This document shows, one piece after another, positions 1 through 64,000 of a DNA stretch of 64,000 bases. A program made the position numbers and the translations under genes. Positions within the stretch are counted from its first letter, which is position 1; the number at the start of each line of letters is the position of its first letter. The stretch is from Hypanus sabinus (taxonomy: Eukaryota). Under the pieces are notes generated by a model. That model ran no database searches. It saw only the letters and a program-made list of their open reading frames with translations, and was not told the DNA's origin. The stretch is taken from the NCBI RefSeq assembly GCF_030144855.1, contig NC_082720.1, positions 72,788,001 through 72,852,000 of the forward strand. The letters are read 5' to 3'.

Positions 1-854
1 ATTGACAGGGAATAAAAATGGATTTTGACAGTTTGCTATTAATATATGGATTGATATTAGAGGAAATGAAATTTGCCACAACAGGGGACTGCAGATTATC
101 AATATAGAGAATAACATCCAGTTACTAAAAAGCATAAATCTTTGATCATGCTCTGTTTAGAACAGTTTCAGTTTGCTATTTGAAATGTATAGGTTAGTGG
201 TTTATTAAATTGATACTTTGATTATATAGGCACCTATGCTTTCCATTGTGCTTGATGGACCTGGAATAAATCACTACAGTTAGAAATCCAAAATCTATAA
301 AAAATACCATTTTGGAACTACACAGCACCTTAAGTCAGAAGTGAAAATAAAACAGGGGGTTGACAGTTCTGCTGTAGACACTTGTCCTGAACTGGAACAT
401 ATCAGGACAATGGGGATAAGCTTTTACCCTGACAGGCTGTTGTTGGATATTTTAGTAAAGAGCTGGGAAGCAGGTCAATGGTACAAAATATAGAAGTACA
501 CACTGGAAGATGTATATTGTTTACCCTTACTTCCCTGAGAGGGTCTTTGTGAATTGTTACCTTCACATCTTTTGATACAGAGCTTAGCTATATTACAAGG
601 CAGGTGTGGTCAAATATAGACTGGTCGGAACAGTAGGGTTCACTGCCATTAGGATTTCATGATCTCTTTTTGTGATGATAGGTTTTCATTTCCGCATTTC
701 CTTTTGAGCTATGTTTTAATTTTGGAAGTGTCAGATAGCGTAGGCACTTTCACTTCTTCTTGTCAGTGAAGGTGTTTGCATTTGAAAGGCTAGATCAGAT
801 CTAGGAAACATGAATGTAAAATATTCACAAATGAACTCACAGTGAAGTTCAGGG

Positions 855-1004
855 AATGCACGCCAAACACTGGAGGAACTCACCATCTATGGGATGTAAT
901 AAGTAGTCGACGTTTCCGGCTGGGAACTTTCATCGGAATTTCCATCATCTCAAGATTTCCAACTTTCTTAAGAATTCCTCCATCTGCAGTATCACTTGAG
1001 TTTA
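855..1004. mobile_element. PLE-derived short element with degenerate minus-strand hammerhead
   Basis: Matches the family arm (ctggaggaactca..catctatgg..agtcgacgtttc..ttcatc). Flanked by TGAAGTTCAGGG (843-854) and TGAAGCTCAGGG (1005-1016), a 12-bp TSD with 1 mismatch. Confidence 0.7.
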
Positions 1005-2129
1005 TGAAGCTCAGGGGAGCTTTCTTGACCCACAGAGTATTCAGACTGTGCAGATTTCACGGTAAGATTTCATTGAAGCAAGTAACATAGAGAGTTCAAA
1101 GGGAAGCTGGTAAACACATGATTGATAGGTACTAAAAGATGGAGGAAGCACGTTGGATCAAATGTTCTAGCTGTGTTTTAGATACCTTGTAATACTAAAC
1201 AAATTTCTCAAACTGCTTTGGTGGAATTTGAGGTGAGAAAGGAATTACTAATTCCTGTCTTCGAAATAATTCTATAACATAATCACATTACCCTTTTTGT
1301 TCAGTTCCATAAGGAAGATTATTTGCATTTAGATTCTCCTTTGCAGTTCTGATTAATTATAAACTTTCAAGGATGGCAGTTACTTATTTCAGCTGATGTT
1401 TAGCTGGATTTTCCCAATTTACATTATTTCCTATAAGAGGGATTTATGATTTGATATTATATCAACTATATATCTGGTATAATATCAGACATATATTTTA
1501 TGGTGCATCTTATTAATGTTTCTGAACAATCTTTAAGATGATTTTATATAGTTAATAAAAAAAAGAAAAATATGGTTATTAGATGAATTGCTTGGTAAAA
1601 AAAAATAAGTTTGGCCAGAATCTTAATTTTTATATTCAAACTTTACGACTTAAGAACCTAAAGGACGGTGTTCATGCTGCAGTGTTGAAGCCTGGCAAAC
1701 CTCGGTGCTGGTCCAGTGAATGTTTAAAGTTAGTGCGGCTGTTAAAGTGGAGGCCATCCACTGCCTGGAGTTGATGGTCTGGTAAACCAAAGATGTGAGT
1801 GAGGTGGATCTTGGATTTGTTCTCATCTCCAATTGGTTGCTGCAAGAGACTGAACCCTGTAGAATCAGCTATCAGCAGACACAATTTATCTTATGAACCT
1901 ATCAGATGTATTGACTCTTATTATTAATTGCAAACAGTTCGTAATCAGTCTGAATCAGTTTCACTGTAACAAATTAAACAAGCCTCATGGAATAAGGCTG
2001 CAGACACCAACAAAGAAAAGGAAAAAAATTATGAATTGCAACAGAATCATGTTCTTAATCAGACTCAAGGTTCAAGTACATTTATTATCATACAGCCCTG
2101 AGGTTTACTTGCTCAGAGGAAGCCACAAA

Positions 2130-2412
2130 GCAAGAAGCCCGGAGGGATCCAGGATTGAAGGATGTCCGTTTAGAACAGAGATGAGGAGAACTTACTTTAG
2201 TCAGAGGGTGGTAAATCTGTGGAATTTGTTGGAGACCAAGTTGTTGGGTGCATTTAAGACAGAGATAGATAGGTTCTTGATTAGCCAGGGCATCAAAGGG
2301 TTCGGAGAGAAGGCAGGCAAGTGAGGATGACTGGAAGAATTGGATCAGACCATGACTGATGAGCTGACTCAATGAGCTGAATGGCTTACTTCTGCTCCTA
2401 TATCTTATGGTT
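2130..2412 (+). mobile_element. CR1 LINE 3' end
   Basis: Encodes IEGCPFRTEMRRTYFSQRVVNLWN, the CR1 ORF2 C-terminus, then the 3' tail ttctgctcctatatcttatgg. Confidence 0.85.
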
Positions 2413-3537
2413 TTAGAAACATTCTGAATCTTCTTTGTTAGCTTTTTTTCATTTTGATTCAGATAGTGTTGTGGTTTAGACCATGTTATTTTCTATAAGT
2501 TATATGAGAGGTCATTTACCTTTTCATAACACTATAATTTAAAAAATGATGTGAGGTAACTTCTTTGGTTACATGTTCTAAAGTTGTGTACACATATTGA
2601 GGCTTGTTGTCATCCTGAAATTTGGTTCCCTTGACATCAATGGGACTAAATATACTGAGATGAGAATGATTAGTGTCCTACATTTGTACACGTTTGTACT
2701 TAAGATGGGAAGAAATCAGATGCAACATAGATTTGGTTCAGCGAGAAGGGCTTCTGTTTTCTGAGGTGGAAGCAATTTCTTTCCTTGTGCCAATGTGCAC
2801 GCAATTCCGCCAAATAACGTTCAACACCTTGGGTCCTTTCCAATGCATTATTTCTGCTGTATGGACATGTTTTTGGGTAATTATCCACTCATAGTGCATA
2901 ATAAGTCACAAACCACTCCCAGATTCCACAGCGTACAGCGGTTATCACTGGTACACAAGTAATTGATCAAAATCAGGAAACAATTTCAGATCTGGTTATT
3001 TATACAGGAGGTAGCGAGTACTCAATTGTTTAGTACAGTATATTCAAGGCTAACATCATGTCCAAGATGTTGCCAAGGTGCAGCAAAATTTTATTGGAAC
3101 ATCAGTGATGGTATTGACTGACAGAGTAAGTACAAAGAGAAGCCTGCAGCTTCACTGCTTCCAACTCCTGCTTCTGTTTTATTGCTCTCTCATATGCTCT
3201 TGTGATAAGTACATTTCAGTCTCAAAACTTTAACTGCCTAGAGATGTGCATTTTCATTTTTTTTTTAAATGACATCTCTTTCCAAATCATTGAAACTTCA
3301 GATAAATGCCAGTGTCAATGCCTGCTAAAGGGGACACCAAGTCTGCTTTGGGATCTAAAGTTAATTTTGGTATAACCAGCTTAATTTTTATTCCAGAACT
3401 AGCTACGACTGTATAGTCTCCTAACAAGACATGAAATCATTCAATTCTAATTAAATGCATAGTACTGGGAGCATTGTCCAAGACTTTAGACTAACACTTA
3501 CTTCTAACGTTTCCCAATCAATTTATCACTGCTTAGG

Positions 3538-3860
3538 TCATCATCATCATGTGTCATGTTGTGTGACATGGGCGATCATTGTCTTGCATCGGTACCATGA
3601 TTATTTTTGGTAAAGTTTTCTACAGAAGTGGTTTGGCCTTCTTCTGGGCAGTCGTATTCAATATTCTTCAGAGATTGTTTGCCTGGTGTCAGTGGTCGCA
3701 TAATCAGGACTTGGGATGCGCACCACCTGCTCCCATGGCTTCACATGACACAGTGAGGGGGGAGGGGCTACACTTTGCCCAAGGATGACCTGAAGGCAGC
3801 AGAGGGAAAGAGCGCCTGACTTCTTCTTTGGTAGAGATGTATCTCTGCCTCTTCACCCAA
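3538..3860 (-). mobile_element. SINE-like repeat with (CAT)n tail and RTE-like 3' motif
   Basis: (CAT)4 at 3538-3550 and agaagtggtttggccttcttc, resembling RTE/BovB-type tails as recalled. Confidence 0.4.
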
Positions 3861-4399
3861 CAGCTTAGGTCCAATGTGTAAAATGGGATGAAAAGGGAAG
3901 CAAGAATGCCAGGCTTGCAGAGCTTTTCAATTAGTTAATAGATTCCTCTTTGACAATAATTTGTTTAACAGGAAAAATTAATACTGTCTACCTGAAGCTG
4001 AACGAACCTGCAACCTGCAAAACTACTTCATGAGCTTGCATGTTGATTTAATTTCCAGAAATTTGAAAAAAAATACCCCACCCTGTGAAGCATGTAGGAT
4101 TATCTGCTTTTCAGGAGAGGATCTGGTCTGCTCTTAACCCAGTTGTGTCCTAACCAAATAGTTGCTGTGTGAAATTATTGCTCGTCATAGCATAGATAGA
4201 CTTTGATGATCTAAAGTTCAAGGTGGGATATCTGGTTTACAACCCAAGTGGGGTTAAAATCAGATTAGTCTGGATTAGTTTGGCAGTCACGAGATTGGAA
4301 AATTAAATTCAGTTCGAGAAATGAGGTAATGAATTTGAGAAAGGAAACTAAGGCATGTGAGTAGCCTCTGAAAAGCCTAGAGGAATATGACGTCCACCA

Positions 4400-4657
4400 T
4401 AAAGGATCCTCGCCATTTGGGGCAGAGCTTCCTCTCATTATTCCCATCAGGAAGAAGGTACAGGAGCCAGAAGACGCATGCTCAGTGATTAAGGACAGCT
4501 TCTTCCTCTCTATCATCAGATTTCTGAATGATCCATGAACACTATGTCATTATTTCTTTTCTGTACACTATTTATTCATTTTGTAATTTATTGTATTTTA
4601 TGTTTTTGAATAGTACCATTGCCACAAATGAGCACATTTCATTGATAATAAATCTGA
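4400..4657 (+). mobile_element. Old Rex1/Babar-like LINE 3' fragment; its tail resumes at 16793-16825
   Basis: Degenerate LPSGRRY/SFFP region (attcccatcaggaagaaggtacaggagc..agcttcttcctc). Tail ataataaatctgattctgatt after 16800. Confidence 0.6.
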
Positions 4658-4871
4658 GAAAACCTGCAGATTCTGGAAATCCAAGTAACATGCACAAAAT
4701 GCTGGAGGAACTCAGCAGGCCGGACAGCATCTATGGAAAGGAGTAAACAGACAACTTTTCGGGCCAAGACCCTTCCTCAGTCCTGAAGAAGGGTGTCGGC
4801 CCGAAGCGTCAACTATTATTCTTTTCCGTAGATGCTGCCTGGCTTTCTGAGTTCCTCCAGCAGTTTGTGGG
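4658..4871. mobile_element. Palindromic PLE-derived mini-element with two back-to-back hammerhead motifs
   Basis: ~85-bp inverted arms (cacaaaatgctggaggaactcag... / ...ctgagttcctccagcagtttgtg) centred at ~4781. 22-bp exact TSD at 4636-4657 and 16793-16814. Confidence 0.85.
4778..4815 (+). ncRNA. Minimal type-I hammerhead ribozyme motif (mutated)
   Basis: CAGTC-CTGAAGA-A-GGG-TGTCGG-CCC-GAA-GCGT-C-AACTA. Family consensus is CAGTC-CTGATGA-A-GGG-N6-CCC-GAA-ACGT-C-GACTG. Confidence 0.7.
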
Positions 4872-5166
4872 TTTGACAAGGAGCTTGACGAGGATGGTTT
4901 GGACCAAGGTGCTAGAGTACCAGAGTCTGGAACCGAGACACAGTATCAAGCTGGAATGAAAACTGAGCAAAAATGGAACGCCAAACGATATCTCTACTTT
5001 GGCTTACGAATGAGCACTGACCCTCAGTTTAGCTGCTCCTTAGATACTCAATTCTTGGCCCCCAAAACATATCTGCCAATTATTGGGACCGTCCTGAACC
5101 CTTAAAGGGGTTACACTGGAGCATCTAAAAACTGGAAGCTGGCATGGGTAAGAGCACCTTGTAACA
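4872..5166 (-). repeat. 3' LTR of the Gypsy element
   Basis: Roughly 80% identical by eye to 16501-16786 over the first ~100 nt, with a shared exact block gagacacagtatcaagctggaatga. Starts TGTTAC on the minus strand after a purine-rich PPT-like tract. Confidence 0.85.
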
Positions 5167-5199
5167 GGACACTGCTCCGCCCATCCACAGCCGACTCCT

Positions 5200-5720
5200 G
5201 ATGGACCTAGCTGGTCAGAGAGATGGTGATGGTAGACATGGATGAGAGCCAGATCGAAGATGTCTCTTTCAGGCACCCAGCACCACTCCTTGGGTCCTAA
5301 TCCTTCCCAGTCCACGAGGTATTGACGCACACCCCGAACACTATGCGAGTCCAAGATTCTTCTCACTGTGAAGACTTGTTCTCTATTGATGAACCCAGGT
5401 GGTAGTGGGGCTGATGGTGATGGGGCTAAGTGTCTGGTGCAGACTGGTTTTAATTTAGAGATGTGGAAGGTGGAATTAATTTGTAGGGTCTTAGTGAGCA
5501 GCAAGATGTAAGCACCAGATTTAATTTCCTCAGGACCTTGAAGGGTCCAATGAACTTGGGTGCCAACTTTTTAGACTCCACCCAGGGAGGCAAATCATGA
5601 GTGGACAGCCAGACCTGTTGCCCAGGCTTCAAAGCATGTTCCTGTCTTCCCCTTCGGTTCGTCATGTGTTTTCGCCTTCTGGGTGGAGGCCAGGGAAATC
5701 TCTCTTGCCCAAATCCATTT
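5200..5720 (-). pseudogene. Gypsy integrase C-terminus (GPY/F module) and chromodomain
   Basis: [21 protein letters not shown], and VRRILDS..QYLVDWEGLGPKEWCWVPERDI. Confidence 0.9.
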
Positions 5721-5734
5721 TTGCATGTGGTGTT

Positions 5735-5964
5735 GGATGATCTGTGGAATTCTTTGCCCGATGAAGCAGTGGAGGCTACCTCAATAAATATATTCAAGAC
5801 AAGGTTGGATAGATTTTTGCGTAGTATGGAAATTAAGGGTCATTGGGAAAAGGCAGGGAGGTGGAGATGAGTCCATGGCCAGATCAGCCATAATCTTATT
5901 GAATGGTGGAGCAGGCTTGACAGGCCAGATGGCCTACTCCTGTTCCTATTTCTTATGTTCTTAT
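5735..5964 (+). mobile_element. CR1 3' end inserted in Gypsy integrase
   Basis: [26 protein letters not shown], then tail cctatttcttatgttcttat. Confidence 0.85.
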
Positions 5965-5969
5965 TATGA

Positions 5970-6272
5970 GATTTTCGGCCGGAAGGTCCCCAGCCTTGGA
6001 TTCCTGTTTTGGAAAGCGCGGTGGAGGATAACAAAACTGGCACTTGAACAATGATACCCTGTACGCCAAATGCTGTAACGTGTTGTGGGTGACCTCTATC
6101 TACATCAAATGGTTGCACCACTCATCAGGTCTTTCTGAGGCCTGGCATCTTAGGGTGTGTTCTAAATCTTGGTTGGTTCTCCCCATCTGGTTGTTGGACT
6201 GGGGGTGAAGCTGAGAGGAAGGACGTTGTTTTCCCAATCAGTGTACCGAACACCCTCCAGTAATGTGATGAG
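5970..6272 (-). pseudogene. Gypsy integrase core (second part)
   Basis: YWRVFGTLIG..PQSNNQMGRTNQDLEHTLRC, a degenerate HPQSNGQTER motif. Confidence 0.8.
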
Positions 6273-6274
6273 AG

Positions 6275-7100
6275 TTAGAAACAGAAACATAGAAAACCTA
6301 CAGCACAATACAGACCCTTCAGCCCACAAAGTTGTGCCGAACACGTCCCTACCTTAGAAATTACTGGCTTGCCTATACCCGTCTATTTTACTAAGCTCCA
6401 TGTACCTACCTAAAAGCCTCTTAAAAGACTCTATCGTATCTTCCTCCACCACCGTTGCTGGCAGCCCATTCCACACACTCACCAAACTCTGAGTAAAAAA
6501 CTTACCCCTGACGTCTCCTCTGTACCTACTCCCCAGAACCTTAAACCTGTGTTCTCTTGTGGCAACCATTTCAGCCCTAGGAAAAAACCTCTGACTATCC
6601 ACACAATCAATGCCTCTCATCATCTTGTACACCTCTATCAGGTCACCTCTCATCCTCCTTCACTCCAAGGAGAAAAGGCCAAGTTCACTCAATCTATTCT
6701 CATAAGGCATGCTCCCCAATCCAGGCAACATCCTTGTAAATCTCCTCTGCACCCTTTCTATGGCTTCCACATCCTTCCTGTAGTAAGTTGACCAGAACTG
6801 AGCACAGTATGCCAAGTGGGTCTGACCAGGGTCCTATATAGCTGCAACATTACCTCTCGGCTCCTAAATTCAATTCCACGATTGATGAAGGCCAATACAC
6901 CGTACACCTTCTTAACATCAGAGTCAACCTGCGCAACTGTTTTGAGTGTCCTATGGACTCGGACCCCAAGATCTGTTTGATCCTCCACACTGCCAAGAGT
7001 CTTGCCATTAATACTATATTCTGCCATCATTTTTGACCTACCAAAATGAACCACGACACACTTATCTGGGTTGAACTCCATCTGCCACTTCTCAGCCCAT
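6275..7100 (-). mobile_element. CR1 LINE 3' ~0.8 kb inserted in Gypsy integrase
   Basis: WAEKWQMEFNPDKC, LYRTLVRP, RGDLIEVYKMMRG, FFTQSLVSVWN. Tail agaaacatagaaa on the + strand. Confidence 0.9.
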
Positions 7101-7708
7101 TTGTTGACCATGATCCAAGACAATGTCCACCAGGAACCCATGGACCCTGAAGACTTGGTCCAGGACAACATCCTGTTCTTCGCACATCTCACCGCAGATG
7201 GTCGCTTCTCTAAGGCGATAAACTTGCATGCTTTTTGAAAACTAATTGGCAATTACCATGACGATGGTCTTCCGCTTTGATAGCGGAAGACCCGTGACAA
7301 GGTCCATGGAGACATGAGCCCATGGTTTTTCTGGGACAAGTAAGGGCTGGAGGAGACCTTGAGGTTAGGTTCGGGGCTTCTTTTGTTCCAGGCGCACACC
7401 TCGCATGCCTGCACATACTGCCAAACCTCCTTTGTCATTCTAGGTCACCAATGCCTTCTCTTGATGCACTTGAGAGCCCTGGTAATCCCTGGGTGAGCAG
7501 TATTTTTCAGTGAATGTCCCCACTGCTGTACTTGGACTGGATGGAATTTGGGATGAGCAGCCAACCCAGAAGACCATTCGTAGGAAACTCTATTTGTGCA
7601 TGTGCCATATGAACAACAGAGTTGATTCCCCAATGAATTGGTGTTACCACCTTGGCTTGGGGCAAAATGATGGTAGGTTGATCCTCTCATTCCTGTTCTT
7701 CAAACTGA
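7101..7708 (-). pseudogene. Gypsy integrase zinc-binding domain and core (first part)
   Basis: HPGITRAL..W, VQACEVC, PWAHVSMDLVTGLP, and HGFLVDIVLDHG (HGxPxDIVSDRG-like). Confidence 0.85.
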
Positions 7709-8344
7709 TGACTAGTGTCTTATAAAGACTCCACACTATCCATTCAGCCCATGGAGTGTACTCCGCTATTCCAGCATGGTTGATCCTGAATCCCAGTCAA
7801 ACCCGTACACCTGCCTTTTGGCCATATTCTTTGATGCCCTGACCAATCAGGAAACTATCAAACTGCTCTTTAAACATACCTATGGACTTGACCTCCACCG
7901 CCGTCTGCGGTAGAGCATTCCACAGATTCATTACTCTTTGGCTAAAAAGATTCTTCCTTACCTCTGTTCTAATAGGCTGCTCCGTCAATTTTGAGGTTGT
8001 GCCCTCTAGTTGTGGACACTCCCACCACAGGAAACATCCTCTTCACATCCACCCCATCCAGTCCTTTCAACATTCAATAGATTTCAATGAGATCCCGCCC
8101 CCCCCCCCCCCCCCGTATTCTTCTAAATTCCAGTGAGTACAGGCCTAAAGCTGCCAAATGCTCCACATTTGTTAATCTCTTCATTCCCGGAAACATCCTT
8201 TTGAACCTCTAGATTTGAGGATTCTCTCAAATGACAACACAGTCTCTTTGAGATATGGGGCCCAAAACTGTTGACAATACTCCAAGTGTGGCCTGACTAG
8301 TGTCTTATAAAGTCTCAGCATTATCTCCTTGCTTTTATATTCTA

Positions 8345-9528
8345 CTAGACAACGTGGTGACCTGTTGGGGCACCCTTTGAGAGAAGGGTAGTGCAGTTTG
8401 AGGTGACCAGAATGAACATTAAATTTTCCTGAATGCTGTTGGTATAGTTTTACTTTGGAAGTTGAAGAAGAAAACCTCAGTTTATTAAAGAAGAATGATG
8501 CGTAGCAAGGCAAATATAGCTCCTCCTCGTTTAATGAAGGACACTTTTGATGGCATAATTTCTAGTTGATCTGCCATCCTTGTGCCTCTCGTCATTCTGG
8601 AGACATGCAGTCCTTTCATCTGCCATTTCTTAATCTCTTCTGCTGTTTATCCTTTATTCTGTTTATTCTTTATCCTGGAGACGTGTATTTCTCAGCTTCT
8701 TTGTCTCTTCCTCTCTCCTCCTTCTGTGCCTGTTGTTGTCATTTTGGAGACGTGCATGCCTCTCCTCCTCTGTCTCTTCTTCTCTCATCTTATTTGTCCT
8801 GACTCTTTGATCCTGGAGTTGTGCAGCCCTGGCCTCATCTGATTCTTGTTCTCACCCTCTCTTTGCCTCTTGGCATCATCTTTTGACCATAATGTCCACC
8901 TTCTTTTTCCACGTGGCATAATTAGGCTGACCTTATTTTTTTGCCCTAATGCTAGGTAGAAGATATGAAGTAGTAACACCTAAGCCTCGAGGATGCTGAT
9001 TATTCTTGATGATGTGGTTGGCGCTCTCCTAAATGGATGTGATATAGTCACCACTGTCCTTTAACTGCAGCAAAGGGTTTGATGGGTGTCTCTAAGTACG
9101 TCATTACAATAAGATTTAATTATCTCTTATTGATGGGTCGCAGTTTGATCTGTCCCAATCCTGCACATGCTGATGGTGATCAGCAGTATGTGACCGCTCG
9201 AAATAGAGCTGCCCTGCCCTTTTTCTCCGGTTGGTGCTGCTGCTGTGAGCATCGTGAGTGGCCTCTGAGGCTGGCTGTGTGCATGTATCGTGGTGTCGCA
9301 TCGTGGTTTCCATCATGGCCGACATCGGCTCTCAGGTGAAAGCGGGGCTGTTGATTTTGCCGAGTGAATAATTTTATAGGAATATAAAATCCTAAACTTT
9401 GCCTGCATTCTGTAAGTTAGTTCATTTTAAGTTGATTTAGCCAAAAATAATGCCGCTGTAATGCAACATTTGCACTAATTGGAGGTCACAAACAGACAAA
9501 CAGCATGAGAGTTTTAGTAGTATATAGA
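8345..9528 (-). mobile_element. Non-autonomous Helitron (1184 bp) inserted in CR1 RT
   Basis: Minus strand begins TC (9528) and ends CTAG (8348-8345). Hairpin GGTGACC-TGTTG-GGGCACC at 8356-8374. A^T target with no TSD. Excision restores gcatttatttcaaggggaatagaatataaaa, seen in the CR1 copies near 17920 and 43147. Confidence 0.92.
8570..8919 (-). pseudogene. RepHel-like N-terminus with four 23-aa STPR-like repeats
   Basis: MPRGKRR.. then, after a 1-nt frameshift, ESDEARAAQLQDQRVRTNKMREE / ETEEERHARLQNDNNRHRRRREE / ETKKLRNTRLQDKE*.. / EMADERTACLQNDERHK. 69-bp period. Confidence 0.75.
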
Positions 9529-12279
9529 TTCCCCTTGAAATAAATGCTAACATTGCATTTGCCTTCTTTACCACAGACTCAATCTGTAAATCAACCTTCT
9601 GGAAGTTTTGCACAAGGACTCCTAATTCCCTGTGCCCCTCTGGTATTTGAATTTTTTCCCTGTTTAGATGATAATCTGAACACATATTCCATTTACCAAA
9701 ATGCATTATTGTACACTCCCAATGAATGTATTCCATCTGCCACTTTTTTGCTTGTTCTTCCAATTTGTCTAAGTCCTGCTGCAAACACCTTGCTTCTTTA
9801 GCACTACCGAGCCCTCCACTTATCTTTATATCATCCACAAACTTTGCCGCAAAGCCATCAATTCCATTATTTAAATCATTGACAATGTGAAAAGTAGGGG
9901 TCCCAATACTGACTCCTGAGGAACACCACTAGTCACAAGCAGTCAACCAGAAAAGGCCCCCTTTATTCCCACTCACTGCCTCCTGCCTGTCAGCCCTTCC
10001 TCTATCCATGTCAGTATCTTTCCTGTAACGCCATGGGATTTTACCTTGTTAAGCAGCCTCACGTGTGGCACCTCATCAAATGCCTTCTGAAAATCTAAGT
10101 AATTGACATCTACTGTCTCTCCTTTGCCTACCCTGCTTGTTACTTCCTTAAAGAACTCTAACAAATTTGTTAGGCAAGATTTCCAATTACAGAAACCATG
10201 CTGACTTTGACTTGTTTTATCATTAATTTCCAAGTACACCAAAATCTCCTCCTTAATAATAAACTCCAACACTTCCCTAACCATTGAGGTTAGACTAACT
10301 GGTTTATAATTTTCTTTCTTTTGCCTGCCTTCTTAAACAGTGGAGTGACATTTCCAATCTTCCAGTCTTCCGGAAGCATGCCAGAATTCAGTGATTCTTG
10401 AAAGATCATGACCAATGCCTCCATTATATCTTCAGCAACCTCTCTTAACACTCTGGGATGTAGTCCATCTGGTCCAGGAAACTTATCCAACTTAAGACAT
10501 TTGGGCTTGCATCACAATTCTTCCTTTGTAACAGCAATGGCACTCACTCCTGTTCCCTGATACTCATGAGCCTCAGGTATGCTGCTAATGCCTTCCTCAG
10601 GGAAGACTGATGCAAAGTACTCATTAAGTTCAGCTGCCATTCCTTTGTTCCCCATTGCTACCTCACCAGCATCATTTTCCAGTGGTCCAATATCAGCTCT
10701 CACCTCCCTTTTACTCTTGATAGAACTGAAAACACTTTTGGTATCTTGCTTTATGTTATTGGCTAGTTTGCTCTCATATTTCATCTTTTCCCTTCTTATA
10801 GCATTTTTAGTTGCTTTTTGTTGGATGTTAAAAGCTTCCCAATCATCCAACTTCCCACGCACTTTTGCTGCCTTATATGCCCTTTGCTTGGCTTTTATTC
10901 AGTCCTTTACTTCCCTTGTCAGCCATGGTTGTCTACTCCTGTCATTTGAGAACTTCTTTTGTGGGACATATCCATCCTGCGCCATGTGAGCTTCAGCCTC
11001 TTCTGTTCTGTCATAATTCCCCCCCCCCCCCCCCAGTATTCACCTCCAATCCACCTGTGGAAGCTCCTCTCTCATGTCTCTGTAATTCCCTTTATTCCAT
11101 TGTGATACTGATACATGTGACTCATGCTTCTCCCTCTCAAACTGCAGTACAAATTCAATCATATTATGATCACTGCCTCCTAAGGGTTCCTTTATGTTGT
11201 TCCCTAATACGATCTGTGTCATTACACACCACCCAGTTTAAAATCTATAACTGTCATGTGGCACAGGCAGTAATCCTGAGGTTACTACCCTTGAGTTCCT
11301 GCTTCTAAGCTTCTTTCCTAGCTCCCTGTGTTCTGTTTTCAGGACCTCCTCCATTCTTCTACCTATGTCATTGGTATCAATATGTCCCACGACTTCAAGC
11401 TGCTCACCCGATTGTGGTCACATTCAGAAACATTGTGCACCCTCGCACCTGGAAGGCAAATTACCATCCATGTTTTTCTTTTGCATCCACTGAATTACCG
11501 ATCCATCCCCTAACTATAGAGTCCCCAGTTACTGCTGCCATCCTCTTCAGCTCCCCACCCTTCTGAGTCAGACTCAGTGCCAGAGGCATAGCCGCTGTTG
11601 TGTCTCCTGGATAGGTCCACACCCCCTCCCCAAAGGCACTCAAAATGGAGTATTTATTGTTGAGGGGAATGTCAACAATAAAGGGGTGTTCTCCACTATC
11701 TGACATTCTCTCTTCCCCCTCCTGACTGTCACCCATTTATCTGTATTCTGTAGCCTTGGGGTGACTACCTCCCTGCGGCTATCTATCACCTCTTCACTTT
11801 CCCTAACAAGCACAAGGTTATCAAGTTGCAGCACCAGTTCCTTATCACGGTCTCTGAGGAGCTGCATCTCCATTCATCTGGTGCAGCTATGACTATCCGG
11901 GAGGCCGGTAGTCTCCTGGAAATCTCACATTTGGCACCCAGAACAGAACACCAGCCCTGCAGACATACCTCCGATTCTCTCAAGAGTTAAATAAGGAATG
12001 AACTTACCTACTTACCTTGCCTCAGCCTGTTCTCGCTTTTGAGCCAAAGCTTTACCACTCTGACTTAGACCATTCCGACGATGCCCACTCCCATGATGGT
12101 AGTTCCAGCAGACAGTACCCTTCTTTCATTCAGGCTGGGTTTTTAAAGCTCGTCACCAGACTTGTGCAGGAATGTTTCTATTGCATCTGTGCCGTACTCC
12201 AATCAAAGACACTCTGAAAAACTTCCTGCCTGTCTTCGTTGGACTTCTGTGGGAATTCATCTACTGTGTCTGCGATGCC

Positions 12280-12835
12280 CTCCAATCAAAGTATCTTGGA
12301 GAACGTTGTTTTTAAAGGCCTGAAAACTGCCGGGGCATATACAAGGCTGATAAGCATAACCAGGTACTCGCAGTGCCACGCTGGTATATTGAATGCAGTC
12401 TTCCACTCATTGCCTTCCCTTATATGGACCAGATCGTATGCACTCCTTAGGTCTAGCTTAGTGAATACTTATGCCCCTTGGAGGGTCTCAAAGGCAGTAT
12501 TCATGAGTGGAAGGGAGTAACGATTCTTGATTGTCATGCGGTTTAATCCTCTATAATCAATAAATGGCCACGTGCTCCCATCTTTCGGTTGTGCAAAGAA
12601 GAAACCTATGCCGCCTGGTAAGGTGGAGGGCTGAATGAATCCCATAGCAAGAGCTTCCTTTATATATTCTTCCATTATGCTTCTCTCTGGACCTGAAAGC
12701 ACCTATAATCGACCACGTGGAGGACAAGTACCAGGCAAAAAATCTACAGCACAGTCGTAGAGTCAGTGTGGTGGAAGAATCAAGGCCCTTCCATTGCTGA
12801 AGTCCTTGTACAGGGAAGGAACGTTGACCTGCCTG
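12280..12835 (-). pseudogene. Gypsy reverse transcriptase N-terminal half; YxDD region and most of RNase H appear deleted
   Basis: [57 protein letters not shown]. Confidence 0.9.
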
Positions 12836-13194
12836 GGTATTGCAAGTTCTTCTGAACCCCTCTTCAAAGATGGCTGCTGAGGCTTCTTAAGTGGCAGGAA
12901 TGGTACCATTGCCATCTCAGTCTTCTCCCTACATCCTCCAGACACATTTGTATCCTCAGGTGATGGCAACGGGATATTACAGATGGTCCTAGAGCCCCTG
13001 GAACAGGCTCCAAGCATGTGCTTTTAGGAGTCTTTTTAGATGGCTGGATCACTTAGGCTTCAGGTAATCTCGCACTGAAGTCTGTCCCTTTACCGTCGTT
13101 GGTCTTGGGAGAGTCTGGGGGGGGGGGGGGCAGAGAACCACATAGTGAACATACACTGAAACAGTAATGACCAAACAATGATTCTCCCCTCTCT

Positions 13195-13480
13195 CTAGTC
13201 CATGGATGGGTTACAATGGGACAGCCAAGGGTATCTGAAGTTCAGCAGTATGAGTGGTGAGTCAATAATGTAGAAACTAATGTCTTCCACATCATCTCCT
13301 ATCCTCGTCTCCAAGACCACAGTTTGCTGCAGGATCAGCCTGGAACCTGGCACATGGTTGTCCAAGATAGTTGCGGGCATGGACTGGCTCAACTCTTGCA
13401 GTGGTTTAACGAGCTGATGGGTGGTTCCTAAGTCCAGAAAATTACCTGCTGCCCCAGAGCCCATAAAAGCCTTCCCCTAC
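13195..13480 (-). pseudogene. Gypsy aspartic protease (degenerate)
   Basis: MGSGAAGNFLD (DSGA motif mutated) and a downstream YPWL (LGxPWL-like). Confidence 0.75.
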
Positions 13481-13599
13481 CTCAGGTTCTTACCCCATGT
13501 GAATTCCATCATCAGCACAAACCCAGAACCTGTAGGATTGGGAGTAGTGGCCGATACTGTCACAGTCCTCCCCATGTTGGATGGTCTTAGCAGTCCTCC

Positions 13600-14322
13600 A
13601 GGCGACTACAGCTTCGGCCATTCAGCCCGCAGGTGAGTTGCTTCCCCACAGTAATAGCAGGCTCGATTCTGACATTGGGACAGAGAGCCTCGTAACCAAT
13701 CTGGATCGGCTTGACAAAGTCCCAAGCAGGAGGTGGGCTGGTCATTGTCTGAGATTGGGGGTATGGAACCACAGTGGATTGAGCCTGGGCTCAAGCTAGC
13801 CTTCTTTGACCTCTTAATGTATTCCCTCTTCTGCTCTGCCACACGATTTGCAAGGCAATTGAACTGGTTGATGAGGATCTCTAAATCCCTGTTGGGTCTC
13901 CCAAGGTGAGGGCATCCTTTAGTTTGACCCAGAGTTCGTGGTGGTACAGAGTGGCCTAGGCTTCACCAGTCCAACCACTCTCTTGCGGCAAAGTTCGGAA
14001 CACAATACTGTAGTTGACTGCTGATCAACTACCCTGATGCACCCTCAGAAGAATGTTTGAGGATCTGTTTGTGCCTGTGGGATGATAAAATACCTTTCTC
14101 ATGATGGTCATGGATCCTCCCGAATCTGTGCAAATCTCTGACCTTCATTCTCAATGTGAGTGGCCCAGTTGAGGGCTCTCCCTATCAAGAGAGAGATCAT
14201 GAAGGACATTTTTCTGTGCTCTGAAGAGAACTGGAATGGCTGGAGTTCAAAGACCAATGAGCATTGAGTGAGGAAGCTGTAGTAAGAACCTGGGTCTCCG
14301 TTGAATCTCTCCATGGTTAACT
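13600..14322 (-). pseudogene. Gypsy gag (capsid-like region and zinc knuckle)
   Basis: ERFNGDP..FLTQCSLVFELQP..F..MISLLIGRALNWAT, and CYYCGEATHLRAEWP (CX2CX4HX4C with last C changed to W). Confidence 0.85.
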
Positions 14323-14323
14323 G

Positions 14324-16308
14324 ACCATAAGACCATAAGATATAAGAGCTAAAGTAGGACATTCAACCCATCGAGTCTCTGCGACCATTTAATCATGGGC
14401 TGATCCAATCCTTGCAGTCATCCCAACTCCCCTGCCTTCTCTCCATATCCTTTCATGCCTTGGATAATCAAGAACCTATCTTTCTCTGCCTTAAATGCAC
14501 CTAATGTCTTGGCCTCCACAGCCACTTGTGGCAACAAATTCTACAGATTTACCACCCTCTGACTAAAGTAATTTCTCTACATCTCTGTTCTAAATGGATG
14601 TCCTTCAATCCTGAAGTTGTGCCCTCTTGTTCTAAACTCCCCAACCACAGGAAATAACTTTGCCATATCCAATCCCTTCAGGCCTTCATAACATTTGGAA
14701 TGTTTCTTTGAGATCCGCCCTCATTCTCCTGAACCCCAGGAAATATAGCCCATGAGCTGTCAGCATCTCTGATATGGTAACACTTTCATTCGTGGAAACG
14801 TTCTCGTGAATCTTCTCTGAACCCTGTCCAATGTCAGTATATCCTTTCTAAAATAAGGAGCCCAAAACTGCACACAATACTCCAAGAGTGGTCTCACGCC
14901 TGCCTTCTTGAGCCTCAACATCACATCCCTGCTCTTATATTCTATATCTCTAGAAATGAATGCCAACATTACATTCACCTCCTTCACTATCGACTCAACC
15001 TGGAGGTTAATCTTCAGGGTATCCTGCACAAGAACTCCCAAGTCCCTTTGTATATCTGCATTTTGAGTTTTCTCCCCATCTAAGTAATAGTCTGCCTGTT
15101 TATTTCTTCCACTAAAATGCATGACCATACACTTTCCAACATTGTATTTCATTTACCCATTCCCCGAAACTATCTAAATATCTCTGCAGGCTTTCTGTTT
15201 CCTCAACACTACCTGCTCCTCCACCTATCTTTGTATCATCGGCAAATTTAGACACAAATTCATTAATCCCATAGTCCAAATCATGACATACATCGTAAAA
15301 AGCAGCAGTCCCAACACTGACCCCTGTGGAACTCCAATGGTAACTAGCAGCCAGCCAGCATAGGATTCCTTTATTCCCACTCCCTGTTTTCTGCTGATCA
15401 GCCAGTACTCCAACCATGCTAGTAACTTTCTTGTAATTCTATGGGCTCTTAACTTGCTAAGCAGCCTCATGTGCGGTACCTTGTCAAAGGCTTTCTGAAA
15501 ATCCAAGTATAATACATCTATTGCATCTTCTTTGTCTACCCTGCTTGTAATTTCCTCAAAAAATTGCAGTAGGTTTGTCAAGCAAGATTTTCCTTTCAGG
15601 AAACCATGCTGGCTTTGGCCTATCTTGACATATGCCCCCAAGTACTCCATAATCTCATCCCTAACATTTAATTCCAATAACTTCCCAACCACCTAACCAC
15701 TGATGTCAGGCTAACAGGTATATAGTTTTTTTCCTGCTGCCACCCACCCTTCTTAAATAGCGGAGCACCATTTTCAATTTTCCAGTCATCCGGTACAATG
15801 CCAGAATCTATCGATTCTTGAAAGATCATTGTTAATGCCTCCGCAATCTCTCCAGCTACTTCCTTCAAAACTTGAGGGTGTATTCCATCAGGTCCAGGAG
15901 ATTTATCCACCCTCAGACCATTAAGCTTCCTAAGCACTTTCTCAGTCGTAATTTTCACTGCACGTTTGTCACTTCCCTGATGCTCTTCAATGTCCGGTAT
16001 ACTGCAGATGTCTTCCAATGTGAAGAATGATGCAAAATACACATTCACTTCCTCTGCCATCTCTGTGTCTCTCATTACAATATCTCTAGCGTTATTTTCT
16101 ATTGGTCCTATATATACCCTTGACTCTCTTTTACCCTTTATATACTTACAAGACTTTTAGTATCTTCTTTGATATTAATTGCCAGCTTCCTTTCATAATT
16201 AATATTTTCCTAATGACCTTCTTAGTTTCCTTCTGCAAGTTCTTAAAAGCTTCCCAGTCCTCAGTCTTCCCACTAGCTTTGGCTACCTTGTATGCCCTCT
16301 CTTTTGCT
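14324..16308 (-). mobile_element. 5'-truncated CR1 (~2 kb RT and 3' end) inserted in gag
   Basis: SPGPDGIHP, QHGFLKGKSCLTNL, GVPQGSVLG, KFADDTK. Tail accataagaccataaga. Confidence 0.92.
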
Positions 16309-16500
16309 GGATGTACTGGATCCACAGAGCAACTGACAGCCTCACCCGAGTGACTCTGGCATCCTCCTTGTGATAGCTGGTACACGACGGCCTGGAAGTC
16401 CTGTATCTCCAGGTTCTGTCCGGAATTCCTCTTGCTGTTTCTAGCCACAGCCGCTGAGAGACTCTGATACCCCGCTAGATCCTTGTCGGCTCAATCATAC

Positions 16501-16786
16501 TGTGATGAGAGACCTTGACAAGGATGGTTTAGACCCAAGTGCTGGAGTATCCGAGGCTGGAATTGAGACACAGTATCAAGCTGGAATGAGAACTGAGGGA
16601 AAGCAAAATGCTGGATGATATGGCTAGACGAACCTCAGTTAAATACAATCCTTGGTGCGCAGAACATGATTGCCAACTAATGGGACTGTCCTGAACCCCT
16701 GAAGTGGCCACGCTACTTGGCCCTGCTCCAGAGAGTTAGAGCATCTAAATCCCGGAAGCTGGCACAAAAGGGAGCGTTCTGTCACA
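16501..16786 (-). repeat. 5' LTR of the Gypsy element
   Basis: TGTGA...TCACA inverted termini and homology to 4872-5166. TATTTAA on the minus strand at ~16639-16645. Confidence 0.9.
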
Positions 16787-16961
16787 GTGTATATTTCATT
16801 GATAATAAATCTGATTCTGATTTTGATTGTAGGAGCAGGAAGATGATGCTACACCTACATAAAAAGCCTAGGGATAGGACAGGAGGAGTATTGTGTGAGG
16901 TTTTGATCACTACACTGCAGTAAAGTTCACGTACAAAGGGAATGCAAAAGTGATATGTGAG

Positions 16962-17098
16962 AAGTCCTGCAGAAAGGTCTTGGCCCAAAACGTTGGCTGT
17001 TTATTCAATTCGTTATTTGCTGCCTGGCATGCTGAGTTCTTCCAGCATTTTGTGTTTGTTGCTTTGGATTTCCAGCATCTGCAGAATTTCTCATGTTT
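16962..17098 (+). mobile_element. PLE-derived short element with degenerate hammerhead
   Basis: agtcctgcagaaaggtcttggcccaaaacgttggctg followed by the family arm and ttccagcatctgcaga. Confidence 0.75.
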
Positions 17099-17644
17099 AT
17101 ATGAGGATATCAGTACGGTTGAACAATTATGGTTAGGAGGAGAGAGATCTTGGCTGGCATTGTTTTATTTTGGAAAATAACACCAATCAAGTCTGATACT
17201 TGCTACCTAAAAGGATGATTGAGGCTGAAAGCTAGAGGTAAATCATATTTAAATCAATCTCGACATGCAATATAACTCTGCCTGCAAGCTTGTAAATCAA
17301 CAGTTGGGATATGGGAGTGGCACAAATCACTCAATTTTTGAGCAGCCTGTGCGTGTTGAGTGAAATGGCCACCCTCTGTGATTTGTACACTGTGGGTGAA
17401 GTGAAAACCACTGTTGCTTATTTGGAAGCAACTTTGTTGTGGTGACTTAAGGAAGTTTACATATGTTTTCAGAATTAACTTTTGGGATTAGATTCTATTT
17501 GCATTTTCACATCCCATTTTCTTTTAGTTCTCATGCAATGTAGAGTCTATATCATCAACAGAATACAAGGGAATAGAAGTGATTTTCATGAAGTACTCAG
17601 TTGAGTTAGTTGTGAGCAAGAAATCTCAGCGTACTGACAAACGT

Positions 17645-19250
17645 AGAACATTAAACACAGAACATTACAACACAATATAGGCCCTTCAGCCCATGATTTT
17701 GTACTGACCTTATAACCTATTCTAAGACCAATCTAACCCTTCCCTCACAAAATGCAGTGTTGGGAAATGTGTGATAGTGCATTTTGGTAAAAGGAACAAT
17801 AGTGTAGACTATTATCTAAATGGGGAGAAAATTCAAACATCAGAGGTGCAAAGGTGCAAGACTCCCAGAAGGTTAATTTACAGTTGAGTCTGTGGTAAAG
17901 AAGGCAAATGCAATGTTGGCATTTATTTCAAGGGGAATAGAATATAAAAACAAGGGTAATGTAGATAAGGGAGTGTAGGTCCTGCTGAAAGTTCTAAAAC
18001 AAAAACTGTACTCTTTTCCATAGATGCTGCTTGGCTTGCTGAGTTCCTTCAGCATTTTGCGTGTGTTACTGAGATAATGCTAATGCTTTATAAGACACTA
18101 GTCAGGCTGTACTTGAAATATCGTCAACAGATTGGGGCCTTTTATCTCAGAAAGGATGTATTGTCATTGGAGAGAGTCCAGAGGAGGTTCATGAGGATGA
18201 TTCCCAGAATGAAGGGGTTAACATATGAGGAGCATTTGGCAGCTTTGGGCCTGTACTCATTGGAATTCAGAAGAATTAAATGCGTGAGGATTTCAATTAA
18301 ACCTGCCGAACGTTGAAAGTACCAGATAAGCTGAGTGTGAAGAGGATGTTTTCTGTGGTGGGGGTATCCAAAATTAGAGGGCATTGCCTCAAAATTGAGG
18401 GGCAACCCTTTACAACAGAGGTAAGAGGGATTTTTTTGAGCCAGAGAGTAGTAAATCTGTGGAATGCTTTGTGGAGGCCAAGTCCATGGGTGTATTTAAA
18501 GTGGAAGTTGAGAGATTCCTGATTGGTCAGGGCATCAAGGGATATGGTGAGAGGGCAGGTGTATGGGGTTGAATGGGATCCAAGATCAGCCATGATTGAA
18601 ATGGCGAGTGGATCCGTTGGGTGGAATGGCCTAATTGTGCTCCGGTGGCTTATGGTCTCCCACATAAACCCTCCATTTTTCCATCTTCCATTTGCCTATC
18701 TAATAGTTTCTTAAGTGTCCCTAGTGTATCTACCTGCCTCTACAACCTATCCCAGCATGGCCTTCCATAAACGCTCCACACTCGATGTAAATAACTTACC
18801 TCTGACATTCTCCCCCTCCATACTTTGCTACAATCAAATTAAAAAAGGATCAGCCATGATTGAACGGCGGAGCAGACTCAATGGGCCAGGTGGCCTAATT
18901 CTGCTCCTATGTCTTATGGTCTAAAATTATGTCCCCTTGTAAGCCATTTCTGCCCTAGGAAATGTTTCTGCCTATTTATTCTATCTATACCTCTTATCAC
19001 TTTAAACTCTTCTATCAAATCACCTCTCATCCTCCTTTTTTCCAAAGAGAAAAACCATTACCCTGCTCAATCTATCTTAATAAGGTATGCTTTGTAGTTC
19101 AGGCGACATCTTGCTAGGTCTCCTCTGCACCCTCTCTCTAAAGCTTCAGCATCCTTCCTATAATACTGTAAGATAGAACTGTACACAAAATTCCAAGGAT
19201 GTTCTAAACAGGAGTGCTGTAATATTACCGTGGAGCCTTATGATTTCAAT
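17645..19250. mobile_element. Nested CR1 fragments: minus-strand CR1 3' end interrupted by a plus-strand CR1 (~17750-18660) that carries a PLE-derived arm (~17975-18070)
   Basis: LYKTLVRLYLKY..LERVQRRF, FLSQRVVNLWNAL, and CR1 tails in both orientations. Confidence 0.8.
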
Positions 19251-19461
19251 CCTCTGAAAAATAGTAAGTTGGCTTCCAACACCAAAGATTTTCTTCAGTA
19301 GGCAACTCACTTATTGAGAATCAAAAATTCAGCAGGGTCAAATGAATGTGCAGGATCTGTTGCAGCCCCATAACACGAGGAAGATGAAAAGTATTGGGAG
19401 TGAAAAGAAGTACTAGTTTAGATCAGTAATAAAACCTCAATCAAGCTTTCCACATAAGATT

Positions 19462-19690
19462 ATTTTTTTTATTTTAGAGGTACTGTCCATTGCAGAATCG
19501 GCCCTACTGGCCCTTTGACTGCCGAGCAACTCACAATTTAATTCTAGCCTACTCTCAGGGCAATTTACAATGCCCAATTAACCTACTAACCTGTATGTCT
19601 TTGGATTGTGGTAGGAAATCCACTCACTTCACTGACATCAGGATTGAACTCCAAAAATTGACGTTCTTAATGCCCAAAAGCCGCCAGTGA
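19462..19690 (-). mobile_element. HE1/V-SINE-like fragment
   Basis: caatttacaatgcccaattaacctactaacc..gtctttggattgtgg, shared with copies at 51362 and 52962. Confidence 0.6.
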
Positions 19691-19719
19691 CTGCAAAGAA
19701 AGAATGTGCCAATCCTGTA

Positions 19720-20095
19720 GATAACTTTGAAGGGTGACCTCAAAGAAGAGTACAAAATAATGAGGGAGATAGATAAGGTGAAAGCACATCATTTTTTTTT
19801 ACTCATTGAAGAAGAACTAAAAACTAGAGGGAATATGTTAAGATGAGAGGTGAAAGTATTCAAAGGGACATGAGTGGAACTTCACATAGAGGGTGGAATG
19901 AGCTGCTAGAGAAAGTGGTTGAGGCAAGTACAATAACAACATTCAAAAGGCATTTGTTAAGTACATGAATTGGAGTGGTGTAAAGGGATATAGGCAAAAT
20001 GCAGGCAAGTAGCTCTAGCACTTTGGGCTCTATAGTTGGTATGGATGAGTTGGGCCAAGGGTCTACTTCCATGCTGTGTCATTGCATGACTCTTA
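19720..20095 (+). mobile_element. Older CR1 3' end
   Basis: gggtgacct..aaaataatgagg..gaatgagctgctagagaaagtggttgaggca, plus tail. Confidence 0.7.
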
Positions 20096-21877
20096 CCACT
20101 ATAGTGCAGATTTGCAAAGAGGCCTTCTCTTTGTTACCCCATTCACTGAATGAGAAGATATTTATAGGATTAAGGGACCTTCTCCCTCCATGACCCTGGA
20201 GGTAATTTGGCCTCTTTTCCTGTGACTAAAGTCAAAAGTCTGCATAGCTAAAACCTTGGATGAAGAGACAATTCTCATTACTGTGAGTGGGACAGCACAA
20301 TTGGCTAATGGAGATGCCATAACAGAGTAATGCATCTTCTGGAAAACATGGAAATCAGCAATTTCCACATTCTGCTTGATGGCACCATTTTGATATCTCT
20401 TGGACACAGCTGGACATCACAAAGCAAGTCAGGAGAAACAGTGTGTAAATATTGTAGAATAAAATACAAAGTGAGGACTTTATTGACAACCACCGTTTTT
20501 TTTTATTATAAGTAAAAGTAAGTTGAAGTCCATTATCAATAAGAAATACATTTCACAAAAAACATTTTTGTTATCTATTAAGACCATGCAATTAAGTTCC
20601 TTTCAGTAATAATGGGACATTGCTTTTAAAATCCTCTCCTTTTCTCCACTTTTCTTGTAACAGCGCATCACCATCTAACATTTGTTTTCCATACTTAAAC
20701 AAAGTAAGATACTGAATGCCTGGCAGTGGTGTTACAGTGTACTTCGTTTGTGATTGTGATGCACTTGACGTCCCGTGTTTATATCCGTCTGGTTACTTTA
20801 GGCAGCTAATAATTGGCTTAATTGATGTTTTAGTAATTACATGCTAATTTGCCAGTGTAGAGTTGAACTGCATGTAGAAAATACAGGTTTGCATTAATTA
20901 GAGTAAGTATTGCATTAGTATCAGTGAAAACACAGCATTATGTGCGGTTACACAAGCAAGCATGCAATTTCAGCATGGTTTTCCATGATGCAAACTCAGC
21001 TTCAGCATAGTTAGGAACTCTGCCAGGTCTGAGCCTCACTAACTCCAAGAGTATTAAAAAAAAGAGATTGTTCATTGAATTCTTTGTAACAATTTCATTT
21101 CATTGGAAAGAAAACCTCTCGCTGTGTGGTTTATATTATTGATATGACACAATTAAGTAGTTTTATACTAAAGTGCTTTGTTGCAAGGTGATATTCAACC
21201 ATCATCTTGTAATCGTGTCAAGATCTGCAAGCTTGGGATTGGAGAAATTTGTATTATCAAATGTGAACTTGACTTTATGCGGCACATTTTTATTGATCAG
21301 AAAATGAATTTTGTTTTTCCCTTCCTGACTGAAAATATACATGCTTGGTGCATAAATTTTCCATACTGATTTGGGCACAAGGGATCTCTGAATAGCAGGG
21401 CAAGTTCAGAAATGATGATTTATTAAATATAGACCATGGGTTTATGGTATCTATTCTACGGGAGGAAAGAAAATGCATTGCACATTTCTTTTAACTTAGT
21501 TTTGTATTTTAGCTCATGTCTTATTTATTCGTATTTTCTGTCTCTTTTTAAATTCTTTAAATACATTGCAAGTAGCTCAGGGGTCCTAAGCCATCTTCAG
21601 ACAATTTCCGCTTAATCAGAATATGTTCAAAATTTTACTTTTTACATTTTAGTGCTATAGACTTTCATTTTCTCTCTAAACGTTGGCTATTTGCACAGGG
21701 TTTTAACTAACTCTGAATTTCCTGTTTGCTTACTTGCAGAATATGACATTTAGTTGTCCATCTCTTTCTTACAAATAATACAAATTGTCCATTTCTTTTC
21801 TTACAAAGAATACATCTAGAGAGTGAGTCTTAGGTTGTGCATTATATTGAGTAAGTTCCGCAAACATTGAAAATCTT

Positions 21878-22112
21878 TATTTATTTTGAGATCCAACACT
21901 GTAGCTTCCTGCCGAACGCACCTGCACCACCCAGTTACACCCAGATGTCCAATTAATGGGTACGTCTTTGGAAAGTGGAAGGAAACTAGGAGCACACAGA
22001 GGAAACCCATGTGGTCACAGGGAGAACATAGAAATTCCTTAAAGAGAGCAATGGAATTGACTCTGGGTCACTGGATTTGTACAGGCTGTAATTCTAACCC
22101 CTACGCAACAAT
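21878..22112 (-). mobile_element. HE1/V-SINE-like tRNA-derived SINE
   Basis: Reverse V-domain cgtctttggaaagtggaaggaaactaggagcac..ggaaacccatgtggtcacagggagaac. Confidence 0.75.
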
Positions 22113-22171
22113 GGCATCTATTTGTCTTATCCTGGTCTCTTAGACAAAGGGGCTTTGCTTGATTGAGGAAA

Positions 22172-22400
22172 TGTAGAACATTGAATAATACAGCACAGTA
22201 TGGGTCCTTAAGCTCAAAATGCTATATAAACCTACTCCATGATCAATCTAACATTTCCCTTCCACATAGCATATAACCCACCTTTTTTCTTACAATGATG
22301 TGCTCACCAAAGAATCTCTTAACTTTCCCATCGTATTAGCCTCTATCACCATCCTTGGCAGTGCATTCTAGCCATCCACTGTTCTCTGTGTAAAGAAACC
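22172..22400 (-). mobile_element. CR1 3' fragment
   Basis: tagaacattgaataatacagcacag.. tail and ggcagtgcattc..ctctgtgtaaagaa. Confidence 0.6.
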
Positions 22401-22567
22401 TACATGTATCACCTGTTTCTATTCCATGCTGAGTTCGATGTATTTCATTCATGGCAATGTAGACATTGTCCATCATTTATTGCACTTGAGAAGATAGTGT
22501 TGAATTGCCTCTTTAAACCATTGTGCTCCATGTGGTGAAGTTGCTGCAAGCTGAAACACTTCCCTTA

Positions 22568-22701
22568 CACAAGAGTTTCTGCAGATGCTGGAAATCCAGA
22601 GGAAGACACACAAAATATCGGAGGAACTCAGCAGATCAGGCTGCATCTACTGAATAAATAAACAGTCAAAGTTTCAGGCTGAGACCCTTCATCAGTTCTT
22701 C
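22568..22701 (-). mobile_element. PLE-derived short element with hammerhead motif
   Basis: Minus strand CTGATGA-A-GGG-TCTCAG-CCT-GAA-ACTT-T-GACTG. TSD AACACTTCCCTTA (22555-22567) / AACACTTCCTTTA (22702-22714). Confidence 0.85.
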
Positions 22702-22766
22702 AACACTTCCTTTATCAAGCTGAATCAGAATTTGCTACCAGTGCATTTCATCTAGAAGACAAGCAA

Positions 22767-22840
22767 GATCTGTCAGTTGCTTTGTCCTAAATGATGAGAC
22801 CCATTGTGGCAGGATCTGTCAGTTGCTTTGTCCTAAATGA
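22767..22840. repeat. Local 28-bp direct duplication
   Basis: gatctgtcagttgctttgtcctaaatga at 22767-22794 and 22813-22840. Confidence 0.9.
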
Positions 22841-22951
22841 GATATTATGTAAGCTCGAGGCCAGACCAGAACAGGCCGCAGACTGGACTCACCCACAAAA
22901 CAGAACTATAGATGCAACACACACAAAATGCTGGACTTGTCCGGATAAAGG

Positions 22952-23375
22952 GTCTCCCTAGTCTCTGCTCTTATATATCAAGAGGGGCACTAATTTGACT
23001 GGTCATCAGTGAAAGTCCTGGCGGAAGCGAACACACAGCCTGCAAGAGAATTCCTAGAAGCGTGGTTTTCCATGAACAATGTGGAGTTTTATTCTATTTA
23101 TGAGCCGATGTGGGCAAAATTCCAGACCACAGCGCATGAAGTTGACCACACAGCCAATCGGCAACAAGATTTCCTCCCCACATCACAATCAAGTTTTGGA
23201 AATGATGTTCAATCAGCTGGTTGAAAAGTATATAAAAGCCAAGCATTCGGAGGACACATCACAGTGAACAACGCACTGACGACGTCTCCTTGCTTGGTGA
23301 TGAAATGTTTGCAAGTAAATTGCCAAGATCAAAGAGCAACTCAACCCAACCAGCCACCATATCTTCCAAATTATT
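22952..23375 (+). mobile_element. Penelope-like element family 2, 3' end (GIY-YIG C-terminus and pLTR)
   Basis: SLVSALIYQEGH*FDWSSVKVLAEANTQPAREFLEAWFS, then CCAAT (23154), TATAAAA (23231) and a hammerhead. Confidence 0.8.
23273..23312 (+). ncRNA. Minimal type-I hammerhead ribozyme (family 2), catalytic core intact
   Basis: GCA-CTGACGA-C-GTCTCC-TTGCTT-GGTGAT-GAA-ATGT-T-TGC. Stem I is GCA/TGC; stem II has 5 of 6 pairs including one G-U. Confidence 0.75.
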
Positions 23376-23443
23376 TCCATCGGGGATAGGAAAATTATTC
23401 CCTATTTCTCATAATTCTTTATTAAACAATGTTCATCCCCAGT

Positions 23444-23635
23444 AACACACACAAAATGCCAGAGGAACTCAGTATGCCAGGCAGATCTGTGGAGAGAAAT
23501 AAGCAGTTGAAGTTTGGGCTGAGATCTTTCATTGGCCCAAAATGTCTTGATTGATGCTGTCTGACCTGCTGAGTTCCTCCTGCATTTTGTGTGCATTGCC
23601 CTGGAATTCCAGCATCTGCAGAATCTCTTGTGTTA
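23444..23635. mobile_element. Palindromic PLE-derived mini-element (internally deleted)
   Basis: Arms acacacaaaatgccagaggaactcag / ctgagttcctcctgcattttgtgtg, plus ttccagcatctgcagaatctcttgtg. Confidence 0.8.
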
Positions 23636-24564
23636 AAGATGCAAGTCAACCAGTTCAGGCATTCAGAAACATTCAAGAACAAAATCATTTCATCTATTTT
23701 ACAAGTAATTTGTCACTACTAAAAAAGTTAAACATTTCAAAAACATGTTAAACTTAGTCAATTAAAGTTTACTAAAATGCCTTTTTCCCTCAGAGCCATC
23801 CTTCTCCATTCTAGTGAGTAACCTTATTCACCTTCAGCTGACAAAGTCCCCATGGAAACCACAGAAACTTTCTAGCATGTACTGCTCCATCAGTGTACAG
23901 TAGAAAAGTAGAGTGCCAAGTGGCCTATTTGCTGGACAATATTGTGGCGATTTTTCAGCAAAGCCATTTGTGATTATATGGATATCCACATTGGACTCAC
24001 TTTGGAAATCTGTCATTGCCAAATAATCTTGAAGCAGACAGAAACTAAATTTATCAGTAAAGAAGCCATAATATATCCCAGTTTTTAAAACTCGAGGCAG
24101 CAGTCAACGCTGGGACTATATGAGTACAGGAGTGTACCAACCTCCAGTTGTGCTTGTTTCCAGAGATTCTGTTCCACTGGGTTTTAATGAGTACAGGTGA
24201 GTGTAACATGCCCACTAAGCTCACACATGTATAGTGCTGGTGATTAGAGAACACACTTTCCCACTTATTGTTTCATTTCTTCTTCATCTCAGCACAGTTT
24301 GATTCACTCTTCAGATCATGCCTAATGCCAAGTTTTTATTTTAAGGGTTTGTATTGGGATTCAGACATGTTCCAAATCACATTTAAAATTGGTAAAGATA
24401 ATTTTTAAGTTAAATCCAGTGGAATGCATTGGAATGCATTTAGCGGTGTTATTCTGAAGGGATGCAGAACATGACACTGCATTGTGTCTATAACAAAACT
24501 GTATCTCACTGCTGGATTAACTATTTTTGTCCTGGTGTTATGTGAAATGGTGCTTTTATGGAAC

Positions 24565-25520
24565 TTAGAACATAGGTTAATACAGTACCACAGGGAACAA
24601 GCCCTTCAGCCCATGATGTTGTAACAAACTAATTAAGTTAGTTTTTAAATACCTAAGTTAATCCCTTCTGTCTACACAATGTCCATAACCCTCCACTTAC
24701 TACATATTCAAGTGCTTATCAAAGATCCTTTCAAAGTCTCTGTCATATTTGCCTACAGTACCACTCCTGGCACATGCCACATTCTGAGTTAAAAAAAATT
24801 GTCCCACACATCTCCTTTGAACTTACCCCTTTTCACTTTAAGTGCTTTCCTCGAGTATTAGACATTTCAACCCTGTGAGAAAAGTACCAGCTGAGTACTG
24901 TGCCCCTCTGATAATCTTATAAATTTCTATCAGGTTTCCTGTCAGTCTCTGCCACTCCAGAGAAAACAAGAACAAACCGAGGTTTGTCCAATCTTTCTAT
25001 GTAGCACGTGCCCCCTAATTCAGCCAGCATCCTGGTAAACCTTATTTGCATCCTCTCCAAACTTCCACATCCTTCCTATAATAGGGTGAGCAGAATTAAA
25101 TGCAATATCCTATATGTGGCCTAACCAGAGTTTTATAAAGCTGCAACATAACTTCCTGACTCTTGAACTCATTACCTCAAGTAATTAATGCAAATATGCC
25201 AGCGACCTTCCTTATCATGATATGAACCTGTGCAGCCACTTTCAGAGAGCTATGGATTTGAATTCCAAGATTCCTCTGTACATCAACACTGCTAAGGGTC
25301 CTGCCATTAACTGTGTATTATGCTTTTACATTTGATCTCCCAAAGTACACCATCTTACACTTGACATGACTAAATTCTGTCTGAATTCCTTTGCTCATCT
25401 GCACCTGATTTGTATCCTGCTGTATCCTCTAACAATCTTCCACACCATCCACATCACTAACAATTTCTGTCAACCACCATCCATGTTTTCATCCAAGTCA
25501 TTTACATATATCTCACATGT
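24565..25520 (-). mobile_element. Older CR1 3' ~0.95 kb
   Basis: Collinear with the 6275-7100 copy, ending at VNDLDENMDG. Confidence 0.8.
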
Positions 25521-25747
25521 AATTCTTAAGTAGAAAGTAATTCTGTTTTCATTATTTGTGAAGTAGTACAGTAGAATGTACTTTCCAAAATGGAGGCTGT
25601 TAAAGAAAAATAATGAAGGAAGGTAATAAAGGAAAATGGGACATGCAACTTCTTTAATACCTTTCACAATTTTAGGATATCCCTGTGCATTACATCCTTT
25701 GACAGCAATGTCCTAGAAATACAAAGTGATAACCAAAATATCTGCAT

Positions 25748-25963
25748 AAGAGATTAAGTAAATTCTGGAACTCCAGAGTAACACACACAAAATACTGGAT
25801 GAACTCAGGAGCATCTATATAGAGCAGAGGTTCTCATTCTTTTGTATGTCGTGGAGCAATACCATTGAGCAAGGGGTCCATGGACCCCAGTTTGGGAGCC
25901 CCTGATACAGAGGAATAAACAGTTGACATTTCAGGCTGAGACCCTTCTTTAAGACTGGAGCTG
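25748..25963 (-). mobile_element. PLE-derived short element with degenerate hammerhead, hosting a hAT MITE
   Basis: Family arm sequence and an exact 11-bp TSD AATATCTGCAT (25737-25747 / 25964-25974). Confidence 0.8.
25825..25904. mobile_element. 80-bp hAT (Charlie-type) MITE
   Basis: Imperfect TIRs CAGAGGTTCTCA / TGGGAGCCCCTG. 8-bp TSD ATATAGAG (25817-25824) / ATACAGAG (25905-25912). Confidence 0.8.
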
Positions 25964-26309
25964 AATATCTGCATTTTGTTTGGGGCACTATTTGCTGATT
26001 TGAATCTGAGCTTAAGCAGGGGAAATTTTGTTCACAAAGTTTTGCTCCAGGTTGCATTGCTCACTTTTCAACTCACATTGCTACTATAAGTTTGGTTGAC
26101 TGTTTGTTGCTGTTCCATATCAAGCTCATCCTTAACCTTAAATGTTGTCTCCTGCTTTTATTTTAGTTCACCACAAGTATTATTGCAATTAAAGTAAAAC
26201 CACTTGCATTCTAGTAACACCTGTGAACATTGCCAGTGAGAACAGCAAGGGCAGGGGGTGTGGATGAGTCTGTATTCATTAAAATTTGTCTTTTATTTTA
26301 TAGGGGCCG

Positions 26310-26680
26310 TGCCAAGACAGAGGAAGTGCTTCCTGCCTGGTTAAGGAGGAGGACTTCTTAACTGGGGCTGCTAACTCAGAAAATGGTGAGTCTCTTGAAT
26401 CTATGATGTTTAAAAAAGACTTACCATGACTGTGTGCTAAGACACTTTCTTCATTATGGATATTTTCAAGGACTCCACAACTCATGTTCCCAGTATTATT
26501 TACTTATTACTTATTCTTTTTGTATTTGCACAGATTATCTTTTGCACGCTGGTTGTTCGTCAAGCTTTGTTCCTGTGTATTTTTTCATTGATTCTATTGT
26601 ATCTCTTTGTGCTACTGTGAATACCTGCAAGAAAATGAATCTTTGGGTAATATATGGTGACATCCATGTACTTTGAACTG
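26310..26680 (+). mobile_element. Rex1/Babar-like LINE 3' UTR fragment
   Basis: Shares caagaaaatgaatct..gtatatggtgacat..tactttgaact with 55900-56110 and 62440-62655. Confidence 0.55.
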
Positions 26681-28239
26681 TCCAGCAACCTAACCACACT
26701 TTGGAAATGAAAGGATATTTGTCAGGGACTTCTCAGATAATGATGTGACTGACATCAAACTCTGATATATAGAGCAAGAGAGAAAAAAAGTACATTAAGT
26801 GCCTGTTAATCAAGTCTCCATCAGCTGGGAGACATGCAGGCAATTTCTCATTTGTCTCTTTCTCTGCTGTAATATTACCAGCTTTTCCCTTATTAAAGTC
26901 TAAATTGTAGCCTTGAAATCATTGTCACTTCTAAAATATGGCTCTTCGTGGAGTTTTAATTGATCATTCAGATTTTTCTTCTATGAACTTTAATGCCACT
27001 CCTGTTCTCCGATTGGTCATCACCAATTCAGGAGTAAACAACTTGTTTTTCTTACCTGACACAGAGGAAGGGTGAGAAACTGTTCACAGACTGACCACAG
27101 AATGCAGGCAAGTCAGCATTTATATGTTCTATTGTTGCTATTGGCTGTAACTCAAATGCTTAGCCAAAACACACACCCCTTCCAAAGACACTAAGGCCAC
27201 ATCTCAGAGGACCCTTGGATAATTGGCTTCAAGCTTAGCATTGACTGGAAGATGATTTGATTAATCATGCATAAACTCGGGAACTGATGGAAACAATAAG
27301 CTGCTCTTGCTGCATCTATGGAATGAGAATTTTTAGGGGTAAATATTTCAGGTCAGATGAACTGAATACAATGTTCAAAATAAGATCTGCAATGTGCTAG
27401 AAATCTTATTGACCTGGACAAAACTCCTTTGACTTCAAAGTTTTCCAGTCACCGAGAAGGCACACCACACAGGACCAGCTCAGGTGACCCATATTATGCA
27501 AGGGTCATAAGGTCCAAGGAAATATATGTGACAGATTAGGCCGTGCATTCACAAGTGCTCAGAGGACCCCTCTTATGCTATCATTCCGCAATTGCAAACT
27601 TAGTGGACAATGTTTAGCAGATAATGAGGTAAAGGGTATTGATAGAGGTTGGGAAGGAGGCAGCTAGAAGGGAAGACAGAGATTGTGGTTGCGTGTTGGA
27701 GCAGTATATCATGCCCTGAGGGATGGCTTGAATGAGGGGTGGAGGACAAATGATGCAAGGGCGATGCTGACGGTGAAAAGAGGGGTGTTTTGGTGTGAAT
27801 GGCCTGTGCTCTGTGCTCTTTGTGGGCTTTGTTAGTACAAAATAATTTTGTGTAAGTTTTATGCCACTGCAAATGCCTGGTGGTCTCCATGTTCACATTT
27901 CTTATTTGCACAGATGAACAAAATAAAATATTGAAAGTGTACCGTGCTAGATGCACAATTATTGCATAACTTCAAGCCCACCCTGCGTCTATCCACAGAT
28001 GCTGCTGTGTATATACAGCAGGTTCTGTTTAATTCTGAGGATTTCAGTGTTTGCTTTTGTATTAAGCAATTGGCACTGTCCTTTGGAAATATTTCTTTAT
28101 TACAGACCTTATGGTACTAACATATTCACTCAACCTCAGATTGTGTTGACCAAAAGAATGTGTTGTATTATTTTCTTTTGCGTATATTGGGGAAAAAAAT
28201 CTGAATTTAATAATGTATAGAATGGTTTATTTTAAATGG

Positions 28240-28660
28240 TCTCTTCCTCAATTTCCCACTCTGGTCACTCTCATACCTCTTCTCCTCCTCACCTGCCTAT
28301 TAGCACTCCATGATGCCCCTCCTCCTTCCCTTTTCTCACATACTCAACTCTCCCCTCCTGTCAGATCCCTTCTTCTCCTGCCCTTTACCTTTTCCAACTA
28401 TCACCTCCCAGTCCCTTACTTCATTCTCCTCCCCATTCACCAGGCTTCACCTATTGTCTTCCAACTTATACTCCTTCCCCAACCCTCAACTTCTTATTCT
28501 GGCTTCTTCTGCCTTGCATTCCAATCCTGACGAAAGCTACCAGCCAGAAACATCAGGTGTTTATCCACTTTCATAGATGCTGCCTGATCTACTGTGTTCC
28601 TCCTGAATTTTGTGCATATTACTCTGGATTTCCAACATCTGTATAGTCTCTTGTGTTTAT
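28240..28660 (+). mobile_element. PLE family 1 3' UTR/pLTR with degenerate hammerhead (CTGACGA at 28527)
   Basis: Pyrimidine-rich tract homologous to 32720-33020, then caatcctgacgaaagc..gaaacatc and the family arm. Confidence 0.8.
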
Positions 28661-31135
28661 TATTAACTTCCTGATTTTACGTTTCTGGTTTGTTCACAGT
28701 TACAAAGTTGATCAAGATTTTACAACCTTGAAATAAAATAGGGTGATTTGCAAGTTTCTGTACCTGTGCCCTTTTAATCATTCATTAGCTCACAGTGAGA
28801 TCAATAGCAATGCTGTAATGGCTTTTTAGGCCACTAGTAAATCTCTGCACTATCATGGAGATTCTTAATTTAAGAATTCTTTGCATTTGTCCCCTGGCAA
28901 CAAATCTTAATGCAGTTAGGTCAACTGTTATTGCATGTTGCACCTCCTTCTGGGAGCTATTGGCCTTCATTTTATTTTGGGTTTAGGAGTGAATGTAAAA
29001 CTTATCAGTGGCTGTAAATGAGCGGATCGACCTAGGGGACTTTAGCCATGCCAGTAGTGATTGGATTTGCTGCTTGTGATTTGGTTCAACATTCTATCTT
29101 CGATTATGAGGAGCGTCTTGTTTTCTAAGTTAGTTGAAGCTAAACTAATTATGAAATGACAGTTTAGAGGAAAAAATGTGATTAGAATTCTTCAATATGT
29201 TGTTTCCAGATGTTATTTGGTCACAGGTGTGATATTATTATGCCACACAGCAAGAGATGAAAGCCTTGGACAACAAGGGAACACTTTTTATTAGGCTCTT
29301 TATTTATATAAATGAGATGCTCGACATTAATAAGGTTCTTGGAGATAGAAATGGGTTCTTTGATGCTTTAGAAACGAGAGGCATTTGAGGTGTATTGAGA
29401 CACTGGGAGTTCATGGAAAGAGATTAAATGAAAGATGAGGGTGCCAAACATTATATGGTTACATAGCAAAGAGACAGCCCAAATTCTACATGTTGGCGGT
29501 TATGCTTCATACTTGAACCTTCCACAAATATTTATTTCGACAACTCAGCAGTGCGTAGTGTTTTTTTTCTTCCCTGATGCAGTTATCTAATTTCCTCTGA
29601 AAAGTACCTGAACTATTGGATGTGTTACCCTCTGTCCTACCCATTGATGTACATGGGTGAGGACTGAAGGGAATATTTAGTATGATTTTCTGAAGGTGAA
29701 GAAGATCTTGAAAATTAAAATAGAAAAATAAAATTAGTTCTATTTGTGAAGGGTCCTATATTGTTGTCCCTTTTGGGTCACTTTCACATTCATATAGTTC
29801 CCTTCTTACCTATGAAACAATTCTTTCTGAAGGAGAAAATGTTGAAAAATAGGACCAATTTAGAAAAGATTAATAAGCCTATTCTTCTGTTGGTGGGTGA
29901 GCCTTTTTCCCCTGGCATGTTTCTTTATTCTTGGCCTCACTGCTAAAGCTAAAGCTGAAACTCTGCACTATTTTCTGTGAGTGAGAGCTTTGAGAGATTT
30001 GTGGTTACACTAGAGAATAGAGGTGATAAAAATGAGATACATAATAAGGATCTGGGAACAAAGAAAGTTGCCAGTTTTGTTCAGAAACTTTGTGTGGAGA
30101 TAATACAAAATACAGTGGAAGATCTGCAGTCTAAATTCCTTGGGAGTGAGCAGTATTAGAATTATGGAAATAGTTGAATAATTGGCTCTCTGTGCATACA
30201 ACAAAGTTGTTGTATGCCCCGTAAGTTAAAAACCATTTTCCATTGGTTTATACAACTTAAATTCTAATTGAGTAGTTCATTTGCAAAATCATAATCACCT
30301 TACTTTTTATGTGTGTACTACGATATGTTTAGTTTTGACTAAAGAAAAAGATGGCTGGAATTGCTTAGTACTTCCATGCAAGAATATTTATTAGGTGCAT
30401 TAAAAAACAAACTTACAAAAATTAGCTAAATTAGTGAAAATACTGCCAATATTTACAAAAAGGTATCTACCAGAAAACACAATAAATAGCTCCTTAGTAC
30501 TTTTGTCCAGTATGAACTCCTGATAGTTCGATCTCTCTCACTCTGTTACTGAGAGTGGTCTGTCCTGTGTTTTTAGGCACCTTTTAACTACCTTTAATCA
30601 CTCACAAAGTTAATTTAAGTCTGCACATGAATTAGAATATGATGCACCCCACAATGTAGTTAAAATTATTTCACAAAATAAATAGAAGTAATACCTTAAT
30701 CCAGTATATATACACATTTACACATCTCCATTACTAAAGGAATGGAATATTCCACTGTGTATGGTGGGAAAGGCACCACAAATCCAAACTTTTTAGGATC
30801 CACGATGAAAATATACCAGGAAGACAACAAAGTGCACACATTCAGCACAACAACAGCAAAATGACAAGGCTGTGCATTTGTGTGCATGTATATGGAGTGC
30901 GTTCACTGAGCGCACACGGTGCTAAACTGTTATTAAATTCGGAACTAACACAAAATAGAAACTCACCAACAAATTGCCAAAATTGGGATGTTCTTGCTTG
31001 TTAAGAATTTTATTGTGATTTATTCCCCTTAAGTTACAATGAGATCAGATACTTGGTCTTTCAAAGCCATTGCCTTTTATTAAAGAGACAGCACCAATCT
31101 ACTTGATCTTGAACTGGCAAGACAACAGTATGGCA

Positions 31136-31395
31136 ATAAATAAAAAAAAATTAAAAAACCCACAAAATGCTGGCAGAGCTCAGCAGGCCAGACAGCATTT
31201 ATGGAGGATGTAGTGACGACGTTTTGGGCCGAAACCCTTCATCAGGAGTTTCGGCCAGAAACGTTGTCACTACCTCCTCCCATAGATGCTGTCTGGCCTG
31301 CTGAGTTCTGCCAGCATTTTGTGTTTTTTTGTGTTTTTTGTTTTTTATTTATTTATTTTTATTTATTTCCAGCATCTGCAGGTTCACTAATGTTG
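31136..31395. mobile_element. Palindromic PLE-derived mini-element (well-preserved hairpin)
   Basis: Near-perfect arms ~31160-31235 / 31250-31325. Minus-strand CTGATGA-A-GGG-TTTCGG-CCC-AAA-ACGT-C. TSD CAACAGTATGGCA (31123-31135) / CAACTGTATGGCA (31396-31408). Confidence 0.9.
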
Positions 31396-31829
31396 CAACT
31401 GTATGGCAGATGTATTTGCTCAAAATCTGTTGGTAGACATGATCACTGCAGAGTTTTTAGTGGGTTCAGAATTCTATTTTCACACTGAGCACATATGCAC
31501 AATGCTGAATGTGATGGACTTAAATCTGGCAGCTCTCTACTGGGCAGCTATGAGTTGCTGTGGAACAATAAGAACAAAGAGTAGCAGAATCTTTCACAAG
31601 TACAATCGGTAACCACGTAAATTGACATATTGATCAATTGGCCATTGCGATCTTGCAAAGGGACCAATCCTGGTTCAATGACTAGTGCAGAAAAGCATAA
31701 TGGGCACAAAAGCATTCATATCTAAAATTAATGAGGTGCCTGTCTAACGAAGCAGCAATCTAGGATTATCTGTGTAGTGAGTATCAAAGGCAGCATATAG
31801 TAGACAGAGCTAAATGATTCCATAACCAG

Positions 31830-32135
31830 CAAAACAGATCAAAGCTGTACATGGAAGGCAGCCCCTCTCTGTGGATTCTGTCTGTGCTTCTCGCTGCCTC
31901 GGTAAAGCAGCCAGAAAGACTGCATCGACCCAAGTATTCACGTTTCCACCTTGTTCCATTGGGCAGAAGATACAAAAGCCTGAAAGCATGTATCAACAGG
32001 GTCAACAGGCACAAGGTCAGTTGTAGGACTATTGAATAGTTCTTTGGTATGACAAGTTGGATTTCTGACCTCAAAGTCTACTTCGTTATGATCTTACACA
32101 TTATTATTTACTTGCACTGCACTTTTCTCTGTAGC
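31830..32135 (+). mobile_element. Old Rex1/Babar-like LINE 3' fragment
   Basis: RFHLVPLGRRYKSLKACINR, an LPSGRRY-type motif. Confidence 0.6.
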
Positions 32136-32139
32136 ATCC

Positions 32140-33125
32140 TGTACATCTGCTTTCCCATCTATCCACCACCTTAATCAGGATAGAGTTCCTCTCATCCACA
32201 CCTATCGCCCCATGAGACTAGCACCAAACAATTCTTTACCTTGCCCCATTCTCTGCTTTCCACAGGGATTGCTCCCTCCTTGATTTCCTTGTCCATTCTT
32301 CCTTCCAAATTAATTTCCCTCCTGGCCTTTATCCCTGCAAGCGAAAGAACTGCTAAACGTGCCAATTCATCTCCTTCTTTATCTTCAACCAGGACCTCAA
32401 ACAGTCCTTCCAGGTGAGGCAACACTTCACCTGTGAGACTTTTGGGGTCATCTACTATCTCCTGTGCTCTGACGCAGGCTCCTCTACATTGGTGTGATCC
32501 AGTGTAGATTCAGGACTACATTGTCAAGCACCTTTCCTCCATCTGCAAAAAGCAGGATTCCCAGTGGACAACCATTTTAATTCCAATCTTAATTCCGATT
32601 CCGATATGTCAGCCCATGGTCTCCTCTATTGCCATGAAGAGGGCACTCTCAGGTTGGAGGAACAACACCTCATATTGCGTAGCCTCTATTCTGATGGCAT
32701 GAACATTGATTTCTTCAACTTCTATTAATTTTTCCTCTCCCCCTTTACCTACTCTTCAATTCCCTACCCTGCAACCCCTCTTAATTCCTCTCCACATCAT
32801 CAGCCTGTCAGCTCCCCATGGTGGCCCTCCTCCTTCCCTTTCTCTCATTGTCCACTATCCACTCTGATCAGATCCCTTCTTTTCCAGCCCTTTACCAACT
32901 ACAACATACAAGCTTCTTACTTCATCTCGCACAACCACCACCTGTCACCTTCTGTCACTTTCTAGCTTGTACCCCTTCCCTTTCCCCATCTTCTTATTCT
33001 GGCTTCTTTCACCATCCTTTCTGGTCCTGATGCAGCGTCTCGGCCCAAATCGTTGACTGTTTATTCATTTCCATACGTGCTGCCTGACCTGCTGAGTTCC
33101 TCTAGAATTCTAGTCTTACAACATC
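32140..33125 (+). mobile_element. Penelope-like element family 1, 3' ~1 kb (GIY-YIG endonuclease remnant and pLTR with degenerate hammerhead at ~33022-33059)
   Basis: DRVPLIHTY; QSFQVRQHFTCETFGVIY..C..LYIG; PVDNHFNS; RLEEQHLI; DGMNIDF. Then ctggtcctgatgcagcgtctcggcccaaatcgttgactg. Confidence 0.88.
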
Positions 33126-33349
33126 TGCAACCTCAGTGACACAGAGGCAGAACAAATGACTGTTAAAAAAAAGGCTGAAGCATTCATAGTCATGTTCAGC
33201 CTGAAGTGCCAAGCAGATGATCTTGGCTTCCTCTAAAACCCCATCCTTCCAGAAGCCAGCATGCAGCCAACTGGATTCACTCCATGTATCAGCAAAAGGC
33301 TGAGAATACCAGATATAGTGAAGGCCGTGGGAGTAAGCAATATTCCAGT

Positions 33350-34980
33350 GCTCTAGAACTAGCTGAGCTGCTAGCCAATCCACTCTAGTGTCGTTACAAT
33401 ATTGGCATCTACCCAACAATATTAAAAATTGCCCAGGTGCTCTCTTCATTAAAAAAAAAGACAAGTCTAATTATTGCCCAGTTGACCTCCTCATATTCAT
33501 CAACAAAATGATGGAAACTGTCATCTACAAGGAGACGTTACTTCTGGTTTTCAATTATACTCAGTAACGTTAAGGTCCATCCCAGTCTTGATCCAAATGT
33601 GAACCAAAGGTTTCCAGCTATGAAGTAAAAGTGATTATTTTTGACAGTAAGACAGCAATTGACTGCTGGCATCAAGATGTCCTGGTCAAACTGAAGTTAC
33701 TGGGCATCAAGCACCTTGCACAAAGGAGTCAATTATCCCAGTTATCGTTCCATGGTGGAATCTGAAGTTGCTTCGTCAATGATTATTTTCTCTATAAAGT
33801 CATATTTTTTGATTATGTAATGTTCAGTTACCTACTACCTTTACAGATCCTCAGGAAATGAAGCAGCTCACATCCAGGTTCTGATGTTTGCAGGCAAAAT
33901 TCAGGTATTATTTTTAAGTCGTGGAAGAGCCAGATGAAGGCCATATTCATTTAGCAAGTCAAACTGCTTACTGTTCACATTCATTGGAACTATCTGCTGA
34001 GAGCCTCATCATCAACATTCTTGAAGGTCACTATTGTCAAGAAACTCAACAGAAATACTGTGAGTGGAAGAGCAGGTGAGAGGATGCACATTATGTGGTG
34101 AATGACTCACTTCTGATGTCAAGGCATTTCCACCATCTACAGCACACAGGTGTAGAGTACACCATAAGACATAAGACAGCAGCAGAGTTAGGCTATTTGG
34201 CCTATTGAGTCTGCTCCACCATTTACTCATGGCTGATTTATTTTCCCTCTCAATCCCTAATGCTTGTTTACTCCCTGTACGATTTGATGCCCCTACTAAT
34301 TAAGAATTTATTAACCTGCACTTTAAATGTACCCAATGACCTAGGTGCCACAGCAGGCTGCGATGAATTCCACAGATTCACCATCCTCTGGCTAAAGAAA
34401 TTCTTCCTCATTTCTTTTCTAAAGGGGCTTTCTTGTCTACCGTAGGCCTCTGGTCCTAGACTGTCCCACTACTAGAAACATATTGCTCATTTCCATTATA
34501 TCTTAGCTGTTTAAGTGATTGAATGTTCTTTACTCTCTTGGATGCTAGTAGCACCAATAGCTCTCAAGAAGTGTGATGCCAAGCCAAAGCAACCTCCTTG
34601 ACTGGCACCCTATCAGAAACATCTGCTCCCCTCCACTGCTGGCACACTGCAACTGCAATGTACTGTATACCATCTACAGTGCATACTGTAGCTTTTCACC
34701 CACAGTGCAGTGACAGGAAACCCCAAGTCTATGATCTTATCTACTAAGAGAGGCAGCGAGTACATGGGAATACCATCACTGGTAGATTCCCTTTGAAGTC
34801 ACACCCAATCTTGATTTAGAAATATTTTCTGGTGCTCCTATGTAGATCCTGAGTGTAAATCTTGGAACCCCTTATCCAATAGCTCTAGAAGGATCTTGGC
34901 CAGAATATTTGCAGCAATACGAGAAGGCTGCTCACCATTTCCTCAAGTGCAACCAGGAATAGTCAATAAATGTTGCTCCT
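33350..34980 (+). mobile_element. Ancient CR1/L2-group LINE fragment interrupted by a minus-strand CR1 3' end (~34163-34530)
   Basis: Degenerate KIAQV..KK.DKS.NY.P..LL..NKMME. Inner copy has the tail accataagacataag. Confidence 0.6.
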
Positions 34981-36379
34981 TCATGCGATACTCATATACC
35001 TAAAAAACATGGTGTATTAAAGGTCATTGCACACTTACCCAAGGGAAATGGGTCATTCCTCTCAAATGTATCTCTTCAAGGAGCTAAAGTCGATTGAGAT
35101 GAAGCGGTGGAGTAGCGGGGGGTGGGGTATGATATTGGGATAATGGAACAGTGATTTCCCAGGGGAGAGTCTACTACCCATCCTAAGCATGAAGCAGGTC
35201 AATGATGCCCTATGTCTCTGGGCCTTAAACCCTTTCAACATGCAGCAACCATTGAATCTCTCCTCTGCCTATATCAGTTCACAGATGCCTTTTGTCTATA
35301 TTGAAGACTGTTGCCAACAGTTATTTATCTGAACAGAAATTATGCAAGATAATTTTCAACACACAAATTATGTCCCGAGAGGCTTCTTTAATTCATGCTG
35401 ATTGTAACCCTTGTAAAATTGAGTTCATAAAAAATGTCCTAAATTGGGACCTTTTGATCCAGTTTCTCTTGGTAAATAATTAATGGGTTGATGACTTCAT
35501 CCTATTCCCTCAATACAGAAGAAAAATAACTCCTGCATTGCAGATCCTCCCTGGATTACAAAAGCCCAACTTATAGACAACCCATACAATGAATGAGCAT
35601 CTGGGAGACCAGCAAGATTGGTGGGGATGGTTGTTGCAAGGCTTCAGGTATCTTCTGTCAAATGGGCACTGGGCATTTCTATGCATCTTCTCTCCCCATT
35701 CTTCCTTCCCCTATCCCGACCCTCCACCCTGACAACCACCAGCGAACCAGAACAATCAGGGTGACTGACTTGAGTGAAGTTGAGCTGGGATCACAGAACA
35801 GGTCACTCGCTCAGTCGATGAGTTGTGAGGCCCCCTGGTGGCCATTTGTTTCGTTCCATCACAGCTGCTTCTGTGACCCCATTCCACACACTGTTTTTGT
35901 TAATTTTTGACAAGCGAGCCGATTGAATTATGATCACATTTGTGAGAATAGAACCCTGGCATAACGTGGGGGACTGCCTGTGGTGTGTATTGCAACAGGA
36001 AGTGCCAGGCCCAATTTCCTTATTGCTAAGATCATAACAGGAAATGAACACAAATTGTACTTTGCGTGTTATTTTATCTGAACAATTGCTGCAAATATGT
36101 TTTCTTTAATCATGCCTTGGTTATAATTTCTGTGGGTTAGTTGGAGTACCTGTAGTTGATTATTGATCAAGTGGTTATATCTCATTGATCTTCTGTGTTT
36201 CCTCACCTTCACCACTACTAACATCATAGGTGTCTTTCCAAGAGCTCATAATCATTAGATAACATCTCTTTAACTGCCATTTATCCAGCCATAATTGCTT
36301 CAGCATAGCAGTGAATCTATCAACAATACCATCTACATGTGTGCTCTTGATGAAATTATTGTTTATACAGTTAACTGTC

Positions 36380-36530
36380 GGCTAACTATTACTTGGATTG
36401 CACTACTTGTATGTATAATTTATATTTTCATTTATATTTATCAACTGTTACGAGCAGAGAGACAACATCTGCCGGAAGTAAATTCCTTGTATGTGTACAG
36501 GTACTTGGCGATTAAAGTCTGATTCTGATA
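36380..36530 (+). mobile_element. LINE 3' tail fragment
   Basis: aattccttgtatgtgtacaggtacttggcgattaaagtctgattctga. Confidence 0.45.
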
Positions 36531-37027
36531 CCCTCCATCTTCCATAATGTGTAGGCTGCTAGCATCTTCTGATTGAAGGCATAAAATGTGTTGGCTATCA
36601 AGGGTCATTAAATACGGAAAGTGGTCAGGAAGTTTTCATTGTTGCTCCAAATTATGGGACAACTCAACTTTTCCTTATCGCTACAGAGGTTCAGTCTTCC
36701 ATATGATTAGGTATGAAATACTTTCTCTTTGAGTTCAAGTGTATTCAACACCTTTATTTGGTTGTTTCCTGGACTCAATGATGTTCAAGCAGAAATGCAC
36801 AGTGTGTCACTATTCTTGTTTGGAAATCTGAATATCTTCACATTTTGGACATAGTTTGAACTGAGCATGTTTAGAACAGTGACCTCCTATTGTAACACTT
36901 TCTTCTATGACCATGGACTGTATATTCTGACTTCATGAGACATTAGTTAAGAGTCAACATTTTTATGCATGTGGTGTTTGTTCATGTCAGTGCTTGGAGT
37001 AATAGAGTCATGGACCTATGGTATAGA

Positions 37028-40000
37028 AGACCATAAGACATAGGAGCAGAATTAGGCAAATCGAGCCTGCTCTGCCATTCAATCATAGTTGACTCTGCTC
37101 GGCCCCGCTCCCCGGCCTTCTGCCCATAATCTTTGCCGCTGCGGCCAGTCAAGAATCCTTCAATCTCTGCCTCAAGTACATCCAATGACCTAGCTCCACA
37201 GCTGCCTGTGGGAACAAGTTCCACATATGCAGAACCCTCTGGCTAAAGAAATTACTCTGGATTTCTATTTTAAATGGATGTCCCTCTATTCTGAAGAAGT
37301 GGTCTCTTGCATTAGACTCCCCCACCATGGGCCCTGTCTAGGCCTTTCAAAATTTGAAAGGTTTCAATGAGATACCCCCTCATCCTTATAAATACCAGTG
37401 TGTGCAGGCCCAGAGCCATCAGACGTTCCTCATATTATATCCCTTTAATTATCGGAATCATCCCTGTGAACCTCCTTCGAACCCTCTTGAATGCCAACAC
37501 ATCCTTTCTAAGCTAAGGAACCCAAAACTGTTGACAATACTCAACGTGAGGCATCACCAGTGCCTTTTAAAGTCTCAGCTTCACATCCCTGCTTCTTTAT
37601 TCTAGACCTCTTGAAATGAATACTAACATTGCATTTTCCTTCCTCACGACTGACTCAACTTGCAAGTTAACCTTCAAGGTATACTGCACAAGGAATCCCA
37701 AGTCTCTTTGCATCTCAGATTTTTTAGATTTCCTCCCCCTTTATTTCTTCTACCAAAATGCCTGACATGCATTTTCCTATATTGTATTTCATTTGCCACT
37801 CTCTTGCCCATTCTCTTTATCTAAGTCCTTCTGCAGCCTTCATGTTTCCTCAACACTACCTAGCGCTTCACCAATCTTCATATCACCTGCAAACTTGGCA
37901 ACAAACCCTTCTACTCCATCATCTAAATCATTGATATACAGTATTAAAAGAAGCGGTTCCAGCACCAAACACCGCAGAACAGCACTAGTCACGGGCAGCC
38001 AACCAGAAAAAGATCCCTTTATTCCCACTTGCTGCCTCTTACCAATCATCCAATGCTCTAACCATACCAGTAACTTTACTGTAATACCATGGGCTCTTAA
38101 CTCAGTAAGCAGCTTCAGGAGTGGCACCTTGTCAAAGGCTGCCTGAAAGCCCAAATATACAACATCCACGGCATCCCCTTTATCTATTCTACATGTAATC
38201 TCCTCAAAGAATTCCAGCAGATACATCAGGCAAGATTTTTCCTTAAGTAAACCATGATGACTTTGTCCTATCTTATCCTGTGTCACCAAGTATTCCGTAA
38301 CCTCATCCTTAACAATTGACTTCAACATCTTCCCAACCACTGAGGCAGGGCTAACTGGTCTGTAATTTCCTTTTTGTTGCCTCCCTCCTTTCTGCAAGAA
38401 TGGAGAGACATCTACATTTTTTCATTCCTCCAGAATCATGCCAGAGTCCAGTGTTTTTTGAAAGATCATTACGAATGCCTCCACAATCTCTACCACTACC
38501 TCTTTCAGAACTCTGGAGCACAGTTCAGCTGGTCCGGGTGACTTGTTTACCAGTAGGTCTTTCAGTTTTTTGAGCACCTTCTCCCTTGTAATAGTAACTG
38601 CTCTCACTTTTCTTCCCTCACACCCTTCAACACCTGGCACACTGCTAGTATTATCCACAGTGAAGACTAATGAAAAATAATAATTTAGTTCATCAGACGT
38701 CTCCTTCTCCCCAGTTATTATTTCTCTGAGTTCTAGTGGTCCTATATCCACTCTTATCTCTCTTTAATTTTTTATATGCTTGCAAAGCTTTTTCTATCTA
38801 CCTTGAAATTGTTTGCTAGCTTGCTTTCATATTTTATATTTTCCTTCCTAATGATTCTTTTATTTGCTTTCTATATGTATTTAAATGCTTCCCAATCCTC
38901 TATCTTCCTGCTAATTTTTGGTTTCTTGTATGCCCTATGTTTTGCTTTTACATTAGCTTTGATTTCCCTTGTCAGCTACAGTTGTACTATTTTGCCCTTT
39001 TGAGTATTTTTTTTTTGTTTATGGAATACATCTATCCTGCACCTTCCTTATTTTTCCCAGAAACTCAAGCCATTGCTGCTCTGATGTCATCCCTGCCAGC
39101 ATCTCCTTCCAATTTACTTCTGCCAAATCCTCTCTCATTTCCTTTACTCCACTTAAATACTGCTACGTCAAACATTACTTTCTCCCTATCAAATTTCAAG
39201 TTGATTTCAATCATATTCTGATTGCTGTGTCCTAAGGGTTTCCTTACCTAAGCTCACTAATCACTTTGGCTCATCACATATCAGCTAATCCAATATATCC
39301 GATCCCTTAGTAGGTTCAACAACAAACGGCTCTAAAATGCCATCTCGTAGGCATTCAACAAATTCACTCTCGAGTTCCATTGCCAACCCGATTTTGCCAA
39401 TTAACCCGCACGTTAAAATCTCTCATGACTATCATAACATTGCACTTTTGACACACCCTTTCTATTTCCTGTTGTAATCTGTATCCCACATTCCAGCTCC
39501 TTTTTGGAGGCCCGTATATAATTACCATCAGGGTCCTTTAACCCTTGCAGTTTCTTAACTCAACCCATGAAGATTCAACATCTTCCAATCCTATATCACA
39601 TCTTTGTAATGATTTGATGCCATTTTTTTTTACCAGCAGAGCCACACCACCACCTCTGCCTACCTTCCTATCCCTTCGATATAATGTATAACCTTGGACA
39701 TTCGGCTACCAACTACAACCATCCTTCAGCTACGATTCAGTGTTGGCCACAACATCATATCCGAAAATCTGTAAAAGTGCAACAAGATCATCCACCTTAT
39801 TTCTTATGCTCTGTGCATTGAGGTAAAACACTTTGAGTACTCTATTTGCTACCCTCTTTGATTCTGCATCCCTAATGTACTGATACTCACCCTGCTGACT
39901 GCAATTTTGTACTCTTCTGCCTACATCTCCTGACAGTCGAACTGCACGCTACCTTTGCTTTTTTAACATCCGTCCTAAGCTAAGTCCCCTCACTATGGTT

Positions 40001-41150
40001 CCCATTCCTCCTACCAAATTAGTTTAAACCCTCCCCAACAGCTCTAACAAACCTGCCTGCAAGAACAAACACGAGGAAATCTGCAGATGCTGGAAATTCA
40101 AACAACAACACACGCAAAATGCTGTGTTCCACCAGCATTTTGAGTGTGTTGCTGCCTGCAAGAATATTGGTCCCCCTTGGGTTCAAGTGCAACCATTCCC
40201 TTTTGTACAGGTCATACCTCCCCCAGAAGAGATCCCAATGATCCAAGAATCTGAAGCCCTGCCTCTGAACCAGCTTCTCAGCCACACATTAATCTGCCAC
40301 ATCATCCTACTTCTACCCTCACCGGTGCACGGCACAGGCAGCATTCCAGAAATTACTACCTTGGAGGTCTTGCTTCTCAGCTTTCTGCCTATCTCTCTTA
40401 ATTCTCTCTTAAGGACCTCTTTGCTTTTCCTTCCTATTTCATTGGTACCAATGTGTACCAAGATATCTGGCTGCTCTTCTGCCCCGTCCAAAATGCTGTG
40501 TACGTGATCTGAGACGTCCTTGACTCCGGGACCTGGGAGGCAACATACCATCTGGGTGTCCCATTCACTTCCACAGAATCTCCTGTCTGTTCCTCTGACT
40601 ATTGAGTCCCCTATCACTACCTCTCCCCTCTTTTATCTCTTTCCTTTCTGCACAATGGACCCATGCTCAGTGTCAGTAACACAGTCTTTGTGGCATTCCA
40701 CTAGGAGATCCAATATGGTATACTAATTATTGAGGGGAATGGCCACGGTTGATCTGCACTAACTGCCTATTCACCTTCCAATTCCTTCTCCTGACTTTCA
40801 CTGAGCTACCCCCTCCTTCAACTTCAGGGTGAGTACTACTTTGTAAGTCCAATTGATGATCTCCTCACTCCAGCTGCTGTTCCAGATTCCTAACATGGTC
40901 TGCAAGGAGCTGCAGCTGGATGTCCTTCACATTGGTGTAGCTCCCTGGGAGACTCTGGGCTTCCCAGGACTCTAACATTTGCCATGAAGAACACACAATG
41001 GCCATTTAAACTACACTAAGTACCCCTGACGCAGTAAGAAAAAAGGGAAACGTCACAGAAACTCACCTGGACAACTTTCCCAGGGCCTGAGCTGAAGCCT
41101 GCTTAGATCCAAATCCTGACACTCCCACTCTCACCACTGGCCCATTCCCA
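37028..41150 (-). mobile_element. Near full-length decayed CR1 LINE (ORF1 esterase, APE, RT)
   Basis: ORF1 IGDSIVRGTDRRFCG..VCCLPG..HIGTN..HLNPRG. RT NYRPVS, HHGLLKEKSC, AFDKVP, FAGDMK. Tail accataagacatagg. Confidence 0.92.
40066..40151. mobile_element. 86-bp collapsed PLE-derived hairpin inserted in CR1 ORF1
   Basis: caacacacgcaaaatgctg / cagcattttgagtgtgttg. Exact 13-bp TSD CTGCCTGCAAGAA (40053-40065 / 40152-40164). Confidence 0.9.
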
Positions 41151-41344
41151 ACAATGGCTGTTCTGCTTGTCCATTCCGTACTTCAAATTACTATTCTCTG
41201 TGCTGGTCCCGCTGCTGGTTGTGCCACCGGAATGACACCGATCACCCACAACACTCTCGTTTTGAATGAGCATTGACGACCCAAATGTGACCTGTTCACT
41301 GTGCGGTGCTCCTGACACCGATTGAGCTGCCAAAATGACGGGCC

Positions 41345-41630
41345 TTTTTGCCCATATAGTTCATGCCAACCAGATCTTATACCTTGTCTCATTTAGCTTC
41401 ACCTGGATCATATACTTTCATCCCTATCCCATCCATGTACCTATCCAAACTTCTCTTACATGGATAAGCTGGATAAGTACCTGGCATTTCTGTTGGCAGC
41501 TCGTTCCCCACTTGCACCATCCTCCGAGTCAAGAAATTCCCACTCAGGTTCCCCTTAAATATTTCACCTTTCACCCAAAACCTATGATTACTCATTCCAG
41601 TCTCACCCAACCTAAGGGGAAAAGGCATCT
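41345..41630 (-). mobile_element. CR1 3' end
   Basis: GEIFKGNLSGNFLTRRMVQVGNELP. Confidence 0.8.
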
Positions 41631-42351
41631 TAAAATATAAATAATAACTGTAATAACAAGTCAGACAAAATCTGTAGAGAATGTTAACATTTTAGCTCTA
41701 TGGCCTTTTGTTCGCAATGGAGAAAATTAGAGCGAAAACAAATGCTGAAGTTCACAAATACTTAGGGATGAAGGAGGGGAGAGGAGAAAAATAAATGAGA
41801 AAGTTCGTGACTGGGGGAAAGGCAAGAATGATTAAAACACAGATGAGTAATTGTGGAAGATAAAAGAATGTGGTAATATGGAAAGAGAAATTTCTGGAGG
41901 AGGCATGAATTCAAAATAATGATCTAAAGTTTTCAAAATAATTCTTCAATAATGAAATAAAAATGCAGATGCTCTAAATTTAATTAACTGGTATTTTGAT
42001 TCTGGAAAGTAGTTTATGGACCTAATCAGGAGTTGTGGTTTATTATTCACTCTTAGGCTTATTAAAGTGTTGTTGCAAAAAGTAAAGGGCATTGAGAACA
42101 GAGCAGGAGTCAGTGGATGAATTACTGTTGATATACAATGCAGTTAAAGTACCAGGGAAGGAGATCTATATTAAACCTATTCTGCATCCATATACTTCAA
42201 ATTTATGTAGTGCTTGATCAATTTCTGTTCCTAAATTCTGGGAGCGGAGAGGTTAAGTTATAAGAAGAATCTGGATAGGCTGGGTTTTTTCCCTGAAACA
42301 TTGGAGACTGAAGGGTGACCTTACAAAGGTGTGTAAAATCAGGTTAGATAA

Positions 42352-43716
42352 AATGGGAGTGAGGCAAAAGAAAGGAAATTATAGGCCAGTTAGCCTAACT
42401 TCAATGCTTGAGAAAGTATTGGGGTCTATTATTAAGGATGAGGTTTCAGGGTACTTGGAGACTAACAATAAAATAAGTTAAAGTCAGTGCGGTTACTGAA
42501 AAGGGAAATTGAGTCTGAAAAATCTGATAGAGTTCTTCAAGGAAGTAACAAGCAGTGTTGACAAAGGAGAGAAAATGGATATCACTTATTTGAAATTTCA
42601 CAAGGCATTTGATAAGGTGCCACACATGACGCTGCTTAACAAGATAAAATCCTATGGCGTTACAGGAAAGATACTGGCATGGATAGAGGAATGGCTGAAA
42701 GGCAGGAAGCAGCAAATGGGAAAAAATGTGGGCCTTTTCCGGTTAGCTGCCAGTGACTTGTGGTGTTCCTCAGGGGTCAGTATTGGAGCCGCTACTTTTC
42801 ACATTATATGTCAATGATTTAGATAATGGAATTGATGGCTTTGTGGCAAAATTTGTGGATGATACAAAGATGGGTGGAGGGATAGATAGTGCTGAGGAAG
42901 CAATGTGTTTGCAGCAGGACTTAGACAAATTGGAAGAATGGGCAAAAATGTGGCAGATAGAATATAGTGTTGGGAAATGTATGATAATGGATTTTGGTAA
43001 AAGGAACAATAGTGCAGATTATTATCTAGCTGGGGAAAAAATACAAACATCACAGATGCAAAAGGACTTAGGAGTGTTTGTGCAAGTCTTCCAGAAGGTT
43101 AATTTACAGGTTGAGCCTCTGGTCAACAAGGCAAATGCAATGTTGGCATTTATTTCAAGGGGAATAGAATATAAAAACAAGGAGATAACGCTGAGCTTTA
43201 TGGTCAGGCTGCATTTGGAGTATTGTCAACGGCTTTGGGCCCCTAATCTCAGAAAGGATGTGTTATTAGAGAGAGTCCAGAGGAGCTTCAAGAGGATGAT
43301 TCAGGGAATGAAGGGGTTAACATATGAGGAGTGTTTGGCAGCTTGTACTCTCTGGAATTTTGAAGAATGTACGGGGACCGCATTGAAAACTATCATTTGT
43401 CGAAAGGACTAGATAAGGTGGATGTGGAGAGGATGTTTCCTGTGGTGGGGTTATCCAGAACTAAAGGACACAGCATCAAAATTGAGGGATGACCTTTTAG
43501 AACAGAGGTAAAGAGGAATTTTTCAGCCAGAGAGTAGTGAATCAAATTTTGTTGGAGGCCAATCCTGTGGGTATATTTGAAGTGAAATTTGAGGTGAGAA
43601 GGCAGGTGTATGGGGTTGAGTGGGATTTGGGATCAGCCATGATGGAATGGTGGAGCAGACTCAATGGGCTGAATGGCCTAATTCTGCTCCTATGTCTTAA
43701 GGTCTTATGATCTTAT
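42352..43716 (+). mobile_element. CR1 RT and 3' end nested in an older CR1 3' fragment (~42230-42350 plus ~43720-44050)
   Basis: KAFDKVPH, GVPQGSVLEPLLF, KFVDDTK, RLHLEYC. Tail gtcttaaggtcttatgatctt. Confidence 0.92.
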
Positions 43717-46016
43717 ATAAATAACATGAATGAGTTAGCAGGGCAGGAGATTCAAAATCTAGAAGGTATGGATTTAAAGTGAGAGGGGAAATATTTAAAG
43801 AGATAAAGATTGAATGACAGAGGGGCAATAACTTCATACAGAGCTGGTATGCATGTGCAGCAAGCTGCCAGAGGAAGTGGTACCAGGGGATTCAATTACA
43901 ATGTTTAAAAGAGATTTGAAACCTTTATGGATAGGAAATGTGTACAGGGATATGGGCTAAATGCAGGCAAGTAGGACTAGTTCAGGTGGGCAACTTGGCT
44001 GGCATGGCCGATTGGGCTGAAGACCCTGTTTCCATGGTGTTTAACTCTATTGCTTTCAAGGGTGCCTGATCTCATACAACCAATCCTTGGGAAAAAGATT
44101 AATTCATCATAAAAATGGCATACATACAACAACACACTACAACAACATATACATTTGTTGTATATTGTTGAAGAAACAATAAAGGTTATAGATTGGAAGA
44201 TAATCCAGGCTGTCATTGGATTCCGTGGTTCAGAACAAGGCAGAAACTAGGACTTAGATCTTTTTGTTCACTGTTCAAGAGTCACAGAGTGATACCTCAC
44301 GGAAACAAGCCATTTGGACCATGTTGACCCAGATGCCCTTGTTGTCTTTGCTTATTAATTCAGAAGAATGATTAAAAGAGTTTTTATGCTGGAGAGCCTC
44401 ACTAACATTTATATTATAGAAACAAGAATTAAAGCAAAAATTTCCTATGTACACTAACACAGCTATTAGCAACTCTGAAGAGATCATTATTATCTTTGAC
44501 ATTGAGTAATGGGTGTCAAATTGCTGAATGCCACTACATGAAAAGCACTGGGCACCATATACCACATATGAGGACATTTTAGTGAAATCTCTTGATAAAA
44601 CTAGAGTTCTGATGGTGATTAAATGGAGGTGATTAAACTGACATTTTATGAGACTTAATATGTTAGGACAAGGGATGATGTCAATGGGAATCGTGTCTTT
44701 TCCACATTTCATGGGTTCAATTGCAGGACTGACAGATGGGATGAAAGCTTTTTCCCTTTGGTGGACATAAGGATCCTAAATGAAATGAACGTGGACAGTC
44801 TCAATGCAATTCCCACTAAGGCATAAGTCCATGTTACATAACTATTTATAATGTGACAGTAATGAGGGCTAAATTGGCAGTGTTACTTGGAGAGCAGAAG
44901 GACATTTGATGCAGAAATGAATTGGCACACCGGTGCTATTGGGAGGTTTTTATTTTGGAGGGCTGTGACACAGCTGTGACAATACTAAAGAACTTATCCA
45001 TTGACTCAGCCCAGACACAGTGTAACTCGAGTTTTGCTCACCATTAAAATGGACACTGATCGGGGCAGGGAAATGCTCAATTTTCTTTTGTTTTCTTAAA
45101 GTGGAAAAATGTTTGCAGAAACCTGCAACCATTGTCCTATTTTGGCAGTACAGGATTGTTGAAGAGAAGCAAATAAAACCCTGAAGTACACAGTGCATCG
45201 ACAAGATATTTAATCTGAATGCTAAGTGCTAGATGGCACTTACTGAGAATATAGTGGGTCAGCCAAGGTGAACACGTTGTTCTGTAGTCTTTGATGACAA
45301 GATATGCAATAGCAGTAAACAAATAGCAGATAAACTTGTCTATGAAGTAATACTGACAGACATTCAAAGCCAAAGATAAGATGAGTGAGAATTACACAAT
45401 GCAAGTTGTGTGAATGGCTGGCTGTCCTTAAGTATCTGACTTCCTTCAGAAGCTTGGAAAATCAGGAACTATTTCAAACACTATCCTTTCCTGTTTTCCA
45501 TTATCCATTTTTTAATAAGCAGACAGCCATGGCAAATATACCTCTTCCTGCTTTTAAGGGTAAGGTATGGACGGACCTTTGCACCTCATCTGACTAATTT
45601 ATGTTATTCAGGGCATACTTGAAATTAATGTGTCAAATAATTCATTCTCCAATACTCTCACTCCTACTTCTATAAACTTTTATGTGTCACAGCAAATTCT
45701 AAAATCCATCTTCAAGTTGCATCTGAATATCCTGAGAAAGGGTGGTAACGATTTAATCTTCCCAGGTACCTTGGGGAGTCTGATACACTCTCACCAGGCA
45801 GACAATGTGCTTTGCAGGAACTCAAAGAAAGTCAAAATTGAAAAGTAAGATTCTATATGGATTTCAATTACAACTTTATACATGTCATATGAAGTAGTAA
45901 AAAGAAATAAGTCATCTTCTCTGCTTTCATGCCATTTGGCACAAAAAGGAAGCCATTTCATTCGTGATTTGATAGAGACCAGATTATGCTCTGGGGCAAG
46001 TGCTGAACATGCTGTA

Positions 46017-46567
46017 CACTCAGTGGCCACTTTAGTAGGTACAGCTGTACACCTGCATCTTAATGCAAATTACTAATCAGCCAATCATTTAGCAGCAACC
46101 CAATGCATAAAAGCATGCAGAGATGGTCAAGAGGTTTGGTTGTTGTTCAGACCATACATCAGAATGGGAAAGAAGTGTCATCTAAGTGACTTTGACCATT
46201 GGTGCCAGATAGAGTTGTTTGAGTATCTCAGAAACAGCCAATCTCCTGAGGTTTTCATGTGCAACAGTCTCTAGATTTTACAGAGAATGGTTTGAAAAAC
46301 AAAACCAAACATCCAGTAGGTAGCAGCTTTGTGGGCGAAAATGCTTTGTTCGTGAGAGAAGACAGAGGAGAATGGCCAGACTGGTTCAAGCTGACTGTAA
46401 CTCTAGTAACCACGCGTTAACAACAGAGACATGCAGAAGTGGATTTTTGAATGCACAGCATGTTGAACCTTAAAGTGGATGGGCTACAGCAACAGAAGAT
46501 CTGAAACGTACACTTAGTGGCTATTTTATTAGGTACCTCCTGTACCTAATAAAGTGGCCACTGAGTG
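46017..46567 (+). mobile_element. Non-autonomous Tc1-like transposon
   Basis: TIR CACTCAGTGGCCACTTTA(G/T)TAGGTACA, TA flanks at 46015-46016 and 46568-46569. N-terminus MGKKCHLSDFD..GAR*SCLSISETANLLRFSCATVSR from ATG 46164. Confidence 0.92.
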
Positions 46568-46571
46568 TACA

Positions 46572-46760
46572 TCTTCAGCAGGTCAGTCAGCACAGGTAGA
46601 AAGAGAACCAGAATTAATGTTTCAGATTGATGTGCTTTTAAAGAAGTTAATTAAGAAAGCAATGACCTGATATTTTAACTTTCCCCTTGAGAAGCTGACT
46701 AATTTGGGATTTACAAAATTCTCTGACATTATTTCGAATTGCTAACATACAATGTCTTTT
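46572..46760. mobile_element. Older PLE-derived hairpin family (also ~47060-47150 and ~58950-59040)
   Basis: cagcaggtcagtcagca..agagaaccagaattaatgtttcag. The 59020-59040 copy reads CTGATGAAAGGTCATC on the minus strand. Confidence 0.5.
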
Positions 46761-48124
46761 GATTCTGTGATTATCTTCTGGCTTTGTTCCAAAGAAAATA
46801 CCCTCTTTATGTTCATGGGTTACCAATCTGACTCACATTTCACTATCTGGAAAAACAGATGGATGTGAATTGGAATTGGTATTGAACCACACTCTAATGC
46901 CAGCTTGGGAAATAAAATGGATGCTAGTAGCTTATTGGTCGTCATCCCAGCTGGTGCCATCTTGGAAAAAGATCTGAGAGAGATGCTAGTAGCCTACTAG
47001 TGATCATCCCAGCAACTGGAAACAGGATTGATCTGTGTTCACTCAGCTGTGAGATGCAGCGTTTTATCTGAACCATCAGCTATCTATTTGTCTCCTGGAT
47101 GCCGACTAACCTGCTGAGTTTTTCCAGCATTTTATCTTTTGCTCTAATTTCAGAATGCTGCTTTGCTTAGTAAACAGGTATTTGTTAATCGTGTATTTCA
47201 CTTAACAGGTAGCTCAGGGCTAACAACCCTGAATGGTCAAACAAAACTGTTAAGGAAACAGCAAATTTCACAACACGTGCCGATGATAATAAAGCTGATT
47301 CTGATTCAGTGAAGAATCCTACATCTGTGTGCAATGTTATTCCTGAGTCTTCACCTGTGACTTGCATGACTGACAGTAAACGGAGCGGAAGCTATTGAAA
47401 TGATGAAGGAATCTGTTAACGCCCCCAGAGATGGAGGACCTTCACTGCTGCTCTAAATGTCAGTGGTGTAATTGGCAAGACACTTAACAGGCAGACAATG
47501 TGTGGAATATTTGATCCTTTTATGAAGCTGAGACACAATTGACTTCTTCTTTGTCCCTATGCTAGTTACTTCCATCATTGTGCATTTGTCCTTGTTAAAG
47601 CAAATGTTCAGCCAATTGAGTGCATGTTCTGTGAACATGGAAGAGTGGCCCAGTACTGTCACCTTTTCAGAAAGCCACATCAGTCTATTTTTGACCCTGA
47701 TTGCACGAGTTGTGAGTAAATTGGAAAATCTAATTGCTTTTCCCTCTATCTCATCACTAATTTCCATTTTAGAACTGCTTTTTTTTTCAAAGCTTCAGTC
47801 ACTACACCTTTGCCGTTTATTTTTTTTCTGCTCTATGCCCAAGGCTGTTGATTTTCTTTTTAAGAATTGTTTTGTTTCAATTTGGTTTTGCATCTTTGTT
47901 TGCTCATTCTTTTTTAACTCTTTGGTTCTGGTCAGAATGATGCAACCTTTAGTGTTTTTCTCTCACATCCTGGCACTCAGTGACATTATCCAAAAGAAAA
48001 TACCTGTTTCTATGTGTACATTTCTCAATCTCAATACTTCTCTGACCCTTCTGCTATTTCTGAAGGGTCTGACTGTTTGTTTGAATATACAGCACAAAAT
48101 GAGCAGATTTTTTCCCAACTAACT

Positions 48125-48400
48125 AGACAGACAGACATACTTTATTGATCCCGAGAGAAATTGGGTTTCGTTACAGTCGCACTAACCAAGAATAGTGTAG
48201 AAATAGAGCAATATAAAACCATAAATAATTAACTAATAATAAGTTAGTTATGCCAAGTACAGATAAGTCCAGGACCAGCCTATTGGCTCAGGGTGTCTGA
48301 CACTCCGAGGGAGGAGTCGTAAAGTTTGATGGCCATAGGCAGGAATGACTTCCTATGACGCTCAGTGTTGCATCTTGGTGGAATGAGTCTCTGGCTGAAT
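48125..48400 (-). mobile_element. Young Rex1/Babar-like LINE 3' end
   Basis: (AGAC)n tail plus tactttattg. Minus strand encodes RHRKSFLPMAIKLY. Confidence 0.75.
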
Positions 48401-48404
48401 GAAT

Positions 48405-48899
48405 GAATAGAGAGGGTACAGAGAAGATTTACTAGAATGTTACCTGGGTTTCAGCACCTAAGTTACAGGGAAAGGTTGAACAAGTTAAGTCTTTATTCTT
48501 TGGAGCATGGAAGGTTGAGGGGGGACTTGATAGAGGTATTTAAAATTATGAAGGGGATAGATAGAGTTGACGTGGATAGGCTATTTTCATTGAGAGTAGG
48601 GGAGATTCAAACAAGAGGACATGAGTTGAGAGTTAGGGGGCAAAAGTTTAAGGGTAACATGAGGGGAAATTTCTTTACTCAGAGAGTGGTAGCTGTGTGG
48701 AATGAGCTTCCAGTAGAAGTGGTAGAGGCAGGTTTGGTATTGTCATTTGAAGTAAAATTGGATAGGTATCTGGACAGGAAAGGAATGGAGGGTTATGGGC
48801 TGAGTGCGGGTCAGTGGGACTAGGTGAGAGTAAGTGTTCCACACAGACTAGGAGGGTCGAGATGGCCTGTTTCTGTGCTGTAATTGTTATATGGTTATA
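48405..48899 (+). mobile_element. Young CR1 3' end (uninterrupted 128-aa ORF2 tail)
   Basis: LSYRERL..RLRGDLIEVFKI..TRGH..FFTQRVVAVWNELP. Tail gttatatggttatat. Confidence 0.92.
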
Positions 48900-49189
48900 T
48901 GAGTTAAATACTGAGCAGGCTGAGCCCTTTGCTCTGGTCTTTGGCACAAACTCCACTATCTGGACACCATAATCTCATTCTTCTTACCAAATACCTGAAG
49001 CTAGAGCAAACTGTTGTAATATCTGACTCTCTTTCATTCATGGAGTATGGGAAATGGTAACAAAGTTATGATTTATTAGTCATTTCTAATTACCCTTAGG
49101 AAGAAGTGGTGAGGCCCTGAATATTTTGACATTCTTCCACTTTGCTGTTAGATAGGAAGATTCAGGATTTCAGCCTGGTGATTAGATCA

Positions 49190-49335
49190 GATTAGATTTA
49201 TTTAATAATCACATCTACATCAAAGCATATAGTAAAGTGCATTGTTTGTATAAACAACCAACACAGTCTGAGGGTGTGCTGGGGGCAGCCCGCAAGCGTT
49301 GCCACACGTACATCCTGCACCCACATAGCATGCCC
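49190..49335 (-). mobile_element. SINE 3' tail fragment
   Basis: gattagattt..gtgtgctgggggcagcccgcaagcgttgccac, the reverse of the 58430-58500 region. Confidence 0.6.
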
Positions 49336-49369
49336 ACAGTGTTCTGCAGGGATGAGGAAACGGTAACGT

Positions 49370-51180
49370 CTTTGCAAGTGAGGGTGGCATATGACTTGGA
49401 AAGGATTCCTGGTGCTTAATGACTTTTCCTTTTTGGTGGTAAAGGTTGCTGATTTGTAACGTGTCACTGTGTCAATAGAGAAGCTTAGGTAAGTGTAGCG
49501 CACCTCACGGATAATACAAACTGTCAACAGTGTGCATTAGTGTGGATGGGGTGAATGCTTAAACTGCTTGAAGGAATGCACATTTTATCTTGGATAGTGC
49601 TAAGTGACTAGTGTATTGTTAGAGCTGCACGTGGTCAGGCTGGTGGAGAACATTTTATCACATACTTAATGTACTTTATACTTGGTGAAAAGTTATTTGG
49701 GAGCCAAAAGTTGAGTTATTTACCACAGAATGCCCAGCCTTTGACCTGTTCCTCAAGCCACAGCACTTATATTGCTGGTCTACTTGAGTTACTCATCCAG
49801 CGGGTTTATAGTTGGGATTTGACATTCAATAGCTTCAGGAAAACCAGTGATATGCAATTAGTCTGCATGTTGTTAAATATGGCAGTTTGCTTGACAATAT
49901 TGTGATGCAATTGTTACCACTTATCATTTCTATATAGTCTCAGTATTGCTGTGTGCAGGCATGGGCTGTTTCAAGGACTGAGGAACTGCAAATGGATTTG
50001 AACGTTGTGTACTGTCAGTGAATATCCCACTTCTGATCTTGCTTTGCTGCTGCTTGTGTATGTGAGTGGGGGCTTTGGGTTTCTGACATTTTTCTACCAT
50101 TCATTCTTTGGGGTGTTCTTCTATTTTTCATGGATCTCTGCAAAGAGAAAGGATTTCAGGTTGTATATTACGGATTCACGGATATTAGAATGAACCACTT
50201 GAATCATTTGAACCATTCTATGGTGGAAGAGAGATCAAATATAAAGTATTTGAAGATAGCTGGGGCAGTATCAGAAATTAGGCTTCCTGAAGAAATACTG
50301 CAGTGCAATACAGATGATTGACCTCCAATAACCATGACCGCTTCTGTAAAATGTATTTCTCCCCTTAATGCCCTTTGAGTGCTGGATTTTGCTAGGGTCC
50401 CTTGACACCTTAACCTCAATAGCTCTCACTTTCACCCCACCTCTGGAATTCAGCTCTTTGCCCTGTGTCTCTGACGACATCAGGAGCCAAATGATCTTGG
50501 CATATCCTAAACCTAATATTGGTGGACAGGATTTTGGTAGGCAAATGTTTCTTGATAGCACTGTTAATAACAGCTTTCATCAATTTGCTAACAATTGATA
50601 TGAAACTAATTGGGTATTAATTTAATTGGATTTGGACTTCTCCTGCTTTTTGTGAATGGGACATTCCTGGGCAATTTTCCACATTGTTGACTAGATGCCA
50701 GTGTCGTAACTGCATTGAAAGAGCTTGGCTAGAGGAACGTCTAGTTGTGGAGTACATGTCTTCAGTACTACGACTGGGATATTGTCTGGTCCCACAGCTT
50801 TTGTTGTATCCTGTTCTTTCAGCCAGCTCTTGATGTTACGTGTATGAATTGAACTGGCTGAAATCTGGCTTCAATGATAGTGGTGATCTCAGGAAGGAGC
50901 TAAGATGGCACATCCAGTCAGCACTTCTGCCTGAACACTGCCTTTCTTTGGCAGCCACATGCTGCATCTTGCTATCTTAGAGGATGTAGATTTTTTGGAG
51001 CCATCTTCTTTTATAAACTGCTCGATTGTACACTAATAGTTCAACTAGATATCAAAAACTGCAGCACTTTGAGTGGCTCAGTTTGTCTCATAGTCTCTCA
51101 GTGTGACTGTGACATGCTGTTTCTGCTGTTCACCAGGAATATAGTGTCTTTTTGCAGCTTCCCTATTTGATACTGGGATA
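49370..51180 (-). mobile_element. Ancient CR1/L2-group LINE fragment (same family as 33350-34980)
   Basis: Contains cctgggcaattttccacattgttg and gtcccacagcttttgttgtatc (reverse KAVGPD-like). Heavily decayed. Confidence 0.55.
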
Positions 51181-51205
51181 TTGAACCTGGGATGATCACG
51201 TGGCT

Positions 51206-51677
51206 AACACACACAAAACACTGATGGAACTCAGCAGGTCAGACAGCATCAATGAAGAGGAATAAACAGTTGACGTTTTGGTCCTAGCGCCACCAGGTCT
51301 CAGCGCAAAACTTTGACTGCTTATTCCTCTCCATAGAGCTGCTTAGTTGCTCCAGCATTTTTGTTTTATTTTATTGTGATGCAATGCAGAATAAGCCCTT
51401 CCAGCCCTTTGAGCCACACCACTCAGCAACGAGCCAATTCTAATCCTAGCCCAATAACGGGACAATTTTCAATGACCAATTAACCTACCAACCTTTGGTA
51501 GGTACCACATGGTCGTGGGGAGAGCCTACAACCTCCTTATAGGCAGCATCAGGGATTGAACCCAGGCTGCCTGCGCCTGTACTCTGAAGTGTTGTGCTAA
51601 CGACTATGCCACCGTGCCAGACCATATTTTGCCTGTGTTACTCTGGAATTCCAGCATCAGCAGAATCTCTTTTGTTA
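51206..51677. mobile_element. Palindromic PLE-derived element with an HE1-like SINE (~51362-51622, minus) inserted in its right arm
   Basis: Arms 51206-51280 / 51300-51360 plus 51625-51670. Probable TSD ATGATCACGTGGCT / ATGATACCTTGGCT (3 mismatches). Confidence 0.75.
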
Positions 51678-52164
51678 ATGATACCTTGGCTTGGCTTGGT
51701 GGGGGACTGGTAGTTGGTTTATTATCGTCACACGTACTAGGATACGGTTAAAAGATTTTGTTTGCCTGCCATCCAGGCAGGTCATTCCATACGCTGAGGT
51801 GGTACAAGAGGAAAGGAAAACAGAATGCAGAATATAGTGTTATAGTTACTGAGCAGGTAGACAATAGTGATGTATTTTTTGGTGCAACTGTTGGGGTCAG
51901 ATTAGAGTTTATACCTATGCCATTCAGTACTTTTGCACATGAAGGGTATTCTGTCTCTGAAATTGGGACTTTATAATCACAAACACTGTGCAGTGATAAT
52001 TTTTATCAGTCATTTTGTTGACAGGTTCATCTTCCACAGATACGCTGATGAACATGAGGTTAAATATGTTTGTCCCTCCAGCTGCTTCACTCACTACCTG
52101 CAGTAGCCCTAGTCTTATAGCACACTATCTTATTCTACCAATTCAGGGATGATTAAGAATTAGT

Positions 52165-52415
52165 GCTGTGGATCTGGAAACACCTGCAGGCAAGATCAGG
52201 TAAGGATTGCAGATCTACTTCCCTGAAGGGAATGGGTGAAGCAAATATTTTTATTTTACACCAGTCTCACAGTTTCACGATCACCATTACTGATAATAGG
52301 CTTTTTATTCCAGATTTATTTAACTGAATTCAAATTAACCAGCTGATGTTGCGGGATTTGAGTGAGCATCTCTGGATCATTAATCCAGTCCTCCGTACCA
52401 GAGTCCAGTAATGAC
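52165..52415 (-). mobile_element. Ancient tRNA-derived SINE
   Basis: gggatttga..ctggatcattaatccag..gtccagtaat (reverse B-box region) and ggtaaggattgcagat..ttccctgaagg. Confidence 0.5.
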
Positions 52416-52961
52416 CCAGCTTTCTTTCATGCTTTCATTCTTGGCTCCAACTCAACCCCATTTACATCCAGAAATAGTTAATTAATTAAGTGCCCTATTT
52501 TAACACAGCAAGGAGGTCAACATGAAATCTGACCTGACACTACACTGTTGGTCAGGTGTTTCTGGCAGCATTCCCATTCTTTGGCCTATTGGGAAATAAC
52601 ATACCCACCCTTCTGTTGTATCTAGGGCCCAGATACAGGTTTTGCTTAGTGACACAAAAGGAAGCCAACAGATGGACGAGAACAATATTCTAATGAACAA
52701 TATGGAAAGCACATGTCATCTTGAATTGCATTTCATAGAACTGCATGAAGCTTGAAAGACTAACTCATCTGCTACTTGTATCATAGCTGAACTAGAAATG
52801 AAACGGCAATCTAAATGCTGGGGATGCCATTCTGAATCTTTGTGAACTTTTACCTTTTACTCAATGGGTAACTTATGCTGTTTTTGTTCGGAAACTTATC
52901 TATCATCAGCACAAGAACTGTGTTATTTGTACATTCCATGCTAGTGCTATTATTTACGTAT

Positions 52962-55160
52962 TTATTTATTTAGAGGCACAGTGTAGTTCAGGCCCTTCCG
53001 ACACAATGAGCAGCACTGCCTAGCAACCCACCTATTTAACCCTAGCCTAATCACAGGACAACTTACAATGGCCAATTAACTTTCTAGCCAGAATGTCTTT
53101 GGACAGTGGGATGAAGCCAACACGGTTATGGGAAGAATGTACAAACTCCTTACAGATGGTGCTGGAATTGCTGGAAATACTGGTTAGTGTTGAAGGACTT
53201 GGCAGCTAACCTCGATGAGTATGCCTCAGCTGTCATAGACTTTATCTGGAAATGCACAGAGGAGTGTATATCTCGCAAGACGATCTGGGTCTTCCCTAAC
53301 CAGAAGCCTTGGATGAATTATGAGGTCCAGTCCCTTTTGAAGGCTAGAGATGTGGCTTTTAGGTCCGGAGATACCAGTTGCTACAAGGAATCCAGGCGTG
53401 AGCTCTGGAAAGCCATTAAGGGTGCCAAGAGGCAATATCGAGCCAACTTGGAAGCCCAGGCTAACCAGAGGGATGCCAGTAGACTATGGTAGGGTCTAAA
53501 TGAGATCACTGGGCGCAAAGAAAAGGCTGGGAATATCAATAACTGTAGTACTTCTCTTCCTGACGAACTTAACGTATTCTATGCAAGATTCGAACAGAAG
53601 AAGAGCATCCTGCCCCCTCTAGATGAACCAGACCTGGTGGCATCAAGATTCATCATCACCGAGGAAGGCGTTAGAAGAGCCTTCCTGAAGATAAATCCAA
53701 GGAAGGCGACGGGTGCAGATGGCGTCCCGGAATGGGTTCTCCGGGACTGTGCAAGCGAGCTAGCTGGAGTGTTTGCTGACATCTTCAACTGCTCCCTGCT
53801 TCAGTCTAAGATCCCCTATTGTTTTAGGAAAGCAACGATAATCTCTGCGCTGAAGAAAAGCTAGGTAGCATACCTGAATGACTACTGACCTGTGGCTCTG
53901 ACATCAATTGCTATGAAGTGCTTCAAGCAATTGGTTATGGCGCACATCAACCATAACCTACCGGTCAACCTCGACGCTTTGCAATTCACCTACCGGAGCA
54001 ACAGGTCAACGGCAGATGCATCTCTCTGGCACTACATTCCTCCTTAGAACATGTGGAGAATAAAGACGCATATGTAAGGCTCCTTTTCATCGACTACAGC
54101 TCTGCCTTTAATAGCGTCATTCCAAATAAATTGATTCCTAAGCTCCGGAACCTGGGTCTCAGCACTCAGATCTGCAGCTGGATCTTCAACTTCCTCACAG
54201 ACAGGACCCAAGCTGTAATGATAGGGGACAAGCTCTCCTCTACAATCACTCTGAGCACCGGTGCCCCACAAGGCTATGTACTCAGCCGATGACACCACAA
54301 TTGTAGGCCGTACCTTGGGTAATGATGAGTCTGAGTACAGAGAGGAAATTAAGAACCGTACGACCCGATCTACATTGATGGTGCGCAGGTGGAACAGGTT
54401 AAAAGCTTTAAGTTCCTCGAGGTGAATATCACAAATGACCTGACTTGGTCTAACCAAGCAGAGTCCTCTGCCAAGAAGGCCCACCAGTGCCTTTACTTCC
54501 TGAGAGAGCTGAAGAAATTTGGCCTGTCCCCTAAAACCCTCACTGATTTTTATAAATGCTCCATAGAAAGCATTTTTCTAGGGTGCATGACAACCTGGTG
54601 TGGAAGTTGTTCTGTCCAAGACGGGAAGAAGCTGCACAAGATCGTGAACATAGCCCAGCACATCACACAAACCAATCTTCCATCCTTGGACTCACTTTAC
54701 ACCGCACGCTGTCGGAGCAGTACTGCCAGGATAATCAAGGACATGACCCACCCAGCCAACACACCTTTTGTCCCACTTCCCTCTGGGAGAAGGTTCAGGA
54801 GCATGAAGATTCGTACGGCCAGATTTGGGAACAGTTTCTTTCCAACTGTGATAAGACTGCTGAACAGATCCTGACTCAGATCTGGGCCGAACCTTCCAAA
54901 TATCCGGACCTGACTTGCACTACCGTACTTTCCCTTTTCTATTTTCTAATTATGATTTATAACTTAAATTTTTATTATATTTACTTTTATTTGTACTTCA
55001 GGGAGCGCGAAGCACAGAAACAAATATCACTGTGATGATTGTACACTCTAGTATCAATTGGTTGGTGACAATAAAGTAAAAGTAAAAGTAAAAAATTGAA
55101 CTCCACTCTCTAAGTGGCCTGAGCTGTAATAGCATTGCGCTAACTGCTATGCTCCCATGG
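52962..55160 (-). mobile_element. HE1/V-SINE-like element split by the Rex1/Babar LINE
   Basis: Body 52962-53170 and head 55094-55160, with AATTG repeated at both junctions (53166-53170, 55094-55098). Confidence 0.7.
53171..55093 (+). mobile_element. Rex1/Babar-clade LINE, 5'-truncated RT with internal deletions
   Basis: [63 protein letters not shown]. Tail aataaagtaaaagtaaaagtaaaa. Confidence 0.92.
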
Positions 55161-55394
55161 TTCAGTGCAGACATTGAGGGTCAAAGGGGTTTGTTCCTAT
55201 GCTATTTTGTTTTATGTTTTACGTTCTATGCTCTGTAGCAGCCTTTTACTGCTTTTTTGCCTCATTCTTTTTACCAGTCCATGATTTGTGACAGCTGTTT
55301 GCAAAAAAAATCCAACAAAAATCTTTTGTACTTCAGGATAAACATTTGTAGGTTGAAGTGTGGTGGGAGGTACCTGCGCCTGCACTGTTACCTG

Positions 55395-56112
55395 CACCTG
55401 TCCTGGGCCCAGCACGTAAATGCAATTATGAAGAAGCCTCTGCTTCCTTAGGAGTTTGCAAAAATTTGGCATAACTTCTAAAACTTCGACAAACTTCCAG
55501 AGATATGTAGTGGACATTATATTAATGGCCTGGCATGGAAGCACCAATGCCTTTGAATAGAAATGCTTCAAAAAGTAGTGGCTATGTCCCAGTCCGTCAT
55601 GGGTAAAGCCCTACAAACCACTGAGCATATCTACATGAAATGCTGTCACAGGAAAGCAGCATCCATCATCAGCGATCCCCACCTCAGGACATGCTTTCTT
55701 CTTGCTGCTGCTATCAGGAAGAAGACGCAGAAGCTTCAGGACTCACACCACCACATTCAAGAACAGTTATTACCCCTCAATCATCAGGCTGTTGAACCAA
55801 AGGAGGTAAGTTCATTCAACTTCACTTGCAGCATCTTTGAAATATTTCCACAACCTATGGATTCTTCATCTCATGTTCTTGATAGTTATTGCTTATTTAT
55901 TTATTATTATTATTTCTTTCTTTTTGTATTTGTGCAGTTTGTTGTCTTTTGCACTCTGGTTGAATGCCCAAGCTGGTGCTGTCTATTATTGATTCTATTA
56001 TGGTTATTATTCTATTATGGATTTATTGATTATGCCCACAAGGAAAAGAATCCCAGGATTGTATTTGGTGATAGATAATGTACTTTGATAATATATTTAC
56101 TTTGAACTTCGA
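55395..56112 (+). mobile_element. Older Rex1/Babar-like LINE 3' end
   Basis: LSWAQHVNAIMKK, LQKVV..QS, KAASIISDP. Tail tttactttgaacttcgaact. Confidence 0.8.
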
Positions 56113-57234
56113 ACTTTTTTGACCTTCGTTGATAGTCCTTCGATAACGTAATAGATGGAACATCATTAACCTTGATGCATTGTCAGTTATATATTTCGGG
56201 ATAAATAATGCCATTTGGGGTTAAAGTGATAAAGATGGATCCTTTAATTTGGAGATTAATGAACATCCACAAAGAATCCCCACTCCTTGAAATAGTTATT
56301 GCTTTTACATTCTTTTGTTTACAGCAAGCGTTTGTTTGAGAGGTAGACCTGAAATGCTGATTATAGATTTCCACTCTCATGCTTCCACCTGGGTCCCTCT
56401 TTTCAAGAAAGACCAATCTTTCACAATAGTAACAATGCAGTGAAAATAGAATATACAAATCTGATTGAAGGTCTATCTTCTTCCGATTAATTTTCTCCGA
56501 GTGACTGTTCTGTTGAGGGAGTGGAACTTTCTCCTCATGCAGTCATGAAGTCAGTCCAGACTTCTACCTGTGGGTTGACTGGCTGTGCCCCTCTGATGTC
56601 ATAAAGCAGTGAATGTATTTGAATCTAATGGAGCTTACTTTTAACACAAAGTGAAATTGTAGATTGATTACATGATCCTCACTTCAATGCTTGGTGCACC
56701 CTGTAATTCCTGAGGATTAATTCTGTTCTCCCACTATAATTTACATGGTAGAAACTAGCTTTGAAGTAAAGGTTCCCACTTACCCGGAAGCAGTCATTAA
56801 CAACTCTGGAATGATTACTAGCAGTCTTTTAGCATCAGTTAGTGATGTCATACTGCCTGAGCATCATGGAACTTCACATCTATCTACAAAGGGAGACATT
56901 TTTATGAAATCTCTGAATAAAAAAAATCCAATTGCAATTAAATGGAAGTGATTAAATATAGGTTGTTAGCAGACATGACTGCAATTCCACCAGATAGCTT
57001 CAGGTGGGAAACTACTAGAAGATAGTGAATCTGGGCAGTGGTGACTGCTGGTGTCTCCGGAGATCAGTCTTAAAATATCCGCTGTTCTTTAATATTTAAT
57101 AATAACATTGATGAATGTATTTTAAGCTGATTGCATTACCTGATTAATTATACGTTCAAGCTGCTGCAAGGAAAGTGCTCAACACATGGGAGAATAAAAG
57201 AAATAACAAAAGTCAACTGTGATAAAGCCAATGC

Positions 57235-57412
57235 TGGCCAATTTTATAGTGGTAACCACACCAGACTTTGAGGTCAATAGTCTGGGGTTCGAATCCAGCC
57301 AGCCCCTTGTTTTCTGTCCATGCTGGGTTAATCATCGAGCTAGCAACTTGACCTTGTAAAAACAGACAAAAGTATTAAAGAAGTGGCAAGACTGCCACCT
57401 GATGCACCATGA
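57235..57412 (+). mobile_element. tRNA-derived SINE head
   Basis: A-box-like TAGTGG (57247) and B box GGTTCGAATCC (57286-57296). No cloverleaf or terminator. Confidence 0.65.
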
Positions 57413-58226
57413 GGTAAGTATCAAAAAGGATAAAGCAGAGAACTTTGAAAGAAAGTTTCTTTCAATCTTCTCATATCTTAAGGCCTCTCCTTGCTCCAGT
57501 TAGAATTTAGTACTATCCACAAAGATTGCATCGTACTTGTCATAATCAAAAACTTTAATAACTTGTACAAAATGCTAAAGATTTCCATGCAAGCCCCTGA
57601 TGCTTTGTCTGAAATGATTCGAGTACAAGTTACAAAAGGGCATATCTACAACATTTGCTAATGGAGGTAGATTTTTTAATATAATAAAGTTTAAAAAACA
57701 CTGAGTGAAGGAAAGAAGTTCCAGAATTGATGAGCAGTAAGAGATGGCTGACTGGTGGTGAAATAATGTAGGAAAAAATGCTTCTAAAGTTGGATCAAAA
57801 GAGATCTTGGGATAAGGGGTTTGGGAACTGGGGTAGGTGTCAGTTTGGAGGAAGGAGTAATGTTTTGTTAAAGACAGAATGGAAATCTGTGGAACAGTGG
57901 TGTAAATGCTGTCTCTGATTTATCTGCATCTATTGGAGGAAAAGAATATTTAAATAAAGTGTCATACCTTACAACAAACTCTTTAAAATATTCACCTACA
58001 TGATGCAAACTCTCAAGTGTATTAAGTTTGTATCATAGTTTATCATGTGATTGTGAACTTTATTAAAATAAAAATTGATGTTGTTTCATAAGATGTGAAG
58101 TACCTGCTAAGTTTGACCACATTTGAATTGTTTTACAGTACATCCAATTAATTGCGTTATATTCATAATTTAAAACAAGCATATTACTCATGCTTGTTTT
58201 ATCATTCTTGGTCTTTACAGTGTCTT

Positions 58227-58905
58227 GGGTAGCATGGTAGCATAGCGGTTTGTTCAGCACTTTACAGTGCCAGTGATTGGGGTTCAATTCCCGCCACTGT
58301 CTGGAAGTAGTTTGAACACCTTCCCCATGATTGTGTGGGTTCCCTCCCAGTTTTCAGATTCATCCCCACATTCCAAAGATGTACTGTTAATGTTAAGGTT
58401 AGTGAGTTGTGTGTATGCTATTTTAGTGCTGGAAGCATGGTGATACTTGCGAGCTGCCCTTAGCACAATCCTTGTACAACATTGGTGTTTGACATAAACA
58501 ACACCTTTCAATGGAAAAGAATAAATAGTCGATGCTTCTGGGATTCTGGCATGAGGACTCCTAATTCCTTTTTCGCTTCTGATGCTTGAGCTTTCTCCCC
58601 ATTTAGATAATAGTCTGCACTATTGTCCTATCTTTAATTCTCTCTATGCCTCTTATCATCTTGTCCACTTCTATCAAATCACCTCTCTGATCGAGACCCT
58701 TCTTCGGGAGTCTCAGCCGAAAGCGTTGACTGTTTATTCCTCTCCATTGATGCTGCCTGGCCTGCTTGGTTCCTCCAGCATTTCTTTGTGGATTAATTAG
58801 GATTTCCAGCATCTGTAGACCTTCTCATATTGGTGATTGGGAACAACTTCCAACGTATGCTTCAAATTATGTTATGATGACAAATAAAGCTGATCTTTAA
58901 TCTTT
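58227..58905 (+). mobile_element. HE1/V-SINE with a PLE-arm/CR1 chimeric insert (~58510-58835) in its tail
   Basis: B box ggggttcaattccc; V-domain ttccccatgattgtgtgggtt..cccacattccaaagatgt; tail aaataaagctgatctttaatctttaatc. Confidence 0.8.
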
Positions 58906-59877
58906 AATCCATTCTTTTTCTTTGTAACGCTCTGTAATTTGTGATAGTATACAAAAATACTGAAATATTCAGCATGTCAAGATGGATCTGTGAAAGGAAA
59001 TACTGAGCTAAAATTTGATCCGGATGACCTTTCATCAGTTTACCTGTGGTACCATAAAATCAACCACTTGCAGTTTAAAAAAAAAATCAATAAAACTAAA
59101 ACCAGGTTGGTCCATGTAGAGAGAAACAGGACATTAAAGAAAATATCTTTTGAATGTACCAGGACTTTTATAGGTCTCAAAAATGAAGATGGAAATTCAT
59201 CCAGGGAGCTGCATATTTCAAATGGTGCTAAATATTCAGTGAGATGAAAATGGTACCCTTATTGTAACTCCAGTCAAGTTGTTTTGCCATGGAAGTATTT
59301 ACCCAATGAAAACAAAGAAACATCTGCTCTCTGATGGAGCATCCTGGTCCGTTGCCAAAGGGGGAAATGTCTTTTTGAAACAAAGCTTTAATGTTAATTT
59401 ATTTTCATAAGTGTTAGCTCACAGCCTGAGATACCATATTTAATTTCTGTGCTTCTGCCCATGAAAAGCATGATGTTAGACTGTCATGCATTTAGTCATT
59501 AGTTGAGCTATTTAAGTTAAATCACTCTTGTGGTAGATGGTTGAACATTATTCAGTTTATGAAATTATTTAATGTCTCCCATGATGACTGCGAGGCTAAA
59601 AAGAAAAATTATATTCCTTTTTAAGACCTAAGTGGATTGCATTTCTTTAATCATTTATAATTGGTGTCCTGAAGTATTTTGATGGAATTAAGAAGGAGCA
59701 TCTACATTAGCACTTTCAACACGGGGCAGTCTCACCATCTGGGTCTCTTTTTAGAGGGAGAGTATTACCATTGGGACCCATATTGGAGACACAGCATAAT
59801 CACTATGCCTTTTAAAAATCACTCACTAAAATTATGATCGAAAGGGAATTAATTTTTACTGAAGGGATGGAAGTAAC

Positions 59878-60160
59878 TATTTATATCGTGAATTTTGACA
59901 ACTGCAAGATGTCCCAGAATACCTTAAGTACTTTAGAAGCTTTCTGAATGTATCTGCAGAGAAAAGTGGCCAATTCGTTCACAGTAACATTCCACAAAGA
60001 GCAATGACATCAGTGAGAAGCCAGTCTGTTTTAATGAGTGGCCAATGGCAGACTTGTATGTTGTCCTTCAGATAGTCCTGACACATCAGACATTACCTTA
60101 GTTTAATGTGTAATCTCTATAGCCAATGGAATTCCACATATAATTGCAGCAAAGGAATCG
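59878..60160 (-). mobile_element. Ancient Deu-domain SINE (SacSINE1/AmnSINE1-like)
   Basis: gatgtcccag..aagtacttt..gccaatt..cacag..tccacaaagagcaatg resembles the reversed Deu-SINE as recalled. Confidence 0.5.
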
Positions 60161-60955
60161 CAATTAGATATTGCTTCTAAGAATTTGATATGGTACCATG
60201 CAAATCTTGTTTAAGAGCTGTACATATTTTTAAGCTTACAATGCTATATTTCTACATTTGGTCGCATCATGAGAAAATAAGCTGTGAAAGATCCATCCAT
60301 GCTGTTCCCAATCTTTTGGGAAGCATTTCACAAAGCTCTACAGAAGAAGTTGAGGCTTGGAATAAATTAGCAATGATCAGATGGAATTGTGGTGCAGAAT
60401 TGAGGGGCCAGACAGCCTATTCCTGGTCCTATTTCCTTGTGTTTTTGCAGCAAGATGCAAATAGATTGGAAGTTTATTGGTAGTCAGTTGAGATGTCTGA
60501 GATAGATTGATAGGACAAAAGCAACAGTGCTTTTGAATTAAGTGTGTTCACTTTGTATCATTGTCCCACTGAAGAAGAGGAACTATTGTTAGGCATATCT
60601 ATTACATCATTCACAGGTGCACAATATTTTATGCATTACATCATTTAGCCACGATCTCTGCTTGAAGCTGGTGACAGCAATACTTTGTGAATCACAGATC
60701 TGTAGTCTAAGTATTAAATAGATTAAAAAGAGCTTTGAAGTATACCAAGGTGTTAATCACAAATGTGTCTGAAGCATAGATGCTGGTTGCAACATTTTCC
60801 TTGGTATAGATCACTGGATTTGATCTACTTTACCACTCTTCCGAACAGTGCATTTTGTTAATAATAATGGTGCTGACTGTTTTTCTTCACATTGTCTCTG
60901 TTTCTTTGACCATTTACCTGGACCCCACCATCCAGGCCGTGCTCTCCTCTCACCA

Positions 60956-61520
60956 CAGGTTGAGTACCCCTTATCCAAAATGCTTGAGGCCAGAAGTGTT
61001 TGGATTTCGAAGTTTGGAATATATTTTGAGATAGCTTGGGATTTCTGACTCTGAATTTATGTGCTACCGGTAAGCAGTCTTTGTCTTCTACTTGTTCATC
61101 ACACGTTTTACTGTCCATATGTATGACATACCATTAATATAATGAACATAAAATGAGTGCAGGGTAATAAAATCAGTGCAGCCCATTGGGAGAATACCTG
61201 AATCAGCTGTTGAACAATAACAGACAACGACAGGCTTTGTGTCTTTCCCTATGATTCATGTTTTGATTAAAAGGTCACAGTACCCTCTACTTGTATTTTA
61301 CTGTTTTTTTTAGGTTTCATTTAACGTATAAAAACAATCAGCCTTCTAAACTTGTTCTGGTGTTAGATTTTCATCAGCGACGATTTTCGCAAATTTATCA
61401 ATGAATTTCTCTGCTGCTTTGTTGATTAGCAGACAGAAGCTTTATCTTTAATTATTTTTAAATCTTTGAAAATTTAATGCCGTGCCTTTTCTTAAATTTG
61501 TGCAACCAGCCTGGTGAGTA
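60956..61520 (-). mobile_element. pogo/Tigger (Tigger4/Zombi-like) DNA transposon fragment
   Basis: Terminus CAGGTTGAGTACCCCTTATCCAAAATGCTTG. Minus strand 61347-61520 encodes YSPGWLHKFKKRHGIKFSKI..KAAEKFIDKFAKIVADENLTPEQV. Confidence 0.85.
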
Positions 61521-62430
61521 CTCGCACAAAATGCTGGAGGAACTCAGTAGGCCAGGCAGCAACTATGGAAAAGAGTAAACAGTTGATGGTTTGGGCCGAG
61601 ATGTTCATCAGGATTGGAAAGGACAGGGAGAAGTCAGGATATGAAGGTGGAGGGAAAGGAGAAGTGCAAGGTAGCAAGTGATAGATGAAACTGGGAGAGG
61701 GGGAGGGGCGAAGAAAAGAGCTGGGAAGTCGATTGTTGAAAGAGATAAAGGGCTGGCAAACAGGGGACCTGATAGGAGAGGACAGAAGATCATGGGAGAA
61801 AGGGAAGGGGAAGAGCAGCAGAGGGAGGTGATGGGCAGGTAAGGAGATAAGGTGAGAAAGGAATGTAGGAATGGGGAATGGTGAAGGAGAGGAGGGGGAA
61901 TTCAATTACTGAAAGTTCAAGAAATTGATATTCATGCCATCAGGCTGGAGGCTACCCAGGTGGAATATAGGGTATTGCTTCTCTAACCTGAGTGTGGCCT
62001 CATGTAGCAGTAGGGGAGACTATGGACTGGCACATCAGAATGGGAATGGGGCCACACTCAGGTTGGAGGAGTAACACCTTATATTCCATCTGGGTAGCCT
62101 TCAATCTGATGGCATGAACATTGATTTCTCGAACTCCTGGTAATCACCCCCACCTGTCCTACACAATTCCCCATTCCTGTTTCCCTCTCTCACCTTTTCT
62201 CCTTACCTGCCCATCACCTCCCTCTGGTAATCACCCCCACCTGTCCTACACAATTCCCCATTCCTGTTTCCCTCTTTCACCTTATCTCCTTACCTGCCCA
62301 TCACCTCCCTCTGGTAATCACCCCCACCTGTCCTACGCCATTTTCCATTCCTGTTTCCCTCTCTCACCTTATCTCTTTAACTTCCCATCACCTCCCTCTG
62401 GTACTCCTCCCCCTTCCCTTTCTTTAACCT
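61521..62430. mobile_element. PLE family 1 3' ends in inverted arrangement: 61521-62048 minus (hammerhead remnant ~61579-61617) and 62049-62430 plus
   Basis: ~61912-62000 is the reverse complement of ~62050-62135 (ATLRLEE*HLIFHLGSLQSDGMNIDF). Confidence 0.85.
62137..62403 (+). repeat. Three 87-bp tandem repeats in the PLE 3' UTR
   Basis: Units start at 62137, 62224 and 62311 (ctggtaatcacccccacctgtcctac...). Confidence 0.95.
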
Positions 62431-62771
62431 ACTGACTCTCCAACTCATGCTTTTAGTATTATTATGTTTTTAAATTTGCAAATTTTGACCTATTTTTCAC
62501 GTTCGATGTTTGTCAGTCTTTATTTATGTATATTGTTCAGATATTCTGTTGTATTTCTTTATGTTACTGTAGATGCCTGGAAGAAAATGCAAGGTAGCAT
62601 ATGGTAACATACATATATATATACTTCGATAATAAATTGGGACTTTGACTTTGATCTGTCTCTAGTTCCTGACAGCATTATTTACTTTCCCAAAACCTTT
62701 CATGAACACACCATAACCTCTCTATGTTAAGACCTCTTGGGTCACTTTGCAAAGCTGAAGTCCCTGATCAA

Positions 62772-63872
62772 TTATACCAGGTGTGGGTAAGGAGGCATGG
62801 GATCCAAGGAGACCTTGCTTTATGGATCCAGAATTGGCTTGCTCTCAGAAGGCAAAGGGTGATTGTAGATGGTTCATATTCTGCATTAAGGTTGGTGACC
62901 AGTGGTGATCCACAGGGATCTGTTCTGGGACCCCTCCTCTTTGCAATTTTTGTAAATGACCTGGATGAGGAAGTAGAAGGGTGGGTTAGTAAGTTTGCTG
63001 ATGACACAAAGGTTGCAGGTGTTGTGGATAGTCTGGGGGGTTGTCAGAGGTTACAGCGGGACATTGATAGGATGTAGAACAGGGCTGAGAAGAGGCAGAT
63101 GGAGTTCAACACAGCTAAGTGTGAAATGGTTCATTTTGGTAGGTTAAATAAAGTATTAATGGTAAGACTCTTGGCAGTGTGGGGGTTCAGAGAGATTTTG
63201 GGGTCTGTGTCCACAGGATTCGCAAAGCTGCTGTGCAGGTTGAGAGTGTTGTTAAGAAGGCATATCGTGCATTGGCTTTCATCAATTGTGGGATTCAGTT
63301 CAAGAGCCAAGAATGATACAGCTATATAGGACCCTAGTCAGACCCCATTTGGAGTACTGTGCTCAGTTCTGATCATCTCACTACAGGAAGGATGTGGATA
63401 CTATAGAAAGAGTTTAGAGGAGATTTACAAGGATGTTGCCTGGATTGAAGAGTGTGCTTTATGAAAATAGGTTGAACAAACTTGGCCTTTTCTCCTTGGA
63501 GCGATGGAGGATGAGAGGTGATCTAATAGAGGTGTATAAAATGATGAGAGGTGTTGATTGTGTGAGGGCTGAAATGGCTAACACAAAGGCGGCATAGTTT
63601 TAATGTGCTTAGAAGTAGGTACAGAGGGGATGTCAGGGGTAAGCTTTTCACAAAGAGTGTGGTGGATGCATGGAACGAACTGCTGGCGATGGTGGTGGAT
63701 AGAATAGGGTCTTTTAAGAGACTCTTACATATGTTTATGGAGCTTGGTAAAATAGAGGTCTATGTGGTAGCGTAATTCTAGGCATTTTCTAGAGTACGGT
63801 TATATGCTCGGCACAGCATTGTAAGCCAAAGGGCCTGTAATGTGATGTAGGTTTCTGTGTTCTATGTTCTGT
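62772..63872 (+). mobile_element. CR1 RT 3' half and tail
   Basis: WIQNWL..RQRV, PQGSVLGPLLF, KFADDTK, RPHLEYC. Tail ttctatgttct. Confidence 0.92.
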
Positions 63873-64000
63873 TCCAATAATTCTCCCCTGCACTCCCCCT
63901 CAGAATGTGATATCCTTTCTTAGAAATGCTCAGTGTAGCTGAGCTGTGGACCAGCTAAGTTTTCATAAATTCCGTCCTTGTTTTATAACTCTATGCCAGT

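What the first reader, a model, noticed from the sequence alone, without database searches (positions are those of the whole stretch)
4658..4871. Hairpin mini-retroelement carrying two back-to-back minimal hammerhead ribozymes, one per strand
Seen: the centre of this ~170-bp palindrome reads, on the + strand, CAGTC-CTGAAGA-A-GGG-TGTCGG-CCC-GAA-GCGT-C-AACTA. On the - strand it reads CTGAGGA-A-GGG-TCTTGG-CCC-GAA-AAGT-T-GTCTG. Pooling the copies at ~905, 4780, 16965, 22665, 25925, 28525, 31215, 33025, 58700 and 61580 gives CAGTC-CUGAUGA-A-GGG-N6-CCC-GAA-ACGU-C-GACTG. That is stem I (CAGTC/GACTG), the CUGANGA/GAA core, a 3-bp stem II, a loopless palindromic ACGU in place of stem III, and cleavage after C. 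Established: Penelope-like elements carry minimal type-I hammerheads with a palindromic helix III that act as dimers. Inference: a non-coding, retrozyme-like family whose RNA from either strand could self-cleave or form a long dsRNA hairpin. No single family-1 copy here is fully intact; many lesions are CpG transitions (CCCGAAA to CCCAAAA).
Basis: partly seen in the sequence, partly recalled or inferred. Interest (0 to 1): 0.8.

Follow-up and report, generated by a model that had tools for sequence, protein, structure and literature searches.

The report
Inverted twin of Penelope retrotransposon tails
The palindrome is an old, decayed insertion of two head-to-head copies of the 3' tail of a Penelope-like retrotransposon, each carrying that element's known minimal hammerhead ribozyme motif; it is one of many thousands in this genome and is an ordinary, already described kind of feature.

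Summary
Window 4650-4873 is an inverted repeat whose arms are 79% identical.

The unit is not a separate non-coding hairpin element. It is the 3' terminus of autonomous Penelope-like elements (PLEs): an RT plus GIY-YIG ORF, a CT-rich 3' UTR, the minimal hammerhead, then a tail of about 95 or 130 nt.

The hairpin is the standard PLE "inverted 5'-truncated twin", made in one insertion event:
- Young examples are flanked by 10-14-bp target duplications.
- Their junctions vary.
- 16 of 18 scorable pairs have one short and one long (+~35 bp "tail") outer end, as the finding does.

Both hammerheads here are damaged: A15.1 is changed to G in one arm, and the helix III palindrome and stem I are broken in the other. 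On any transcript each hammerhead faces its own complement (predicted hairpin -127 versus -11.5 kcal/mol for the ribozyme fold of a young copy), so self-cleavage is unlikely and a dsRNA hairpin is likely.

True retrozyme-like tandem arrays of the same unit, with 93- and 99-bp periods, exist elsewhere in the genome. The scan already holds 269 notes on this in the same genome, and an earlier follow-up (s1-195646) reached the same verdict. It is a new member of a known kind, of low interest.

The parts
4650..4785 (-). Left arm: PLE 3'-terminal unit (hammerhead plus tail) ending at the LONG 3' end. It may reach about 4645.
   Evidence: nhmmer profile positions 2-135, E=2e-33. Aligned to young copies L002 and L030.
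4778..4873 (+). Right arm: the same unit ending at the SHORT 3' end. It may reach about 4876.
   Evidence: nhmmer profile positions 2-96, E=2e-20. Alignment.
4778..4815 (+). Hammerhead motif of the + arm: CAGUC / CUGAAGA / A / GGGU-GUCG-GCCC / GAA / GCGU / C / AACUA. Damaged: A15.1 is changed to G and two stem I pairs are lost.
4748..4785 (-). Hammerhead motif of the - arm: CAGGA / CUGAGGA / A / GGGU-CUUG-GCCC / GAA / AAGU / U / GUCUG. Damaged: the helix III palindrome is broken and the 5' strand of stem I comes from the junction.
4778..4785 (.). Head-to-head junction CAG-TC-CTG. The right arm keeps its own CAGTC. The left arm starts at C3 of CUGA. CAG/CTG is a 3-nt overlap.
   Evidence: The 2-nt-spacer TC/GA junction type is seen in 11 of the first 50 exact-edge junctions listed genome-wide, and in L012.
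4650..4682 (-). The ~33-35-bp PLE 'tail' extension, present on the left arm only.
   Evidence: 3' ends are bimodal at profile positions ~95-110 and ~132-138. Pairs are short/long in 16 of 18 cases.
32303..33111 (+). A longer copy in the same window: remnant of the GIY-YIG endonuclease C-terminus (32303-32722), CT-rich 3' UTR, then hammerhead and tail (33023-33111).
   Evidence: tblastn with the L061 ORF: aa 802-945, 49% identity, E=5e-32. nhmmer hit.
61520..62134 (-). Another copy: hammerhead and tail (61520-61615), 3' UTR, endonuclease remnant (61909-62048), with an inverted endonuclease fragment at 62045-62134.
23439..23636 (.). Second hairpin twin in the window: short end on the left, long end on the right, junction inside the hammerhead.
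31158..31394 (.). Third hairpin twin: short end left, long end right.
40066..40153 (.). Fourth hairpin twin with very short arms: long end left, short end right, flanked by the target duplication GCCTGCAAGAA.
51206..51361 (.). Fifth, decayed hairpin twin, with both ends of the short type.

Best explanation
The locus is a dead-on-arrival product of Penelope-like element (PLE) retrotransposition: two severely 5'-truncated copies of the element's 3' terminus, joined head to head in a single insertion event.

Shown:
- The unit (CAGTC, minimal hammerhead, then ~95 or ~130 nt) lies about 290-330 nt downstream of the stop codon of an RT + GIY-YIG ORF.
- Insertions end at two discrete 3' termini about 35 bp apart, which is the PLE 'tail'.
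- Inverted pairs nearly always combine one short and one long terminus.
- Young pairs are flanked as a whole by 10-14-bp target duplications.
- Junctions differ from pair to pair and cluster at or inside the hammerhead.

Inferred: the PLE ribonucleoprotein nicks both target strands and primes cDNA on both, as shown in vitro for the Anolis element PAc (PMC11167929). One strand starts at the upstream internal initiation site and the other at the downstream one. Both cDNAs stop or switch template near the structured hammerhead region and are joined, here through a 3-nt CAG/CTG overlap.

The hammerhead belongs to the parent element. In the literature it is a protein-assisted or dimer-dependent self-cleaving motif whose role in the PLE cycle is unsettled.

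In this copy the two motifs are passengers. Both are mutated, and in any transcript the hammerhead would be locked in a ~100-bp imperfect dsRNA hairpin with its own complement. The only plausible activity of the locus is as a hairpin-RNA (small-RNA) precursor if it is transcribed.
For: Link to PLE coding sequence:
- Longer copies run from the hammerhead upstream through a CT-rich 3' UTR into ...CGLLYIGETxRRLGDRFxEH...LQPDGMNIDFSNFR*.
- L061 has a 946-aa ORF followed by the same 3' UTR, hammerhead and tail.
- That ORF aligns at 48% identity over 728 aa to P0014, including YIDD and the GIY-YIG region.
- P0014 and P0001 carry RVT_1, and P0014 carries GIY-YIG above its cut-off. 730 homologues were found, and the listed ones carry RVT_1/DUF8422/HTH_animal, some also GIY-YIG.
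- The endonuclease fragment has 155,822 first-look candidates in the genome.
- The window itself holds endonuclease remnants upstream of two hammerhead units.

Two 3' termini: 50 units end at profile positions 85-112, 30 end at 125 or beyond, and only 1 ends between.

Inverted pairs:
- 15 short pairs and 4 long pairs were found in 264 kb.
- 16 of 18 scorable pairs are short/long; binomial p = 2.7e-4 against 0.47 expected.
- The control count of tail-to-tail pairs is 2.

One-step insertion: target duplications flank whole hairpins in L009 (13 bp), L018 (12), L021 (12), L022 (13), L012 (10) and window 40066-40153 (11).

Junctions: 331 exact-edge junctions occur genome-wide with spacers of 0-14 nt and many different sequences.

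Folding: the window's hairpin transcript folds at -127 and -123 kcal/mol on the two strands, against -11.5 for the hammerhead fold of a young copy.

Literature:
- PLE insertions often have an inverted 5'-truncated copy and a 30-40-bp tail at one end only (PMC8557442).
- PAc extends both strands from two internal start sites, and its hammerhead is protein-assisted (PMC11167929).
- Minimal hammerheads sit in PLE terminal repeats, and dual motifs on opposite strands have been noted (PMC4209133).
Against: - No clear target duplication flanks the finding's own copy. There is at best a degenerate TTGATA/TTGACA, and the copy is old (arms 79% identical).
- Pfam scores on the genome's own ORF are weak: GIY-YIG E=0.012 and no RVT_1 hit. 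The RT assignment rests on alignment to homologues.
- The both-strand priming model is taken from one in vitro system in a lizard PLE and was not tested here.
- The sample of pairs comes from 264 kb that was partly chosen for hammerhead or endonuclease content.
- No RNA data could be obtained, so transcription and small-RNA production are unknown.
Confidence: 0.85

Rival explanations
1. This is an independent non-autonomous 'hairpin mini-retroelement' or retrozyme-like family. A ~170-220-bp palindromic unit would be transcribed, would self-cleave from either strand through its two hammerheads, and would be copied as a unit by PLE machinery.
For: A ~100-nt minimal unit (CAGTC, hammerhead, short tail) does behave as a module. 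Many single copies start within ~6 nt of the hammerhead. The same unit forms 93- and 99-bp tandem arrays like non-LTR retrozymes. The CAG-TC-CTG junction recurs: 11 of the first 50 exact-edge junctions listed.
Against: Junctions are heterogeneous, with spacers of 0-14 nt, and many lie inside the hammerhead. Both outer ends sit at PLE reverse-transcription start sites with short/long asymmetry, which a unit copied from one RNA would not give at its 5' side. Long-armed versions grade into ordinary PLE copies that carry an endonuclease remnant. On one RNA only one arm is a sense hammerhead, and it is sequestered by its complement. The recurrent junction is explained by the 3-nt CAG/CTG overlap.
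Confidence: 0.07
2. This is a DNA-level foldback or MITE-type element, or a palindrome made by replication or repair, and it merely contains PLE-derived sequence.
For: It has a palindromic structure with short arms. Terminal inverted repeats flanked by target duplications resemble a MITE.
Against: Target duplications vary in length from 10 to 14 bp. The arms end exactly at the two PLE 3' termini and differ in length by the ~35-bp tail. Arm lengths and junctions vary continuously. No transposase-type terminal motif is shared by the two ends.
Confidence: 0.03
3. These are two independent PLE insertions that landed head to head by chance or by target preference for an earlier copy.
For: The family is extremely dense, with 22 units in this 64-kb window. 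PLE endonucleases can cut in their own terminal sequence (PMC11167929).
Against: Head-to-head pairs (15) far exceed tail-to-tail pairs (2) in the same data. Target duplications flank the whole pair in young examples. The short/long asymmetry is not expected for independent events. Arms of a pair share subfamily variants, for example L012.
Confidence: 0.05

Closest known systems
Minimal hammerhead ribozymes (min-HHRs) of metazoan Penelope-like elements (Cervera & de la Pena 2014, PMC4209133; per the finding's own premise they act as dimers)
   Same: [quoted passage not shown] Helix I is short (4-5 bp). Helix III is reduced to a palindrome (ACGU), which implies action as a dimer. The motif lies in the PLE terminal region, occurs in thousands of mostly solitary copies, and is sometimes found as dual motifs on opposite strands.
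   Different: Helix II is 4 bp with a tetraloop, whereas Schistosoma elements have 6-8 bp. The host is a cartilaginous-fish-like genome; the closest named protein is from Chiloscyllium punctatum at 67% identity, and I did not find this particular family described. The locus copy is mutated. No activity data exist.
PLE insertion architecture: inverted 5'-truncated copy plus a 30-40-bp tail at one end (Craig et al. 2021, PMC8557442; Frangieh et al. 2024, PMC11167929)
   Same: It shows heavy 5' truncation, head-to-head inverted copies, two 3' termini about 35 bp apart, a tail on one side only, and target duplications around the whole structure.
   Different: Here both arms are truncated to about 95-135 bp, so the insertion is almost nothing but two hammerhead-plus-tail modules. 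The junctions cluster at the hammerhead. I did not see that clustering described in the papers I read.
Non-LTR retrozymes: tandem type-I hammerhead repeats giving small circRNAs (Cervera & de la Pena 2020, PMC7229834; Li et al. 2026, bioRxiv 10.64898/2026.07.22.740005)
   Same: The hammerhead type and PLE ancestry are the same. This genome has 93-bp and 99-bp head-to-tail arrays of the very same unit.
   Different: The finding is an inverted pair, not a tandem one, so the two motifs are never on the same RNA strand and cannot form the tandem dimer. No circRNA evidence exists.
Twin-priming 5' inversions of LINE-1
   Same: An inverted segment is created during one retrotransposition event by priming on both DNA ends, with microhomology at the junction.
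   Different: It involves a different retroelement class and endonuclease. PLE pairs are head-to-head duplicates of the same 3' region with two distinct start sites, not an inversion of the 5' part.

Membership tests
PLE minimal hammerhead (min-HHR) | Conserved core boxes CUGANGA and GAA in type-I order | tested here: met
   Exact in both arms and in more than 13,000 genomic copies of the 33-mer at up to 2 mismatches.
PLE minimal hammerhead (min-HHR) | [quoted passage not shown] | tested here: met
   An A followed by GGG...CCC is present in all 7 aligned sequences. Helix II is 100% paired.
PLE minimal hammerhead (min-HHR) | Helix I present and supported by compensatory changes | tested here: met
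   5 of 6 stem I pairs show changes on both sides across PLE homologues, and the register is specific when compared with slid controls. The 99-bp tandem variant has CUGUC/GACAG where the main family has CAGUC/GACUG. The alignment is small (7 sequences, 3 independent types). In the finding's own arms stem I is partly broken.
PLE minimal hammerhead (min-HHR) | Helix III reduced to a palindrome (positions 15.1-16.1), allowing a dimeric ribozyme, followed by H17 | tested here: inconclusive
   The family consensus ACGU-C meets it, as do homologues L062, L064 and L065. The two arms of the finding do not: they read GCGU and AAGU.
PLE minimal hammerhead (min-HHR) | Location in the terminal (pLTR / 3' UTR) region of an RT + GIY-YIG element | tested here: met
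   The position is the same in homologues L062, L063 and L065, with an inverted or direct upstream copy.
PLE minimal hammerhead (min-HHR) | Self-cleavage after H17, as a dimer or protein-assisted | not testable with these tools
   No raw RNA reads were available, only assembled contigs of uncertain type.
Rfam hammerhead families | Score at or near the gathering threshold of an Rfam hammerhead covariance model | tested here: not met
   No hammerhead hit at gathering scores or at E up to 10 for the locus, nor for exact young copies and a homologue. This is expected for motifs without a helix III hairpin; PMC4209133 needed a custom descriptor.
Penelope-like element (EN+) | [quoted passage not shown] | tested here: met
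   The 946-aa ORF in L061 aligns to P0014 across the RT (YIDD) and the endonuclease. P0014 has RVT_1 (29.4 bits, just under the 29.6 cut-off) and GIY-YIG (25 bits against a 22.6 cut-off). On L061's own ORF, Pfam gives only a weak GIY-YIG hit (E=0.012).
Penelope-like element (EN+) | Insertion signature: 5' truncation, adjacent inverted 5'-truncated copy, 30-40-bp tail at one end | tested here: met
Non-LTR retrozyme | Head-to-tail tandem repeats, each with a type-I hammerhead on the same strand | tested here: not met
   The locus is head to head. Tandem arrays of the unit exist elsewhere: L060 has two arrays of about 3 units of 99 bp, and there are 163 exact junctions genome-wide with 93- and 99-bp spacing.
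MITE / foldback DNA transposon | Fixed terminal inverted repeats with target duplications of a fixed length, amplified from a common palindromic master | tested here: not met
   Target duplications vary from 10 to 14 bp, junctions and arm lengths vary, and the outer ends are unequal.

The most novel reading that the evidence does not exclude
The hairpin twins may be the in vivo footprint of a dimeric PLE ribonucleoprotein that primes cDNA on both target strands. On this reading one protomer always uses the upstream and the other the downstream internal initiation site, which would explain the near-obligate short/long asymmetry. The hammerhead region would act as the preferred stop or template-switch point, which would explain junctions and 5' ends piling up at or inside it and never at the cleavage site. 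That would give the ribozyme fold a structural role in PLE integration separate from cleavage. It would also seed the genome with very many dsRNA-hairpin loci that could feed small-RNA silencing of the family.
Probability: 0.3. Interest if true: 0.5.

Novelty: new member of a known kind. Interest (0 to 1): 0.22.

Why it matters
For genome annotation, these palindromes should be masked as PLE fragments. They should not be called ribozyme genes, miRNA-like hairpins or a new element class.

For PLE biology, the family is unusually large and has young, exact copies. This gives a natural data set on three points:
- use of the two reverse-transcription start sites;
- priming on both target strands;
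- where cDNA synthesis stops.

The short/long asymmetry, the whole-pair target duplications and the absence of 5' ends at the ribozyme cleavage site agree with the in vitro picture from a lizard PLE, in which uncleaved RNA is the template and both strands are extended. The agreement extends that picture to a distant vertebrate. The locus itself has no evident function.

Tried and rejected
- **Rfam, at gathering and permissive thresholds.** The locus, exact young copies and a homologue gave no hammerhead model hit, only chance miRNA-like hits on the palindrome.
- **Pfam on the genome's own ORF.** It gave only a weak GIY-YIG hit and no RVT_1. The RT call had to come from homologues.
- **Random genome sampling.** Tallies therefore rest on the window plus 61 loci (264 kb), partly chosen for hammerhead or endonuclease content.
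- **RNA evidence.** The look-up of sequencing runs returned only assembled contigs of guessed type, from 14 coded organisms and 12 studies, and no run on record as RNA. Contigs cannot show RNA ends, so read laying was not spent.
- **Conserved structure in the tail downstream of the hammerhead.** RNAalifold gave -6 kcal/mol and no compensatory pair.
- **Predicted homodimer.** The minimum-energy dimer of two units was not the double-hammerhead fold. This is uninformative.
- **Self-BLAST detection of inverted pairs.** It missed the short palindromes and found only the long-armed pairs. The short ones were paired from profile hits instead.
- **Automatic classification of upstream extension.** It was noisy because minor families have divergent CT-rich 3' UTRs, so the 5'-end hot spot is reported from reading the list by eye.
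- **Homologue look-ups.** P0001 returned no DNA, P0085 was not on record, and L066 and L067 showed no canonical hammerhead in the DNA available.

Full report
**1. The observation**

Window 4650-4873 is a real palindrome. The repeat finder reports inverted arms at 4680-4746 and 4816-4882, 79% complementary. A profile built from young copies places one unit on the minus strand at 4785-4650 and one on the plus strand at 4778-4873.

Both arms carry an exact CTGANGA-A-GGG-N6-CCC-GAA. The window has 4 such matches against 0.07 expected from shuffles.

The window is vertebrate-like: GC 41% and CpG observed/expected 0.25.

The reversed control gives none.

**2. What the unit is**

Thirty 3-kb loci centred on exact copies show several families. 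They share the hammerhead exactly but differ upstream and in the tail.

Homology upstream of the hammerhead stops at variable points, up to about 600 bp. In the longest copies it runs through a CT-rich stretch into an open frame ending ...CGLLYIGETxRRLGDRFxEH...LQPDGMNIDFSNFR*, which looks like a GIY-YIG endonuclease C-terminus. Pfam sees it only weakly (E=0.064).

Using that fragment as a query gave 155,822 first-look candidates in the genome, and one place has a 974-aa open frame.

That locus, L061, has a 946-aa ORF (2446-5286). It is followed by about 290 nt of CT-rich 3' UTR, a slightly decayed hammerhead, and the long form of the tail. The ORF has 730 homologues at E of 1e-10 or better. 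The closest named one is from the shark Chiloscyllium punctatum at 67% identity, and the listed homologues carry RVT_1/DUF8422/HTH_animal, some also GIY-YIG. It aligns at 48% identity over 728 residues with P0014, across the RT (YIDD) and the CCHH/GIY-YIG region. P0014 scores on both RVT_1 and GIY-YIG in Pfam.

The window itself holds endonuclease remnants upstream of two of its hammerhead units. They lie at 32303-32722 (49% identity, a different PLE lineage) and 61909-62048.

The unit is therefore the 3' terminus of autonomous Penelope-like elements, not a separate non-coding family. Two PLE lineages whose endonuclease regions are only 49% identical share essentially the same hammerhead. That argues for constraint on the motif in the active elements.

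**3. The hammerhead**

The consensus reads (C)AGUC / CUGAUGA / A / GGGU-CUCG-GCCC / GAA / ACGU / C / GACU(G). This matches the min-HHR of metazoan PLEs described in PMC4209133:
- the core boxes;
- a G10.1-C11.1 pair;
- a short helix I;
- a palindrome in place of helix III, implying action as a dimer.

PLE homologues from other assemblies (L062, L063, L065, L064) carry a hammerhead at the equivalent place. Their helix III (ACGU-C) is the same but their stem sequences differ.

On a seven-sequence alignment, helix II is paired in 100% of cells. Five of six stem I pairs show changes on both sides, and the signal disappears when the partners are slid. The alignment is small, with only three independent types.

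Rfam's hammerhead models do not detect even exact copies. This is expected for motifs lacking a helix III hairpin.

In the finding itself both motifs are damaged. The plus arm has G at 15.1 and two lost stem I pairs. The minus arm has a non-palindromic AAGU, and the junction supplies its stem I 5' strand.

**4. Why it is a hairpin**

In 264 kb (the window plus 61 loci) the profile finds 120 units.

Their 3' ends are bimodal. Fifty end at profile positions 85-112, thirty at 125 or beyond, and one between. These are two termini about 35 bp apart. That matches the 30-40-bp PLE "tail" and the two adjacent internal reverse-transcription start sites found in vitro for the Anolis element PAc (PMC8557442; PMC11167929).

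Fifteen short head-to-head pairs were found, plus four long-armed ones. Only two tail-to-tail pairs were found. Sixteen of eighteen scorable pairs combine one short and one long end, where 47% would be expected if the ends were independent (binomial p = 2.7e-4). The finding conforms: its left arm is long and its right arm is short.

Young hairpins are flanked as a whole by target duplications of 10-14 bp. Examples are L009, L012, L018, L021, L022 and window 40066-40153. Each pair is therefore one insertion event.

Junctions differ between pairs. They lie a few nucleotides upstream of CUGA or inside the motif. Genome-wide, 331 junctions keep both hammerhead edges exact, with spacers of 0-14 nt of many sequences. 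The finding's CAG-TC-CTG type accounts for 11 of the first 50 listed and is explained by a 3-nt CAG/CTG overlap.

Long-armed pairs grade into ordinary copies that carry an endonuclease remnant. In three of four of these the longer copy carries the long end.

All of this is the published PLE insertion architecture: an inverted 5'-truncated copy with a tail at one end (PMC8557442). [quoted passage not shown]

The arms of the finding are 79% identical, so it is an old insertion. No convincing target duplication survives around it.

**5. What the locus can do**

On any one transcript only one arm is a sense hammerhead. The other arm is its complement. ViennaRNA folds the 227-nt transcript of either strand into a long imperfect hairpin, at -127 and -123 kcal/mol, which buries the core. 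The ribozyme fold of a young unit is worth -11.5 kcal/mol and is not even that unit's minimum-energy fold.

There is no tandem partner for dimer formation, and both motifs are mutated. Self-cleavage is therefore unlikely. Only assembled contigs of guessed type were available.

**6. Retrozyme-like relatives**

The same unit does occur in the arrangement that defines non-LTR retrozymes. L060 has two arrays of about three 99-bp head-to-tail units. The genome holds at least 163 exact junctions of short end to hammerhead, arranged in runs with 99-bp or 93-bp spacing of up to about ten units.

In the 99-bp family stem I is CUGUC/GACAG. This is a compensatory change relative to CAGUC/GACUG.

These arrays fit the recent proposal that animal retrozymes are non-autonomous PLE derivatives (bioRxiv 10.64898/2026.07.22.740005). 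They are rare next to the dispersed copies, and the finding is not one of them.

**7. Unexplained points**

Truncated single units and hairpin junctions pile up within about 0-6 nt upstream of CUGAUGA or inside the motif. None was seen at the cleavage site. The templates were therefore uncleaved RNA. This agrees with PMC11167929, where hammerhead mutants did not affect insertion.

I could not tell whether this reflects RT stalling or template switching at the GC-rich stem II, or an RNA 5' end near the Inr-like TCAGTC.

**8. Verdict**

The hammerhead identification and the dsRNA idea are right. The "hairpin mini-retroelement / retrozyme-like family" reading is replaced by a standard one-step inverted twin insertion of PLE 3' ends.

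The scan already holds 269 notes on this feature in the same genome, and one follow-up (s1-195646) reached the same conclusion.

It is a new member of a known kind. Interest is low, with some value as a large natural data set on PLE integration.

Noticed in passing
L060:575-868 and L060:2719-3002; genome-wide list (e.g. G000:C18:6540483-6541115, G000:C35:76107782-76108643): There are head-to-tail arrays of a 99-bp unit, and elsewhere a 93-bp unit, each made of the minimal hammerhead plus the short tail. This is retrozyme-like. The 99-bp family has the compensatory stem I CUGUC/GACAG.
   Followed up: partly
window 25827-25906: An ~80-bp insertion with an internal palindrome (GGGGTCCATGGACCCC) splits a PLE tail unit (25745-25827 and 25906-25957). 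It may be a small MITE-like element.
   Followed up: no
window ~4628-4650 and ~16785-16810: The string CATTTCATTGATAATAAATCTGA occurs at both places. At 16785 it is followed by a TTCTGA-like short repeat. At 4628 it abuts the long-tail end of the finding. It is probably the 3' end of another repeat, used as a PLE target; PLEs are reported to favour AT-rich and microsatellite sites.
   Followed up: no
window 61909-62134: Two PLE endonuclease C-terminal fragments lie head to head (61909-62048 minus, 62045-62134 plus). This is a long-armed version of the same inverted-twin architecture.
   Followed up: partly
L061:1877-2036 and L061:2170-2336: A 167-bp inverted repeat (82% identity) lies just upstream of the 946-aa PLE ORF. 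It looks like an inverted duplication of the element's 5' region. No hammerhead or tail copy was found upstream of this ORF.
   Followed up: partly
L006 (oriented copy) positions ~1-690: A C-terminal fragment of a LINE-type reverse transcriptase (…YRALVKPHLEYCVQFWSP…) lies directly upstream of a 5'-truncated PLE copy. It looks like an unrelated neighbouring retroelement.
   Followed up: no
L064:1-5526 and L066:102-4394: PLE homologues from other assemblies sit in head-to-tail ORF tandems. L064's spacer carries a hammerhead with CCGACGA (C at position 4) and a 6-bp stem I. L066's spacer has long GT/GA microsatellites and only a non-canonical hammerhead-like motif whose helix III is the palindrome GAUC.
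   Followed up: partly
(runs X1-X24): Words from the 571-bp 3' UTR-hammerhead-tail stretch are held by runs from 14 differently coded organisms in 12 studies. This suggests the family is shared by related species.
   Followed up: no
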